From an uncultured Chloroflexia bacterium (GTDB taxonomy: Bacteria > Chloroflexota > Limnocylindria > Limnocylindrales > CSP1-4), in contig CAWEZH010000003.1 in assembly GCA_963813535.1 (NCBI GenBank), positions 128,001 to 192,000 of the forward strand: a stretch of 64,000 nucleotides of DNA, given 5' to 3'. Shown here piece after piece: positions 1 to 64,000 of the stretch; the first letter of the stretch is position 1; each line of letters begins with the position of its first letter. The position numbers and the translations under genes were made by a program. A model generated the notes under the pieces. The model was given only the letters and a program-made list of their open reading frames with translations, searched no databases and had not been told where the DNA came from.

Positions 1-1647
1 CACGGCATCCGGACCCGGTGCGGTCTCGACCCACAACGTGTGGGCCTGGACGTCGAGCAGGAACCAGCCCGATCCGAACCAGCGCGAGACGTCGACGATG
101 CCGCTCGCCTCCCAGCTGCCGGCGTTGCCCAGCCCGAACCCGGCCGGTACGACGGCACCCGGGTTGCGAACCGTCGGGTCACGATCGGTCAGTCCCTGGT
201 CGGCGGACTGATCGACCTTGAATGCGACCTCCATCGTGCCCTTCTTCGGGCCGGCGAAGTGGTACCACCAGACGCGCGCCGTGTTGCCGGTGGCGATCGG
301 GTACTGATTGGCGCTCGACGGATCCTCGGTGATCAGGAGGCTGTTCCTAGTGGCCTCGAGGTTGTCGGGCTGATGGATGGCCGCCAGCGACGCTGCCGGG
401 TCCTGGCTCGCCAACGGGATGTGATCACCCTCGATGAGGATCGACAAGCTCTTCACCTTCCGCGGATCTCGCGGGTCGATGACCATCTTCCAGATGCGCC
501 CGTTGCGCGACGCGAACGTGGCCGGTGTCTGGCTCCGTGTCCCGTCGGGGTTGTACGTGACGCCCGTTCCGACGGCCGCGTTCGCACGTCCGGAGTCCGC
601 GATGTAGACGACGTTCGGGTCGTGCCGGTCGGTGGCGATGTCCTCGACACGCACGAACTCGAACACGCCGGCCGCATCCGAGGCGTTCTCGAGCGCGGTC
701 TGATCGCCCTTGGCGGCCGCGTCCGGGATCTGGACGAACTCGCCCTCGATGCTCGTACCCGCGTTCGGGACGAAGTCGTAGTAGTCGTTGTAGGTCTTCC
801 AGTCCTTCGCGCGGAAACCCCATAGCGCGCCCTGGTCGTTCCAGACGGCGTCGGCATCCTTCGCGAAATAGCCGTACACCTGTGACTGGGCTGGGTTCGT
901 GGTGAACGTGTCATCACCGGTCAGGAGCAGGATCTCGCGCAGGCCGGGGATGGCCACGCTGTTCTCGTGGTTGAGCCGACCCATGCCGTAGATGGGCTTG
1001 CGGGCTCCGCTGGTGACGTCATAGGCCACGACGACGCCGGTCTGCTCGGCGTTCGGCGTTCCGGGCGGGATGGGCTGGGTCCATTCGGGGCCCTGCCCCT
1101 GGCGGAAGACGAAGTCCGTCGCCTCCTCGTTCGTGAACAGGATGTCGCGCGAGAACCCGTGCTCGCGGGTCGCCAGGAAATTGGAGCAGAACCGATGGAA
1201 CCGATCCGCCGACGTGATGACCATGCTGGCATCGAGAACGGCACCGTCATCGCGTGACAGGACCAGGCGGCTCAGCTGCGAGTTGTCGAAGTCGTTGAGG
1301 GAGTTCTCCTGCGTCGGCCCTGCGGCGACATACGGGAATGCCACCGTCGACGTTTCGTGGTTGACGAAGACCTCCACCGAGTCGCGTGGCCCACGCCGGA
1401 CTGCGATCCCGTCGGGGATCGACTCGAACCGATAGTTCCCGAGGACTTCGCCGGCGGTGATGAGCGCATGCGCTCGCGCTCCTGCGGCGACCGGGGTCAG
1501 CATCTCGTCCTGCCCGGTCAGGTAGCCGCGTCGTGAGCCAGGTGCCGCAGCAGCCGGACCTGCGATGCCGGCAAGGAGCACCACGGCGCCGGCCAGTGCG
1601 ATGAGCCGTGCACGGGTGCTGGAACCACGGATCGTGGGCGTTTGCAT
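1..1647 (-). CDS. Secreted PhoX/DUF839-like alkaline phosphatase (3' end runs off the window)
   Basis: Not in the ORF track because there is no stop in the window. Translated by hand from ATG 1647 after a GGAGGAGG RBS. It has a signal peptide (LIALAGAVVLLAGIAGPAAA) and the motifs PDG, VNHE, RFCS, MGRLNHEN, FVRVEDIA, QPDNL, ITED, WEASGIVD and DVQAH. Confidence 0.75.
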   Translation of the reverse strand, partial: MQTPTIRGSSTRARLIALAGAVVLLAGIAGPAAAAPGSRRGYLTGQDEMLTPVAAGARAHALITAGEVLGNYRFESIPDGIAVRRGPRDSVEVFVNHETSTVAFPYVAAGPTQENSLNDFDNSQLSRLVLSRDDGAVLDASMVITSADRFHRFCSNFLATREHGFSRDILFTNEEATDFVFRQGQGPEWTQPIPPGTPNAEQTGVVVAYDVTSGARKPIYGMGRLNHENSVAIPGLREILLLTGDDTFTTNPAQSQVYGYFAKDADAVWNDQGALWGFRAKDWKTYNDYYDFVPNAGTSIEGEFVQIPDAAAKGDQTALENASDAAGVFEFVRVEDIATDRHDPNVVYIADSGRANAAVGTGVTYNPDGTRSQTPATFASRNGRIWKMVIDPRDPRKVKSLSILIEGDHIPLASQDPAASLAAIHQPDNLEATRNSLLITEDPSSANQYPIATGNTARVWWYHFAGPKKGTMEVAFKVDQSADQGLTDRDPTVRNPGAVVPAGFGLGNAGSWEASGIVDVSRWFGSGWFLLDVQAHTLWVETAPGPDAV

Positions 1648-1799
1648 GGGCCTCCTCCTCGCGGATCGTGCGGTCGGGGGACTGCCGGGGGTCGATCCAT
1701 GGTGCGCCTGTGGCCGGGATGGAGGCAACCGGGCGCTCGGTTCAGCGACCTGGCCTGGTGACCGATCGCACCGCTTTCTGGTTGCTCGAAACGCTGCGC

Positions 1800-3479
1800 C
1801 TAGGCCGGCGTGGCGACCCAGGTCGGGAGCTCCCGGGCGAGCGTGGCGAGGGGCAGGGAGCCGTGGCCGAGCACCTGGTCGTGGAACTCGCGCAGGTCGA
1901 AGCGGGACCCGTCTCGCTCCTCGATCTGGCGTCGCAGGTCCTGGATCTGGCGCTTGCCGAGCATGTACGTCAGCGCCTGGCCTGGCCAGCAGATGTACCG
2001 ATCGGTCTCGATGACGGCGTCGGTCTCGGACAGGCCGGCATCGTTGCGCAGGAAGTCGATCGACCGCTGGCGCTCCCAGTGCTTGGCGTGCAGCCCGGTA
2101 TCGACGACCAGCCGTGCCGCCCGCCACGCCTGTGCATCGAGCATGCCGAAGCGCTCGGCCTCTGACCGGTAGAGCCCCATCTCGTCGGCCAGGCGTTCGC
2201 TGTACAGCCCCCAGCCCTCGACGTAGGCGCCGCCGACCATCCGTGACCCGAGCCGACGGAAGGTGATGAGATCCGGGTTCTCCATCTCGAGCGCGATCTG
2301 GAAATGGTGACCCGGCGCCGCCTCATGGTAGGTCGTCGACGCGAGCTTCGTGTACGAGCGCGACTCGAGGTCGTAGCCGTTCGCGTAGTAGATGCCGTCG
2401 CGGTCGCCGTTGGCAGACGGCGGGTAGTAGTACGCGAAGGGCGCGTCCTTCTCCTTGTACTCCTCGACCGGGCGGACCTCGAGGCCGGCCTTCGGAAGCA
2501 CGCCGAAGTAGCGCGGTGCCTCGGCCATGGCGCGGTCGATATCCTCGCGGGCACGCTCGACGAGTTCGTCCTTCGTGGCCGGGGTGTTGCCGGGCATGGT
2601 GCTGAGAGACGCACGGTAGGCGGCCATGTCGTCGCCGAAGCCGGCGGCGCGGGCGATCGCCCGGCGCTCGTCATCGATCGACTCGAGCTCCTCGAGACCG
2701 ATCCGGTGGATCTCCTCGGGGTCCATCTCGAGCGTGGTCCAGCTCCTGATCGCGGTCCGGTAGATCGCCTCGCCGTTCGGCGCCGACCAGATCCCGGGCT
2801 CCTCGCGGCTGGCGTGGCGGTATTCACCCTGGAGGGCCTCCAGGAACGCCGCGTCGGCCGGGTAGACCACATCGCGGACGACGTCGCGGATCCGCTCGCG
2901 ATCGGCATCGGACGCGCCCTGCACGCTGCCCGGCACGATGGCCGCGTCGATCGGGATGGCAAGCATCCGCTCGAGCTGGGCGATCACGCGCTCGGTCACG
3001 ATCGAGGGCGCGGTGAGGCCGCTGCCGAGCGCCTCGCGCAGGATGTCGGTGTTGGCAGCCATGTAGGCCGGATAGGCGTGCAGACGACCGATGAACGCCT
3101 CGAGACGCTCAGGCGTGTCGACCGGCTGGAATGCGGTCAATTGGGGCAGCAGCTGCTGCGGGCCGCCCATCTGGTCGACGACACGCAGCTGGTGCAGCCC
3201 GTGGTCATCCTCCTCGACCCCGAGCTCCCCGATGACCTGGAGCATGTCGCGCGTGATGCGCTCCTCGGTCGACAACGCCTCGACCGGGATCGCGGCCGCC
3301 GCGGCCGCCGTGTGCTCCATGTGCTCGCGCGTCCGGGCTCGCCCTGCGGGTGACGGGTCCTCGAGTCGGTCGGCATATCGCGAATCGCCGTAGAACGTGG
3401 CGGTCGTCGGGTTGAGCTCGAGGATGCCTTCCCAAAATCGATGGGCGAGGTCGTTGACGGCAGACGGCTGATCGGTCAC
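1800..3479 (-). CDS. DUF885 family protein (putative zinc metallopeptidase)
   Basis: Motifs HEAAPGHHFQ, EGWGLYSE, RAARLVVDTGLH, DRYICWPGQALTY and FDLREFHD. Likely GTG start at 3479 with a GAGG RBS. Confidence 0.9.
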   Translation of the reverse strand: MTDQPSAVNDLAHRFWEGILELNPTTATFYGDSRYADRLEDPSPAGRARTREHMEHTAAAAAAIPVEALSTEERITRDMLQVIGELGVEEDDHGLHQLRVVDQMGGPQQLLPQLTAFQPVDTPERLEAFIGRLHAYPAYMAANTDILREALGSGLTAPSIVTERVIAQLERMLAIPIDAAIVPGSVQGASDADRERIRDVVRDVVYPADAAFLEALQGEYRHASREEPGIWSAPNGEAIYRTAIRSWTTLEMDPEEIHRIGLEELESIDDERRAIARAAGFGDDMAAYRASLSTMPGNTPATKDELVERAREDIDRAMAEAPRYFGVLPKAGLEVRPVEEYKEKDAPFAYYYPPSANGDRDGIYYANGYDLESRSYTKLASTTYHEAAPGHHFQIALEMENPDLITFRRLGSRMVGGAYVEGWGLYSERLADEMGLYRSEAERFGMLDAQAWRAARLVVDTGLHAKHWERQRSIDFLRNDAGLSETDAVIETDRYICWPGQALTYMLGKRQIQDLRRQIEERDGSRFDLREFHDQVLGHGSLPLATLARELPTWVATPA

Positions 3480-3537
3480 GAAACAAGCCTCTCGGTGAGC
3501 CGGTGGGGGTCGGCGGCTAGGGTAGCGGGCGACGCGT

Positions 3538-6321
3538 TCAGCCGCCGAAGAGCGGCATCTGCTCACCGCCGCGCTCGACGACCGGGTCGAGTCCGAGCAG
3601 CGGTTCGAGCTCGTCGAGGTCGGGCTGTTCCGTCGCCAGGAACGTTCGCAAGTGGTCCCACTTGATGATGTTCCAGCCGTGCTCCTCGATGGCTGCGCGG
3701 AGGAGCGGCGACCGGTCGAGCTTGTGGCGGATGAGGTCGGTCCGTTCCGGGGCGACCACGAGGAACCGCACGAATCGCTCGTCGGCACCGATCCGGGCGT
3801 GGCGGCGCAGCAGTGGTTCGCCGAGCATGGCGGTCCATTCGACCTCGAACATCAAGGCCATCTTGCCGCGGATGTACCAGATCGCATCGACCTGCGACAG
3901 CGCGTCGACCGCCTTGCCGATGCTGCCCAGGTAGGCGCCCTTCTCCCGTTCGTCGAGCAGATCCCCGAGGTGGCCCTTCTCGTGTCGACGCGCCTGCTCG
4001 CGCTCGGCGATCCAGACCCGCAGCCCGAGACGGTGCCCCGCCTCGGCGATCGTGGCAAGGAGCTCGGTGTGCTCCTGGCTGCGACGCAGCAGGTCGTCGC
4101 TCGTGACGAGGTGGTCGGGTGTGCTGGCGAGGCTGCGATAGCTATCGAGACAGGCACGTACGAGCGTCTCGTCCGGCAGGTCATGACCGGTGAACAGGGT
4201 CGCGATGCGATCGTAGAACGCGGTCTCGGACAGCGGACCGGCCGTCGACAGCAGGCTGAAGACCGCCCACTCCACGCGATCGGCGAGGGGCTGCGCCGCA
4301 GCGTCCCGATCGGCCGCCTCGGCCAGCCACCAGCGACCCGGCTCGATCTCGGTGAGCCGGCGCTGGTCAGGTCGCGTGAGCTCATCGCGGATGAGCGCCA
4401 GCAGCCGCTCGACGGGGTCGGGCGCCGGGTCGACGACCGCGGCTGCTCGCCGGGTCGCGACCGGTGGCCCGGAACCGCCCTCGGCGAGCTCGGCCGCGGG
4501 CCGCGCGGCTGGGCCGCCGGACGGCGCAGCGGGTGGCATCGTCGGCGTCGCAGGGTCCGTCGTCGGCGGTCTCGGATCGTCGGTGCGGGGGGCGGGCGGA
4601 TCGGTCGGTCGTCCACCGGTCGACAGGCGGCGCAAATGACCCGACCGGTCGAGCCCGACGAGGATCTCGCCGAACAATCGCTCCATGCGCGCGGGCTCAC
4701 CACGAGCGCGCAACGTCTCGATCGCCGCCTCGGACACGACCTTCGCGGCGTCGGACGGGGAGAATGGCCGCTGGTCGAATCGCTCGGGTGGCGCGAACAG
4801 GCCCTTGCCGGGCACGATCTCGGGGTCACCCGATCCACCCGGGGCGTATGGCAGCGCGACGTTCGCACGCGTTCGAGGTCCGGGCGGGATGGCCGCTCCG
4901 GGAGGCACGAGCTCGACCACGCCGGCACCGGCGTCATCCGGATCCGACTGGCGGGCCACGACCACGCGGTACCCGGCCGACGCCCCACCGAGCGCGACGG
5001 CGGCCAGCGCCTCTGCGCCACCATCCACCAGCTGGACGACACGCCCATCGCGCGCCATCGACGGCTCGACCGCCGCCAGCGAGCGACCGACGGTCACCGC
5101 CTGCCAGGACCAGGGTGCGCGAAGCGACGCGTCCGCGAGCGCATCGATGGGCAGGAGGGCGGCGGCTTCACGTCCAAGGGTCCAGGCGGTGCCGTGGTAG
5201 GCGACCGCGAGACGATCGAGGCTCGGGCGCATCGGCGGCTGACCGAGGACGAGCCGGATCCTCGGCGTCGGACCGCCGGTCCGGCCGAACCCGTCGCCGT
5301 CGCTGAGCGCCCGAACGGCGGATGGACTCGCGACCGCCAGCACGGCCGTCGCCGACCCCTCGGACAACGCCTGCAGGTCCTCGCCGAGACGAGCCTGCAG
5401 CGGGCCGAGCGCGCCGCCTTCGAGATGCTGGACGAAGCCGCGAACGGTCCGGAACCCCTCCTCGAACGCCAGCCACGGGTTGCGCTCCCGCCACTGGGCG
5501 GCGGCGGGCAACCGTACGCGGCCGCCGGCGACGCGCAGGGCGCCGCCGCGACCGGCGCCGGTCGCCAGCCGGCTCGATGGGATCAGCGCGTGGAGCACGG
5601 CCAGGCGGAGTGCCGCGAGGACAGGCGCCGCGCGGAGGTCGGCCTCGATGCGCTCCATGATCGCGGTGAGCGCCAGGAGCTGGCGAGGCGTGTGCAGATC
5701 GAGCAGCTCGTCGACCAGATCGGGGGCACCATCGACGATCGGGAAGCGATCACGTGCCCATGCCCGGGACGCGCCACCGTCGGGATCCTTCAGCGCCCGT
5801 TCGAGGTCGTCAGGCTCCAGCTCGCCGAGCCGCGCCTCGGAGCCACCGCGCATGTCGCGGCAGACCGTGCATCGGTAGTGGCGCTGGATCGGCCTCGCCG
5901 GCGACTCGCCGTCGGTCGACCAGGTGAACTCATCGGCGACGAGCATCCGCCCGCAGGTCGCGCAGCGAGTCGCGAACAGGTCGCCCATCGACACCTTGAG
6001 GCTCAATTCGCCGCGGGGCGAGGCGGACATGCCCTGGAACGCGGCATCGAGATGGCGGACGTCTGGCGGGCGCAGGACGACCTCGGCCAGCATCCGCGTG
6101 AGCGGGCTAGATTCGATCGAGACGGCACGACGCTGACGATCGACCGCGGCGCGCGCCACCCAGCCGCCCCGACCGGCCAGATCGGCGACAACGTCGCCGG
6201 GTCCGGTGTGGGCTTCGATGCGTGCGGCGAGCAGCGCCGATGGCGGCGCCGGGGCAAGGCGCTCGAAGACCGGCAGGTTGCCGCCCACGTCGACGCGTGA
6301 GGCGTGAAGACGGGCAGCCAT
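3538..6321 (-). CDS. Large DNA-methyltransferase-like protein with Zn ribbon, degenerate MTase motifs and a C-terminal PD-(D/E)xK-like domain
   Basis: DLAGRGG (motif I-like), CATC...CTVC, VLGQPP (motif IV-like), VDAIW...FEVEWT and terminal QMPLFGG. Start chosen from a TAGCAT -10 element 7 nt upstream. Confidence 0.6.
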   Translation of the reverse strand: MAARLHASRVDVGGNLPVFERLAPAPPSALLAARIEAHTGPGDVVADLAGRGGWVARAAVDRQRRAVSIESSPLTRMLAEVVLRPPDVRHLDAAFQGMSASPRGELSLKVSMGDLFATRCATCGRMLVADEFTWSTDGESPARPIQRHYRCTVCRDMRGGSEARLGELEPDDLERALKDPDGGASRAWARDRFPIVDGAPDLVDELLDLHTPRQLLALTAIMERIEADLRAAPVLAALRLAVLHALIPSSRLATGAGRGGALRVAGGRVRLPAAAQWRERNPWLAFEEGFRTVRGFVQHLEGGALGPLQARLGEDLQALSEGSATAVLAVASPSAVRALSDGDGFGRTGGPTPRIRLVLGQPPMRPSLDRLAVAYHGTAWTLGREAAALLPIDALADASLRAPWSWQAVTVGRSLAAVEPSMARDGRVVQLVDGGAEALAAVALGGASAGYRVVVARQSDPDDAGAGVVELVPPGAAIPPGPRTRANVALPYAPGGSGDPEIVPGKGLFAPPERFDQRPFSPSDAAKVVSEAAIETLRARGEPARMERLFGEILVGLDRSGHLRRLSTGGRPTDPPAPRTDDPRPPTTDPATPTMPPAAPSGGPAARPAAELAEGGSGPPVATRRAAAVVDPAPDPVERLLALIRDELTRPDQRRLTEIEPGRWWLAEAADRDAAAQPLADRVEWAVFSLLSTAGPLSETAFYDRIATLFTGHDLPDETLVRACLDSYRSLASTPDHLVTSDDLLRRSQEHTELLATIAEAGHRLGLRVWIAEREQARRHEKGHLGDLLDEREKGAYLGSIGKAVDALSQVDAIWYIRGKMALMFEVEWTAMLGEPLLRRHARIGADERFVRFLVVAPERTDLIRHKLDRSPLLRAAIEEHGWNIIKWDHLRTFLATEQPDLDELEPLLGLDPVVERGGEQMPLFGG

Positions 6322-6365
6322 CTGCGGAATGCTACCTCCCCTGTGCCAGCCCGCCCCCCTGGGCG

Positions 6366-6394
6366 TTGCCGTCGGCCTTGCCAACCCCTACGCT
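6366..6394 (+). promoter_or_regulatory. Sigma70-type promoter of the leaderless DinB-family gene
   Basis: TTGCCG-N17-TACGCT, 6 nt before ATG 6401, with no SD sequence. Confidence 0.6.
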
Positions 6395-6400
6395 CGGACC

Positions 6401-7267
6401 ATGACGACCCCCGCCACCGGTGTCGACCTGGACACGCTCAGGGAGACGATCCAGACGGCCCTTCTCGACTTCGCGACGGTCACGGACGATGTCCTGGAAC
6501 GGCCCTGGGAATGGCCCGAGCACGGTGAGTTGGAGGTGCGCTACGGCTTCTTCCACACCCTGCTCGATCTCGAAGGGACCGCGGCCGAGATCTCCCGGTC
6601 GGGAGACGACCGGACACGCGCTCGATCGATCGTCACGCCCACAGCGGTCGCCGCGTGGGACCTGGTCGCGCTCCTGGCGACGCTCGATGAGGACGACCTC
6701 GACCGGGACCCGGGCGGTGGCGAGTGGACGGCTCGCCGCGCCATCTCCCACATGCTCACGAGCCAGCGTTCATACGCGATCTACACCGACTGGTGGCGCC
6801 AGCAGCGGCTCCCGGCGGACACGCGACCCGTCCCCGAACCACCGGACGACCTCGACGAGCCGGACCAGGAGGAGATCGCGGCCGACGGCTCGCTCGGTGA
6901 TCTGCGTCGGCGGATCCATGCCTACATCGACGAGGCCGCGGCCCGGCTCGCCGATCTCGACGACGCCGAGCTGGACCTCCTGGGCCGCTGGTCGGAGCTA
7001 CCGGTCACGATCGCCTTCCGACAGGGCCGCTGGTCGCCGCACATCGTCGAGCACACGATCCAGGTCGACAAGACGCTGGTGATGCTCGGCCGGCGACCGA
7101 CCGAAGTGGACCGCCTGTTGCGGCGAGTCGGCGTCGCGTGGGGCGCCATCGAGTCGACGCTGTGGCCTATCCCGGCGAACGACGCAGCGCTGTCGCTGGC
7201 TGCGGCCGCCGCCGCCCGGACCGCGGCGACCGCCGCAGGTGTGAAGGCGACCGCCGATCGGGGCTAG
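6401..7267 (+). CDS. DinB/YfiT-superfamily protein (putative thiol transferase)
   Basis: GEWTARRAISHM and HIVEHTIQV metal-binding His pattern. Confidence 0.75.
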   Translation: MTTPATGVDLDTLRETIQTALLDFATVTDDVLERPWEWPEHGELEVRYGFFHTLLDLEGTAAEISRSGDDRTRARSIVTPTAVAAWDLVALLATLDEDDLDRDPGGGEWTARRAISHMLTSQRSYAIYTDWWRQQRLPADTRPVPEPPDDLDEPDQEEIAADGSLGDLRRRIHAYIDEAAARLADLDDAELDLLGRWSELPVTIAFRQGRWSPHIVEHTIQVDKTLVMLGRRPTEVDRLLRRVGVAWGAIESTLWPIPANDAALSLAAAAAARTAATAAGVKATADRG

Positions 7268-7276
7268 CTCTCCGGG

Positions 7277-8134
7277 CTACGCCTCGTCGAGGTCGTCGGT
7301 CTCTTCCTCGAAGGCCTCGTCCGTCGTCGATTCCGGCGGGAGCACGCGGTCGAGGTCCTCGATCTCCTCGTCCTCCTCGTCGTCCTCGAGATCGTCCTCG
7401 AGCTCCATCTCCTCGCGGACGAGGGTGCCCTTGGTGTAGGGCCGCAGGTCGGTCGACTTGGCTGCCGTCGGGAAGCTGACCTTGCCGTAGTTGCTCGGAT
7501 CCTGGAAGGTCTCGCGGATGATGAGGCGGACGTCCTTGTCGCCGAGGCTGGTGACGCCCGCGGCGTACTTGTTGCCATCGGCCATCAGCTTCAGCAGGCG
7601 GGCGGCGACCCGCGGCTCCACGACGCCGATGCGCATGCCGTTGGAGTACGCGATGAGACGCGTCTTTTCCGGGACCAGCTCGACGGCGTCGCCGGGGTTG
7701 ACCTGGGCGAGCTCCTTGGGCGAGGCGAGGTCGGTCAGGTACGCGAAGCCGGTCTTGCCGGTCTCCTCGACGAAGATGCTGACCGGGGCCTTGCTGCCGT
7801 CAGCTGCGGGCACGGTTCGCTCGCCGGCGGCGTTGAGCAGGACCTTGAGCCGGTCGATGTTGCGCTCGGCGATGCGGTTCGTCGGGTCGAGGGCGAGCGC
7901 GGTCTGATAGTGCTCGCGCGCCTCGGCCAGCATGCCCAGCTCCCAGAGGGCCTTGGCGAGACGGTTCTCGGCCTCCGGGTCGGGGCCCAGCTCCAGCAGC
8001 TTGCGATTCGTCTCCGCGGCCTCCTCCCAACCGGCGGCCGACGCCTGGGCGATCGCCTGCTCGGCCAGCTGGCGCTTGGTACGCGTCAGGTTGACCGGGC
8101 TCTGCGGTGTGGTCTCGACATCAGGGAACGTCAC
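7277..8134 (-). CDS. TPR protein with HIRAN-like domain and acidic tail
   Basis: TPR helices (AENRLAKALWELG...YQTALALDPTNRIA), FVEETGKT, GDAVELVPE...IGVVEPRVAARLLKLM..G.KY, and a D/E-rich C-terminus. The start is approximate. Confidence 0.75.
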   Translation of the reverse strand: MTFPDVETTPQSPVNLTRTKRQLAEQAIAQASAAGWEEAAETNRKLLELGPDPEAENRLAKALWELGMLAEAREHYQTALALDPTNRIAERNIDRLKVLLNAAGERTVPAADGSKAPVSIFVEETGKTGFAYLTDLASPKELAQVNPGDAVELVPEKTRLIAYSNGMRIGVVEPRVAARLLKLMADGNKYAAGVTSLGDKDVRLIIRETFQDPSNYGKVSFPTAAKSTDLRPYTKGTLVREEMELEDDLEDDEEDEEIEDLDRVLPPESTTDEAFEEETDDLDEA

Positions 8135-8240
8135 GGGGCGGAAGTCCTTTCGGGGGCGGTCCGGGGCTCCGCTTTCTAGCACTGGTGGCGAGCGCCGTCA
8201 AACGAGGGCGGCCGAGCCGGTCGGTCGGTCGGTGCTTCGG

Positions 8241-9068
8241 CTACTCGCGGATCAGCAGGTTCAGCCCGACGACGGCCACCCCCAGGATGGCGAGCAGGAC
8301 CGTCTGCCACAGCCAGCGCACGTCGCGGCGACGGGACGGACTGGCGGCGTGGAACGCGTCCCACAGGTAGAACGTGAGGGTGAGCAGCGCCGGCCCCATC
8401 AGCCGCGGGATCTGCACGAAGCGAAGGGCCGCGGCGGCGATCGCGATGGCGATGCCGTACGTGGCCGCGGACCACAGGGCGTCGCGCAGGGTCGAGACCC
8501 GTAGCGCCGCGGCCCGATAGCCCAGCAGGAACGCGACCGCGGCGTCACCCGTCGCGAGGACGAGGAGGTCGCGGCGGGGCAGGGCCTGGCCCGCGATGCC
8601 GGACGTGCCGGGTTGGGCGAGGCCGCCGGGGACGGTGGCCGCAACGCCGACGAACGCCAGGAACCCCACGACGAGGATGGTGACGAGGACGGTCGTGCGG
8701 CCGTCCTGGTCGAGGCCACCGGTGGACGACAGGATCCGCGCCTCGAGGGCGAGACAGCGCTCGACGATGACGCCTGTCACCAGCAGCGCCGGCACCAGTG
8801 CCAGCCCAAAGGGCACGAGCCGGATCGCGCCGAGACAGGCGACCGCGGCGACGGCCGGGAGGATGAGCGACTCGATGGGGATACCGAGCGCGTGGTCGGC
8901 GGCATCGGCCGTCTCATCGTTGAGGACCTGGAGGCTGCCGAGGATCACGGCGCCCAGCAGGAAGATCGCCACGAGCCAGACACCAGGCGGCTCGATCAGG
9001 CGCGACAGGCCGACGATCGTGACCGCGGCGAGCGCGAGGTCGCGACGGCCAGCCCGATCGTCCTGCAT
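8241..9068 (-). CDS. Multi-pass membrane protein (DUF5656-like)
   Basis: About 8 hydrophobic segments starting at MQDDRAGRRDLALAAV. TACCAT lies 7 nt upstream. The longer ORF-track extension overlaps polX and is spurious. Confidence 0.65.
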   Translation of the reverse strand: MQDDRAGRRDLALAAVTIVGLSRLIEPPGVWLVAIFLLGAVILGSLQVLNDETADAADHALGIPIESLILPAVAAVACLGAIRLVPFGLALVPALLVTGVIVERCLALEARILSSTGGLDQDGRTTVLVTILVVGFLAFVGVAATVPGGLAQPGTSGIAGQALPRRDLLVLATGDAAVAFLLGYRAAALRVSTLRDALWSAATYGIAIAIAAAALRFVQIPRLMGPALLTLTFYLWDAFHAASPSRRRDVRWLWQTVLLAILGVAVVGLNLLIRE

Positions 9069-9097
9069 CGCGGCGATGGTACGCGAGGCGCCGGCGG

Positions 9098-11053
9098 TCA
9101 CACGCGCTCCGGCTTGCCCGCGACCCACGCCAGGACGTCCGCGCGGGAACGCGTGTTGAGGACATCCCGCGGCTCGACCCACGCGCGACGTGCCTGGGTG
9201 ATGCCCCAGCGCAGGTGGTCGAACTCGGCGATCTTGTGCGCGTCCGAATCGACCGAGAGCGTGCATCCCATCGCGACCGCCCGGCGGGCGCGCTCGACCG
9301 CCAGGTCGAGTCGATGCGGCGAGCCGTTCATCTCGAGCACCGTTCCCGTCCGCGCCGCCTCCCCGTACACCGCATCCCAGTCGAGATCGAGATCGTCGCG
9401 GCCGCCGATCATCCTCCCGGACGGATGGGCGATCACGTCGACATGGTGGTTGCGGATGCCATTGAGTGTCCGGCGCGTCAGCTCGGCCTTCGATTGGCGG
9501 CGCGATACGTGCACGGAGGCGACCACCAGGTCGAACCGCGCGAGCAGCTCGTCGGGGTAGTCGAGCTCGCCGTCGGCACGGATCTCGAGCTCGCATCCGT
9601 GCAGCAGCCGGAACCCCTCCGGCGGGGTCTCGGGTGGCGCGGTGCCCTCGGCCTCCTCGCGTGCGTAGCGCGCGTTCAGTTCGGCGATGATCGTCCGCTG
9701 CTCCTCGACCTGCGCGGGCGTCAGACCGCGCGCGATGGCGAGCGACTGGCTGTGATCGGTCAGCACCTGGTAGGCGTGCCCGCGCCGACGTGCCGCCTCC
9801 GCCATCTGCTCGATCGTGTGGGTGCCGTCCGACCAGTCGGAATGGCTGTGCAGGTCGCCGGTGAGATCGTCGAGGCTGATGAGCCGCGGGAGCCGGCCGG
9901 CGAGCGCCGCCTCGATCTCGCCCTCGTCCTCGCGCAGCTCCGGCTCGATGTAGGGCAGACCCAAAAAGGCGTATGCCTCCTCCTCGGTCGCGAAGGTCCT
10001 GAGCTCGGCGTCGTCGCCGGTGATGGGCTGGCCGTCCCCGTCGATGCGCAGGAAACCCTTCTCGGACAGGCTCCAACCCTGGTCGCGGGCGCGCTCGCGA
10101 AGGCGGACGTTGTGTTCCTTCGATCCGGTGAAGTGGATGCGGTACGTGCCCGCGGCGCCGGGCGGCATGACCATCAGGTCGACCTGCGGACCGCGGAAGA
10201 TCTTCACCGCGGCCTTGTAGCCGCCCTTGTTGAGCACCTGGTCGACCAGGCCGAACGTCGTAAATCGCTCGATGAGACCGGGGCCATCATCGGTCTCGGC
10301 CAGGAGGTCGAGGTCGCCGATCGAGTCGCGGCGGCGGCGGAACGACCCGGCCGGCTCGATGGATGTGACGCCGGGTGTGTCCGTGAGGGCCTCGATGATG
10401 CCGAGGATCGTCGCCTCGGCCCGGTGCAGGTGCATGCGGCGCGGGGTGCTCTCGAGGCGGCGGATGCCCTCGAGGATCAGCTGCTCGGTCCGCTCGCTCA
10501 GCCCACGCAGGCCGCGGATGGTGCCCGCCTCGGCAGCCGTGCGCAGGTCCTCGACCGAGAGGATCCCGAGCTCGAGCCAGATCTGGCGGACCGTCTTCGG
10601 CCCGAGGCCCGGGATACGGAGCAGCTCGACGAGGCTCGGTGGCACCTCGGCGATGAGCTTGTCGTAGTAGGCCATCCGGCCGGTGGTGGCGATCTCCTTG
10701 ATCTTGTCGCTGATCGCCGGCCCGACCCCCGGGATCTTGGGGACGTCGCCGTCGCGGTAGGCTGCGACCAGGTCGACCGGGCTCCGGCCGATCGCATCGG
10801 CGGCCCGGTGATAGGCGACCGTCTTGAACGACAGCTCGCCCTTGACCTCGAGCATGTCGCCGATCTCGTGGAAGATCCGGGCGAGGTCGCCATTGGACAG
10901 GTCGCGCTCGGCGCGTTCCTCATCGTCGCGGAGGTCGGCGTCGGCCGGCGCGAGGTCGGGATCGCTTGGAGCGGTTGGGGGCTCCTCCGCGTCGAGCTCG
11001 ACCTCCGGGCGGGCATCGGGCGGCGGATCGGTGCGGGCGACGCGTCGCGGCAT
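9098..11053 (-). CDS. polX: DNA polymerase X / PHP exonuclease
   Basis: HhH motifs IPGVG and IPGLGPK, AGSFRR, GDLDLL, VDL, HFTGSKEHNVRLR and YIEPELRE. PHP motifs DLHSHSDWSDG, TDHS, AHPSGR and DSDAH. Confidence 0.95.
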   Translation of the reverse strand: MPRRVARTDPPPDARPEVELDAEEPPTAPSDPDLAPADADLRDDEERAERDLSNGDLARIFHEIGDMLEVKGELSFKTVAYHRAADAIGRSPVDLVAAYRDGDVPKIPGVGPAISDKIKEIATTGRMAYYDKLIAEVPPSLVELLRIPGLGPKTVRQIWLELGILSVEDLRTAAEAGTIRGLRGLSERTEQLILEGIRRLESTPRRMHLHRAEATILGIIEALTDTPGVTSIEPAGSFRRRRDSIGDLDLLAETDDGPGLIERFTTFGLVDQVLNKGGYKAAVKIFRGPQVDLMVMPPGAAGTYRIHFTGSKEHNVRLRERARDQGWSLSEKGFLRIDGDGQPITGDDAELRTFATEEEAYAFLGLPYIEPELREDEGEIEAALAGRLPRLISLDDLTGDLHSHSDWSDGTHTIEQMAEAARRRGHAYQVLTDHSQSLAIARGLTPAQVEEQRTIIAELNARYAREEAEGTAPPETPPEGFRLLHGCELEIRADGELDYPDELLARFDLVVASVHVSRRQSKAELTRRTLNGIRNHHVDVIAHPSGRMIGGRDDLDLDWDAVYGEAARTGTVLEMNGSPHRLDLAVERARRAVAMGCTLSVDSDAHKIAEFDHLRWGITQARRAWVEPRDVLNTRSRADVLAWVAGKPERV

Positions 11054-11088
11054 GGCCGCGATGGTACGCGGGTCGGCGGCCGGAGCCG

Positions 11089-12295
11089 CTACGCGGCGAC
11101 CACCCGATCGCGACCGCGGCGCTTCGCGCTGTACAGGGCCCGGTCGGCGATCTCGATCAACGACCCGACGTCCTCGTGCGGGTCGTTCGCGACGGCGACG
11201 CCGATCGAGACGCTCACCGGCGGGACGCCGTACGGTCGCAGGTCGAGCCCGCGGACGGCGGCCCGGATCCGTTCACCGACCTCGACCGCGACCCCCGGGC
11301 CGGGGTTCCGGAGCAGCACGACGAATTCCTCCCCGCCGAACCGTGCCGGGACATCGTCCTCGCGGACGGCCGAGACGATCGCCGAGGCCACGCCGCGCAG
11401 CACTTCGTCGCCAGTCGCATGGCCATGCTTGTCGTTGAGCAGCTTGAACTTGTCGATATCGACCATCAGGATCCCGACCGCGTCGCCGGCGCGGCGGCGC
11501 TGGGCCAGCAACCCTACGAATTCGTCGAAGTAGCGACGGTTCGGGAGACCGGTCAGCGGGTCGGTCGATGCCTGCGCCTCGGCAGCCCGGTGCGACAACA
11601 CGCGGGCGAGCGCGGCCGATGCCTCGACCGTGGCACCGTTGAGGATCCGCCGCGTCGATTCGGGCCAGTCCGTGCCGGCCCGCCGCGACACCACGATCGC
11701 CCCGACCACACCCTCGGCGGTCACCAGCGGGGTCGCGATGACCTGTCCGAGCCCGTAGACGGCACGCACCCGATGGGCGATCCGATCGGCGATCTCCGGC
11801 GGCGTCGCCGGGCGACCCCGGACGGCGTCCTCGAGGTCACCGAGCGGGAGCGGCGTCGAGTGGGTCGGGATCCCCGGGCGGATGCTGACGAGGTGGGCGG
11901 CGAGCGACCGCCCCGACTCGTCACGCCGGACCACCACGACATGGTCGGCAGCGGTGGCCTGCCCGAGCTCCTCGGCGATGGCATCCACGATGGCGTCGGG
12001 TGAGATGGAGCGCGACAGCCCGCTCAGGATCCGCGCGAACGACTCCGCTTCGCCACGGCGCCGGGCGTCCAGCTCGGCGACGGCCGAGCCGTGGACGACG
12101 GCGGCCGAACCGGCCACCAGCACGACGACGAGCAACGCGCGGTCGGCGAGGGACGCATCGGGCCCCAGCGCATGCAGCAGGACGACCAACGCGACCAGGA
12201 GGAATGCGCCGGAGAAGATCCACCAGGACCGGCGGATCCGGCGATCCGACGGATCCAACGAGTGCGCAATGGTGCGCGAGGGGGATCGTGTCACG
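11089..12295 (-). CDS. Membrane-bound GAF-GGDEF diguanylate cyclase
   Basis: Two TM helices, a GAF-like region, TDPLTGLPNRR, DIDKFKLLNDKHGHATGD and RFGGEEF with RxxD I-site. The start is approximate. Confidence 0.9.
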
Positions 12296-12352
12296 TCGGG
12301 AATACAGGATGCGGCTCGCGAGGCTCGCCGTCCACTACGCCGCGCCGCCATC

Positions 12353-12374
12353 AGTACTAGTCGCCGGTAGTACT
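12353..12374. promoter_or_regulatory. Candidate transcription-factor operator
   Basis: AT-rich inverted repeat AGTACTA-N8-TAGTACT upstream of the diguanylate cyclase. Confidence 0.4.
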
Positions 12375-12450
12375 TCCGTCCTGTTCGTGGAAACCGCGTG
12401 GACATCGCCCGGGGGCGGCATTCGCCCTGTCCACATCCTGCGCCGGGAGG

Positions 12451-14649
12451 TCAGGCGGCGGCGCCGTCCGATCCGGCGGCGGTCTCTGGCCCGACGGCGC
12501 GTCCGGGCCGGCCGTCGCGCTTCACCTGGTACAGGGCGCGGTCGGCGCTCGCGATGAGCTCGGTGGCGGTGCGGCCATCGGCCGGGAACGTCGCGGCGCC
12601 GATGGACGCGGAGATCGGCACGGGACCACGCTGCTCGCCGATGAAGGGCTGGTCGCGGAACGCATCGCGGATCCGCTCGGCCGCGCGCTCCGCCTCCTCG
12701 GCGTCGGTCTCGGGCAGGATCACCGCGAACTCATCGCCACCGTAGCGGGCGGGCACGTCCGAGGCTCGCAGGGTGGCCCGGATCAGCTCGGCCGCCCACG
12801 TCAGGACCCGGTCCCCGAACAGGTGACCGAACGTGTCGTTGACGAGCTTGAAGTCGTCGAGGTCGAGCATCAGCACGCTCAGCGGTCGCTTGTTGCGCTG
12901 GGCACGCACGACCTCTTCCCCCATCCGCTCGTGCAGGAAACGGTGGTTGAAGAAGCCGGTCAGCGGGTCGCGGTCGGCGCGCCTGCGGGCATCCTCGTAG
13001 AGGCGCGCGTTCTCGAGCGCCATCGCCGCCTCATTGGCCATCGTCCGCGCCACTTCGAGCTGCTGGGCGTCCCAGCGGACCGCCGTCCTCGAGAACAGCT
13101 CGACCAGGCCGATCGCCTGGCCCTTGGCGACGAGTGGCAGCATCACGAGCATGCGGATCCCGTCGCGGCGCAGGAGCATGACCTCGGCCGGATCCGCCAT
13201 CGGATCCTCGGCATCGACGATGACGGTCACGCCGCGCTCGAGGACGCGCATCGTCTCGGGGAAGCCGGCGACCTCGAAGTAGGGCTCCATCTCCTCGAGG
13301 CGGAGGGTCGGGAAGTAGCCGAGCGACTCGACCCGACCCGACGCTCGGTCCCAGTAGCTGATGGCACACTCGTCGACGCCCATCGCCCGCGCGAGATGGC
13401 CGGCCATCAGGTTGGCGACCTGACGCGGGTCGAGGCTCTCGGACAGCTCGCCGCTCATGTCGAGCAGGCGCCGAAGCTCGCGCGCCAAGTCCTGGCTGCG
13501 GGTCAGCAGGCGGGCCGTCTCGAGCGCCGTGGCGGCATGATCGGCGAGGATCGTCAGCAGTCGCTGGTCGTCGACCTCGAAGCCGTCGAGCCCGAGCTTC
13601 GAGAGCGCGATCACGCCTACGGTGGCCGCGTCGTAGCGCATCGGGACGACCAGCATCGATTCGTCGATGTCATCGGTGCCGGCGATCGTCACGCCGCGGG
13701 GATCGCTGTTCGCGTCATCGATGAGGAGCGGCTCGCCGTGCTGGGCGACCCAGCCGGTGAACCCCTCGCCGAGGCGCGTCCGAAGCAGGTCGAGATCGAC
13801 CTGCTCATAGGCACCCACCCGGCCCTCGAAGGCGATCGGCACGACCTGGTCGGGTGGCTCGATCAGGTAGACCCGGGCGTTGTGATAGTCGATGATCCGG
13901 CGCGTCTCCTCGACCAGCGCCCGGCCGACGGCTTCGACCGAGGTGGCCCGGCTGAGCCGGCCGGACGCTGCCTGCAGGACCGCGAGCTGGGCGGCCGTCG
14001 CCTCGGTCTGCTCGAAGAGCTCCGCGTTCGTGAGCGCGATGCCGGCGTGCGTCGCAAGGGTCGTGATGAACGCGACATCGCCATCGGTCCACTCGCGCGG
14101 TTCGCGCGTGCATGCGGACAGCGCGCCGATCACCCGGTCGTGATGGGTCAGCGGCGCGACGAGGTCGCCGGCGAACTCCACGATGCCCTCATACCGCTCG
14201 ATCCCGGAGCCGGCGTCGGTCCGGGCGTCGGTCCAGGCCCTGGTGTGACCGGTCCGCAGGACCTCCTCGACCCACCCGTCCTCGACGCCGAGGACCGGCA
14301 ATGTGGCGGCCATGTCGTCGTCGATCCCGGCCCACGCCGCCAGGTGAAGGTGCTCGTCCCGCAGCAGGCGGATCGTGACGAAGTCGACGCGCAGCGCCCG
14401 CTTCGTCTCATCGACGATCATGCGGAACAATTCCTGTCGATCGTGCGAGGCGGCCAGCTTCCCGGCGATGCCGAGAACGCTGTCGAGGCGCTCGGCGAAC
14501 TCGGACTCGAGGCCGCTGCGAGCGTCGGGGGGTGTCCCTGGGTCAGTGTCATCCGGAAGCAGGCGCCGAAACACGGCCGGCCTCGGGGGGCGGGAACCCG
14601 GTCCGGGGCGCGAACCAGCAGCAACGCGGGGTCGCACACGCGCGGTCAT
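12451..14649 (-). CDS. Triple-GAF diguanylate cyclase
   Basis: Three GAF domains ending in ALTNAELF, ALETARLL and ALENARLY, then DPLTGFFNHR and RYGGDEF with RxxD. Confidence 0.92.
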   Translation of the reverse strand: MTARVRPRVAAGSRPGPGSRPPRPAVFRRLLPDDTDPGTPPDARSGLESEFAERLDSVLGIAGKLAASHDRQELFRMIVDETKRALRVDFVTIRLLRDEHLHLAAWAGIDDDMAATLPVLGVEDGWVEEVLRTGHTRAWTDARTDAGSGIERYEGIVEFAGDLVAPLTHHDRVIGALSACTREPREWTDGDVAFITTLATHAGIALTNAELFEQTEATAAQLAVLQAASGRLSRATSVEAVGRALVEETRRIIDYHNARVYLIEPPDQVVPIAFEGRVGAYEQVDLDLLRTRLGEGFTGWVAQHGEPLLIDDANSDPRGVTIAGTDDIDESMLVVPMRYDAATVGVIALSKLGLDGFEVDDQRLLTILADHAATALETARLLTRSQDLARELRRLLDMSGELSESLDPRQVANLMAGHLARAMGVDECAISYWDRASGRVESLGYFPTLRLEEMEPYFEVAGFPETMRVLERGVTVIVDAEDPMADPAEVMLLRRDGIRMLVMLPLVAKGQAIGLVELFSRTAVRWDAQQLEVARTMANEAAMALENARLYEDARRRADRDPLTGFFNHRFLHERMGEEVVRAQRNKRPLSVLMLDLDDFKLVNDTFGHLFGDRVLTWAAELIRATLRASDVPARYGGDEFAVILPETDAEEAERAAERIRDAFRDQPFIGEQRGPVPISASIGAATFPADGRTATELIASADRALYQVKRDGRPGRAVGPETAAGSDGAAA

Positions 14650-14789
14650 CGCCCAGATGGTCCCATCGAGCGTGCGGGCGAGGCCCTCGCCAGCGGTACC
14701 GGGTACGGTCGGAGGTGGTCCTAGGTCGTTCGCCCTACAAGGTCCGTGGTGGCGACCCGGCGACGACCGGTGTCGGGCGGTCGAGACCG

Positions 14790-15539
14790 CTACATCATCA
14801 CGAGGCCGCCGTCGACGGCCAGCACCTGCCCTGTGATGTACCCCGCCTCGTCGGAGACCAGGAACGCGACCGCATCGGCGACCTCTTCGGTCGTCCCGAA
14901 TCGCCCGAGCGGCGTCCGGGCAGTGATCTCGTTCTGCAGGCTCTCCGGCAGGTCCTGCGTGAGCTCGGTCAGCACGAACCCCGGCGCGACCGCGTTCACG
15001 GTGATCCCGCGCGATGCGAGCTCACGGGCCGTCGCCTTGGTCAACCCGATGAGGCCCGCCTTGGCCGAGGAGTAGTTGGCCTGACCCATCTGGCCGGCCT
15101 GCCCCGACACGGACGTGATGTTGATGATCCGTCCGGCGCGGGCCTTGAGCATCGGCCGGGTGACGGCCTTGGTCATCCAGAACGCCCCGAACAGGTTCGT
15201 CTCGAGGACGTCGCGCCAGGCATCCTCGCTCATCCGCATGATCAGGTCGTCGCGGGTGATGCCCGCGTTGTTCACGAGGATGTCGACCTTGCCGAAGGCA
15301 TCGAGCGCGGCTTTCACGACCGCCTCGGCGGACTCGGGGTCTTTCACGTCGCCCTGGATCGCCAGGGCCTTGGTGCCGATCGACTCGATCTCGGCCGCCG
15401 TGGCCTTGGCGGCGTCCGCATTGCCCCGATAGCTGAATGCGACGTCCGCACCCTGGCGAGCGAGCCGCAGCCCGATGGCCTTGCCGATGCCACGTCCGCC
15501 ACCGGTCACGAGCGCGGCCTTGCCGGTCAGGTCGATCAT
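14790..15539 (-). CDS. fabG: 3-oxoacyl-ACP reductase
   Basis: TGGGRGIG, NNAGITRD, NYSSAKAG and VNAVAPGFV. The true start is MIDLTGK. Confidence 0.95.
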   Translation of the reverse strand: MIDLTGKAALVTGGGRGIGKAIGLRLARQGADVAFSYRGNADAAKATAAEIESIGTKALAIQGDVKDPESAEAVVKAALDAFGKVDILVNNAGITRDDLIMRMSEDAWRDVLETNLFGAFWMTKAVTRPMLKARAGRIINITSVSGQAGQMGQANYSSAKAGLIGLTKATARELASRGITVNAVAPGFVLTELTQDLPESLQNEITARTPLGRFGTTEEVADAVAFLVSDEAGYITGQVLAVDGGLVMM

Positions 15540-16735
15540 CCCGGGACCTCCGAGTGGGCGCGTTCCGGTTCGCCCGGAACGACGTCGTCGAGCGGCACGT
15601 CGACCGGTCCCGGCCGGGCGAGCAGCTCGACCAGTGCCGGCGGGATCGGGTCGACCGAATCCCAGTCGACCGGGAGGCGTACCTGGACGTCGTCGGGATC
15701 GACCGCGGCATCCCCGACGACGCCACGTGCCGGGTCGGCGGTCCACTGGACCGTGACGGCGCCCGAGGTGAACCCGGCACCGAACGCGACCATCACGATC
15801 CGGTCGCCGACCTTGACCCGACCCTCGTTGACCGCCTCCGCCAGGGCGATCGGCACGGATGCCGCCGAGGTGTTGCCATACCGGTCGAGGTTCACGTACA
15901 TCTTGTCCATCGGCAGGTCGAGACCCTTGGCCACGGCCTCGACGATGCGGATGTTGGCCTGGTGCGGGATGAACAGGTCGATGTCGGACGCGTCGAGCCC
16001 GGACTTGCGGACCGACTCGAGGGCCGTGGTCGCCATCGTCTTGGTCGCGAAGCGGTACGTCTCCTTGCCCTCCATCCGGATGAAGTGCTCGCCGCGGGCG
16101 ATCGTCTCGGCCGATGGCGGGCTCTTGGCACCGCCGGCCGGCAGCCAGATCATGTAGGCGCCCTGCGGCGCCGTCGTGAGCTCGATCCCGAGCGCGCCAC
16201 CCGGCTCGTCGCTCGCCGACAGCACCACCGCTCCGGCCCCATCGCCGAAGAGGATGCAGGTGCTGCGGTCCGTGTAGTCGAGGAACCGGGTCAGCAGCTC
16301 CGCGCCGATCACCAGGACGTGCCGGGCGATACCGCTCGTGATGTACGCCTGCGCGGTGGCGAACGCATAGACGAAGCCCGAGCAGGCCGCGGCGATGTCC
16401 ATCGCCGCCGCCTTGCTGTTGCCGATCGCCTCCTTGACGAGGGCCGCGGTGGACGGCATCCAGTAGTCCGGCGTGAGCGTCGCCAGCAGGATGAGGTCGA
16501 TGTCGTCGGGGTCGATGCCCGCCGTGCGGATCGCCCGGAGGGAGGCCACCGCCGCCATGGATGCGGTCGTCTCGTGGGCGGCCGCGACGCGTCGTTCGCG
16601 GATGCCGGTCCGCGACACGATCCACTCGTCGGAGGTGTCCACCATCCGTTCGAGGTCCTTGTTCGTCAGCACGCCCTCGGGCGCGTAGCGTCCCCAGCCC
16701 GTGACGTGGGCGCGAGGTCGCGCCATGTCGCTCAT
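15536..16735 (-). CDS. fabH: Beta-ketoacyl-ACP synthase III
   Basis: TSDEWIVSRTGIRERR, AACSGF, FGDGAGA, PHQANIRI and GNTSAAS. Confidence 0.95.
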   Translation of the reverse strand: MSDMARPRAHVTGWGRYAPEGVLTNKDLERMVDTSDEWIVSRTGIRERRVAAAHETTASMAAVASLRAIRTAGIDPDDIDLILLATLTPDYWMPSTAALVKEAIGNSKAAAMDIAAACSGFVYAFATAQAYITSGIARHVLVIGAELLTRFLDYTDRSTCILFGDGAGAVVLSASDEPGGALGIELTTAPQGAYMIWLPAGGAKSPPSAETIARGEHFIRMEGKETYRFATKTMATTALESVRKSGLDASDIDLFIPHQANIRIVEAVAKGLDLPMDKMYVNLDRYGNTSAASVPIALAEAVNEGRVKVGDRIVMVAFGAGFTSGAVTVQWTADPARGVVGDAAVDPDDVQVRLPVDWDSVDPIPPALVELLARPGPVDVPLDDVVPGEPERAHSEVPG

Positions 16736-17346
16736 AGCGGCTCGACCTCGATGAGCGGCTGCTTGGCCTTGACGAGCGTGCCGCTCTCGGCGACGACCCG
16801 GACGACGCGGCCCGCGAGGTCCGACTTGATCTCGTTGAACAGCTTCATCGCCTCGATCAGCCCGATGATCTGGCCGACGGCCACCTCACCGCCGACCGAC
16901 ACGTACGGCGCCGACCCCGGCGCCGGCGAGGCGTAGAAGATCCCGGTGAGGGGGGCCTTGATGGACGGCTTGGCGGCCGGCGTCGGGTCGCGACCCGCGC
17001 CCGAGGCGTCCGCGGTCGTCGGTGCCGTGATCGTCGCGGCCGGCGAAGACGCCGCCACGCTCGCGACGGTGATCGGCGACAGGGCCGACGGCTTGCGCAG
17101 CACCAGTCCGGTGCCACCCGACTCGACCTCCAGCTCGGTCAGGTCCGAGCGGTCGAGCAGCGACGCCAGCCGGTCGATGAGGCGGAGCAGCTCGACGTCG
17201 CCGCCATCACTCGGCGGCGTCGGCGGGTCGGCGGCCTCGATCGCCGCCGCGGCCACGTCCGTGGTGGTCGCCAGGACGTCATCGGCGGGAAGGTCGCCGC
17301 CCTGCCCCACGCCCGCCGGCTCGAGGTCGTCGGTCATGCGTCCCAC
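16732..17346 (-). CDS. accB: Acetyl-CoA carboxylase biotin carboxyl carrier protein
   Basis: IKAPLTGIFY and EAMKLFNEI, with the biotinylated Lys present. Confidence 0.93.
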   Translation of the reverse strand: MGRMTDDLEPAGVGQGGDLPADDVLATTTDVAAAAIEAADPPTPPSDGGDVELLRLIDRLASLLDRSDLTELEVESGGTGLVLRKPSALSPITVASVAASSPAATITAPTTADASGAGRDPTPAAKPSIKAPLTGIFYASPAPGSAPYVSVGGEVAVGQIIGLIEAMKLFNEIKSDLAGRVVRVVAESGTLVKAKQPLIEVEPL

Positions 17347-18587
17347 CGCCGAAAGACGAGGGCCGTGTTCTGGCCACCGAACCCGAACGAATTCGAGAGC
17401 ACCACCCGGACATCGTGCCGTGCAGCCGTACCCGACACGATCGTCGTGCCCTCGGCTTCGGGGTCGGGCTGCTCGAGATTGAGCGTCGGGGGGATGCAGG
17501 ACTCGCGGATGGTCATGACCGAGGCGATCGACTCGATGGCGCCCGCAGCCCCCAGGGTGTGCCCGATCATCGACTTGTTGGCCGTGATCGGGACCGACGC
17601 CGCGTGCTCGCCGAGGATCGTCTTGATGGCCTGGAGCTCGGCCTTGTCACCCTCCGGCGTCGAGGTCGCATGGGCGTTGACGTGGTCGACCTCGTCCGGA
17701 CCGAGCCCGGCCTTCTCGAGCGCTCGGCGGGCGGCTCGGACGGCGCCGATCCCGCCCGGGGCCGGCAGCGTGATGTGCGAGGCATCGGCGGTCGCGCCAT
17801 AGCCGACGAGCTCCGCCAGCGGCTCGGCGCCACGGGCCTCGGCATGTGACAGCTCCTCGAGCACGAGCACACCCGCTCCTTCGCCGCAGACGAACCCGTC
17901 GCGCTCGGCGTCGAACGGCCGGGACGCGCCCTCGGGGTCGTCGTTGCGCGTCGACAGGGCGCGCATCGCGGCGAAGCCCCCGACGAGGGCCTCGTAGATA
18001 CCCGCCTCCGCGCCACCGGCGAGCATGACGTCGGCGTCATCGCGCCGGATCGTCTCGTACGCCTCGCCGACGGCGTGCCCGCCGGTCGCGCAGGCCGACA
18101 CGGTCGCGAAGTTCGGGCCGGTCATGCCGTAGGTGATCGCGATCTGACCCGATCCGACATTCGGGATGCCCATCGGGATGAGGAACGGGCTGATGCGATC
18201 CGGGCCGCGGGTGGCGTTGATCGAGAAGCCGTCGTTCAGCGTCCCGACGCCGCCGAGCCCGGTGCCCAGGATGACCCCGGTGCGCTCGGCGAGCTCGCCC
18301 TCGAGCCGCTCCGGCAGCCCCGCCTGGTCCATCGCCTCGCGAGCGGCCACCAGCCCGAACTGGATGTAGCGATCGGTGCGGCGCTGGTCCTTGCGATCGA
18401 GCACGTGGCTCGCATCGAAGTCGTGGACCTCTCCCGCGACGCGGGACGACAACCGGGACGGATCGAACGCCTCGATGGTCCGGATGCCGGAGCGGCCGTC
18501 GACGAGCCCGGCCCACGAGCTCGGGACGTCGTTGCCGAGCGGCGTCAGCATGCCCATGCCGGTCACCACGACGCGCCGCGGGCTCAT
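17334..18587 (-). CDS. fabF: Beta-ketoacyl-ACP synthase II
   Basis: RRVVVTGMG, SACATG, NAHATST, KSMIGHTLGAAG and SNSFGFGG. Confidence 0.96.
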   Translation of the reverse strand: MSPRRVVVTGMGMLTPLGNDVPSSWAGLVDGRSGIRTIEAFDPSRLSSRVAGEVHDFDASHVLDRKDQRRTDRYIQFGLVAAREAMDQAGLPERLEGELAERTGVILGTGLGGVGTLNDGFSINATRGPDRISPFLIPMGIPNVGSGQIAITYGMTGPNFATVSACATGGHAVGEAYETIRRDDADVMLAGGAEAGIYEALVGGFAAMRALSTRNDDPEGASRPFDAERDGFVCGEGAGVLVLEELSHAEARGAEPLAELVGYGATADASHITLPAPGGIGAVRAARRALEKAGLGPDEVDHVNAHATSTPEGDKAELQAIKTILGEHAASVPITANKSMIGHTLGAAGAIESIASVMTIRESCIPPTLNLEQPDPEAEGTTIVSGTAARHDVRVVLSNSFGFGGQNTALVFRRWDA

Positions 18588-19330
18588 CGGACCAGCTTCC
18601 CCGTGCGGACCGTCGCCGCGCGATAGACGTCGCCGGCGAGGCCGCGCGCCGAGATGGCGTTCGCGACCGCCAGCGTGTCGAACGCCGTCCGCCGGATGTC
18701 GGCGCGGACCTCGCCATCCGTGATGTCGATCAGCGCCCAGGACGCGGTCGGGTCGCCGTCGAACACGTAGCCCGCGGACCCGTCGTTGACGATGACCTTC
18801 CAGCCGAGGTCGCGCACGTCGGGCTGGTGGGTGTGGCCGCAGACGATGACCCGAGCGTCCGTCCGGGCGACCCGCTCGACGGTGACCGACGGGTCGAGGT
18901 CGCGGTCGAGACCCGCGGTCTGCGAGCCCGGCGACGCGTGGCAGACGACGACGAGCGTGTCATCGTCCGTGCGCAGCCTGCGCTCGGCGGGGAGACCGCG
19001 CAGCCACTCGATGCGCTCCTCGCCGAGGGCGTCATGCGCCCACTCGGCGGCATCGACGATGGCGTCCGGGACCCCATCGGTCATCCACGGGAAGGCGGCC
19101 GCGTAATCGAAATCGGCGACCGCGACGTCGGTGTTGCCGCTGGCGATCAGCGTGCCCTCCGCCGCGAGGCCGCGGAGCACATCGACGACCCCGACCGGGT
19201 CCGGACCGTTGAGGACCAGGTCCCCGGCGATCACGACGCGGTCCGGCGCCTGCTGGGCGATATCGGCGAGGACCGCCTCGAGGGCGAGGGCGTTGCCATG
19301 GATGTCGGAGAGGGCCGCGACGCGGGTCAT
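18584..19330 (-). CDS. Calcineurin-like metallophosphoesterase (YfcE-like)
   Basis: SDIHGN, AGDLV, GNTD, CHASP, CGHTH and NDGSAG. Confidence 0.9.
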   Translation of the reverse strand: MTRVAALSDIHGNALALEAVLADIAQQAPDRVVIAGDLVLNGPDPVGVVDVLRGLAAEGTLIASGNTDVAVADFDYAAAFPWMTDGVPDAIVDAAEWAHDALGEERIEWLRGLPAERRLRTDDDTLVVVCHASPGSQTAGLDRDLDPSVTVERVARTDARVIVCGHTHQPDVRDLGWKVIVNDGSAGYVFDGDPTASWALIDITDGEVRADIRRTAFDTLAVANAISARGLAGDVYRAATVRTGKLVR

Positions 19331-19782
19331 CGGAGCGCTCCCTCGGGCGGGATGATGAAGCTCAGGACGCCTTCACAGGCGACTTCGCCATCGACCGTCG
19401 CCACCCCGCGACCCTTGCCGAACCGCGACCCCAGCTTCTCCATCGTGATCTCGAGTCGCAGCGTGTCGCCCGGCGCCACGATCCGTTTGAAGCGGACGTC
19501 GTCGATGCCGGCGAACAACCCGATCCGGTCACCGAAGCCCGGCTGCTTGGCGACATACACCGCCATCGTCTGGGCGAGTGCCTCGACCTGCAGCACGCCC
19601 GGCATGACCGGCAGGCCCGGAAAGTGGCCTGCGAAGAACCACTCGGTCGCCGTCACGCCCTTCACGCCGACGATCCGCTTCCCGTCTGCGTCGTACTCGA
19701 CGATCCGGTCGACGAGCAGGAACGGATGGCGGTGCGGGATCAGGCCTTCGATCTCGGCGGTCGTGTGGACGATGTCGGTCAC
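19327..19782 (-). CDS. fabZ: 3-hydroxyacyl-ACP dehydratase
   Basis: IPHRHPFLLVDRI and FAGHFPGLPVMPGVLQVEALAQ. Confidence 0.96.
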   Translation of the reverse strand: MTDIVHTTAEIEGLIPHRHPFLLVDRIVEYDADGKRIVGVKGVTATEWFFAGHFPGLPVMPGVLQVEALAQTMAVYVAKQPGFGDRIGLFAGIDDVRFKRIVAPGDTLRLEITMEKLGSRFGKGRGVATVDGEVACEGVLSFIIPPEGALR

Positions 19783-19867
19783 GGCTGCTCCTGGGGCGGG
19801 TGCTTCGATCAGTCTGGGCGATTCTGACCTGCGGATGCGGACCGGCGTGTGCAGGTCTGCACGACCC

Positions 19868-21238
19868 TCATGCCCGGGCGGCCGCCGCGAGGAAGGCCGC
19901 GCTGCCCACTCGATCGAGCAGGTTCGTGGTCATGCGGCCCTCGAGGAACGTCTCCGATGCGAGCAGGGCCTGGTGGATGTCGACGTTCGTCGTGATGCCC
20001 TCGATGACCAGTTCCTCGAGCGCCACCCGCCCGCGCGCGATGGCCGTCGCCCGGTCCGGGCCCCACACGATCAGCTTGCCCAGGAGCGAGTCGTAGAACG
20101 GCGGGACCTCGTAGCCGGTGAACAGGTGTGAGTCCATCCGGACACCCGGTCCGCCGGGCGCGTGATAGCGCTCGACGGTCCCGGCTCCGGGTCGGAAGTC
20201 GTGCGCCGGGTCCTCGGCGTTGATGCGGAACTCGATGGCGTGGCCGTCGAACTCGACGTCGGCCTGGGTGATGCCCAGCGGCTCGCCGGCGGCGATGCGC
20301 ATCTGCATCGCGACCAGATCGAGGCCGGTCACGCTCTCCGTCACGGGGTGCTCGACCTGGATGCGGCAGTTGATCTCGATGAAATAGAAGTCGCCCCGGC
20401 CATCGACCAGGAACTCGAGCGTGCCGACGTTCTCGTACCCGGCGGCCACCACCGCGCGCACGGCCTTCTCGGCGAGCTCCGCACGTGCCGTTTCGGACAG
20501 GGCCGGTGTCGGCGCCTCCTCCAGGATCTTCTGGTGGCGACGCTGGACCGAGCAGTCGCGCTCGCCGAGGTGCACGCCGTGCCCGTACCGGTCGACCGCC
20601 ACCTGGACCTCGACGTGGCGGTTCTCGTCGAGCCATTTCTCGAGGTACAGGGAGTCGTCGCCGAACGCCGCCTTGGCCTCGCTGCGACAGACCTTGAGCA
20701 CCAATTCGAGCTCGCGCGGCGTGCGCACCATGCGCATGCCCTTGCCGCCGCCACCCGCCGACGGCTTGACCAGCACCGGGTAGCCGATGCGCTCGGCCTC
20801 GGCCAGGGCGTGCATGTCGTCGCGCAGCATCCCGTCGGAGCCCGGGATGGTCGGCAGACCATGGGCGCCGAGCAGCTGCCGGGTGCCGGCCTTGCTGGCG
20901 AAGCGCTCGAGCACGTTGGCCGGCGGCCCGATGAACGTCATGCCGTGGGCCGCGACGACCTCGGCGAAGCCCTCGTCCTCGGACAGGAAGCCGTAGCCAG
21001 GATGGACCGCATCACAGCCGGTGACGAGGGCGGCCGAGATGACCGCCGGTGCCGAGAGGTACGACCGTTGGGCCTCCGCCGGCCCGATGCAGATGGCCTC
21101 ATCGGCGAGACCGACCGGCAGCGATTCGCGGTCGGCTTCGCTATAGGCGACGACGGCCTCGACGCCGAGCGTGCGACACGCGCGCAGGATGCGCAGCGCG
21201 ATCTCCCCGCGATTGGCGATGAGGACCTTGCGGAACAT
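19868..21238 (-). CDS. accC: Acetyl-CoA carboxylase biotin carboxylase
   Basis: KVLIANRGEIALR, HPGYGFLSE, GGGGKGMR, ERDCSVQRRHQK and RIQVEHPVTE. Confidence 0.96.
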   Translation of the reverse strand: MFRKVLIANRGEIALRILRACRTLGVEAVVAYSEADRESLPVGLADEAICIGPAEAQRSYLSAPAVISAALVTGCDAVHPGYGFLSEDEGFAEVVAAHGMTFIGPPANVLERFASKAGTRQLLGAHGLPTIPGSDGMLRDDMHALAEAERIGYPVLVKPSAGGGGKGMRMVRTPRELELVLKVCRSEAKAAFGDDSLYLEKWLDENRHVEVQVAVDRYGHGVHLGERDCSVQRRHQKILEEAPTPALSETARAELAEKAVRAVVAAGYENVGTLEFLVDGRGDFYFIEINCRIQVEHPVTESVTGLDLVAMQMRIAAGEPLGITQADVEFDGHAIEFRINAEDPAHDFRPGAGTVERYHAPGGPGVRMDSHLFTGYEVPPFYDSLLGKLIVWGPDRATAIARGRVALEELVIEGITTNVDIHQALLASETFLEGRMTTNLLDRVGSAAFLAAAARA

Positions 21239-21254
21239 CAGTCGCTGCGGGACA

Positions 21255-21839
21255 TCAGACGTTCCCGGTGCCGTTGGTCGACATCGGGACACCGAACTCG
21301 ATCATGATCAGTTCCTGGCCGTACTCCACGGCATCGCCCGGCTCGACGAGGCTGGTCCCGACGACGCCGTCGATCGGTGCGACGACCTCCTGGGCGACAC
21401 CCAGCATGTCGACGGCTCCGAGCGGGTCGCCTGCCCGCACGCGTGAGCCGGCAGTCAGGTCCTTGCGCGGTTGGAAGATCCCGACCGCGGGTGAGGTCGC
21501 GACATTCCCCGAGTCGGAGCGCACGCTCGCGTGCGATTCCGGATGCGGGTGCAGGTGCTGGGCCCGCGGCGGCCGCTCGTGACTACGCTCCTGGGAGCGC
21601 TCGCCGGTACGGTCCGTGACCCGCCGCTCCCGGCCGCCAACCGCCGTGCCACCCGGTCGGCGCAACCGGACGCGCCAGTCACCTTCCCGCACTTCGAGCT
21701 CGCCCAGGCCGGTGGCGCCCAACTTGGCGATCAGCGCCGGGAGCAGCTCGGCGGTGAGCCGGTCGATCGCGGCGTGATCCGTCGCGCGGTCGGCGTCGGC
21801 GCGCTCGGAACGGGTGTCGCGCGACAACGGTTCAGGCAC
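21255..21839 (-). CDS. BCCP-like biotinyl-domain protein lacking the biotinylated lysine
   Basis: AccB-like N-terminus (GLGELEVREGDWRVRLRR) and biotinyl fold (TSPAVGIF...APIDGVV...VEPGDAVEYGQEL). The EAMK turn reads VDMLG. Confidence 0.8.
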   Translation of the reverse strand: MPEPLSRDTRSERADADRATDHAAIDRLTAELLPALIAKLGATGLGELEVREGDWRVRLRRPGGTAVGGRERRVTDRTGERSQERSHERPPRAQHLHPHPESHASVRSDSGNVATSPAVGIFQPRKDLTAGSRVRAGDPLGAVDMLGVAQEVVAPIDGVVGTSLVEPGDAVEYGQELIMIEFGVPMSTNGTGNV

Positions 21840-21842
21840 GCG

Positions 21843-23818
<1,976 letters not shown>

Positions 23819-23819
<1 letters not shown>

Positions 23820-24271
23820 CAGACGAGCCTCGCCCTGGCGACCGCGCGGATGGCGCGCGTCATCGGATCGGCGGTGGGCCGGCCGCGTCGCCAGGCGACC
23901 CACGCGGCAGCGCCGGCGAGTGAGATCGCGGCCGGGATCAGCACGCCGCCGATGACGACGGGCCGCACCTGGCCCGGCGGGCGGGCGTCAAGGACGGCTT
24001 CGCCCGTGCGGCCTGGCTCGGGGAACTCGATGACCTCACCCGATGCTGCGTCGCCACCGGCGACCGACGCGAGCCGCGCCGCCAGGGCTTCCACGAACCG
24101 GAACGACGGGTGATAGCGCGGCAGGCCGCTCACGAGCAGGTCCGCGGTCGCGCGGAGGTCGGCCGGGATGTCGGACGGATCTCGCGGCGCGCGGGCGAGC
24201 AACGACTCGAGGTAGCGGTCGACGACGAACGCCTCGATCTCCCCATCGCGCGCCGACGGGCCGAGGGTCAC
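23819..24271 (-). CDS. Small single-TM protein, putative anti-sigma factor
   Basis: Start overlaps the sigma stop codon. It has an N-terminal helical region (PSFRFVEALAARL) and a C-terminal TM helix followed by WRRGR. Confidence 0.55.
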
Positions 24272-24906
24272 GCCCTCCCCTCGCCGCGATCGCGAAGATC
24301 GCGCGCGATCCCGCGCAGGCCTCGGTGGATCAGGACGCGGACGGCGCCCTCGGACCGCTGCAGGACCTCGGCGATCTCGGCCGTCGACATCTCGTGGACG
24401 AAGCGCAGGACGACCGCCCGTCGACGGTCTCCGGGAAGCCTGTCGACAGCACGCCAGGCCGAGGTGGCGGCCTCACGGTCGACCACGACCCGCTCGACAT
24501 CCGTCGGATCCGGCGTCGCCAACGCGAGGTCGAGCGGCGCCTCGGGGCGTCGTCGCCGGCGGCGTCGGCGCTCCGCGACGACGTTCCGGGCGATGCGGAA
24601 CAGCCAGATCCGGAACGTCGAGGCGTCGTCGCCATCCTCGGCGCGTGCACGCTCTTCGAACCGGGGCAAACCGGCGAGCGCGGACAGGAACGTCCGCTCC
24701 GTTGCGTCCTCGGCCTCGTGATGGTCACCGAGCTCGTAGACCGCGAAGTTGTACACCTGGGCCACGTACTTCCGATACAGCGCGTCGAACCGCGCGGGGT
24801 CGGCCCGTGCCGCTTCCACGAGCGACCGATCAAGGTCGAGGTGGGCGAGACGCGAGCGACCGGCCTCCTCGGGCCGCGTCGTCTTCCTCAATGCCGGACG
24901 GTCCAT
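24268..24906 (-). CDS. ECF RNA polymerase sigma factor
   Basis: FDALYRKY, EAEDATERTF, FRIWLFRIARN and LRFVHEMSTAEIAEVLQRSEGAVRVLIHRGL. Confidence 0.92.
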   Translation of the reverse strand: MDRPALRKTTRPEEAGRSRLAHLDLDRSLVEAARADPARFDALYRKYVAQVYNFAVYELGDHHEAEDATERTFLSALAGLPRFEERARAEDGDDASTFRIWLFRIARNVVAERRRRRRRRPEAPLDLALATPDPTDVERVVVDREAATSAWRAVDRLPGDRRRAVVLRFVHEMSTAEIAEVLQRSEGAVRVLIHRGLRGIARDLRDRGEGRA

Positions 24907-24910
24907 CGCG

Positions 24911-25726
24911 TTACACCCCGACCCGCTGGATCGCAACGGCGGGCGCTGCGAGGCGCACGTGGCGGACCTCGCCGACCACGACCGATCGTCGGGCCGCAGC
25001 CGCCGGTCCCTCGATGACGAGGGCGCCGGTCTCGGTGTCGACCCCGGTGGCACGGACCGGCGAACTGGCACCGTCCGGCCCGATCAGATCGATTTCGCGG
25101 CCGGTCGTCACCTGGCGGACGCTCCAGCCATCGGCGTCGAACCGGCCGGCGCGCAATGCCTCGACACCCACCTCGAGGCGGGCCAGGAATGCGTCGAGCA
25201 CGGCCCCGTGGTCGACCGCCCGAGCCGCAGCCTCGCGGAGGGACGTCATCGATCCGGCCAGCTCGGCCGGGAAAGCGTCCCGTGGCCAGTCACCGTTCAG
25301 ACCGATGCCGATGACCGCCCGTGGATCGTCCGAGCCGATGCCGTCGCTCTCGCCCAGGACGCCGGCCAGCTTCCCGACGCCATCACCTGACTCGATGACG
25401 AGGTCATTCGGCCATTTCAGGCGGATCGACCCGGCCCGGATGCCCGTGACACGCTCGGAGGCCTCGGCCATCGCCAGCGAGGTCACGGCCGCCAGGCGCC
25501 ACAGGTGCTCCGGCTGCAGCCACGCCGGCCGGAACCCGAGTGAGAGCAGCAGCGCCCCGCCGGCCGGCGCGGTCCACGTCCGACCGTCCCGCCCGCGACC
25601 GGCGGTCTGCTCGTCGGCGACGGCGAGCGCGATCTCCGGCGTCCCATCGGCCAGCCAGCTCCGGACGACGTCGTTGGTCGATCCGACGACCTCGAAATGC
25701 TCTCGGCGAGAGATGAAGGGCGGCAT
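24911..25726 (-). CDS. birA: Biotin-protein ligase (no DNA-binding HTH)
   Basis: GSTND, QTAGRGRDGRTW, LKWPNDL, KLAGVL and IGIGLN. Confidence 0.93.
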   Translation of the reverse strand: MPPFISRREHFEVVGSTNDVVRSWLADGTPEIALAVADEQTAGRGRDGRTWTAPAGGALLLSLGFRPAWLQPEHLWRLAAVTSLAMAEASERVTGIRAGSIRLKWPNDLVIESGDGVGKLAGVLGESDGIGSDDPRAVIGIGLNGDWPRDAFPAELAGSMTSLREAAARAVDHGAVLDAFLARLEVGVEALRAGRFDADGWSVRQVTTGREIDLIGPDGASSPVRATGVDTETGALVIEGPAAAARRSVVVGEVRHVRLAAPAVAIQRVGV

Positions 25727-25748
25727 GGGCTCAGGGCGATCGGCGGCG

Positions 25749-27011
25749 TCAGCCGGCCGCCGCGACCTCGACCGGTTCGGGTCGCTCGAGCTCGAACGCG
25801 TCATGCAGGGCGCGGAGGGCAGTCTCGAGCTCATCCTCGGCGATCATGCAGGTGATGCGCACCTCCGAGGTCGAGATCATCTCGATGTTGACGCCGGCGT
25901 CGGCGAGCGTGCCGAACATCCGGGCCGCGTAGCCCGGTGCGTTGTGCAGTCCCGCCCCGACGATGCTCACCTTGGCGACCGAGGCGTCCGTGGTCAGCTC
26001 GCGGGCACCGAGCTCGCGGACGACCGGATCGAGCGTCTTCTTGGCCTTGCCGAGCTCGACCTGCGGGACCGTGAACGAGAGGTCGGTCTCGCCGCCGTGG
26101 CCGACGTTCTGGACGATCATGTCGATGTTCACGCCGGCCGTCGCGAGCGGGTCGAAGATCGCGCGGGCGATGCCCGGCCGGTCCGGGACCGCGACGATCG
26201 TGACCTTCGCTACGTTCCGGTCGTGGGCAAGGCCGCGGACCTTGTTGCGCTGCTCCACGAGCGGGTCCTCCTTGATGAGCGTCCCTGGCGCGTCCTCGAA
26301 CGAGCTCAGGACCTCGATGACGACGTCGTTGATCCAGCCCAGCTCCACCGCCCGGACCTGCATGACCTGGGCGCCCTGGTGGGCGAGCTCGAGCATCTCC
26401 TCGTAGCCGATCACGGGCAGCTGGCGGGCGGGCGGCACCAGACGCGGATCGGCGGTGAAGATACCCCGGACGTCCGTGAAGACCTGGCATCGATCGGCCC
26501 GCAAGGCCGCCGCGAGGGCGACGGCCGTCGTGTCACTGCCCCCGCGACCGAGCGTCGTGAGCTCCATCTCGTGGGCCTGCTCGGCGCTCTGCCCCTGGAA
26601 ACCGGCGACGATGACGACCTTTCCGCCCTCGAGCTCGGTGCGGATGCGACGAGGTTCGACGCCCGCGATCCGGGCCCGGCCGTACGAGCCATCGGTGGTG
26701 ATGCCGGCTTGCGGTCCGGTGAGGCTGATGGCCGGGACGCCGAGCGCATGCAACGCCATCGAGAGGAGCGTCGCGCTCTGGTGCTCGCCGGTCGCGAGCA
26801 GGACGTCGAGCTCGCGCGGGTCGGGCTCGTCGGTGATGGCCGCGGCCAGGCCGAGCAACTCGTCGGTCGCGTCGCCCATGGCCGAGACGACCACGACCAG
26901 ATCGTGGCCGGCGGCGCGTTCGCGCGCGATCCGCCGGGCGACCCGCTTGATCCGGTCCGCCCCGGCGACCGATGAGCCGCCGTACTTCTGGACGACGAGG
27001 GGGCCGGGCAT
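25749..27011 (-). CDS. lysC: Aspartate kinase
   Basis: VVQKYGGSSV, VVSAMG, TTLGRGGSDTTA and two ACT domains. Start placed at the second ATG, 7 nt after TAGAAT. Confidence 0.96.
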   Translation of the reverse strand: MPGPLVVQKYGGSSVAGADRIKRVARRIARERAAGHDLVVVVSAMGDATDELLGLAAAITDEPDPRELDVLLATGEHQSATLLSMALHALGVPAISLTGPQAGITTDGSYGRARIAGVEPRRIRTELEGGKVVIVAGFQGQSAEQAHEMELTTLGRGGSDTTAVALAAALRADRCQVFTDVRGIFTADPRLVPPARQLPVIGYEEMLELAHQGAQVMQVRAVELGWINDVVIEVLSSFEDAPGTLIKEDPLVEQRNKVRGLAHDRNVAKVTIVAVPDRPGIARAIFDPLATAGVNIDMIVQNVGHGGETDLSFTVPQVELGKAKKTLDPVVRELGARELTTDASVAKVSIVGAGLHNAPGYAARMFGTLADAGVNIEMISTSEVRITCMIAEDELETALRALHDAFELERPEPVEVAAAG

Positions 27012-27077
27012 GCCGGGCATTCTACTGCCGGGTCTCGCACGCTCCGAACGTGTGGGCCGGCGAACGCCCCGCCGCGA

Positions 27078-27210
27078 ATACGCCGAAATCGTCGCATCTG
27101 ACGCTGAGATCGGCGGAACCGAGCGTGGCTGCCTTGAGCGACCTCATCCGCGCGACCGGCGTCGTGCACGAAGGCCCGCATCTCGACGCAATGCGACGAT
27201 TTCGGCGCAT
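27078..27210. repeat. Long intergenic inverted repeat (REP/MITE-like)
   Basis: CGCCGAAATCGTCGCAT (27081-27097) and its perfect reverse complement (27191-27207), with imperfect extension inward. Confidence 0.7.
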
Positions 27211-27254
27211 CGAGCGCGACACGACCAACCGCCCGCGACAGCGAGGACCTGCCC

Positions 27255-28018
27255 ATGTGCCACGACCACGACAGCCACCCGCCGATCGCCCCCATCGCCG
27301 GTGGCGCCCTCGACGGGGTGCGCGTCGAGCTCACTGCGGCGGACGGGAATCAGCTCGCGGCCTTTCGCGCTCGGCCCACGCAGCCGCGTGGCACCGGCGT
27401 GGTGATCCTCCCGGACGTCCGCGGCCTCCACCCGTTCTACGAGGAGCTCGCCCTCCGGTTCGCGGAGCACGGGGTCGATGCGATCGCGATCGACTGGTTC
27501 GGTCGAACGGCCGGCGTCGGTCGACGTGGCGAGGGCTTCGAGCACATGCCACACGTCGAGCGAACCACGTGGGACGGCAACGCGACGGATATCGCCGCGG
27601 GCGTCCAGGCGCTGCGCGACGACGGCGTCGCGTCGGTCTTCACGATCGGCTTCTGCATGGGCGGCCGGATGTCGTTCCTGGCCATCCACGCTCGAGCTCG
27701 ACCTCGCCGGCGTCATCGGGTTGTACGGGACGCTCCGAGGGTCCGTGGCGAAACGACGCTCCGGCGCCACTCGATCGACTCGACGACATCGGCTCGCCGG
27801 TCCTGGGGCTGTTCGGTGGGGCTGATGGCTCGACCACCGCCGACGCGGTCGAGGGCTTCGACCGCGGGCTGACCGACCGCGGGGTCGATCATCGAGTCGT
27901 CACCTACGCCGGGGCGCCGCACAGCTTCTTCGACCGCAAGGCGGCCGATTTCGCCAGGGAGAGCGCGGCCGCGTGGGACGAGGTCCTGGCCTTCATCGAC
28001 GCTCACTCGAGCGGCTGA
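27255..28018 (+). pseudogene. Dienelactone hydrolase family gene with two frameshifts (pseudogene or sequencing error)
   Basis: PDVRGL and GFCMGG are in one frame, LAGVIGLYGTL in a second, and PVLGLFGGAD...YAGAPHSFF...AW in a third. Confidence 0.8.
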
Positions 28019-28038
28019 GACGGAGAGCGCCGATGGGA

Positions 28039-28223
28039 CTAGCGCTTCGCGAGCGTCCAGGCTCCCGCGACGAGCAGACGAAGATCACCGCCCACAGCAA
28101 GCCGTTCGGCAGCGCTCGTTCGCCCGCGCCCACGATCCCGCGCAGCCCGGCGCCGATCGCGTCGAATGCGCCCCCGACCAGCCCGGTGATGCCGCTGCCC
28201 ACGCTTCCGGCGAGGTCGTTCAT
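28039..28223 (-). CDS. Small membrane protein with an apparent 1-nt frameshift
   Basis: MNDLAGSVGSGITGLV...LLWAVIFV continues as LLVAGAWTLAKR* if one C is added near 28077. Confidence 0.5.
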
Positions 28224-28301
28224 GCGGGAGCATGGCCGTCGGGCGACGCGCGCACCATCACCCGAGGGTCCTGGCCCGTTGACAGGTCGCCCACGCGTCG
28301 A

Positions 28302-29264
28302 TCAGGCGGTCGTGAGGACCTTCGCGCCGGCGTTGCGCGGCTCGACGACGAGCACGCGTCCTTCCAGATCGGTATCGGCTGCGATGGCGCCGAACGCGGC
28401 TTCGACGCGGGAGATGCGGGACATCGAATCGGCGAAGGCGATGATGGTCGAGCCGGCGCCGGACAGGCACGCCCCGAGCGCCCCGGCCTCGCGGGCCGCC
28501 GCGACCATCTTGGGGAACTCCGGGTAGACGCTGGCTCGGTACTGCTCGTGCAGCCGATCGACCGTCAATCTGCCCAGGATGTCGCTCCGGCCGGCCGCCA
28601 GCCCCGCGACACCGAGCGCCACCGCACCCAGGTTCGCGACAGCGTCGTCGTACGGCACCGTGGCGGGGAGGGCCTTGCGCATCGCCTCGGTCGGCAGGCG
28701 CCGCTCCGGGATGAACAGCACCGCCCGCAGGTCGCGTGGCACGTCGATCCGCAGCGCCTCCACGCCGTCCGCCGTCTGGGCGGATGCCACGAACCCTCCC
28801 AGCAGGGCCGCGGCGGCATTGTCCGGGTGCCCCTCGATCCCGGCCGCGATGCGCAATTGGGTGGCCGTGTCGAGCGGTCCGCCGAGGAGCGCGTTCGCGG
28901 CGACGACCCCGGCGACGGTCGCAGCGGCGGAGGAGCCGAGCCCGCGCGCCACCGGTATCGCGTTCCGCATGTCGATCCGCCACCCGACACCCTCGGGCAG
29001 CTCACCGCGCGCGGCGCCCATCGCCGCCTCGAGGCCACGAACGAAGCGGTTGTCGCGGTCATCGGTCAGCTCATCGCGACCCTCGCCCTCGACCGTCAGC
29101 TCGATCCGTCCACGGCTCCAGCCCCGGACCTCGACCTCGATCCGGTTCGTGATGGCGAGGGCCACGCCCAGGCAGTCGAACCCGGCACCGAGGTTCGCCG
29201 ACGAGCCGGGGACTTCGACTGACACTCGACGGCCATCGAGCTCGGCGAGCCAGTGGGCGACCAT
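28302..29264 (-). CDS. thrB: Homoserine kinase
   Basis: VPGSSANLGAGFDCLG, PVARGLGSSAA, EGHPDN and LSGAGS. Confidence 0.95.
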   Translation of the reverse strand: MVAHWLAELDGRRVSVEVPGSSANLGAGFDCLGVALAITNRIEVEVRGWSRGRIELTVEGEGRDELTDDRDNRFVRGLEAAMGAARGELPEGVGWRIDMRNAIPVARGLGSSAAATVAGVVAANALLGGPLDTATQLRIAAGIEGHPDNAAAALLGGFVASAQTADGVEALRIDVPRDLRAVLFIPERRLPTEAMRKALPATVPYDDAVANLGAVALGVAGLAAGRSDILGRLTVDRLHEQYRASVYPEFPKMVAAAREAGALGACLSGAGSTIIAFADSMSRISRVEAAFGAIAADTDLEGRVLVVEPRNAGAKVLTTA

Positions 29265-29266
29265 CG

Positions 29267-30361
29267 TCAGCTCCAGCCCAACGCGACGGCGACCGCGCCG
29301 AGGGTCGGGGCGGACTCGATCACGCCCGGCACCTGGCGCTCGGCCGTGTGCGGGTCCTTGAGACCGTGACCGGTCAGAACGGCCACCACGGTGGCGTCGG
29401 GATCGAGCGCCTCGGTCGCCGCCATCTTGCGGAGTCCTGCGACCGACGCCGCGGACGCCGGCTCGCAGAAGATGCCCTCGAGGCGGGCCACGTCGCGATA
29501 CGCCGCCAGGATCTCCTCGTCGGTGACCGCCTCGATCCGGCCGCGGCTCTCGTCGCGCGCCGCGATCGCCTTGTCCCAGGACGCGGGGGCCCCGATCCGG
29601 ATGGCCGTGGCGACGGTCTCCGGCCGCTCGATCGGCCGGCCGCGGACGAGGGGCGCCGCCCCTGCGGCCTGGAACCCCCACATGTGGGGTCGGGAGCGGA
29701 CCAGGCCGGCCTCGGCGTACTCGCGGAAACCCGCCCAGTAGGCACTGATGTTGCCGGCGTTGCCGACCGGGATCGCGAGGATGTCCGGTGCCCGGCCGAG
29801 CTCGTCGCAGACTTCGAACGCGGCGGTCTTCTGGCCGTCGAGGCGGTACGGGTTGACCGAGTTCACCAGCGTGACGGGGTGCTCGTCCTGCTCCGCCAGG
29901 GCCCGGACGATGCGCAGGGCGTCGTCGAAGTTGCCATCGACGGCCACGACCCGCGCACCCGCGGCAAGCGCCTGGAGCAGCTTCCCGAGCGCCGTCTGGC
30001 CGCGGGGCAGCACCACGATCACCTCGAGCCCGGCGGCCGCGCCGTAGGCCGCAGCCGACGCCGACGTGTTCCCGGTCGAGGCGCAGACGATGGCCCGGGC
30101 GCCCGCCTCGATCGCCTTGGCGACCGCGACGACCATGCCCCGATCCTTGAACGAGCCCGTCGGGTTCTGGCCCTCCACCTTGAGATAGAGGTGGGGCGCT
30201 CCGATCGCCCGACCGAGTCGCTCGGCCCGAACGAGCGGCGTGCCACCTTCGCCGAGGCTGAGCGAGGGCGTGGCCTCGCTGATCGGCAGGAACCGCCGGT
30301 ACCGGTCCATGAGGCGTGGTCGGCTCCCGCCGATCAAGGCCGCCGACGGCGCGTCAGTCAT
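29267..30361 (-). CDS. thrC: Threonine synthase
   Basis: [26 protein letters not shown] and PVGNAGN. Confidence 0.95.
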
Positions 30362-31622
30362 CGACCGGATAGAGGGTGACGTCGACGTCGTCGGGGAGGA
30401 TCGACTCGAACGCCGCTCGGGCCTCCGAAAGCGTGGCCGCCTCGGTCCGGATGGCGCTGCCGTCCTCGAACTCGACCGACGCTGCGCGCGCGAGGGCGCG
30501 CGGCAGCTCGCCGTCGATCGCGGGCACGGACGGGACGAAGGCGAACCAGCGACGTCGCCCGTCGAGCGGGTCGACCGCGGACACCCCGCCGCGCGTCGCG
30601 GGCGGCAGGCCCGCCCACGTCGAGCCGATGCCGCGAGCGACGGCGACGAGATCACCGAGCACCGCGCTGCTCGTCGCCGCCCCGCCGGCGCCCGGACCGG
30701 CGACGCGGATCGTGCCGAGCGGCTCCGCCTCGATCTCGATGCGGTTGGTCACGCCATCGGTCCAGCCGAACGGGCTGTCGGCCGAGACGGCGGTCGGGAT
30801 GACCGCGGCCTCGATATCGTCGCCGCGCCGGCTCGCCGAGGCGAGCAGCTTGATGGTCAGCCCGAGCGCTGCGGCGCCCTCGATCTCCTGGTCGGTCACG
30901 CCGGTGATCCCGGCGCGGCCCATGCCCCGCACGGTCGGTGGGCGACGGCCGACGCTGTCCGGCTCCAGCCAGTCCCCGAACGCGAGGCGGGCCAGGATCA
31001 CCAGCTTGTTGACGGCATCGTCGCCCTCGACGTCACCGGATGGGTCGGCCTCGGCGTAGCCCTGCTCCTGCGCCTCGCGGAGCACATCGTCATACGGCTG
31101 GCCGTCCTGGGCCATGGCCGTGAGGATGTAGTTGGTCGTGCCGTTGACGATGCCGCGGACACGCACGATGTCATTGCCCGCCAGGTCCGCGGCGAGTGGG
31201 GCCAGGATTGGGATGCCACCCGCGACAGCGGCCTCGAACCGGAACGCCGCCCCCGTCCGCCGTGCGGCGGCTTCCAGCTCAGGGCCGTGGTGAGCGATGA
31301 CCGACTTGTTCGCGGTGACGACGGGCTTCCCCGCACCGAGCGCGGCGGTGATCAGCGTGCGCGCCGGCTCGAGGCCACCCATGAGCTCGACGATGATGTC
31401 GGTGTCTGGATCCGCGACCACGTGCGCCGGGGCGTCGCTGAGGAGGTCCATGCCGAGACCGTCTCGCGCCTTGCCGAGGTCACGCACCACGACCGCGGTG
31501 AGCACGAGCGCTGGCGCGTCGGCAGTGGCGAGTCGATCCGGATGATGGAGCAGGCCATCGAGCACCGCGCCGCCGACCGTGCCCGCCCCAAGGACGGCGA
31601 CACGCAGGGGCGGACGACTCAT
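30354..31622 (-). CDS. hom: Homoserine dehydrogenase
   Basis: [38 protein letters not shown] and GPGAGG. Confidence 0.95.
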
Positions 31623-31789
31623 CGGTGGGGCTCGCGACGGGGGCGCGCATCGCGTCGAATGGTAGCCCGCCACTGGGCGGCCGGAGCGACGCGGATCAGC
31701 AGCTCGCCCGACCGCGGCGACGCGACCGAGGGCCGCCGATGGGCGGCCCTCGGTCGTCGCACTCCCCCAACGGCCCGCGTGAGGCGGGC

Positions 31790-33232
31790 TCAGGTCACGC
31801 CGGCGCTCGCTGCCCGAACGTTCTCGGTCTCGCCGCCGACTTCGTCCCAGATCCGCACGTCCTTGGTCTCGCGGATGAACCGCCAGCCGATGAACGCGGT
31901 GATCAAGGCCACCACGATCGGGTAGATCAACCCGGCGTAGATGTTGCCGGTCGCGGCGAACAAGGTCGCCGCGATGAGCGGCAGGAACCCGCCGAACCAG
32001 CCGTTGCCGATGTGGTACGGGATCGACAGCGAGGTGTACCGGATCCGCGCCGAGAAGAACTCCACGAGGAACGCGGCGATCGGTCCGTACACCATCGTCA
32101 CGTAGAAGACCTGGATCCACACGAGCGCGGTCAGCAGCGGGACGTTGGGGTCGGCGCTGATATAGGTCGACGTGATGAGCGGGTCGGTCTTGGGGTTCAG
32201 GACCGGGTTCGCGGCCGAGAACATCAGGTTGTAGATCGGGAAGTAGGTCAGCGCCGCCACCAGGCAGCCACCGAGGATGATCGGTTTGCGTCCGATCCGG
32301 TCGGACAGGCGCCCGAAGATGATGAAGAACGGCGTGGCCAGCACGATGGCGGTCCCGACGATGACGTACGCCGTGCTGAACTTCACACCCAGGATGTTCT
32401 GCATGAAGAACAGCGCCTGGAACTGACCCTGGTACCACACCACCGCCTGACCGGCGGTCATCCCGAAGAGCGCGAGCAGGATCAGCCTGCGGTTCTTCGG
32501 ATCGCCGAAGCTCTCCCGCCACGGCGACGACGACGAGCGGCCCTCGGCCTTGAGCTGCGAGAACAGCGGCGTTTCCTGCAGCCGGAGCCGGATGATCAGC
32601 GCCAGCACGACAAGGACAGCCGAGAGGATGAACGGGATGCGCCAGCCGTATTCGCGGAAGGCGACATCGCCCATCGTGAGCCGGAAGAACAGGATCACGA
32701 CCAGCGCGAGCAGCAGGCCGACGGTCGCCGTCGTCTGGATCCAGCTCGTGTACTTGCCACGCTCGTGATCGGGCGCGTGCTCCGCGACGTAGATCGCCGC
32801 GCCGCCGTATTCCCCACCGAGGGCCAGCCCCTGGAGCAGGCGCAGGAACACGAGGAGGATCGGCGCAAGGATGCCGATCTGCGCGTAGGTCGGCAGGAAA
32901 CCGACGGCAGCGGTCGCGATGCCCATCAGGCTGATCGTCACGAGGAACGTGAACTTGCGACCGATGATGTCACCGACACGACCGAAGACCGCCGCGCCGA
33001 AGGGTCGGACGGCGAAGCCGGCACCGAACGTCGCGAGCGATGACAGCAGGGCAGCGACCTCGTTCCCGGGCGGGAAGAACTGCGTCGCGAAGAACGCGGC
33101 GAGGACGCCATACAGATAGAAGTCGTACCACTCGATCACGGTGCCGGCAGCGGATGCCGTGATCACGAATGGCAACTTGTAGCGGTAGGTCGCGGCCTCG
33201 GCCGCGGGGACCGGGGTGGCGGTCGTAGCCAA
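31790..33232 (-). CDS. MFS transporter, metabolite:H+ symporter family
   Basis: GTVIEWYDF, RPFGA..FGRVGDIIGRK, QGLALGGEYGGA and WRIPF. TTG start with a GGAGGAGG RBS. Confidence 0.92.
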   Translation of the reverse strand: MATTATPVPAAEAATYRYKLPFVITASAAGTVIEWYDFYLYGVLAAFFATQFFPPGNEVAALLSSLATFGAGFAVRPFGAAVFGRVGDIIGRKFTFLVTISLMGIATAAVGFLPTYAQIGILAPILLVFLRLLQGLALGGEYGGAAIYVAEHAPDHERGKYTSWIQTTATVGLLLALVVILFFRLTMGDVAFREYGWRIPFILSAVLVVLALIIRLRLQETPLFSQLKAEGRSSSSPWRESFGDPKNRRLILLALFGMTAGQAVVWYQGQFQALFFMQNILGVKFSTAYVIVGTAIVLATPFFIIFGRLSDRIGRKPIILGGCLVAALTYFPIYNLMFSAANPVLNPKTDPLITSTYISADPNVPLLTALVWIQVFYVTMVYGPIAAFLVEFFSARIRYTSLSIPYHIGNGWFGGFLPLIAATLFAATGNIYAGLIYPIVVALITAFIGWRFIRETKDVRIWDEVGGETENVRAASAGVT

Positions 33233-33493
33233 GGGATCCCTCCTCCATGACGCCCGGAAGACCGGGCGAGGGCGTACACGGGGAGCGCGCTCGGTCAGGG
33301 CACGCGGGAGCGCATCAGGCTCGGACGACTCACCTCCCCTCGGGTTCGGGGACGCAAGGGCGGGGGACCCTTGGGGTCGAGCCGATGCAACGGCGTGCCA
33401 CCCAGCGGTGGCATGACATCAGACGCGTCGGACCCTTGCATTCATGTAGCAAACCGGTTAGGCCCGCCGGCCCTCACACGCCGCAGTGGTCGG

Positions 33494-33523
33494 TTGACAC
33501 CCGCCGTGCGGTCGCCGGACACT
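33494..33523 (+). promoter_or_regulatory. Putative sigma70 promoter of the BMP ABC operon
   Basis: TTGACA-N18-GACACT. Confidence 0.5.
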
Positions 33524-33641
33524 GCCGCCACCGTTGCGTCCGGACACCGCGCCCTAGCCCGCCGAAGGACGACCCGTCCTGGACGCCTTCGCGCTGACCG
33601 TCCGAGGGACGTCATCGCGGCGCACGAGGCAGGAGGACGCC

Positions 33642-34760
33642 ATGCTCGGTCATCGTCGCCAACCGTCCATCGTCGGGCCGAAGAGCCACGCGCTCAACCT
33701 CGCGATGTTCGCCATCGTCGCCCTGCTGGTCGCCGCGTGCGGGACCACCACCGCACCCAGCGCCTCCCAGCCCGGCGCCAGCGCCTCAGCAGCCGCCCCG
33801 AGCGAGGCCGCCAGTCCGTCCGTCGCGGGCAAGCTGGCTGTCTTCGGCGCGTTCGCGACCGAGATCGAGGAGCCGTGGGACGGCGTCATCCACAGCGCGC
33901 TCGAAGACGAGAAGGCCGCAGGTCGCGTCGACTACCAGTTCACCGACGCGATCGGGTATTCGGGCGACATGGAGCGCGTCCTGCGCGAGGTCGCGGAACG
34001 CGATCAGCCGGCGGTCATCTTCGGCGACGCCTTCGGCAACGAGGAGGCCGTGCGCCGAGTGGCGGCTGAGTATCCGGAGATCGCCTTCGTATTCGGCTCG
34101 GGCGGCGGTCCGGCCGAACCGAACTTCTCGGTGTTCGACAACTGGATCCACGAGCCGGCGTACCTCGCCGGGATGCTGGCCGGCGGCCTGACGAAGTCGA
34201 ACACGCTCGGAGTCGTCGGAGGCTACCCGGTACCGGAGGTCAACCGTATCGTCAACGCCTTCATCGGGGGCGCGAAGGAAGTCAATCCCGACGTCGAGGT
34301 GAAGGTGACGTTCCTGAACAGCTGGTTCGATCCCGCGGCGGCCAAGGAGGCGGCGCTGGCCCAGGTCGGGGCCGGGGCGGACGTGCTCTTCGCCGAGCGG
34401 TTCGGGGTCATCGAGGCGGCCTCCGAGAACGATCTGCTCGCGATCGGCAACATGAGCGACCAGAAGGAGCTCGCGCCGCAGCACGTGGTGAGCAGCGTCA
34501 CCTGGAACATGACGCCCACCGTCGGATATGTGATCGACCAGGTCATGGCGGGGGCCTACACCGCTCAGGATCTGAAGGATTTCAGCATGGTGGCCAAGGG
34601 TGGCGCCGCCCTCGCGGCGGTCAACGACGCGGTGACCGGTGGCGTGCCGGCCGATCTATTGACGAAGGTCCAGGACAAGGAGGCCGCGATCAAATCCGGC
34701 ACGTTCCGCGTCGACATCAACGAAGCCACGCCCCCGGGAGCGACCGTCCCGGCCGGTTGA
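33642..34760 (+). CDS. BMP family ABC substrate-binding lipoprotein (nucleoside/purine type)
   Basis: Lipobox VAAC, AYLAGMLAG, GVVGGYPVPEV and SWFDPAAAKEAA. Confidence 0.92.
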   Translation: MLGHRRQPSIVGPKSHALNLAMFAIVALLVAACGTTTAPSASQPGASASAAAPSEAASPSVAGKLAVFGAFATEIEEPWDGVIHSALEDEKAAGRVDYQFTDAIGYSGDMERVLREVAERDQPAVIFGDAFGNEEAVRRVAAEYPEIAFVFGSGGGPAEPNFSVFDNWIHEPAYLAGMLAGGLTKSNTLGVVGGYPVPEVNRIVNAFIGGAKEVNPDVEVKVTFLNSWFDPAAAKEAALAQVGAGADVLFAERFGVIEAASENDLLAIGNMSDQKELAPQHVVSSVTWNMTPTVGYVIDQVMAGAYTAQDLKDFSMVAKGGAALAAVNDAVTGGVPADLLTKVQDKEAAIKSGTFRVDINEATPPGATVPAG

Positions 34761-34787
34761 CCATCCGGCTGGCCCCCTGACCGGGAC

Positions 34788-36314
34788 GTGATGCCGGCTG
34801 CCCCGGCGCCGCCGCTCGTCGAGCTCCGGGGCATCACCAAGCGCTTTGGGCGCCTCGTCGCCAACGACCGCGTCGATCTGGTGATCCGACGCGGCGAGGT
34901 GCACGCCCTCCTCGGCGAGAACGGGGCGGGCAAGACGACCCTGATGCGGATCCTCTATGGCCTGACGACGGCCGATGCCGGTGACATCCTCGTCGATGGC
35001 CGACCCATCGCAATCCGGTCACCGCGGGACGCCATCGCGGCCGGCATCGGCATGGTGACCCAGCACTTCTCGCTGGTCCGACCGATGACCGTCGCCGAGA
35101 ATCTGGCCCTCGGGCGTGCGTCGTTCCGCTACGACGAGGGTGCGGCGCGGGCGCGGGTCAGCGAGGTCTCGGCGCGCTACGGCATCTCGGTGGATCCGGC
35201 GCGGCGGGTCGCGGACCTGTCGATCGGAGAGCAGCAGCGGGTCGAGATCCTGAAGGCACTGGCCCGTGACTGTCGTGTGCTCGTGCTCGACGAGCCCACC
35301 GCGGTGCTTGTGCCGCAGGAGGTCACGGCACTGTTCGCCACGCTGGAGCGGCTCGTCGCCGACGGCCTCGGTGTGGTCTTCATCAGCCACAAGCTGGGCG
35401 AGGTTCGGGCCATCAGCGACCGGGTGAGCGTGCTGCGCAAGGGATCGTTGGTGGGCACGGCATCCGGGACCGCCGACGAGCGCGAGCTGGCACGCATGAT
35501 GATCGGGCGTCCGATGACCGGCGTCCGGCGGAGCGGAGACGTTGCGGTCGAGGCGGAACGGCCGCTCCTGGTGGTGCGCGACCTCCAGGTCAGGGGATCG
35601 GGTGTCGACGCGCTGCGGTCGGTCTCGTTCGACGTCGCGCCGGGCGAGATCCTCGGGGTCGCGGGTGTGTCGGGCAACGGCCAGACCGAGCTGGTCGACG
35701 TGCTGGCGGGAATGCGCCGTCCAGATGGTGGTTCGGTCCTCGTCGACGACGTCGAGCTCGCTGGCGCCCAGCCCGGGAAGGTGGTCGCCGCCGGGGTGGG
35801 CCGGATCCCGGAGGATCGCCATGCCTCGCTGGTACCGGACCTGTCCGTTGCGCTCAATCTGGTCCTCGAGCGCATCGACGACTTCGGTGGCTGGGGTCGC
35901 CTCGACGAGCGCGGCATCCGGGAGCACGCCGCCGACCTCATCGAGCGGTATTCGATCAGGGCCCGGCCCGAGGACCGGCTTGGGACGCTGTCGGGCGGCA
36001 ACGTGCAGAAGGTGCTCCTCGCCCGCGTGCTGTCGCGGGATCCGCGCGTCCTGATCGTCTCCCAGCCCACGCGCGGACTGGATGTCGGTGCGACGGAGTA
36101 CGTGCGTTCCGAGCTGCTCGCCCGGCGGGCAGCGGGCAGTGCCGTCCTGCTCGTGTCGGAGGACCTCGACGAGCTCCTTGCCCTTGCCGACCGCCTGATC
36201 GTGCTGTACGAGGGCCGGATCGTCGGCGAGATGCGCGCCGAGGACGCGGTCCCGGAGCGTCTCGGCCTGCTGATGGCGGGCCGTGCAGACGATCCCGACG
36301 GACGGGCTGCATGA
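34788..36314 (+). CDS. Nucleoside ABC transporter ATPase (two NBDs)
   Basis: GENGAGKT, LDEPTAVL, LSGGNVQK and QPTRGLDVGA. Confidence 0.95.
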   Translation: MMPAAPAPPLVELRGITKRFGRLVANDRVDLVIRRGEVHALLGENGAGKTTLMRILYGLTTADAGDILVDGRPIAIRSPRDAIAAGIGMVTQHFSLVRPMTVAENLALGRASFRYDEGAARARVSEVSARYGISVDPARRVADLSIGEQQRVEILKALARDCRVLVLDEPTAVLVPQEVTALFATLERLVADGLGVVFISHKLGEVRAISDRVSVLRKGSLVGTASGTADERELARMMIGRPMTGVRRSGDVAVEAERPLLVVRDLQVRGSGVDALRSVSFDVAPGEILGVAGVSGNGQTELVDVLAGMRRPDGGSVLVDDVELAGAQPGKVVAAGVGRIPEDRHASLVPDLSVALNLVLERIDDFGGWGRLDERGIREHAADLIERYSIRARPEDRLGTLSGGNVQKVLLARVLSRDPRVLIVSQPTRGLDVGATEYVRSELLARRAAGSAVLLVSEDLDELLALADRLIVLYEGRIVGEMRAEDAVPERLGLLMAGRADDPDGRAA

Positions 36315-37498
36315 CCGTCGCCATCGGGGGCATGCGAAGCGTCCGCTGGCGCGCCCTGGTCTGGTCGACACCGGGGCTGGCGCTCATGGCTCTGGTCATC
36401 ACGTTCCTGCTGACGGCCGGAGCTATCGCTCTCGCCGGAGCCGACCCCCTCACCGCCTATGCCGAGTTCCTCATCGTGCCCCTGACCTCGCGGTTCTCGG
36501 TCCTCGAGGTCCTCGTCGCATCGACGCCGATCCTCCTCACGGGCGCGGCGGTCGCGCTCGCATTCCGCGGCGGCTACTGGAACATCGGTGCCGAGGGACA
36601 GCTGCTCGTCGGAGCGATCATGGCAGCGGCGGTCGGGCAGATCGCGGGACTGCCCCAGGTCGTGGCCGTGCCGCTCATGATCCTGGGCGGTGCGATAGGC
36701 GGGGCGTTGTGGGCGCTCGGTCCGGCGTTGTTGCGCGTGCGCTTCGGGATCGACGAGGTCGTGACCACGCTCCTCCTCAACCCGGTCGCGCTGCTGCTTG
36801 TCAACGCGCTGCTTCACGGCCCGTGGCGCGACCCGGTCTCGGGGTTCCCGGAATCGCCACGGATCGCCGAGGCGGCTGAGTTCCCCCAGCTGCTCGAGCG
36901 ATCGCGGCTCCATCTTGGGTTCCTCGTGGCCCTCATGGTCGTCACCATGGTCGGGTACATCGTGGGGCGGACACCGGCCGGACTCCGGCTGCGAGCCGTC
37001 GGCCTGAGCCCGCACGGCGCACGGTTCGCCGGGATCGATGTCGGTCGGACGCTGCTCCTGACGGCCCTCGCGAGCGGAGCCATCGCCGGGATCGCCGGCG
37101 TCGGCGAGGTGGCCGGGATCCAGTTCCGGCTGACTTCGGGGCTCTCGCCGGGCTACGGCTACACAGGGATCGTGGTGGCGACCCTCGGCGGTCTCACGAT
37201 GCCCGGCGTCACTGTGGCCGCACTCTTGCTCGGGGACCTATCGGTCGGAGCGAGCTCCGCGGGCCGAGCGCTCGGGATCCCGTCGCAGCTCGGGGCCGTC
37301 GTCCAGGGCACGCTCCTGCTCGTGACGATCGCCCTGCTCGCGATCCGGCGCAACCGTCTGGTCGGTTCGGCGCTCACCTCGGAGGGGGCCGGCGTCGCGG
37401 CTGACGCGGTCGCGGCAGACATGGCGGTGCCACCGCTCGAGCTCGACGAGATGGATGCCGCGCCTTCCGCCGTCGCCGGGGACGATCCCGTCCGATGA
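36311..37498 (+). CDS. Nucleoside ABC transporter permease
   Basis: WNIGAEGQ, EVVTTLLLN and GYGYTGIVVA. Confidence 0.93.
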   Translation: MTVAIGGMRSVRWRALVWSTPGLALMALVITFLLTAGAIALAGADPLTAYAEFLIVPLTSRFSVLEVLVASTPILLTGAAVALAFRGGYWNIGAEGQLLVGAIMAAAVGQIAGLPQVVAVPLMILGGAIGGALWALGPALLRVRFGIDEVVTTLLLNPVALLLVNALLHGPWRDPVSGFPESPRIAEAAEFPQLLERSRLHLGFLVALMVVTMVGYIVGRTPAGLRLRAVGLSPHGARFAGIDVGRTLLLTALASGAIAGIAGVGEVAGIQFRLTSGLSPGYGYTGIVVATLGGLTMPGVTVAALLLGDLSVGASSAGRALGIPSQLGAVVQGTLLLVTIALLAIRRNRLVGSALTSEGAGVAADAVAADMAVPPLELDEMDAAPSAVAGDDPVR

Positions 37499-38409
37499 CG
37501 TTCTTCGTCGACCTCATCGCAGCCACCTTGCGCAACGCGACCCCGCTGGTTTACGGCGGAGTCGGCGAGACCTTCACGGAGCGTGCCGGGGTCCTCAATC
37601 TCGGAATCGAGGGGACGATGTACGCCGGGGCCTTCACCGGCTTCGCAGTCGCCTATGCGAGTGGCTCACTGCTCCTCGGGCTGACTGCCGCGATCGTCGT
37701 CGGCCTGCTCGCAGGTGGGCTGATGGCGCTGCTCACCGTGACGCTCGGGGCCAACCAGCACGTCTCGGGCATCGGCCTGACGATCGGGTTGATCGGCCTG
37801 TCAGAGTTCGCGAACCGGCTCATCTTCGGTGGCACCGAACTCGTGCGGATCGATCCGTTCCCCGCGCTCGAAGCCCCCGCCGCCCTCGGCCCGCTCGCAC
37901 CGGTATTCAGCCAGTACGGCCTGACATGGCTGGCGTTCCTGGTGGTGGTCCCGGCCGCGTGGTGGTTGCTGAATCGGTCCTCCTTCGGTCTCGATGTGCG
38001 CGCCGTCGGCGAGAATCCGGAGGCCGCGGACGCCGCAGGGATCCGCGTGGGGCTGACCCGGTACCTCGCGCTCATGCTCGGTGGTGCCTTGATGGCCATC
38101 GGTGGAGCATTCATCACCCTCGCGCTCCTCGGCAGCTTCACGCTCGACATCATCGCCGGGCGCGGGTGGGTCGCCGTCGCGCTCGTGATCTTCGGTCGCT
38201 GGCGCATCATGCGGGTGGTCGGCGGTGCGCTCCTGTTCGCGGCGGTCTATTCGCTCCAGCTCCGCCTCAGGATCCTCCCGGGCTTCGGAGAGATCCCCTT
38301 CGAGCTGCTGCTCGCTCTTCCGTATCTTGTGGTCATCGCCGCGCTGGCGATCTCGGGCCGCAACGTCGCCTACCCGGGTGCATATCTGAAGCCATACCGC
38401 CGAAGCTGA
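37495..38409 (+). CDS. Nucleoside ABC transporter permease
   Basis: ERAGVLNLGIEG, RAVGENP and AGRGWVAVALV. Confidence 0.93.
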   Translation: MTFFVDLIAATLRNATPLVYGGVGETFTERAGVLNLGIEGTMYAGAFTGFAVAYASGSLLLGLTAAIVVGLLAGGLMALLTVTLGANQHVSGIGLTIGLIGLSEFANRLIFGGTELVRIDPFPALEAPAALGPLAPVFSQYGLTWLAFLVVVPAAWWLLNRSSFGLDVRAVGENPEAADAAGIRVGLTRYLALMLGGALMAIGGAFITLALLGSFTLDIIAGRGWVAVALVIFGRWRIMRVVGGALLFAAVYSLQLRLRILPGFGEIPFELLLALPYLVVIAALAISGRNVAYPGAYLKPYRRS

Positions 38410-38416
38410 GGACGCC

Positions 38417-38863
38417 ATGACCGACCAGGAGTACCTCGCCGTCGCGATCGAGCAGGCGCGTGCCGGCCGTGATGAAGGCGGCGTGCCGATCGGGGCGGCC
38501 CTCGTGGTCGATGGACAGGTCGTCGGCACCGGCCACAACCGACGCGTCCAAATGGGGAGCGCGATCCGGCACGGTGAGACCGACGCGCTGGAGGAGGCGG
38601 GCCGCCTGTCGGCGGCGGTCTACCGGCGCGCGACGATGTACACGACCCTCTCGCCCTGCGACATGTGCACGGGCGCGATCCTGCTGTACGGCATCCCGCG
38701 GGTCGTCATCGGCGAGAACCGCACGTTCCTCGGCGCCGAGGACCTGCTTCGATCCCGGGGCGTCGAGGTCGTGAACCTCGATTCCGCCGCGTGCAAGGCC
38801 TTGATGGACGAATTCATCGCGGCCCATCCCGACATCTGGAACGAGGATATCGGCGAGACGTAG
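38417..38863 (+). CDS. CDA-fold (yeast Fcy1-like) cytosine/nucleoside deaminase
   Basis: EGGVPIGA, HGE, TTLSPCDMC and WNEDIGE. Confidence 0.9.
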   Translation: MTDQEYLAVAIEQARAGRDEGGVPIGAALVVDGQVVGTGHNRRVQMGSAIRHGETDALEEAGRLSAAVYRRATMYTTLSPCDMCTGAILLYGIPRVVIGENRTFLGAEDLLRSRGVEVVNLDSAACKALMDEFIAAHPDIWNEDIGET

Positions 38864-38914
38864 GCATGCTCGGCGCGTTCGGCGGCGAAGGACCGTCGGC
38901 TACACTCCCGCACG

Positions 38915-39934
38915 ATGACGACCGAGATCCTCCCAGCGCCGTCACCCGTGGAGGCGTCTGCCCCGCGGCCGCGGATCTTCTCGGGTATCCAGCCCTCGGG
39001 CGCGCCCCACATCGGCAACGACCTGGGCGCCATCCGCAACTACGTGAAGCTCCAGTGGGAGTACGAGGCGATCTACTGCATCGTCGACTACCACGCGCTG
39101 ACGAGCCTCCACGATCCGGATCGACTCCGGCGGCAGACGCGCGAGATGGCGGCCGGGCTGCTCGCGCTGGGTCTCGATCCCGAGCGCTGCACGCTCTTCG
39201 TCCAGAGCCATCGACCGGAGTGCACCGAGCTCGCCTGGCTGCTCGCCACCGTCACGCCGGTCAGCTGGCTGGAGCGCACGCCGACGTACAAGGAGAAGCG
39301 CGAGAACCAGCCCGACGACATCAATCACGGCCTGCTGACGTACCCGGTGCTCCAGGCTGCAGACATCATCCTGTACAAGGCCTCGCTGGTCCCCGTCGGC
39401 AAGGACCAGGCAGCCCATCTCGAGCTGTCGCGCGAGATCGTGCGGTCCTTCAACAACCGCTACGGCGAGGTCTTCCCTGAGCCCCAGGCGGTCTTCACCG
39501 AGGCACCGATCGTGCTCGGAACGGATGGCGTCCGAAAGATGAGCAAGTCCCTCGGCAACACCATCGACATCTTTGCCCCCGAAGATGTCATCAGGAAGCA
39601 GATCATGTCGATGGTCACCGACACCAAGCGGATCCTCCGGACCGACCCGGGTCGCCCAGAGGTCTGCAACGTGTGCCAGCTCCACCGCTCGTTCGGTGAC
39701 GACTACGAGGAGATCTGGGATGGCGAGCGGACGGCGCGCACCGGTTGCGTCGACACGAAGAAGCTCCTCGCCGACCGCGTCCTCGCGCGCTACGCAGACG
39801 CCCGCCAGCGCTACGGCGAGCTGATGGCCGACCCCGCCCGTATCGATCGCATCCTCGCGGATGGGGCCGAGCGCATCCGCCCGATCGCCCAGGCGACGAT
39901 GGACGAGGTCCATCACAAGATGGGGCTGCGCTGA
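38915..39934 (+). CDS. trpS: Tryptophan-tRNA ligase
   Basis: FSGIQPSG, HIGN, YPVLQAADI, VPVGKDQ and KMSKS. Confidence 0.97.
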   Translation: MTTEILPAPSPVEASAPRPRIFSGIQPSGAPHIGNDLGAIRNYVKLQWEYEAIYCIVDYHALTSLHDPDRLRRQTREMAAGLLALGLDPERCTLFVQSHRPECTELAWLLATVTPVSWLERTPTYKEKRENQPDDINHGLLTYPVLQAADIILYKASLVPVGKDQAAHLELSREIVRSFNNRYGEVFPEPQAVFTEAPIVLGTDGVRKMSKSLGNTIDIFAPEDVIRKQIMSMVTDTKRILRTDPGRPEVCNVCQLHRSFGDDYEEIWDGERTARTGCVDTKKLLADRVLARYADARQRYGELMADPARIDRILADGAERIRPIAQATMDEVHHKMGLR

Positions 39935-39941
39935 GGCGGAC

Positions 39942-41132
39942 ATGGCCGACGCGATCGCACCCGGGGGTCGCGACCGCCGGCTCCTGAGCGCCATCCTCGT
40001 GCTCGGGACGATCGTCCTGTTCTTCGTGGCCGTCAACCTGGCCGCGTCGGCGATCGGGTACTTCGGCGATGTCCTGCTGGCGTTCTTCCTCGCGTGGCTG
40101 CTGGCATTCATCATCAGCCCGGTCGTCTCGCGCAGCGTCAACCTGATCCCACGCCTGCCGCGCGTCCTCGCGACCGTGCTCGTCTATACGCTGATCGTCG
40201 CGGTCCTCGTCTTCCTCGTCCTGGTCATCGCCCAGGCGCTGTCGAACTCGATCACGCAGTTCGCCGCGTCCCTGCCGGAGATCCGCGGCAACATCACGAT
40301 CATCGTCCTGCCGATGCAGACATGGCTCGACTCGATCGGGCTGGGCCAGGTCGATCTCTCGACGCAGGCACTGGCGGTGATCGACAACCTCGACGAGTTC
40401 GCGGGGCAGCTCATCGTCCCGCTCCAGTCGGTCGCCGTCGCCAGCCTCGGGGCCATCGGCACGATGCTGATCGTGTTCATCCTGTCGATCTACATGGTCA
40501 TCGACCGCGACCAGATCATGGCCTTCCTCTTCCGTCTCGTGCCGCCGGCATACGCCGAGGAGGCACGACTCCTGCAGACGTCCGTGGCGCGGTCCTTCGG
40601 CGGCTTCCTGCGCGGTCAGGCGTTCATGGGCATCGTGTACTTCGGCGTGGCGCTGCTGACCCACGCGATCCTCGGGCTCGAGCTGACGGCCCTCTCGGCG
40701 ACGTCGGCCGGTGTCCTGATGGCCATCCCGTTCTTCGGGCCGTTCTTCGCCTGGGCCCCACCGGTCCTCGTCGCACTGTTCACCAAGCCGGACGCGGTGC
40801 TGCCGGCGATCGTGCTGATGGGTGCTGGCTGGGTGGTCGTGATGAACGCGCTCCAGCCGCGGATCATGCAGGGCGCCGTGGGGATCCACCCCATCGTGGT
40901 CCTCGGCTCCGTGCTCATCGGGTCGAAGATCGCCGGCATCCCTGGGGCGATCTTCGGGATCCCCGTCGCGGCTGTCGTGTCGTCATTCTTCTTCCACTTC
41001 CTGCATCTGTCGGCCGGCGATCGGACCGTGGCCGGCCGGGCCGCGAAGCGCCTCAGCGAACGCGAGGGGCGATCGGTCCAGGTGCCCCGCGAGCCGGCGC
41101 CCGGCCAGGCAACCGACGTACCCGAACCATGA
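39942..41132 (+). CDS. AI-2E (PerM) family transporter
   Basis: LAFIISPVV, FLRGQ, IPFFGP, QPRIMQGAVGIHP and GAIFGIPVAA. Confidence 0.92.
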   Translation: MADAIAPGGRDRRLLSAILVLGTIVLFFVAVNLAASAIGYFGDVLLAFFLAWLLAFIISPVVSRSVNLIPRLPRVLATVLVYTLIVAVLVFLVLVIAQALSNSITQFAASLPEIRGNITIIVLPMQTWLDSIGLGQVDLSTQALAVIDNLDEFAGQLIVPLQSVAVASLGAIGTMLIVFILSIYMVIDRDQIMAFLFRLVPPAYAEEARLLQTSVARSFGGFLRGQAFMGIVYFGVALLTHAILGLELTALSATSAGVLMAIPFFGPFFAWAPPVLVALFTKPDAVLPAIVLMGAGWVVVMNALQPRIMQGAVGIHPIVVLGSVLIGSKIAGIPGAIFGIPVAAVVSSFFFHFLHLSAGDRTVAGRAAKRLSEREGRSVQVPREPAPGQATDVPEP

Positions 41133-42313
41133 GCGACGACCCGACCGCGCCACCCGACGTCTCGACACCCAAGGAGGCCGAGGCTGCGCGCGACGAAGTA
41201 CCCGACATGACGCGGGAACGCGCCCGGACCGAGCGGCGCGACCTCGACAAGGAGCGTGGCGAGCCGCTGGCCGGTGGGGCGGCCCGTGGTGGCCCACGCG
41301 CGCTGCGCACGCCGACCAGGCCCGTTCCTGAGTGGACCAGCAAGCCGCGCATCCTCGTCACCAACGACGACGGCGTCGAGTCGCGCGGCCTGCTCGCGCT
41401 CAAGCAGGCCATGGAGCCACTGGGCGAGGTCACGGTGGTGGCGCCGGACACGAACCAGAGCGCGGTCGGCCACCAGAAGACCCTGATGCGACCGCTGCGC
41501 GTCCGCGAGCGGACGCTCGCCGACGGCTCGCCTGCCTACTCGGTCGACGGCTCCCCCACCGACGCCGTCAGCCTCGCCTTCCTCGGCTATTTCAGCCACG
41601 GCTTCGATCTCGTGGCGTCGGGCATCAACTACGGCGCCAACCTCGGCGACGACATCACCTACTCGGGCACGGTCAGCGCGGCCATGGAGGCGGTCATCAA
41701 CTCGTGCCCCGCGTTCGCGATCTCGCAGGAGTACTACGAGCATCCCGACTTCACGCTCGCCGGGTACGCGGCGACCGTGGTGGCCCGCAACATCCTGACC
41801 GAGGGCCTGTCGCGCGGCGAGCTCGTCAATATCAACGTCCCGGCGGCAACGCTCGAGGAGACCGAGGGGTTCGAGGTGACCCGGCTGGGCCGGCGCGTGT
41901 ACTCCGACCAGCTCGTCGAGCGCCTCGATCCACGCGGCATCCCGTACTTCTGGATCGGCGGTCCGCCGCCGTCCGGTCTGGCGGTCCCCGGCACCGACTT
42001 CCATGCCGTGGTCAATCGACGGATCGCTGTGACACCCATCCACCTCGACCTCACGGGGCGGCGGCTGTTGCGTCGCCTGAAGACGTGGAGCTGGGACCTG
42101 CCGGCCAAGGGCGCGCGGGCGGAGGGGGCACCAGCCCGACGAGCCACCGGCCACGGCGTCGCCCGGCGAGGCGCCGGCCAACGCACGTCCATCGAAGCCG
42201 AGGAACCGCCGGCGTCGCTGACGCCGGGGCCCGTGGCGCGTACCATCGACCGCGTCCCCCAGCCGACACCGCGAACCCGGAGGCGCCGACCATGGACGAT
42301 CTCTCCAACCTGA
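41129..42313 (+). CDS. surE: 5'/3'-nucleotidase SurE with N- and C-terminal extensions (3' end uncertain)
   Basis: ILVTNDDG, VVAPDTNQS, DGSPTD, SGINYGANLG and YSGTVSAA. Confidence 0.92.
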   Translation: MSDDPTAPPDVSTPKEAEAARDEVPDMTRERARTERRDLDKERGEPLAGGAARGGPRALRTPTRPVPEWTSKPRILVTNDDGVESRGLLALKQAMEPLGEVTVVAPDTNQSAVGHQKTLMRPLRVRERTLADGSPAYSVDGSPTDAVSLAFLGYFSHGFDLVASGINYGANLGDDITYSGTVSAAMEAVINSCPAFAISQEYYEHPDFTLAGYAATVVARNILTEGLSRGELVNINVPAATLEETEGFEVTRLGRRVYSDQLVERLDPRGIPYFWIGGPPPSGLAVPGTDFHAVVNRRIAVTPIHLDLTGRRLLRRLKTWSWDLPAKGARAEGAPARRATGHGVARRGAGQRTSIEAEEPPASLTPGPVARTIDRVPQPTPRTRRRRPWTISPT

Positions 42314-42801
42314 GCCGCGGGCTCGGCAGCGCGGGCGGCGCCGACGTCGGAGCGACGATGGGCGACCTGGCCGGTGCGATCGACGACGCCGGTGGCGTCG
42401 ACGGGCTCGTGACGAAGCTGCGGCAGGGCGGTCTGGACCAGGAAGTCGATTCGTGGGTGTCGACCGGTCCGAACGCGTCCGTGGACCCGCAGCGCCTCGG
42501 CGACGCGCTCGGACCCGAGACGGTCCAGCGGCTGGCCAACGGTTCGGGCCTCGACATCCAGGCCCTGCTGCCCCTCCTTGCGGCGTTCCTGCCGCAGCTC
42601 ATCGACATGCTGACGCCGGACGGTCAGGCGCCGTCGGGCGGCCTGAACGACGCGTTGGGAAGCGGTGGTCTCGGCGACCTCGGCGGCCTGCTCGGGGGTC
42701 TGATGGGCGGTGCGACGACCGGCGGCGCCAGCGGCACGGGCAGTCTCGATGACCTGCTGGGTGGGCTCGGCGGCACGCTCGGCGGTGACAAGGGTCGCTG
42801 A
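42292..42801 (+). CDS. YidB/DUF937 family protein
   Basis: GGVDGLVTKLRQGGL...VDSWVSTGPN...LPQLIDMLTPDG. Confidence 0.85.
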   Translation: MDDLSNLSRGLGSAGGADVGATMGDLAGAIDDAGGVDGLVTKLRQGGLDQEVDSWVSTGPNASVDPQRLGDALGPETVQRLANGSGLDIQALLPLLAAFLPQLIDMLTPDGQAPSGGLNDALGSGGLGDLGGLLGGLMGGATTGGASGTGSLDDLLGGLGGTLGGDKGR

Positions 42802-42856
42802 CCGCCCCTGACGGATGTCCATGCCGGATCGCTGACCGACGTCAGCGGCGGTCGGC
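42796..42856 (+). terminator. GC-rich hairpin after the YidB-family gene
   Basis: GCTGACCGCCCCTGACG pairs with CGTCAGCGGCGGTCGGC. There is no U-tract. Confidence 0.35.
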
Positions 42857-42880
42857 TCCGCTCGGAGCGATGCTCCGGGC

Positions 42881-43372
42881 ATGGACACCACGAGCGCCGC
42901 TGCCCTCCGCGTCCACCGGTTCCTCGAGACGGAGCCGGTGATCTGGCTGTCGTCCATCCGTCCGGACGGGGCGCCCCACCTCGTTCCGACCTGGTTCATC
43001 TGGGACGGCGAGACCGTCGTCATCCGCTCGAAGCCGCACGCGCGCAAGGTCCGCAACCTCGCCCATGAGCCGCGGGCGATGCTGGCGCTCGGTGACGCCG
43101 ACGACGACTTCGACGTCGGGCTGCTGGAGGCACGCGCCGAGGTCATCGACGGCGACCGCCCGTTGCCGGAGGCGTTCGTGGCGAAATACCGCACGCGGAT
43201 GGCGGGCCTCGGTCTGACGCCGGCCGAATTCGCGGTGACCTATTCGGCGACGATCCGCCTCACGCCCGCGCGGGCGCTCGGCTGGCACGGGCGCTCGGCG
43301 CCGCGCTCCTGGTTCGACGCCGTGCGCCGCCTGGCCTTCGGCCGACCGGCACTCGCGCTCGGCGCAGCCTGA
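42881..43372 (+). CDS. Pyridoxamine 5'-phosphate oxidase-like (PPOX/F420-dependent) protein
   Basis: WLSSIRPDGAPHLVPTWF and KVRNLAHEPR. Confidence 0.88.
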   Translation: MDTTSAAALRVHRFLETEPVIWLSSIRPDGAPHLVPTWFIWDGETVVIRSKPHARKVRNLAHEPRAMLALGDADDDFDVGLLEARAEVIDGDRPLPEAFVAKYRTRMAGLGLTPAEFAVTYSATIRLTPARALGWHGRSAPRSWFDAVRRLAFGRPALALGAA

Positions 43373-43495
43373 CGTTCGGTAGGTCGGGGCACTCGACGCG
43401 GCTCCAGACGGCAGGGGTCCATACTCCCGCCGATCGTCGGCTCTGACGGACGCCGCACGGCGCCTGTCATCCAGCGGACACATCGTTCCCCGGGC

Positions 43496-43520
43496 GCAAC
43501 ATCGGGCGCGTCCAGGCGTT
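43496..43520 (+). promoter_or_regulatory. Candidate ECF-type autoregulatory promoter
   Basis: GCAAC-N16-CGTT, matching the AAC/CGT pattern of many ECF promoters. Confidence 0.45.
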
Positions 43521-43597
43521 CTCGCCTATCGCACGACGCCAAGCTCCTGCGACGCCCAAGGTCGCGGGACGGCGTTTCCAGCGAAAGATCTGGCGCG

Positions 43598-44260
43598 ATG
43601 GAACGTACCAGCGACGAGTCACCCGAAAGCGGCCCGGCCCCAGAGGCGGGCGGACCGCAACATCCCGACGGGCTCGACGTCTCAGCCGGCGTGAACGATG
43701 CGACGACGATGGTCGTGCACGACGGGGATGTGCTGACGACGCGACAGCCCATCGTCGATACGGGCGGCGTGGTCGCTGCGATCTACGACCGCCATCAGGC
43801 CGAACTCTTCTCGTTCGCGCTGCGGAGCTGCCGCGACCGGGAAGCCGCCGAAGATCTCCTGCACGAAGCCTTCGTCCGCCTCATCACCGAGGTCGAGGCG
43901 GGTCGGATGCCGGAGAACGTCCGTGCCTGGCTGTACCGGGTCACCGCCAATCTCGTCGCATCGCGGGGGCGACGCGCGACCGTCGCTAAGCGTTGGCTTG
44001 CCACTGTCGGATCGCCCGAGACCACTGTGCGCGGACCCGAGCCGAGCTTCCTGGATCAGGAACGCCGGGATGATCTCGATGACGCACTCGGTGAGCTTGG
44101 CGCGGACGCGCGGGCCGCCCTCCTCATGGCGGCCGACGGGTTCCGCGGCGATGAGATCGCGACCGCGATCGGCCGCAGCGCCCTCGCGACTCGCTCGTTG
44201 ATGTGCCGGGCGCGCCTCCAGCTCCGGGAGCGCCTCGGGAGCCGGGAGTCATGGGCATGA
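43598..44260 (+). CDS. ECF RNA polymerase sigma factor
   Basis: AAEDLLHEAFVRL, RAWLYRVTANL and EIATAIGRS..ATRSLMCRAR. The start could be a downstream GTG or ATG. Confidence 0.9.
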   Translation: MERTSDESPESGPAPEAGGPQHPDGLDVSAGVNDATTMVVHDGDVLTTRQPIVDTGGVVAAIYDRHQAELFSFALRSCRDREAAEDLLHEAFVRLITEVEAGRMPENVRAWLYRVTANLVASRGRRATVAKRWLATVGSPETTVRGPEPSFLDQERRDDLDDALGELGADARAALLMAADGFRGDEIATAIGRSALATRSLMCRARLQLRERLGSRESWA

Positions 44261-47200
44261 TCGACCACGCACGCGCGCAGGAGCTCGCCGCGATCGCGCT
44301 CGATTTCGAGCTCGCGCCCGACGATCGCGCCGCGCTGGATCGTCACCTCGCCGATTGCGAGGCGTGTCGAGCGGTGGCGGCGGATCTGGATGCGATCCAA
44401 CACGCGATGGCGGAATTTCCGTCGGAGGACGCGCCCGACCGACTGCGACGGCGGATCCTCGACCCGGCCGGCGAGCGGGCCCGCGGGAACCAGGCGTCCC
44501 GGTGGAACCTCACACGGATCCCCCGCCTGCAGGCGTTCGGCATCGCTGCCGCTGCCGCCGTCGTGGCGATCGCCGTCGTCGCGTCACTGCTCCCATGGCA
44601 GGGACGGCCCACGCCAAGCGTGGCGATCGTCGGCCCGACCTCGACGCCCTCAGGCGAGAGCCCGACGCCCGGTACGACGGCCGCGCCGTCCGCCACCGAA
44701 CGACCACCGATCCTTGCCTACACCCCTCGGGCCGAGCTGACGCCTGCCTCCGGGGCCGGTCCCGTGGTGGCTCCCGATGCCGAGTTCCGACTCGTCAGCG
44801 TCGACGGCTCGCCGGCGGTCGACCTTGCCGCTCGGCTCACCGTCGAGCCGGCCCTCGACCTTGCCGTCGAACCCGAGCCGGACGGGACGGCTGCTCGGAT
44901 CCGACCGACGAAGCCCATGCAGCCGGGCACGGTGTACCGGTTCACGCTGGCCGGGGCCGACGGCCGTCCGGAGGACAGCTGGGCCTTCCAGACCGAGCAG
45001 GCCGTCCGGGTCGTCGCTACGACCCCTGCTGATACCGAGACCGACGTGCCTGTTGACACCGGGATCGAGATCACGTTCGACCAGGACGGTGTCGTCGACC
45101 CCGCGTCGCACGTGACGATCCAACCCCGGACACCCGGGCGGTTCGAGTGGCGCGATCGCACGCTGGCCTTCGTCCCGCAGCGCCTGAAGCCCGCCACGGT
45201 CTACACGGTCACGGTGACGCGCGGTGTGCAGGTCGAGGGCACGGATGAGGTCCTCGCAGAGGACTTCCGCTTCCGATTCGAGACTGCCGCGAAGCCCGGC
45301 CGGGCGACGACGTCGTTCGGGTTCCCCGATGACGTGCTCGAAGTGCCGACAGCCGGCCGCGCGACGCTGCCGCTATGGGCCTTCCGCGATGACGACACCG
45401 TCCCGAGCGCGGCCGCCATGGAGGTCTACCGGTTCCCGGATCGCGCTGCCGCGATCGATGGATTCCGACAGTTGCGCCGGTCGTCGCGATGGGCGCGCTG
45501 GTCGGTCGCGGACGCGGTCCCGACCGCGGGCCTGCGACGCGTCATGAGCTTCCGCGCCGCGCTGCAACGCGGGGCCGAATCGCTGTGGTTCCGATTGCCG
45601 GACACCCTCTCGGCCGGCTGGTACCTCGTCCAACAGCCATCCAAGACCCGTCCCACGCAGGTCATCCTCCAGGTCACGGACGTCGCCGGCTACCTGAGCC
45701 TGTCAGACAGCCGCATGCTGGTCTGGGCGAACGACCTCGCCGACGGCCGGCCGCTGTCCGGCGCTACGGTGACCACCGAGGGTGCCGACCTGGGGCGCAC
45801 CGGTGCGGACGGCCTGCTCCTCGTCGACACGCCAGCGCCGCTGCGCGCCGACGGGCAGACCGGCTGCGCCAACGGACCGTGCGATCGAGTCGTCATCGTC
45901 CGCACGCCGAACGGCCGATCGATGTTCATGCCGGCCGACAGCCCGTTCGGCGTGGGCGGCGGCGGATCTGGGTTGCCCCAGAACGCCCAGAGCCATTGGC
46001 TCGTCTACCACACGGACCGGCTCGTCTATCGACGAACCGACACGATCAACGTGTGGGGCATGGTCCGCGACCGCGCCAGCGGCGCGGTCCCCGAGACCGT
46101 CGATGTGGCGTTGACGGCGGGCTTCAGCGATCCGACGCCCCCGCCGATCGCCTCCATGCGTCTCCAACCCTCGCCGTCCGGAGCCTTCACCGGCTCGTTG
46201 CCGATCGCGAACCTGCCCGAAGGCTCCTACGACATCATCCTCCGGGCCGGTGCGGACGAGATCGGTTCGACCAGCGTGCAGGTCGCCCGCATCCTCAAGC
46301 CCGCTTACAAGCTCGACGTGGAGACCGGCCGTCGCGTCTACATCGAGGGCGACCGTATCCGTGTCACCTCGCACGCCACCTTCTACGAGGGGTCACCGGT
46401 ACCCGGTGTCCCGCTGCGCATCGATGGCCGCGTCCAGCGAAACGTGACGACGGATCGGACCGGCACGGCGACCTTCGGAACTGTCGCCCGGGCCGACCCG
46501 GACATCGACGGATCGAGTTGGGACTATCAGACTGTCGGGGTCAGCCCCGCGCGGGCGGAGGAAGGCGACATCGCCGGGTCGACCCAGGCTTTCCTCGTCT
46601 TCCCCAGCAGCCGCACGATCCGCGGCGAGGCGACCATCGGATCGGGCCGCGTGCGGACAACGGGCACGGTGCACGTCGTCGATCGCGACCGCCTCGAAGG
46701 GGAGATCGCGGCAGGCCGATCGCCGTGGGACCTCGATCCGCGGGGCAAACCGGTGGCCGGCGCGACCGTCACGATCAGTTTCATCGAAGAGATCCCGTCG
46801 CGGGTGGAGGTCGGGACCGAGTACGACTGGATCGAGAAGAAGGTCGTGCCGATCTACCAGTATGAGATCGAGACCAACTTGGTCAGGTCGGTCAAGGTCC
46901 GGACCTCCGCGAACGGATCGTTCTCGGCGTCGATCGCCGATCCAGGCAAGAGACACGACTTCCAGGTGCGGATGACCGTGGGCGATCCGGACGGCCATCC
47001 CGCAGGCATGGTCGCCTACGCGAGTGCGGGCCGGGCATCGACGGAAACCGTCGACTATGCCTCGCTGGCTCCCACGTCCTCGTCCGTCGCCCGTCCGAAC
47101 GGCTACGCCATCGGCGATCGCATCGATCTCACCGTCACCGACAACCGACGCACCCGAGGCGGTCGGTACCTGTTCGAATTCGCCCAGCGCGGGCTGCGCG

Positions 47201-49509
47201 AGGCGACCGTCCAGAGCTCGCCCCGCCTCGTGACGACGTTCGAGCGTTGGGCGGTGCCGAACGCCGTCATCGCCGCGGTCCATTTCACGGGGACGCGCTA
47301 CGTCCAGTCCGACGAGTACTACGCGTCGTTCCGCGCGAGCGACCGGGAAGTCGACGTCGCCTTGACGCCCGATCGCGCGCGGTACGCACCGGGCGATCCC
47401 GTCACGCTCGACGTCAGGACGCGCGATCGTGGTGGCGCGCCCTTGGCGGCGTCGGTCGTCCTCCAGGCCATCGATGCGAAGCTGTTCGACATCGGGGCGG
47501 CCGCGGACACCGATCCGCTGACTGAGCTCTACAGCTCCATCGCAAGCGGCGTTCGCACCCGTTTCGCGTCACATCGCCAGCGGCAACGACCGGGTGAGGG
47601 CGGGGACACGGGCGGTGGGGGCGCTGACCGGATCGACTTCCGGGACGCCCTTCTCTTCGAGCTCGTCGAGACCGGCGCCGACGGTCGCGCCCGGGCCACG
47701 TTCCGGCTGTCCGACGACCTGACCTCGTGGCGGGTGAGCGGCGCGGCCATCACCGACGATCTCGGGGCCGGCATCGGGTCCATCGAGATCCCGGTCGGCC
47801 TGCCCTTCTTCGTGGATGCGTCGATCGCGCCGGAGTACCTGGCCGGCGACCGACCGTCGATCCAGGTCCGCGCCTATGGCCAGGGGCTCGCGCCCGGTGC
47901 CGACGTGCGCATGACCGTCGCCTCCGACAGCCTCGGCCTGGTCGCTCAGACCATCCGGGCGAAAGCATTCGAGACGGTGACCGTCCCGATGCCGAAACTC
48001 AGCCCCGGCCGGCACAGCGTCACGATCACGGCCCGCTCCGGCAGCGGGACAGCCGTCATGCTCGACAAGCTCACCCGCACGTTCGACGTCATCGCGTCGC
48101 GGCTGGAGCGCACCAGGACGACGTATACCGATGGGATCGGTGCCCGCCCGATCGCCGGCGGGGCGGGTCTGACGAACCTCGTCATCTCGGATAGCAGCGC
48201 CGGACGCTATCTGCCGTTGCTCCTCGACGTCGCCGGTAACGAGGGCGCACGTCTCGAGCGCTCTCTTGGGGCGGCGATGGCATCGTCGTTGCTGGCTCGT
48301 CGGTATGGCGCAGCCGAAGGCGCCTGGCGACCCAGCGATCTCGACGGCGACCTGTACCAGGCTGCTGATGGCGGCATCGCTCCCCTGCCCTACGCGAGCA
48401 GCGACCTGGCACTCACGTCGCTCGTTGCGATCGTCTCCCCGGACGACTTCCGGGCCGCGGACCTTCGCTCGTACCTCGGCGACGTCAAGGACGACCCGAA
48501 GTCAACGCGCGAGCGACGGATGTATGCCCTCGCCGGTCTCGCCGGCGTGGGGACGCCCGTGCTCCCGCAGATCCGGGCGGCGGCGGCGGACCGAGGGCTC
48601 ACCGTCCGCGAGCGGCTGATGATCGGGCTGGGCGCCGCTGCCATCGGCGATGCCGCGACCGCCCGAACGATCGCCAGTGAGCTGTGGACGGCGGCTGGTG
48701 AACAGCTGGCCGCCCAGGCGCACCTTCGTGTCGGTGAGACCGTCGCCGATAGCACGGATGCGACCGCACGTATGGCTCTCCTGACCGCGGCGATCGGCGA
48801 TGGTCACGCGCCGGCACTGTGGGCATATGTCGAGGCGAACCCGAGCACGGAGGTGCCCTACGACCTGTTTGCGGTCTCCTTCGTGGAGCGGCTGATCGAC
48901 CGCCTACCCGTGGAGCCGGCCACCTTCGCCTACGTGATCGACGGCAAACGCACGGTGGTCGAGCTCGGCATGGGCGAGTCATTCCAGTTGACACTGACGG
49001 CGCCCCAGCGAGCGAACCTCCAGCTCGAGAGCATCGAGGGCTCCCTCGGGATGACGACGACCTGGGCGGAACCGGTCGCGGCATCGTCATTCGAACGCGA
49101 TCCGGACGTCACGATCCGCCGCTCGCGGACGCCCGCGACAGTGATCGGCACGGCAGATCTGGTCCGTGTCGACCTCACGGTCCGTTTCGGCCCGAAGGCC
49201 CCGGCGGGCTGCCATCTGGTCGCCGAGCAGGTCCCGTCCGGGCTGATCCCGCTCAACCCGATGTCGACCTCGCCGGACGGCGACGAGGCTTCGATCGCGG
49301 ATCCGCGGTTCGCGCAGCCGTTCGCCGTGGATGGCCAGCGCGTGCTGTTCTGCGCCGAGCCGACCAAGAAGCAGCGAACCGTCCGCCTTCGCTACTACGC
49401 GCGCGTCATCACCCCCGGGACATACGTGTGGGAGCCAGCGGTCGTCGAGTCCCGAACGAGGGCGGATCGAGCCGCGCTGACGGCCAGGGCCACAGTCAGG
49501 ATCCGCTGA
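44257..49509 (+). CDS. Zinc-finger anti-sigma (zf-HC2) + TM + Ig-like + alpha-2-macroglobulin fusion protein
   Basis: ATGA overlap with the sigma gene. It has HLADCEACR, a TM helix and Big_5-like repeats. MG-domain signatures are HTDRLVYRRTDTI, TPDRARYAPGDPVTL, DFRD...TGADGRA..TFRLSDDLTSWRV and YYARVITPGTY. Confidence 0.88.
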   Translation: MIDHARAQELAAIALDFELAPDDRAALDRHLADCEACRAVAADLDAIQHAMAEFPSEDAPDRLRRRILDPAGERARGNQASRWNLTRIPRLQAFGIAAAAAVVAIAVVASLLPWQGRPTPSVAIVGPTSTPSGESPTPGTTAAPSATERPPILAYTPRAELTPASGAGPVVAPDAEFRLVSVDGSPAVDLAARLTVEPALDLAVEPEPDGTAARIRPTKPMQPGTVYRFTLAGADGRPEDSWAFQTEQAVRVVATTPADTETDVPVDTGIEITFDQDGVVDPASHVTIQPRTPGRFEWRDRTLAFVPQRLKPATVYTVTVTRGVQVEGTDEVLAEDFRFRFETAAKPGRATTSFGFPDDVLEVPTAGRATLPLWAFRDDDTVPSAAAMEVYRFPDRAAAIDGFRQLRRSSRWARWSVADAVPTAGLRRVMSFRAALQRGAESLWFRLPDTLSAGWYLVQQPSKTRPTQVILQVTDVAGYLSLSDSRMLVWANDLADGRPLSGATVTTEGADLGRTGADGLLLVDTPAPLRADGQTGCANGPCDRVVIVRTPNGRSMFMPADSPFGVGGGGSGLPQNAQSHWLVYHTDRLVYRRTDTINVWGMVRDRASGAVPETVDVALTAGFSDPTPPPIASMRLQPSPSGAFTGSLPIANLPEGSYDIILRAGADEIGSTSVQVARILKPAYKLDVETGRRVYIEGDRIRVTSHATFYEGSPVPGVPLRIDGRVQRNVTTDRTGTATFGTVARADPDIDGSSWDYQTVGVSPARAEEGDIAGSTQAFLVFPSSRTIRGEATIGSGRVRTTGTVHVVDRDRLEGEIAAGRSPWDLDPRGKPVAGATVTISFIEEIPSRVEVGTEYDWIEKKVVPIYQYEIETNLVRSVKVRTSANGSFSASIADPGKRHDFQVRMTVGDPDGHPAGMVAYASAGRASTETVDYASLAPTSSSVARPNGYAIGDRIDLTVTDNRRTRGGRYLFEFAQRGLREATVQSSPRLVTTFERWAVPNAVIAAVHFTGTRYVQSDEYYASFRASDREVDVALTPDRARYAPGDPVTLDVRTRDRGGAPLAASVVLQAIDAKLFDIGAAADTDPLTELYSSIASGVRTRFASHRQRQRPGEGGDTGGGGADRIDFRDALLFELVETGADGRARATFRLSDDLTSWRVSGAAITDDLGAGIGSIEIPVGLPFFVDASIAPEYLAGDRPSIQVRAYGQGLAPGADVRMTVASDSLGLVAQTIRAKAFETVTVPMPKLSPGRHSVTITARSGSGTAVMLDKLTRTFDVIASRLERTRTTYTDGIGARPIAGGAGLTNLVISDSSAGRYLPLLLDVAGNEGARLERSLGAAMASSLLARRYGAAEGAWRPSDLDGDLYQAADGGIAPLPYASSDLALTSLVAIVSPDDFRAADLRSYLGDVKDDPKSTRERRMYALAGLAGVGTPVLPQIRAAAADRGLTVRERLMIGLGAAAIGDAATARTIASELWTAAGEQLAAQAHLRVGETVADSTDATARMALLTAAIGDGHAPALWAYVEANPSTEVPYDLFAVSFVERLIDRLPVEPATFAYVIDGKRTVVELGMGESFQLTLTAPQRANLQLESIEGSLGMTTTWAEPVAASSFERDPDVTIRRSRTPATVIGTADLVRVDLTVRFGPKAPAGCHLVAEQVPSGLIPLNPMSTSPDGDEASIADPRFAQPFAVDGQRVLFCAEPTKKQRTVRLRYYARVITPGTYVWEPAVVESRTRADRAALTARATVRIR

Positions 49510-49516
49510 CCGGACG

Positions 49517-50641
49517 TCAGCGCAAGGTCCGGCTGGCGTGAGCCTCCAGGCGGTCGAGCGCGACCGGCAGATCGGTCCGCCCGAAGCCGAGGCGGAAATG
49601 GTTGCCGCCGTAGCCGAATTGCGAACCGGGGAGCAACAGGACGCCTTCCGCCTCGACCAGGCTCGTCGCCCAGTCGTCGATGGACACGCCGGGCACGGTG
49701 AGCCGCGGAAAACCGACGGATCCCGCCCGCGGCCGGACCCACGCCAGCCGATCGGCCCATTCGTCGAAGAACCCGTCGAGGATCCGCAGATTCTCGGCGA
49801 CGATCTCGCGCGACCTCGCCAGCACGACGTCGCGGGCGCGCAAGCCGATCAGCGCAAGGACCTCGGAGGGTGCCGACGAACAGATCGTGGTGTAGTCCTT
49901 GAACGAGGCACACTTCGCGAGGAGCTCGCGATCGCGTGTCGCGAGCCAGCCGATGCGCAGACCGGCCATGGCGAACGATTTCGACATGACCCCGAGCGAG
50001 ATGCCCCGGTCCGACGCCTCCGCGCCCGCCGGCAGGCGATCCGCATCGGCGAGCTCGAGGTAGCGGTAGACCTCGTCGACCAGGAGATGCGCGCCGGCGC
50101 CGTCGGCGATCTCGACGAGCGCGTCGAACGTCCCGCGGTCGGGCAGCATCCCGGTCGGATTGTGCGGCGCGTTCACGACGATGAGCCGTGTCTCGGGGGT
50201 GACTTGGCGGCCCAGCAGCTCGACGTCGATCGCCCACGAGGCGTCCTCGCGGAGCTCGTGGAGGGTCACCTCGGCGCCCGTCGCGCGGGCAACCTCGTAC
50301 AGGCTCTGATAGCCCGGCCACGTCACGACGGCGTGGTCACCCGGTCCGAACATGACGTTGGCGAGGCAGAAGATCGCCTCCTCGGCACCGGCGAAGACCA
50401 GGACATCGTCGGCCTCGAGGCCCTCGTATAGGGCCGCGATCTCCGCGCGCAGGAGCGGATGACCCGTCGACTCCGTGTAGCCGAGGGTGAGCCCGTCCCA
50501 CATCGACCGCGTCTCCTCGTCGGCCAGGTCGAGCAGGTCGGCCATCGCGTAGCCCTGGACATCCGACGCGCACAGCAGGTGGTCGACGGCGAACTCCCAG
50601 CGGGCGAAATAGCGCTCGAGCGCGAAGTCGGCGATGCGCAT
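49517..50641 (-). CDS. PLP-dependent aminotransferase class I/II (VioD-like)
   Basis: FALERYF, LGYTESTG, NAPHNPTG, DEVY and SKSFAMAGLRIGW. Confidence 0.9.
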   Translation of the reverse strand: MRIADFALERYFARWEFAVDHLLCASDVQGYAMADLLDLADEETRSMWDGLTLGYTESTGHPLLRAEIAALYEGLEADDVLVFAGAEEAIFCLANVMFGPGDHAVVTWPGYQSLYEVARATGAEVTLHELREDASWAIDVELLGRQVTPETRLIVVNAPHNPTGMLPDRGTFDALVEIADGAGAHLLVDEVYRYLELADADRLPAGAEASDRGISLGVMSKSFAMAGLRIGWLATRDRELLAKCASFKDYTTICSSAPSEVLALIGLRARDVVLARSREIVAENLRILDGFFDEWADRLAWVRPRAGSVGFPRLTVPGVSIDDWATSLVEAEGVLLLPGSQFGYGGNHFRLGFGRTDLPVALDRLEAHASRTLR

Positions 50642-50694
50642 GACCTGCATCATCGCCGACGGCGGGTCTCCCGCGCGTGGGTATGCTGGACATC

Positions 50695-51618
50695 GTGACC
50701 GAGCGGACCATCGTGATCGTCGGCTCCCCGACTGCCCTCGGCGGACACTTCGCGGGGATGGAGCGCAGTCCAGCGCTGCTGCGCGACGTCGGCGTGCGCG
50801 ACCGCCTCGCCGCCCGTCCCGGCCTGACCGGGACGACCTGGCTCGATCATGGCGATGCCGCCAACGATCCGGGCTGGGTCGCGGATCCCGACCGGCGTGC
50901 GAAGAACCGTGACCTGATCGCCGCCTATCTCGGTCGGCTCGCGAGCCACGTGCAGACGGGTCTCGTACAGGGCGACGGCGGCGCGATGCTGCTCACGCTG
51001 GGCGGCGACTGCACCACTCACGCCGGAGCGATGGCCGGCATCCGCCGCGCTCGACCCGGGATCCGGCTCGGGCTCGCGTGGTTCGACGCGCATGGCGACT
51101 TCAACACACCGGACACGACACCGTCGGGGAACGTCTGGGGCATGCCGTTCGCGCTCGCCTGCGGGCGTGGTGACGAGAAGCTCGTCGCCGCTGCGGAGGG
51201 TCCGAGCGTCCGCGAGATCGATGCCGGTCTGTTCGGCGGTCAGGTGCTCGACGAGACGGAGTCGCGCATGATCGCCGCCAGCGGCGTGGCGCAATTCGGC
51301 TCGGGGATGCTGGCGGACCCGGCCGGTCAGGCGGCCGTCGCGGCCTGGAGCGGGTCCGTCTCGGCCCGCGTCGATGCCTGGTACATCGCGTTCGACCTGG
51401 ACGCGCTCGACGCGTCGGGACGATGGGCGATCGCCACTCCGGAGCCGGACGGTCTGTCGCTCGAGACCGCGGTCGCGACCGTCCGGGCGATCGCCACGAG
51501 CGGTGCGCCGGTCATCGGCTTCGGCGCGACGGCGGTGATGGAGCGCGACGGTGCCGACCTGCACGGAACGGTCGATGCCATCGCGGCGCTGACAGAAGCG
51601 GCCCTCGCCGAGCCATAG
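50695..51618 (+). CDS. Arginase/ureohydrolase family protein (divergent)
   Basis: GGDC, WFDAHGDFNTP, SGN.WGMP and FDLDALD. GTG start 7 nt after TATGCT. Confidence 0.88.
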   Translation: MTERTIVIVGSPTALGGHFAGMERSPALLRDVGVRDRLAARPGLTGTTWLDHGDAANDPGWVADPDRRAKNRDLIAAYLGRLASHVQTGLVQGDGGAMLLTLGGDCTTHAGAMAGIRRARPGIRLGLAWFDAHGDFNTPDTTPSGNVWGMPFALACGRGDEKLVAAAEGPSVREIDAGLFGGQVLDETESRMIAASGVAQFGSGMLADPAGQAAVAAWSGSVSARVDAWYIAFDLDALDASGRWAIATPEPDGLSLETAVATVRAIATSGAPVIGFGATAVMERDGADLHGTVDAIAALTEAALAEP

Positions 51619-51630
51619 GCTCGTGTGGGC

Positions 51631-52341
51631 TCAGTCGAGGCGGACGAAGCCCGCGGCGATATCCCGGAAGGTGGCCTCGTCGATGCCGGTCGCGACCGCC
51701 AGCCAGCTCGGCGTCTCGGCGCGACCAACGACGATCGCGTAGCCCCCGTCATCGAGCGTGATGAGCGTCCCCGGCTGGTCGCCGAACGACGCCGTGCCAG
51801 CGTCGGTCCCGGGTGGCACGCACCCGTCCGAGGTCTCGCAGAAGGCCCCTTGCTGCAGCGACAGGGTCGCCCCGGACGGTCCCTTGTACGAGATCGAGAG
51901 CTGCCCGACCCCGCGAACGCTGTACTTGCCGGTCGACACGACCCAGCGCGCCGGCAGGACCGGGCAGTACACCGGCCAGTCGAGATCGCCTGCCGCATCC
52001 GCGTAGAACGCCTTGTTGTCGTCAGTTGCCTGCGCAGGCTTCGACAGCCACCTCAGGAGGCACGTGACGACGGCGCCGCAGCTCGGGGACCCGCTCGCCG
52101 AGGCGGATGGGGATGCGATATCGCTCGAGGGCGATGGCTGCAGGGACGGAGCACTCGGCGCGGTCGAAGCGGACGGCGCAGAGGACGTCACGGCGGCTGG
52201 TGTGGCGGTCCCAGCATCGTCGGCGTTGTTGCCGATACAGCCACCGGCGATGGCGGCACACACGACGATCAGGAGGAGCGATGGGGACCGGGGCAGCGCC
52301 GCGACGGCACGGCCCGGATGGGCCGGTCGGGGACGGGTCAC
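51631..52341 (-). CDS. Hypothetical lipoprotein
   Basis: Lipobox-like IAGGC, a Ser/Pro/Ala linker and a globular domain (WPVYCPVLP). It has its own TGnTACCCT promoter. Confidence 0.65.
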   Translation of the reverse strand: MTRPRPAHPGRAVAALPRSPSLLLIVVCAAIAGGCIGNNADDAGTATPAAVTSSAPSASTAPSAPSLQPSPSSDIASPSASASGSPSCGAVVTCLLRWLSKPAQATDDNKAFYADAAGDLDWPVYCPVLPARWVVSTGKYSVRGVGQLSISYKGPSGATLSLQQGAFCETSDGCVPPGTDAGTASFGDQPGTLITLDDGGYAIVVGRAETPSWLAVATGIDEATFRDIAAGFVRLD

Positions 52342-52929
52342 GCGGTCGAGGGTAGCACGGGAGGCCGTGACGGCCCCGCGGCGACCTCCAGGCGATGGGC
52401 CGCCGCCGGCGCGACGAGATCGTCCGGGGAGATCGGCCGGCGTCCGGCGATGCGCCCGGGCATGCATGAACGGTCCGGCATGGGTGACCACCACGGTCGG
52501 CCGCCCATCGGTGACAAGGGCGGCCCAGGCGGAGGCCACCCGGTCGGCCAGTGCGGCGTGGGTCTCGCCCGCTGGCCAGTCGATGGCCAGCTCACCGGCC
52601 GCCAGGGCCGCGGCCAGGTCCGGGGCGATAGCGGTCAGCTCGTCGAACGTTCGTCCTTCGGCGATGCCGAGGTCGGCCTCGCGCCAGCGGTCATCGATCG
52701 CGGCGGTCGAGAGCCCGGCCGCTTCGACGATCGCCGCTGCCGTCATGGTCGCCCGTCTCGACGGGCTGGACACGACCCGGGTGCCGGGCGGAAGGTCGCC
52801 CGCCAGCGACTCGGCGAGCCGCAGGGCCTCGTCTACCCCGATGCTGGACAGCGGTGGGTCACTTCGCCCGCAATACCGCACACCGGACCACGCCGTCGAA
52901 GCGTGCCTCACCAGGACGATCGTGACCAC
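52338..52929 (-). CDS. cobC: Histidine phosphatase (alpha-ribazole phosphatase-like), frameshift near 52452
   Basis: LVRHA, GRSDPPLS, SSPSRRA, WREADLG and VVTHAG. It follows cobT, and its C-terminus is in another frame. Confidence 0.7.
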
Positions 52930-52930
52930 G

Positions 52931-54055
52931 TCAGCGGACCTGTCGTGCTGGATCGGCCGTTCCCGTGACACCGGCGGCATCGAACGTCGCCATCCCATCG
53001 CGGATGGCGACGGCGGCATCGACGAGGCCCATCGCCAGGGCCGCTCCGCTGCCCTCGCCGAGCCGCAGGTCGAGCTCGAGCAGTGGATGCAGCCCCAGCC
53101 GCTCCAGCACGACCGCATGGCCCGGTTCGGTGCTCCGATGCGCCGCGATCAGACGGGTCTCGAGCCCGGGAGCGAGGCCGGCCGCGAGGAGTGCCGCGGC
53201 ACCCGTGATGAAGCCATCGAGGATGACCGGCACGCGTTGACCGGCGGCCTCGAGCATCGCACCGACCAGGACACCGATCTCGAAGCCCCCGACGGCCGCG
53301 AGCACGCCGATCGGGTCGCCCGGATCGGGCCGGTTCCGATCGAGTGCCAGCGCGACAGTCTCGACCTTGTGAGCGTGGGTGGCGTCGTCGATGCCGGTGC
53401 CGCGGCCGGTCACCCGCTCCGGAGGCAGGCCGGTCATCGCCGCCGTCAGCGCGCTCGCCGCGGTCGTGTTGCCGATGCCCATCTCGCCGACGCCGAGCAT
53501 CTCGACGCCATCCTCGATCAGACCGTGCGCGACGTCGAGTCCGAGCGCGATCGCGCCGAGCGCCTCGCCTCGAGACATCGCCGGTCCGGCCGTCATGTCG
53601 TCCGTCCCGGCGCGGATCGGGGCTCGGATGAGGCTGGCGTGCGGGCCGGTGCCGGTCGGCGGTGTCGCGTCGGGGATCGCGCCGGCGACCCCCGCGTCGA
53701 CGACGGAGACCGTCGCGCCCACCGAACCTGCCAGGACGTTGATCGCGGCGCCACCGCCCAGGAAGTTGGCGACCATCTGCGCCGTCACCTCGGCCGGGTA
53801 TGCCGACACGCCCTGGCGGACGACGCCGTGGTCAGCCGCCGCGACGACGATCGCCCTGCGACCGTAGGTGGCGGACGGATCGCCCGTGATGCCGGCGAGC
53901 TGGATGGCGAGCCACTCGAGGCGCCCGAGGCTCCCGGGCGGCTTCGTCAGGGCGTCGAGGCGGGCGGTCGACCCGGCGACCGCGTCGGCGTCGAGCGGGC
54001 CGAGCGACCGGACCCGGTCGACGGCCTGCTGCACGGCGGTCGCATGGCCGGTCAT
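52931..54055 (-). CDS. cobT: Nicotinate-nucleotide-dimethylbenzimidazole phosphoribosyltransferase
   Basis: LTKPPGSLGRLE, AADHGV, GEMGIGNTT and LRLGEGSGA. Confidence 0.96.
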   Translation of the reverse strand: MTGHATAVQQAVDRVRSLGPLDADAVAGSTARLDALTKPPGSLGRLEWLAIQLAGITGDPSATYGRRAIVVAAADHGVVRQGVSAYPAEVTAQMVANFLGGGAAINVLAGSVGATVSVVDAGVAGAIPDATPPTGTGPHASLIRAPIRAGTDDMTAGPAMSRGEALGAIALGLDVAHGLIEDGVEMLGVGEMGIGNTTAASALTAAMTGLPPERVTGRGTGIDDATHAHKVETVALALDRNRPDPGDPIGVLAAVGGFEIGVLVGAMLEAAGQRVPVILDGFITGAAALLAAGLAPGLETRLIAAHRSTEPGHAVVLERLGLHPLLELDLRLGEGSGAALAMGLVDAAVAIRDGMATFDAAGVTGTADPARQVR

Positions 54056-54594
54056 CGCTTCCCGTCCTTCAGTGTCACCGGCAGGCCCGCCACGAACAGG
54101 TATGCCTCGTCGGCCAGTGCCGCGAGTCGTTGATGGGCGATGCCGACGAGATCGCGGTATGCGCGAGCGTTCGGATGCATCGGCACGATGCCGAGACCGA
54201 CCTCGTCACTGACGACGATCGCCGGTCCCGGGCGCGCTTCGATCGCCGCGTACGCCGTGGCGACCGGTCCGTCGAGGATCGGGTCGATCGGTGGCGCGCC
54301 ATCGCCCAGCAACGTGCTGAGCCACAGCGTCAGCCCGTCGATGAGGATGGGCTCGGACGGCTCCGTGGCCGCGATGGCTGCGGCCAGATCGGCCCCGACG
54401 TCGATGGTCGGCCAGTCGGCCGGTCGTTCGGCACGGTGGCGCCGGATCCGGTCGTCGAGTTCCTCGTCGCCCGACCAGGCAGTGCCGAGGAACCACGCCC
54501 GACCGCCGTCGGCGAGTCGCCGCGTCGTGGCGAGGCCGAACCGGCTCTTGCCGCTCCGTGTGCCGCCGAGCGCGAGGATCAGGGGGGACGCCAT
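54052..54594 (-). CDS. cobU: Adenosylcobinamide kinase/guanylyltransferase
   Basis: GGTRSGKS, RIRRHRAERP and VSDEVGLGIVP. Confidence 0.93.
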   Translation of the reverse strand: MASPLILALGGTRSGKSRFGLATTRRLADGGRAWFLGTAWSGDEELDDRIRRHRAERPADWPTIDVGADLAAAIAATEPSEPILIDGLTLWLSTLLGDGAPPIDPILDGPVATAYAAIEARPGPAIVVSDEVGLGIVPMHPNARAYRDLVGIAHQRLAALADEAYLFVAGLPVTLKDGKR

Positions 54595-54600
54595 CCTCGG

Positions 54601-55353
54601 TCAGGCTGCCACGACGGCGGCTGCGAGCAGCCCGGCCACCGCCGAGAGTTCCACGATCGCGCCCATCCCGTCGCCGTCGAGGCCACCCCGTCGCCCGACG
54701 ATGACGGCTGCGACGGCCAGGCCGAGGCCACCCGCACCGAGGCCGGCGACACCGACGATCCAGCCTGATGTGCTGGCCAGCCACGCCGCGGCGACCACGA
54801 CGAGCGCAGCCGTACCCGCGGAAACCACGACGGCGGCGATGGTCACGCGGTCCGCGAACCACGATCCGAGTCCTTCATCAGCGGTGGCGCGCGTTGCTCG
54901 CGCGGCGATGACCGGCACCACTCGGGATGTCGCTGCCACGGCGATGAGCGCAAGACCGCCCGTGACGGCGCCGCTCGAGCCGATAAGGCTGGTCAGCGCG
55001 GCGACCTCGGCCGCGATGACCAGGACGAGGGTGACCACCCCGGCGGACCCTAGGGCCGGGTCCTTCCTCGCCCGCTCGGCGGTCGTCGGGTCGGGGGCCG
55101 CAAGGGCATCGGCCGTGTCGGCCAACCCGTCCAGGTGCATCGCCCCGGTGACCAGCGCCATCGCCGCAACCGCTCCGATCGCCGCGAGCATCGGTTCCCC
55201 GAGCCACCGCCCGAGGAGCATCAGCGGCACAGCGCCGACCAACCCGACGATCGCGCCGACCAGGCCGAACGCCGCCGCCCCTGGTCCGTCCGTGGTCACC
55301 ACGCCGACCGGAAAACGGGTCAGGAGGGTCACAGCCCCGCGCATGGTCGACAC
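54601..55353 (-). CDS. cobS: Adenosylcobinamide-GDP ribazoletransferase
   Basis: LLTRFP, TGAMHLDGLADTADAL, KDP..GSAG and GGLDGDGMGA. Confidence 0.93.
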   Translation of the reverse strand: MSTMRGAVTLLTRFPVGVVTTDGPGAAAFGLVGAIVGLVGAVPLMLLGRWLGEPMLAAIGAVAAMALVTGAMHLDGLADTADALAAPDPTTAERARKDPALGSAGVVTLVLVIAAEVAALTSLIGSSGAVTGGLALIAVAATSRVVPVIAARATRATADEGLGSWFADRVTIAAVVVSAGTAALVVVAAAWLASTSGWIVGVAGLGAGGLGLAVAAVIVGRRGGLDGDGMGAIVELSAVAGLLAAAVVAA

Positions 55354-55354
55354 G

Positions 55355-56122
55355 TCACGCCGCTCCGACCGGCAGCCGAACGAGCATCGGATCGACGCCG
55401 AAGACGCTGCGGATCCGCTCCGCATCCAGCGTCGCCGCGGGCGTGCCGTCGGCCACGATCCGCGCATCGGCCAGGACCACGATCCGTGGGAAGAAGTGGG
55501 CGGCCAGCGCGAGGTCGTGGAGCACCGCGAGGATCGTCGTGCCGTCGCGCCGGTTCAACTCGAGCAGGAGTTCCATGACCTCGACCTGATGGCGGATGTC
55601 GAGGTGCGCCGTCGGCTCATCGAGGACCAGGATCGGCGCCGACTGGGCGACGGCAACGGCGATGAACACCAGCTGCCGCTCACCCATCGACAGCTCGCGC
55701 ACGTCGCGCTTGCGCAGGTGGCTGATGCCGACGCGGTCGATCGCCCCGTCGACTGCCGCGATGTCGCCCGGGCGGAGACCGGTCATCGGGGGCTCATGCG
55801 GCAGGCGCCCGAGCGCCACGACCTCGTCGACCGGCATCGCGAACGGCAGGTCGGCGACCTCGGGCACGACCGCGATGGTCCGGGCAAGGGTCTTCCGATC
55901 GACGCGCTCGATGGGGCCGCCGAGCAGGTCGACCGACCCCGCTCGGGGCGTCAGCACGCCGGTGAGGGCGCGGAGGAGCGACGACTTCCCGGCACCGTTC
56001 GGTCCGACGAGGGCGACGCGCTCTCCGGTAGCCACGGACAGGTTCGCCGCGTCGACGACCGTCCGTTCGCCGTACCCGATGGTGAGCCCACGCGCATCGA
56101 TGACCGGCGATGCGCCGCTCAT
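55355..56122 (-). CDS. Cobalamin ABC transporter ATPase (BtuD-like)
   Basis: GPNGAGKS, LSMGERQ, LDEPTAHLD and LHDL. Confidence 0.9.
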   Translation of the reverse strand: MSGASPVIDARGLTIGYGERTVVDAANLSVATGERVALVGPNGAGKSSLLRALTGVLTPRAGSVDLLGGPIERVDRKTLARTIAVVPEVADLPFAMPVDEVVALGRLPHEPPMTGLRPGDIAAVDGAIDRVGISHLRKRDVRELSMGERQLVFIAVAVAQSAPILVLDEPTAHLDIRHQVEVMELLLELNRRDGTTILAVLHDLALAAHFFPRIVVLADARIVADGTPAATLDAERIRSVFGVDPMLVRLPVGAA

Positions 56123-57195
56123 AGCTCGTAACCCGATCGCGAACGGCTCAAGAGGAACAGGAAGAAGGGCGCGCCGAGCAACGCCATCACCACGCCGACC
56201 GGCACATCGCCGGCCATGCGCGCGACGAGGTCGGCAGCCGACAGCAGTGCCGCCCCGCAGACCGCGGAGATCGGCAGCACGCGGTGCGCGGCGGGTCCGA
56301 CGAGCAGCCGAACGACGTGCGGCACGACGAGTCCGACGAACCCGATGAGGCCGCTGATCGCGACGGCGGCGGCGGTCGCCATCGACGCCAGGGCGAGCAG
56401 GATGGTGCGCTCGTGGGCGACGTCGATGCCCAGATGGCGCGCCGCAGCGTCGCCCAGGAGCATGCCGTCCAGCGACCGGCCCCGCGCCATGATCAGGAGC
56501 GAGGAGCCGATGATCAGAGGCGCTGCGGCAAGCAACCGGACCCACGATGCGCCGCCCAGGCCGCCGAGCAGGAACGAGAAGATCTGGCGGAGCTCGGCGC
56601 CGGAGACATACATCGCCATCGTGAGGACCGCCGCCAGCACGGAGCCCACCGCGTAGCCGGTCAGCAGCAGGCGGGTGAGCCCGCCCGCCCCACCGGTCCC
56701 ACCGAGCCGGAACACCAGCCAGGCCGAGCCGAGGGCGCCGATGAACGCGAGGCCGTGCAGCAGCCCGAACTCGATGAGCACGAGCTGGATCGGCAACAGC
56801 ACGGCGATCGCCGCGCCGACCGCAGCGCCGCTTGCAGTCCCGAGCACGTACGGGTCGGCGAGCGGGTTTCGAAGCAGTCCCTGGAACGTCGCGCCGGCCA
56901 CCGCCAGACCGCAGCCGATGAGCATCGCGGTCAGGACCCGTGGCAGCCGCAGCTCCCAGACGATCGCCTCCGTGGCCGCCGTCCAGGTGACGCCGATATC
57001 GACACCAAGCGTGCGCGACAGGATCACCCCGACGGTCTCCATCGGGCCGATACGTACCGAGCCGAGTCCGACGCCGAGGATGAGCGTGATGAGCAGGACG
57101 CCGCACGCGGCCAGGCCGACGACGAGCGGCCGGGCGCGGACCCACGCGGCGACACCCCCGGATCCAAGGTCGCGTGGGAGCGCGCCGGCCGCCAT
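56119..57195 (-). CDS. Cobalamin ABC transporter permease (BtuC/FecCD-like)
   Basis: LRLPRVL, RNPLADPYVLG and IGFVGLVVPH. Confidence 0.92.
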   Translation of the reverse strand: MAAGALPRDLGSGGVAAWVRARPLVVGLAACGVLLITLILGVGLGSVRIGPMETVGVILSRTLGVDIGVTWTAATEAIVWELRLPRVLTAMLIGCGLAVAGATFQGLLRNPLADPYVLGTASGAAVGAAIAVLLPIQLVLIEFGLLHGLAFIGALGSAWLVFRLGGTGGAGGLTRLLLTGYAVGSVLAAVLTMAMYVSGAELRQIFSFLLGGLGGASWVRLLAAAPLIIGSSLLIMARGRSLDGMLLGDAAARHLGIDVAHERTILLALASMATAAAVAISGLIGFVGLVVPHVVRLLVGPAAHRVLPISAVCGAALLSAADLVARMAGDVPVGVVMALLGAPFFLFLLSRSRSGYEL

Positions 57196-57200
57196 GGTCG

Positions 57201-58214
57201 CTAGGACGCCGCCGGCAGCGTGACGTCGGGCCAGATCGCCGTCGTGAGGTTTCGCAGCCCGAGTGGCAGGCGCGGCCCCGGCCGGGTGATCTCGATATCC
57301 CGGACCGGTCGGACGTCGCCGTTCCGGACCGCCGTCAGCGCGTCCCAGCCGGGCCGCTCGGCGACGGACTCCGGCGTCGGCGAGTAGAACGGGTTGGTTC
57401 CGAGGACGATGAGCTCGGGATCCCGCTCGATGAGCTTCTCGAGGGAGATCTCGTACGTGTTCGGGTCCCCGGTGGTGATCGTGTCGGCACCGGCCATGGT
57501 CACCATCTCGGCGACGAACGAATCGTCCGCTGGTGCGTAGATGGCGCCGGTCGTCGCGTCGTAGCCCACCTCGTACAGGACACGCGGCTTGGGCGACTGG
57601 CTGGAGACCGCCGAGCTGATGGACTCGATCTCGGCCTTCATGTCGGCGCTCAGCGTCGCGGCCGAGTCGCTCGTGCCGGTCGCGCTGCCGATGAGCTCGA
57701 TGTCGTGATAGACACCCTCGACCGACGGCGCATACAGGACGACGACCGGCACGTCCAGGTCACGCAGGCGCGTGATGGCGTCGGCAGGCGTGAAACCGAG
57801 GCCGCCGGCAAGGACGAGGTCGGGTTCGAGCGCGACGACCTTCTCGACGTCCACGCTCGAGAACGTGGCGACATCGGGCAGGGCGACCGCCGCCTCCGGG
57901 AAGTCGCTGCCGTCATCGGTTGCGACGACACGCTCCCCGGCCCCGAGCGAGAACAGGATCTCCGTGTTCGCGGGCGTGAGGGACACGATCGTCTCGGGCT
58001 CGGCCGCGATATCGACGGCGGTGCCTTCGTCGTCGGTCACCGTGACGGGGAAGGCGGCGGGCGTCGGACTCGGCGCCGCGCTCGCGCTCGCGGTCGGAGG
58101 TGCCGTGGAGGGGGCAGCCGACGGCGACGCGCCAGCCGATGTGCAGGCGCTGACGATGGCGGCAAGGAACGTCAGGGTCAGGACGACGCCGCGGCGTCGA
58201 TCGGGAAGGGGCAT
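57201..58214 (-). CDS. Cobalamin-binding lipoprotein (BtuF-like)
   Basis: Lipobox VSAC, FPVTVTDD, IVSLTPANTEIL and RPGPRL. It lies downstream of the B12 riboswitch. Confidence 0.9.
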   Translation of the reverse strand: MPLPDRRRGVVLTLTFLAAIVSACTSAGASPSAAPSTAPPTASASAAPSPTPAAFPVTVTDDEGTAVDIAAEPETIVSLTPANTEILFSLGAGERVVATDDGSDFPEAAVALPDVATFSSVDVEKVVALEPDLVLAGGLGFTPADAITRLRDLDVPVVVLYAPSVEGVYHDIELIGSATGTSDSAATLSADMKAEIESISSAVSSQSPKPRVLYEVGYDATTGAIYAPADDSFVAEMVTMAGADTITTGDPNTYEISLEKLIERDPELIVLGTNPFYSPTPESVAERPGWDALTAVRNGDVRPVRDIEITRPGPRLPLGLRNLTTAIWPDVTLPAAS

Positions 58215-58357
58215 CGAACGGGACTCCGGTAGCGGGATGGCCGGCCGGAGGGGTCGCGTGGGACACGCACGACCCCTCGCTTCGAACGTCGAAGGAGGGG
58301 TCAGGTGATGCGCTGCACGGAGCCTGCCTACCTTTCTCTCGAAGGTTCGAGCATGCA

Positions 58358-58450
58358 CCGCAGGGTCGGCGACCGGACTTCCGCCCGAGGGCGGTTCACC
58401 GTAGCGGGACTGTGCCGGATTCGCACCGGCTTCGCGACCACGCGGCGTTG
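58358..58450 (-). promoter_or_regulatory. Cobalamin riboswitch (compact)
   Basis: The minus strand reads GTCGCGAAGCCGGTGCGAATCCGGCACAGTCCCGCTACGGTGAA...AAGTCCGGTCGCCGACC, upstream of the btu/cob genes. An extended -10 TGCTACGCT precedes it. Confidence 0.88.
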
Positions 58451-58581
58451 ACGAGACGTCGCCGGCGAGCGTAGCACACCGTCCGCATGGCCCAGATACG
58501 TGGCAGTGAAGCGGGTCTCCGTAGGATGCCGACCTCGCCTTTCCCGCCGGCGAACAGCCCGCCGGTGGGAGGCCACGCAGC

Positions 58582-59691
58582 ATGGAGACGAGATGGATCC
58601 ATCGAGCCGGTCCGGGCGTCGCGGTGATCGGCGCGCTGGCCGTCATCGCTTCGACCACGGCTGGTGCGCCATCGCCGATCTGGGACCCACCGGACTGCCC
58701 GGGTCCGGCGGCGGTCGGCACAGCGCCCATCGGCGCGTGGTTCCGGCTCGACCCGGTGATCGTGGACGGTGCCTTCTCCGGGCAGCGCATGACGCTGGGG
58801 CACGCGGACATGTCCGGGCCATGGCAGCTGGAGCTCGACGCCGAGTCGTTCGCCTCCGGGCCGGTCGGCGGCACGGTCCTCGTCGGGACGGACGCCGGAC
58901 GAGCCTCGGAGCTGTCACTCATCGACCTCGCCGGTGGCTGCCGCTGGCCGCTGGCCGCGGCGCGGGACATCATCCGGAACGCGATCGTCAGCCCGGACGG
59001 ACGATCGATCGTCGAGAGCCGAGTCGACCGGAGGTCGAGGGCCGATCTCGGCATCTGGCGACGTCCGTTGGCAGGTGGACCGGCGACCCGGCTCCTGCCG
59101 CCCATCGCCGCCGACGATCGGTTCGGGCCGACCTGGCGCACGGAGCTCGAATGGGCCGCGGACGGCGACACGCTCGTGGTCGGATCCTGCGGTGAGGCCG
59201 CGTGTCGGTACCGGCTGTTGCCCGCGTCCGGCGATGTCGTGACGACCATCGCGGATCCGACGCTCGGGACATCGGTCGGGCTGGCGGCGGGACACCTCGT
59301 GACGTATGCGGCCTGTCGGGGGATGCCCTGCCCATTGGTCTCGGTGGACATCGCCGACCGAACGCGCACCACGATCCATGACGCGGCCGGGCTCGCGGTG
59401 CTCAGCCGCGACGAGCACATGCGCAACGTCATCGTCCACGAGATCGGCGCGGACGGCGGGCCGCTTCGGTCGGTCGGGCCCGATGGTGGTGATGGACGGC
59501 TCCTGCCGAGCGCACCGCGAGGCCTCCGGCTCGTCGGCGATCTCGCGTGGGCCGGTGGCGCTGCCGAGCATCCGGGTGACCGGCTGATCTTCGGTCCCGA
59601 TGGGCGCCTGCCCGTGGATGGGACCCGACACGCCCTCCTCCGTGCCCCTTCGGACGAAGAGACCGTTCCCCTTGGCGAGGTGCTGCGATGA
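58582..59691 (+). CDS. Secreted hypothetical protein (beta-propeller/TolB-like repeats)
   Basis: Signal peptide, AIVSPDGRSI, LEWAADGDTL and paired Cys. Confidence 0.6.
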   Translation: METRWIHRAGPGVAVIGALAVIASTTAGAPSPIWDPPDCPGPAAVGTAPIGAWFRLDPVIVDGAFSGQRMTLGHADMSGPWQLELDAESFASGPVGGTVLVGTDAGRASELSLIDLAGGCRWPLAAARDIIRNAIVSPDGRSIVESRVDRRSRADLGIWRRPLAGGPATRLLPPIAADDRFGPTWRTELEWAADGDTLVVGSCGEAACRYRLLPASGDVVTTIADPTLGTSVGLAAGHLVTYAACRGMPCPLVSVDIADRTRTTIHDAAGLAVLSRDEHMRNVIVHEIGADGGPLRSVGPDGGDGRLLPSAPRGLRLVGDLAWAGGAAEHPGDRLIFGPDGRLPVDGTRHALLRAPSDEETVPLGEVLR

Positions 59692-60719
59692 GCCGCTCCG
59701 TCCGCGTCATGCTCCCCGTCGCCGCGATCGCGGTCGCCCTTGCCGGCGGTAGCCCGGTGGCTGCGCACGGTCCCGATCCCAGCCTCAGCGGTGGGCTCTT
59801 CGGCCAGAGCCAGGTCCTCGAGTTCCGCTGGCGGTCAGGCTCCGAGCCGCCCGGCGGCGTTCGGAACGCGGTCCTCGCGGCCGCCGCCGACAGCAACGCG
59901 AGCCGTTCATCGAAGGCGGCCACGTTCAGGTACGACAGTACGGGTCCGAACCTGATCGGCTACGGCACCGGATCGTGCGGCGTCAACGGGCTCGGCTGTT
60001 TCACCCGGACCGCTCCGACCGGCTTCACGATGTGGCTCCGCGAGCACGGCCGGGTCTTCGACTGGGGCACGCTGCGGTGGTGCCAGATGCAGGCATCGCC
60101 GACCAACGGCTGCTACGACGCCGAGACCATCGCGCTCGACGAGTTCGGGCACGTCGAGATCCTCAACCACCACGCGAACTACGCCGACGAACGTGACTAC
60201 ACGGATGCGGTCGTCCAGACGTTCTCCCGCACTCGCCCGAAGACCGGCTGGAACATGCACCGATACGGCATCTGCGACACCGCGACGCTGCAGGTCAGGT
60301 ACGACCTGCCCACGCTGTCGTCGCTCTACTCGCGGTGCCTCGACGTCGTCACGGTGCTCTCGCTCGCCGTGGATGACGCCTCGATCCCGTACGGCGGAGC
60401 CGTCGACTTCACATCGATCCTGAAGGTCGCGACCGACACCGACTATGGGCGGTTGAGCGCCAATCCGATCGGCGGCCGGACGATCCGGCTGCAGCGACGC
60501 GCCGTCGGATCCTCGACCTGGGCCAACCTGGCGACCCTCGCCGGGACCAGCCCGACGGGCACGTACGCCTCCACGCTCCGGTTGTTCGGCACGGCCGACT
60601 TCCGGACGGTGTTCTCGACCCCATCCAACGAAGGCGTCCGCGGCGACACGAGCCCGACGGTGCGCGTCACCGTCGCGCCGTGCACCGCGAACTGCCCGCA
60701 ACCGGTCGTTTCGGAGTGA
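59688..60719 (+). CDS. Secreted matrixin-like protein with variant zinc motif and C-terminal beta-sandwich
   Basis: Signal peptide and YDAETIALDEFGHVEILNH. Confidence 0.6.
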   Translation: MSRSVRVMLPVAAIAVALAGGSPVAAHGPDPSLSGGLFGQSQVLEFRWRSGSEPPGGVRNAVLAAAADSNASRSSKAATFRYDSTGPNLIGYGTGSCGVNGLGCFTRTAPTGFTMWLREHGRVFDWGTLRWCQMQASPTNGCYDAETIALDEFGHVEILNHHANYADERDYTDAVVQTFSRTRPKTGWNMHRYGICDTATLQVRYDLPTLSSLYSRCLDVVTVLSLAVDDASIPYGGAVDFTSILKVATDTDYGRLSANPIGGRTIRLQRRAVGSSTWANLATLAGTSPTGTYASTLRLFGTADFRTVFSTPSNEGVRGDTSPTVRVTVAPCTANCPQPVVSE

Positions 60720-60724
60720 GCTCG

Positions 60725-61285
60725 ATGATCAGAGGCCTGAGATCCAAGCGTGTGCCGTCCGGCGTCGCCGTGCTCGTGCTGGTCGTGCTGGGCTGCTCGT
60801 CGACCACCGTGTCCACGGCCACGCCGGTCAGCATCGCCACGCCCTCCAGCGCATCCGTGGGACCGAGTCCAGGCGCGGCCACGCCCGCTCCGACTCGGGG
60901 CGTCACGGCGCCACCGGCCGACACCGCACCACCGGCAGCGACGCTCGTCGCGGAAGGCGGCGACCCCGTGGTGGGCCAGCTCGGGACGTACGCCTGGCGT
61001 GACGGTGGCTCCGACAGTCCCTGGCTGCCCGGCGCCCCGATCGCGGTCGGCGCCGGCGAGCCGCTGTCGCTCAGCCTCGAGCCAGCGACCGGGATCGCCT
61101 CATGGCGGGCGCGGTCGGTCCCGGCGTCGGCCGACGGCCCGGAGGGCGCGGCGTCACTCGGCGAAGGTTCGGGTTCCCCGGCATTCGCCGCGCCGGGTGC
61201 GGGCACGTGGACGATCGAGGTCCACGTCGTGTTCGACGACGGGCTGGGCGATGCGAGCTACTTCTGGCGCCTGGACGTCACCTAG
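60725..61285 (+). CDS. Hypothetical lipoprotein
   Basis: Lipobox VLGC, a Pro/Thr linker and a beta-rich domain ending in GDASYFWRLDV. Confidence 0.65.
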   Translation: MIRGLRSKRVPSGVAVLVLVVLGCSSTTVSTATPVSIATPSSASVGPSPGAATPAPTRGVTAPPADTAPPAATLVAEGGDPVVGQLGTYAWRDGGSDSPWLPGAPIAVGAGEPLSLSLEPATGIASWRARSVPASADGPEGAASLGEGSGSPAFAAPGAGTWTIEVHVVFDDGLGDASYFWRLDVT

Positions 61286-61351
61286 CCGCTGCGAAGCACA
61301 ACCCGGAGGCCCTGACCGAAGGTGAGGCTCGTACCGCCCGGGGGCGGCGGG

Positions 61352-61633
61352 TCACGCCTCGGTCGCGACGGGCTGTCCCGCGGAGAAGATCGAGACCTGG
61401 GCGTCCTCCGGCAGCATCACACCGAAGACCTTCTGGAGCGCCAGCGTATGGGCGCACGATCCCCAACTCTCGAAGTAGTGGCAGGTGCAGCGCCACTGAC
61501 CGGAATCGAGGGCGACATGGTGCGTGTCGTTGTCGCCGCGAAACGTGAGCGAAAGACGATCGATGGTCATCCGATCGAGCTCTCGCGCGTAGCGATTCGC
61601 CTTCTCGACCTTGCCGATCAGGGAGCTGTGCAT
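61352..61633 (-). CDS. Small SWIM-type zinc-finger protein
   Basis: MHSSLIGKVEKANRYA...WRCTCHYF..WGSCAH. Confidence 0.75.
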   Translation of the reverse strand: MHSSLIGKVEKANRYARELDRMTIDRLSLTFRGDNDTHHVALDSGQWRCTCHYFESWGSCAHTLALQKVFGVMLPEDAQVSIFSAGQPVATEA

Positions 61634-61766
61634 CTCGAGCAACCTCCGTCGCCGCCTGGGCGCTCTCGGGGCCGCCGTCCGGTCTGCACCATCGACCGGT
61701 GGTGGCGGTCGCGTCACTGAAGCCTACACCTCGCGCCCTCCGAGGTCACCCCCAAATCGTCCCGCA

Positions 61767-62129
61767 TCAGGGCGCGTTGGTCCCCTCCCGGCCGAAATCG
61801 TCCTGCAGCCGGATGACGTCGTCGAGCTCCGGCGTGGACACCTCGATGAGTTCGCAGCGCTCGATCGCCTCGAAACGATGGATGCGGCCGGTCGGGATCT
61901 GCCGAGCTTCGCCGGCAGCCAGTTCGTGCTCCTGGACGACGCCCTCGTCGTCCTCCAGGTACAGCCGCAGCCGCCCGCTGTGGACGAGGATGCTCTCGTC
62001 CTTGATCTCATGGCGTTGCAGCGAAAGCCGCTTGCCGGCCTCGATCACCAGGACCTTTCCCACGTAGCGGTCCGTGTGCGCCCAGATCAGCTCGTGGCCC
62101 CACGGCTTGTCGACGCGCCGGCCGGTCAC
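61767..62129 (-). CDS. Cupin (mannose-6-phosphate isomerase type II C-terminal-like)
   Basis: VDKPWG, LSLQRHEIKDE and IEVSTPELDDVIRLQDDFGR. Confidence 0.85.
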   Translation of the reverse strand: MTGRRVDKPWGHELIWAHTDRYVGKVLVIEAGKRLSLQRHEIKDESILVHSGRLRLYLEDDEGVVQEHELAAGEARQIPTGRIHRFEAIERCELIEVSTPELDDVIRLQDDFGREGTNAP

Positions 62130-63607
62130 GAGCCGCGTACCAGGCGCTCGCCGGCGACGAGCATCGCGTCCCGCGTCTCGGCCGAGGTCGCCTCCGTGTA
62201 GACCCGGACGAGCGGTTCGGTGCCGGACGCGCGGATCAGCAACCACGAGCCATCGTCGAGGAAGAACTTGAAGCCGTCGTTCGTGTCGAGGCCGACGGTC
62301 CGCGCCACCGGCTCGCCGGCCAGGTCGGTCGGACCGCCCTTGGCGAGATCGACCAGCAGCCGGCGCTTGACCTCCGGGTACTCGGCACGGTCGACGTGGA
62401 CGTCGACCCGGCGGTAGAACGATGGGCCGGCGATCTCGTGGAAATGCTCGATGACCGTCGAGACCGGCCAGCGGCCCGCGGCGCGCTCCCGGAGGAAGAG
62501 GTCGAGCAGCAGCAGGTCGGCATAGATCCCATCGCGCTCCGGGAGGTGCATCCCGAAGCCGAAGCCACCCAATTCCTCGGCGCCCATCATCGCGCCGGTC
62601 TCGATCATCTTCGGACCGATGAACTTGAAGCCGACCGGCGTCTCATGGACGGCGATGCCGTATCGCCCGCCCAGCCGTTCGGCCATGGACGTGTTGTTGA
62701 CGCTGACGACGACCGGGTCGCGCCAGCCCCGATGCTCGGCGAGGTAGTACATCAGGAGCCCGGTGACCTGGAGCTGGTGGATGAATGTCCCCCGCTCGTC
62801 GGCCGCACCGGCACGGTCGGCATCGCCGTCGAGCAGCAGCGCCAGGTCATATCCGCCGCCGACGACGATGCCCAGCGCCTCATCGACGTTCGGCGGGATC
62901 GGCTCGGGGTTGATGCCGCCGAAGAACGGGTTGCGCTCCTCGTGGATCTCGTGGATGCGGATCGTGCCGCCACCGAGCATTCGGCCGATCCAGCCGGCAC
63001 CTGCGCCGAACAGCGGATCGACGAGGACGGAGATATCGGCCGCGCGAAGCGCGTCGAGATCGACCGTCCGGCGCACGAAGCGCTCGTAGCCGTCGTAGGG
63101 ATCGAACGTTTCGACCATGCCGGCAGCGTCAGCGTCGGCCAGCGGTCGACGGTCGATCGGCACGCCACCGTTGACCGCCAGCCTGGACTCGATCGCGGAG
63201 AGGATCTCGGGACCGGCAGCCGCGCCGGTCGGGGCCTTGACCTTGAACCCGTTGTCGACCCACGGGTTGTGGCTTGCGGTGATCACGATGCCGGCCGCGG
63301 CGCCCCGTTCCACGACCTCGAACGAGCTCATCTGGGTCGGCACGGCCTGGCGCGCCAGCGCGACCGGGATGCCGCGGGCGAGGAGCACCTCGGCGGCGGC
63401 TGCCGCGAAATGCTCCGACGCGAACCGCCGGTCGAAGGCCACGACCACGCCCCGCTCGGTCGTTCCCTCCTGTTCCACGTAGTGGGCGACACCATCGGCG
63501 CACCGCCGCACGTTGTCGAACGTGAACTCGTCGGCGATCCGCGCACGCCAGCCGTCGGTGCCGAAGACGATCGTCGTGGGCTGGGTCACACCGGCAGTCG
63601 CGGACAC
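62126..63607 (-). CDS. Phosphoglucomutase/phosphomannomutase
   Basis: FGTDGWR, ITASHNP, DGDADR, VGFKFI and RASGTEP. Confidence 0.95.
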   Translation of the reverse strand: MSATAGVTQPTTIVFGTDGWRARIADEFTFDNVRRCADGVAHYVEQEGTTERGVVVAFDRRFASEHFAAAAAEVLLARGIPVALARQAVPTQMSSFEVVERGAAAGIVITASHNPWVDNGFKVKAPTGAAAGPEILSAIESRLAVNGGVPIDRRPLADADAAGMVETFDPYDGYERFVRRTVDLDALRAADISVLVDPLFGAGAGWIGRMLGGGTIRIHEIHEERNPFFGGINPEPIPPNVDEALGIVVGGGYDLALLLDGDADRAGAADERGTFIHQLQVTGLLMYYLAEHRGWRDPVVVSVNNTSMAERLGGRYGIAVHETPVGFKFIGPKMIETGAMMGAEELGGFGFGMHLPERDGIYADLLLLDLFLRERAAGRWPVSTVIEHFHEIAGPSFYRRVDVHVDRAEYPEVKRRLLVDLAKGGPTDLAGEPVARTVGLDTNDGFKFFLDDGSWLLIRASGTEPLVRVYTEATSAETRDAMLVAGERLVRGS

Positions 63608-64000
63608 TCAGCCTCCAACCTGCGCGCAGCGTTCGATGAGCGACTCGACGACGCCGATGTCCGGCGCTGACCCGCGCAGCAGCGCGATCGGCTGCGCGGC
63701 CGTGATGCTACCGCGCTCCGGCGGGACGATGACCCCCAATCGACCGTCGACGCGGCGGACGACGAGGTCGTCGCGCTCGACCGAGACGGTCTCGCCGGGC
63801 TGGATCACGGTCCCCTCGCCGCGGGCGCCGATCGCCGCCAGGAGGGCCGACCAGGAGCCGAGGTCCGACCAGCCGACGTCCATCGATGCCATCACGACCT
63901 GCCCATTGCGGGCTGCGCCCTCCATCACGGCGTGGTCGATCGAGAGCGGCTGCTGGATGGCCTCATATGCCCGCTCGAGCAGCTGTGGCGCGCCGGCCAT
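63608..64000 (-). CDS. Mannose-1-phosphate guanylyltransferase, C-terminal part (5' end outside the window)
   Basis: SIDHAVME and GWSDLGSWSAL, adjacent to the PMM and cupin genes. Confidence 0.8.
   Translation of the reverse strand: MAGAPQLLERAYEAIQQPLSIDHAVMEGAARNGQVVMASMDVGWSDLGSWSALLAAIGARGEGTVIQPGETVSVERDDLVVRRVDGRLGVIVPPERGSITAAQPIALLRGSAPDIGVVESLIERCAQVGG

Follow-up and report, generated by a model that had tools for sequence, protein, structure and literature searches.

An ECF sigma factor encoded with a zinc-type anti-sigma/alpha-2-macroglobulin fusion: a candidate protease-sensing module in Limnocylindria-like Chloroflexota

Alpha-2-macroglobulins (A2Ms) of bacteria count as passive traps for proteases, and we know of no signalling output described for any of them. 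The locus analysed here raises the question of whether such a protein could serve as the sensor of a transcriptional switch. In the window (the whole stretch of DNA that was analysed, 64 kb), an ECF sigma factor ORF (43598-44260, + strand, 220 aa) runs into a 1750-aa ORF (44257..49509, + strand, ATG at 44257) in which an anti-sigma-like N-terminus continues into an A2M-like body. The two genes share an ATGA stop/start overlap (44257..44260, + strand), which can be read directly in the sequence and implies translational coupling; 5 related loci keep ATGA, and one has GTGA instead. Both the overlap and the length of about 1750 aa had been noticed in the first-pass annotation and are confirmed. 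The long frame is open throughout, has a GC3 of 0.85 and has homologues elsewhere. The operon consists of these two genes only; the flanking genes, screened against Pfam, are unrelated (PNPOx-like, aminotransferase), and there is no pbp1C neighbour at the window locus.

An ECF-type promoter-like motif, GCAACA-N13-GGCGTT (43496..43520, + strand), lies 78 nt before the start codon of the sigma gene and comprises a -35 AAC, a 16-nt spacer and a -10 CGT. All 8 sigma-linked loci have the pattern AAC-N16-CGT[CT] in the 250 nt that precede the sigma gene, and AAC-N16-CGT is found also upstream of an orphan fusion gene (in genome G006); a stricter pattern has one occurrence in the 64-kb window against 0.06 expected. 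A match to AAC-N16-CGT precedes 5 of the 21 unfused loci as well, so that the motif also occurs outside the fused form. The interval 43200-49800 yielded no sigma-70-type promoter, and a search for conserved regulon targets besides the operon itself identified none. At the level of sequence, the conserved motif supports the prediction that the operon is self-regulated by its ECF sigma factor.

The sigma factor contains regions 2 and 4 only, within the length range (about 170-220 aa) typical of ECF (group 4) proteins. Pfam identifies Sigma70_r2 (E 1.2e-11) and Sigma70_r4_2 (E 2.1e-6), both above the cut-off, and no other region; with a score of 62.1, the NCBIfam model TIGR02937 (sigma70-ECF) also passes its cut-off (42.9), and none of the named ECF subgroup models in NCBIfam reaches its cut-off. 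The N-terminal tail of about 55 aa is variable, and 574 relatives are detected at E<=1e-10. The adjacent anti-sigma gene and the apparent self-type promoter motif (AAC/CGT) are likewise those expected of an ECF factor.

The N-terminus of the long protein (residues 1-75, 44257..44481, + strand) appears to be a cytoplasmic class I zinc-type anti-sigma domain, as suggested by its ligands, its profile match and its model. The first-pass annotation had pointed out the sequence HLADCEAC at about 44344, and this is indeed where its first nucleotide lies (residues 30-37). The proposed zinc ligands H4, H30, C34 and C37, that is, the HxxxCxxC motif with a fourth, upstream histidine, do not vary in any of the 58 fusion forms aligned, and the AlphaFold2 model is a helical bundle (helices 4-16, 21-33, 35-52 and 61-75; pLDDT about 73-97). 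The spacing of the ligands appears to resemble that of ChrR. Standard models fall short: zf-HC2 scores 21.0 bits against a Pfam cut-off of 22.2, and the NCBIfam anti-sigma model NF052375 has an E-value of 3.5e-10, yet a score of 40.2 against a cut-off of 100. A search with the family profile, however, identifies similarity to RsiW (5wuq_C, E 9.8e-7) over residues 6-76, and a precomputed domain table lists PF13490 for two relatives. The original designation as a zinc anti-sigma of the "RsiW/RskA/RseA type" holds for RsiW but not for the other two, since the relevant part of PMC7406223 places RskA and RseA among the class I anti-sigma domains that lack the zinc motif.

A single TM helix follows (residues 93-114, 44533..44598, + strand; hydropathy peak 2.6), with 5 lysine or arginine residues in the 24 positions before it and one in the 26 after it, a bias that fits the N-in/C-out topology; AlphaFold2 places the membrane helix at 94-110. 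Beyond it, residues 115-158 (44599..44730, + strand) form a disordered Pro/Thr/Ser-rich juxtamembrane linker (pLDDT 27-36, AlphaFold2), with high entropy and gaps in the corresponding columns of the family alignment, which is a candidate site-1 region. Both the position of the helix and the Pro/Thr character of the linker agree with the initial description.

The first-pass annotation had proposed modelling the sigma factor together with this domain. The predicted complex reaches an ipSAE of 0.82 versus 0.04 for the best control, although sigma/RsiW-like complexes are textbook pairs, so that the high value may stem from similarity to known structures and not from binding by this particular copy. 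In calibration, 58 of 80 solved complexes but only 2 of 110 mismatched pairs reached the mark. The runs agree in at least 71% of the contacts, with a partner pLDDT of at least 79, and the anti-sigma domain is predicted to contact regions 2 (56-96) and 4 (156-214) of the sigma factor. Given the invariant ligands, the RsiW profile match, the predicted complex and the tracking of the anti-sigma domain by the sigma gene across genomes (see below), the two proteins are very likely a functional sigma/anti-sigma pair. The closest parallel is SigW/RsiW of Bacillus subtilis, a system with a membrane zinc-type class I anti-sigma that is released by regulated intramembrane proteolysis. It shares with the window locus the N-terminal HxxxCxxC domain, the single TM helix, the extracytoplasmic C-terminal part, the upstream, co-transcribed sigma gene and the contacts (predicted in our case) with sigma regions 2 and 4. 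The RsiW ectodomain is small, compared to the 1600-residue A2M of the window protein, and its site-1 and site-2 proteases are PrsW and RasP, respectively. The genome analysed here encodes Peptidase_M50 genes (the site-2 protease family) and also contains paralogous sigma/zinc-anti-sigma pairs with unrelated ectodomains.

The ectodomain almost certainly adopts the A2M fold, judging from its predicted structure. The part of the protein starting at residue 551 and extending to the C-terminus (residue 1750) was modelled as one piece (mean pLDDT 83, pTM 0.74 for the A2M core) and the N-terminal beta domains separately. A Foldseek search started from the ectodomain identifies E. coli ECAM (5a42, E 3e-51) and Salmonella A2M (4u48, E 1.3e-49) as the best matches, followed by C3/C4/C5, TEP1, CD109 and human A2M, with more than 1300 aligned columns; the probability is 1.00 for ECAM, Salmonella A2M, C3/C5, TEP1, CD109 and A2M. 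The sequence profile is colinear with 4u48, 5a42 and 4rtd at about 3e-9. Residues 159-560 (44731..45936, + strand) comprise beta-sandwich domains in an all-beta model (pLDDT mostly >85), with a Pfam match to Big_5 at residues 248-343 (E 1.8e-13), in accord with the Ig-like repeats recognised initially. These are followed by an MG2 domain (residues 585-676, 46009..46284, + strand; 32.8 bits, exactly at the Pfam cut-off) that aligns by profile with residues 387-519 of Salmonella A2M; a bait-region domain (residues 949-1077, 47101..47487, + strand; A2M_BRD weak in Pfam, 19.0 vs a cut-off of 22.7) that is colinear with Salmonella A2M residues 850-1016; an A2M domain (residues 1132-1203, 47650..47865, + strand; Pfam A2M, E 2.5e-6, 27.6 bits vs a cut-off of 21); a helical TED-like domain without a thioester (residues 1313-1547, 48193..48897, + strand; helices at model residues 763-997); and a C-terminal MG domain (bMG10/CTMG, residues 1632-1732, 49150..49452, + strand; bMG10 weak in Pfam, 19.4 vs 26.2) that aligns to ECAM residues 1484-1606 and contains a near-invariant cysteine pair, C1652/C1699. 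The "full set" of A2M signatures claimed at first sight is thus not recovered by Pfam alone, where zf-HC2, A2M_BRD, bMG10, bMG3 and MG4 all remain below the curated cut-offs on the long ORF, but does appear at the fold level, where the Foldseek matches indicate an MG ring, a bait-region domain, a CUB domain, a helical TED and a C-terminal MG domain.

Residues 1104-1129 (47566..47643, + strand; pLDDT <50 at model residues 554-579) form a long loop of low confidence, the only one of its kind in the model of the A2M core. It includes the R/G-rich segment (residues 1106-1125, 47572-47631) that was originally placed at the bait position, and the assignment stands: the segment directly precedes a stretch R-x-D-F-R-D-x-L-L-F, which aligns with the bait region of Salmonella A2M (4u4j) and with the segment just after the bait in the eukaryotic A2M 7s62. 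Broad-spectrum A2Ms have hypervariable baits. The loop in this family consists of a short variable R/P/Q stretch and a conserved GGDTGGGG, a motif present in 109 of 121 family members; taking it for a hypervariable bait does not hold, given that only about 5-8 residues vary, next to the conserved GGDTTGGGGD. In position and disorder the loop fits a bait, whereas its sequence is largely conserved. The thioester, too, is missing from what might be expected of an A2M. There is no CxEQ in the window protein, the only match among 120 relatives (in P0008) is out of place, the Pfam TED model PF07678 does not match the long ORF, and the RDDR/ExMY motifs of thioester-type bacterial A2Ms are absent, with GQRV/ESR in their place.

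These features separate the protein from its nearest structural relatives, the type I A2Ms ECAM/YfhM and Salmonella A2M, which provide both the best fold matches and the colinear profile matches. As described in part of PMC4498604, these two proteins are anchored N-terminally to the cytoplasmic membrane, and their bait is a disordered stretch within an MG domain; ECAM itself is a lipoprotein, has both the CxEQ thioester and the RDDR/ExMY motifs, and is usually encoded next to pbp1C. The window protein has instead a TM anchor and a cytoplasmic anti-sigma domain, no thioester, GQRV/ESR motifs and no such neighbour. By description, the best model for a possible ectodomain activity would be the type II protein MagD/YfaS: the thioester-less MagD of Pseudomonas aeruginosa still traps protease, non-covalently, according to the portion of PMC5764988 seen. 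MagD is encoded in a six-gene mag operon with MagA, MagB and MagF, whereas the window operon has no genes besides the sigma gene and the fusion; the thioester is absent here as well, but the mag-type gene context of type II proteins is missing from the Pfam-screened flanks.

The fusion is genuine. Of 120 database relatives, 64 combine HxxxCxxC and a following TM helix with the same A2M-like body, and full-length homologues of the fusion, with 44-87% identity, are present in other, separate genome assemblies. In addition, an 817-nt contig from an unrelated soil run (X1, record 3) spans 44027-44843 with 62 substitutions and no gaps, so that it reaches from the 3' end of the sigma gene through the overlap, the anti-sigma domain and the TM helix into the first part of the linker. 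The genome survey suggested in the first-pass annotation revealed many such fusions, and the misassembly or frameshift that it had allowed for is not what these independent assemblies and the bridging contig indicate. The sigma gene is located directly upstream of the fused form in 8 of 9 genomes but of the unfused, anti-sigma-less form in none of 21 loci. The linkage is not perfectly exclusive, given that a sigma-like gene with 45% identity lies upstream of one unfused locus (L013 in G004), where it is divergently oriented. Conversely, G006 carries a fused form without an adjacent sigma gene, and the closest sigma match there reaches only 49% identity, which does not exceed what is seen in genomes with the unfused form. 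In the family tree, every fused form belongs to a single starred clade (113 rows), which is nested within the unfused forms, and the fused state changes at least 10 times, so the module is dispensable for the A2M-like protein. An origin of the fusion within a membrane-anchored family of A2M-like proteins is strongly supported; the fusion is confined mainly to one Limnocylindria-like genus. Separately, a possible second, independent sigma/A2M coupling was noticed in another family (G126), beside a Pbp1C-type gene and with an unrelated cytoplasmic domain. Coupling of an ECF sigma factor to an A2M-like protein may have arisen at least twice in Chloroflexota, once through the zinc anti-sigma in this genus and once in G126.

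The reading that we favour is a two-gene, self-regulated ECF module in which the anti-sigma domain is joined through one TM helix to a thioester-less A2M at the cell surface; taken as a whole chain that includes a protease signal, it is almost an even call. The A2M at the surface would come under attack from foreign proteases, in the bait loop or in the Pro/Thr/Ser linker by the membrane. Cleavage of the bait loop would set off the compaction usual for the A2M family. After either attack, the bulky ectodomain would be shed or the linker exposed; an M50 site-2 protease encoded by the genome could then cut the remaining stub, the anti-sigma domain would be degraded and the sigma factor freed. 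The freed sigma factor would re-induce its own operon and so replace the spent trap, and possibly turn on other genes. Since about 1000 residues separate the bait from the membrane, cutting it cannot in itself amount to the classical site-1 event; the pathway needs a further step, either cleavage of the juxtamembrane linker or an exposure event. Elastase-cleaved ECAM has been reported to lose its membrane-proximal MG1-3 domains (PMC4498604, in part). That proteolysis of the ectodomain is the activating signal is a tentative proposal, somewhat short of even. The closest functional precedent is SigV/RsiV, where the ectodomain of the anti-sigma meets a hostile enzyme directly: RsiV is degraded by intramembrane proteolysis after binding lysozyme (PMC6066255 and PMC9044953, both in part). 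It belongs to another anti-sigma class, has another ectodomain and has lysozyme rather than a protease as its ligand, and no sequence relation between RsiV and the window protein was detected.

The sigma/anti-sigma module could be real and the ectodomain could still sense a cue other than a protease, namely, a ligand of the TED-like or MG domains, or envelope damage or misfolding, with a dedicated cellular site-1 protease feeding the ordinary site-1/site-2 route. The conserved bait-position loop and the missing thioester are compatible with this possibility, as are the same-genome paralogous pairs, whose unrelated ectodomains imply that the anti-sigma module is a generic adaptor here. It is nevertheless unlikely: selection has kept the A2M architecture complete, down to the disordered loop at the bait position, and protease trapping is the only characterised bacterial activity of the A2M fold, the thioester-less member included (PMC5764988, in the part seen). 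Considerably less probable is a zinc-thiolate switch for redox or thiol stress on the cytoplasmic side, as in soluble zinc anti-sigmas, with the A2M-like part as an anchor and the main product of the operon. The four putative zinc ligands are all invariant, and some zinc anti-sigmas are redox sensors (PMC7406223, in part); however, the zinc motif occurs in about half of the membrane-bound class I anti-sigmas and can be merely structural, as in RsiW (both points from the available part of PMC7406223), and this explanation gives no reason for the repeated, exclusive fusion to an A2M ectodomain. Slightly less probable again is stoichiometric feedback, whereby each exported A2M sequesters one sigma factor and the operon runs, with no external signal, until the membrane holds enough. 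This would suit an operon of two genes with a conserved self-type promoter motif and no other conserved target found, but a purely negative loop settles low and needs a release step to be useful, and many close relatives manage without the module. Finally, it is highly improbable that the fusion results from misassembly or a frameshift, or that the gene is a decaying pseudogene: it is broken in two related genomes (634 aa in G017; 403 + 1446 aa in G516), but the architecture is uninterrupted in the 64 relatives and several genomes noted above, the GC3 is high along the frame, and an independent contig bridges the junction.

A literature search identified no published description of an ECF sigma factor coupled to an A2M-fused anti-sigma, and none appears in the part of PMC7406223 seen; the initial statement that no characterised system of this kind was known stands, and the arrangement is an undescribed variant of ECF/anti-sigma signalling. 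It is plausible that the cell could sense attacking proteases through the fusion. The broader view of an A2M trap as a prokaryotic "protease-activated receptor", in which cleavage leads to intramembrane proteolysis, replacement of the trap and perhaps wider defence, with the sigma/A2M coupling having arisen at least twice in Chloroflexota, is more speculative and rather doubtful. A direct physical link from an A2M to a transcription factor would provide a testable route for the detection of hostile proteases from competitors, predators or hosts, and would give the ECF anti-sigma repertoire a sensor domain that is large and switches conformation. The close fused and unfused relatives offer a natural comparison for dissecting what the module adds and, since bait loops can be re-engineered, the module could serve as a programmable protease biosensor. 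The carriers are uncultured soil and freshwater Chloroflexota (Limnocylindria-like, judging from their source names), for which this would be among the first regulatory circuits proposed.

The pair consists of an ECF sigma gene (43598-44260, plus strand, 220 aa) and a 1750-aa ORF (44257-49509, plus strand) within a window of about 70% G+C. The first-pass annotation described these genes as an ECF sigma factor overlapping, through ATGA, a fusion of an anti-sigma domain with an alpha-2-macroglobulin (A2M); its coordinates proved correct throughout, including the overlap itself (44257-44260, plus strand), where the TGA stop of the sigma gene meets the ATG start of the fusion ORF. The sigma protein matches Pfam Sigma70_r2 and Sigma70_r4_2 above cut-off and scores 62.1 against the general ECF model TIGR02937 (cut-off 42.9), and none of the named ECF subgroup models in NCBIfam reaches its cut-off. 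In the fusion ORF, the motif HLADCEAC (residues 30-37) is followed by a strongly hydrophobic stretch (residues 93-114) preceded by five K/R in 24 residues and followed by one in 26, which fits a cytoplasmic N-terminus; a Pro/Thr/Ser-rich stretch comes directly after. Of the full set of A2M signatures that had been claimed, Big_5, MG2 and A2M have Pfam scores that reach their cut-offs, whereas A2M_BRD, bMG10, bMG3 and MG4, like zf-HC2, stay below theirs. Since the neighbors on both sides, namely genes for SurE, a YidB-like and a PNPOx-like protein upstream (plus strand), and a convergent aminotransferase gene followed by those for histidine phosphatase and CobT downstream, are unrelated, the unit comprises just these two genes.

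A misassembly or frameshift as the source of the fusion can be set aside. A search of a protein collection started with the fusion identifies 270 relatives at E<=1e-5; the best 120 of these are mostly 1700-1800 aa long and, where the source gives them a name, are entered as an "Ig-like domain-containing protein" or an "alpha-2-macroglobulin" from Candidatus Limnocylindrales or Chloroflexota. In 64 of these 120, HxxxCxxC occurs close to residue 30, with a TM helix after it at about 73-133. Of the 56 motif-less proteins, 48 are full-length (1600 aa or more), their TM helix being preceded by no more than a short N-terminus, and the other eight fall below 1600 aa and are perhaps partial. Furthermore, an unrelated soil run yields an 817-nt contig that matches 44027-44843 without gaps and with 62 substitutions; it extends from the 3' end of the sigma gene through the overlap, anti-sigma domain and TM helix into the beginning of the linker. 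The Logan contigs are short and of low depth, none covering the entire fusion gene, and the orthologue is broken in two of the genome assemblies (G017 and G516). The notion that the unfused forms are gene-call truncations was rejected because, at the genomic loci, the N-termini are truly short and the DNA upstream encodes no anti-sigma domain. A homologue was found in 13 of the 24 genomes of the same genus and in none of the 16 genomes of a small-genome sister family, counts that are subject to the usual reservation about genome completeness.

The assignment of the N-terminus as a zinc anti-sigma domain is supported. An alignment of 58 fused forms reveals five invariant residues, H4, L10, H30, C34 and C37, so that H4, H30, C34 and C37 are four candidate zinc ligands, with a spacing that may resemble the ChrR/RsrA type. 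The family profile matches Bacillus subtilis RsiW (5wuq_C) with an E-value of 9.8e-7 over residues 6-76. AlphaFold2 predicts helices at 4-16, 21-33, 35-52 and 61-75 (pLDDT about 73-97), with disorder between the last of these and the TM helix (94-110), and again in the linker that follows, up to about residue 152. The model of sigma factor plus N-terminus that had been proposed as a check was built from sigma residues 55-220, anti-sigma residues 1-92 and zinc; it scores 0.82 as the median of three runs versus 0.04 for the best control, a mark that, in the calibration of the method, 58 of 80 solved complexes attained, as did 2 of 110 mismatched pairs. Contacts agree between runs to at least 71%, the pLDDT of the partner is at least 79, and the predicted contacts on the sigma factor fall in region 2 (56-96) and region 4 (156-214). 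The score measures likeness to solved sigma/anti-sigma pairs, i.e., to the textbook type of pair, and thus supports binding, short of proving it.

A survey of genomes for linkage, likewise suggested at the outset, compared the first 500 residues of the fusion with 401 genomes of the class. The fused form is present in nine genomes, all of the genus of the window (G000, which is the source genome, G024, G552, G755, G021, G010, G017, G006 and G516). Eight of the nine encode a sigma orthologue (55-89% identity) directly upstream, versus none found in the 1.5-kb upstream flanks of 21 unfused loci. The two genes overlap by ATGA at five loci and by GTGA at a further one. The exception is an orphan fused gene (G006:C120; L053/L007) with an FAD-oxidoreductase-like gene and no sigma gene upstream; the sigma gene that matches best there is only 49% identical, no better than in genomes with unfused forms, and is adjacent to another anti-sigma gene. 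At locus L013 (G004:C142), which is cut by the contig end, an unfused A2M-like gene has upstream of it, in divergent orientation, a sigma-like gene with 45% identity to the sigma factor of the window across residues 3-134. In two protein searches, seven sigma relatives and seven A2M-like relatives have identical "longest contig" values, a weak proxy that suggests co-location.

The ectodomain had been described as a bacterial A2M, and at the level of the fold this is confirmed. The model of the A2M core (residues 551-1750; mean pLDDT 83, pTM 0.74) retrieves, in a Foldseek search of the PDB, native ECAM (5a42, E 3e-51), Salmonella A2M (4u48, E 1.3e-49) and trypsin-activated ECAM (4ziq, E 1e-45), followed by C3/C4/C5, TEP1, CD109, A2ML1 and human A2M, with a probability of 1.00 throughout and about 1200-1500 aligned columns; the global TM-scores (0.34-0.47) are modest, as expected for multi-domain proteins that differ in domain arrangement. 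The family profile is colinear with 4u48, 5a42 and 4rtd (each about 3e-9). Such a profile is required, given that a PDB search with the fusion sequence alone yields just a weak A2M match, 7s62 (E 0.006). In Protein Atlas, only A2M-family clusters are found. The CxEQ motif is absent from the helical TED-like domain (residues 1313-1547), with one out-of-place match among the best 120 of the 270 relatives, and the C-terminal domain has GQRV and ESR in contrast to RDDR and ExMY of the thioester-type bacterial A2Ms, as given in PMC4498604. Thus, the protein belongs to the A2M superfamily by fold but lacks the thioester signature and resembles the thioester-less class, which, according to PMC5764988, is still able to trap a protease non-covalently; the gene in the window lies outside any mag-type operon. 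The same study used a TEV approach on MagD. Two cysteine pairs of the fusion protein (537/542 and 1652/1699) are near-invariant, which is compatible with an extracytoplasmic location.

Residues 1104-1129 form the only long low-confidence loop of the A2M-core model, are directly followed by R-x-D-F-R-D-x-L-L-F at the start of the A2M domain, and align with the bait regions of Salmonella A2M and eukaryotic A2M; in ECAM, the disordered bait is Arg923-Leu942 (PMC4498604). Given the predicted disorder and the alignments, position and flexibility are right for a bait, as proposed for this R/G-rich segment. The family alignment, however, shows the bulk of the loop to be conserved: a conserved S-H-R is followed by 5-8 variable, R/P/Q-rich residues and a conserved E-G-G-D-T-T-G-G-G-G-D-D, the conserved motif being present in 109 of 121 family members (the query and the best 120 of 270). 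The short variable stretch could still be a cleavage site. The strong conservation of the remainder nevertheless points to a specific function and away from a promiscuous lure, and it is here that an ectodomain sensing another ligand or general envelope stress, instead of proteases, has to be considered; we regard this as rather unlikely, while giving it more weight than any other alternative.

ECF promoters usually have AAC as part of their -35 element and CGT as part of their -10 element. A motif of this kind, GCAAC-N16-CGTT, is located upstream of the sigma gene (43496-43520), and in all eight linked loci, AAC-N16-CGT[CT] precedes the sigma gene by no more than 250 nt; this conservation suggests that the operon is probably self-induced. 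The orphan fusion has AAC-N16-CGTC upstream despite the missing sigma gene. A stricter pattern occurs once in the window versus 0.06 expected and genome-wide at six sites versus three for the reversed control; four of the five sites outside the operon lie within long high-GC3 frames, and this genome-wide search yields no convincing regulon besides the operon itself. The fifth, a GCAACA-N13-AGCGTC site (G000:C1:93519-93543, minus strand; L074), is intergenic, between a Ku gene and the gene of an 859-aa DUF2339 membrane protein, upstream of the latter; the site recurs in the closest relative (G024, L075 1365-1387), but a search of four other fusion-bearing genomes gave no DUF2339 orthologue. Among the unfused loci, 5 of 21 (L062, L063, L064, L066 and L068) have an AAC-N16-CGT match, of the AACA-N15-CGTC type, within 460 nt upstream versus about one expected from the background rate; the motif could reflect either control in trans by an ECF sigma factor or simply AT-richer intergenic DNA. 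A second conserved element, G-x-C-(G/A)-G-A-C-A-C, is located in 43450-43495, about 20 nt 5' of the -35-like AAC, and also at L046, L049, L051 and L055. A scan of 43200-49800 detects neither a sigma-70-type promoter nor a terminator above chance. No RNA run is listed for the stretch; three short contigs of run X20 map inside the fusion gene, the RNA origin of this run being a guess.

A second, independent coupling of a sigma factor to an A2M may exist in one genome of a different family of the same phylum (G126:C69:9000-13000; L076, with L024). There, a gene for a Pbp1C-type PBP (Transgly, Transpeptidase, BiPBP_C) is followed by an ECF sigma gene, for which the nearest NCBIfam model is the BldN family, and, with an 8-nt overlap, by an A2M-like gene. 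The product of the latter exceeds 1923 aa and starts with 110 cytoplasmic residues, which make up a domain of no known family, followed by a TM helix. This candidate anti-sigma domain does not resemble the zinc anti-sigma domains in sequence (hhalign probability 0.1 against their alignment) and has no anti-sigma match in NCBIfam or Pfam. In a search for relatives limited to proteins of up to 2000 aa, which excludes extended forms, all 16 matches cover the ectodomain part only; the closest sampled relative (in G274) and 19 further distant A2M-like loci encode lipoproteins with no upstream sigma gene. In its gene arrangement, this single genome repeats the rule that a cytoplasmic extension is accompanied by a sigma gene, and its sigma gene is tied to the A2M-Pbp1C pairing, the classical arrangement according to PMC4498604.

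More distant proteins of the A2M-like kind occur widely across the phylum (at least 46 of the 401 sampled genomes at E<=1e-10), and those inspected have N-termini of the lipoprotein or signal-anchor type. A FastTree phylogeny (a quick method) was built from the C-terminal 1450 residues, with another family supplying the root. All 65 rows of the fused form (the query and 64 relatives) fall in one starred clade of 113 rows, with unfused forms also outside it. Within this clade, the fused state requires at least 10 changes, and the five-member fused subclade of the window is the sister group of seven unfused proteins. The simplest reading is that the sigma/anti-sigma module was gained once and then lost repeatedly, in a tree that cannot prove direction and in which a few unfused rows are perhaps truncated. 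The module probably derives from a paralogue of the kind found in the same genome, where two further pairs of overlapping ECF sigma and zinc-anti-sigma genes (L002, G000:C2:1584036-1587479, and L003, G000:C2:1047117-1050548) have different ectodomains; one anti-sigma factor is 585 aa long with no Pfam match, the other is 282 aa long with zf-HC2, and the sigma factors are 32% and 44% identical to that of the window.

Full-text literature searches, over the text they reached, found no description of a sigma or anti-sigma factor coupled to A2M; in the class I anti-sigma classification (PMC7406223), the words "macroglobulin" and "A2M" are absent from the main text, and supplementary tables of the ECF/anti-sigma classification papers may still list A2M. 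The cytoplasmic half of the system would work like SigW/RsiW, and its logic is perhaps that of SigV/RsiV.

The anatomy, conservation and genomic linkage of the module are demonstrated, and the likeliest mode of action is the following scheme of protease sensing. At rest, the anti-sigma domain would keep the sigma factor at the membrane, and foreign proteases would attack the A2M at the surface. Because the bait loop is about 1000 residues away from the membrane, a second event would be needed to leave a short stub. Either the same proteases would cut the disordered Pro/Thr/Ser linker (115-158), and ECAM loses its membrane-proximal MG1-3 domains after elastase treatment (PMC4498604), or compaction of the A2M would expose the linker or a cryptic site, by analogy with RsiV, the cleavage of which is ligand-triggered (PMC6066255 and PMC9044953). 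An M50 site-2 protease, a type encoded in this genome, would then free the anti-sigma domain for degradation; that release depends instead on a cytoplasmic redox switch, acting in the domain with the four candidate zinc ligands, seems improbable. A module that governs its own production without any signal, to which self-induction might also be ascribed, is slightly more improbable still. Under the protease-sensing scheme, the freed sigma factor would re-induce its own operon and so replace the used-up trap.
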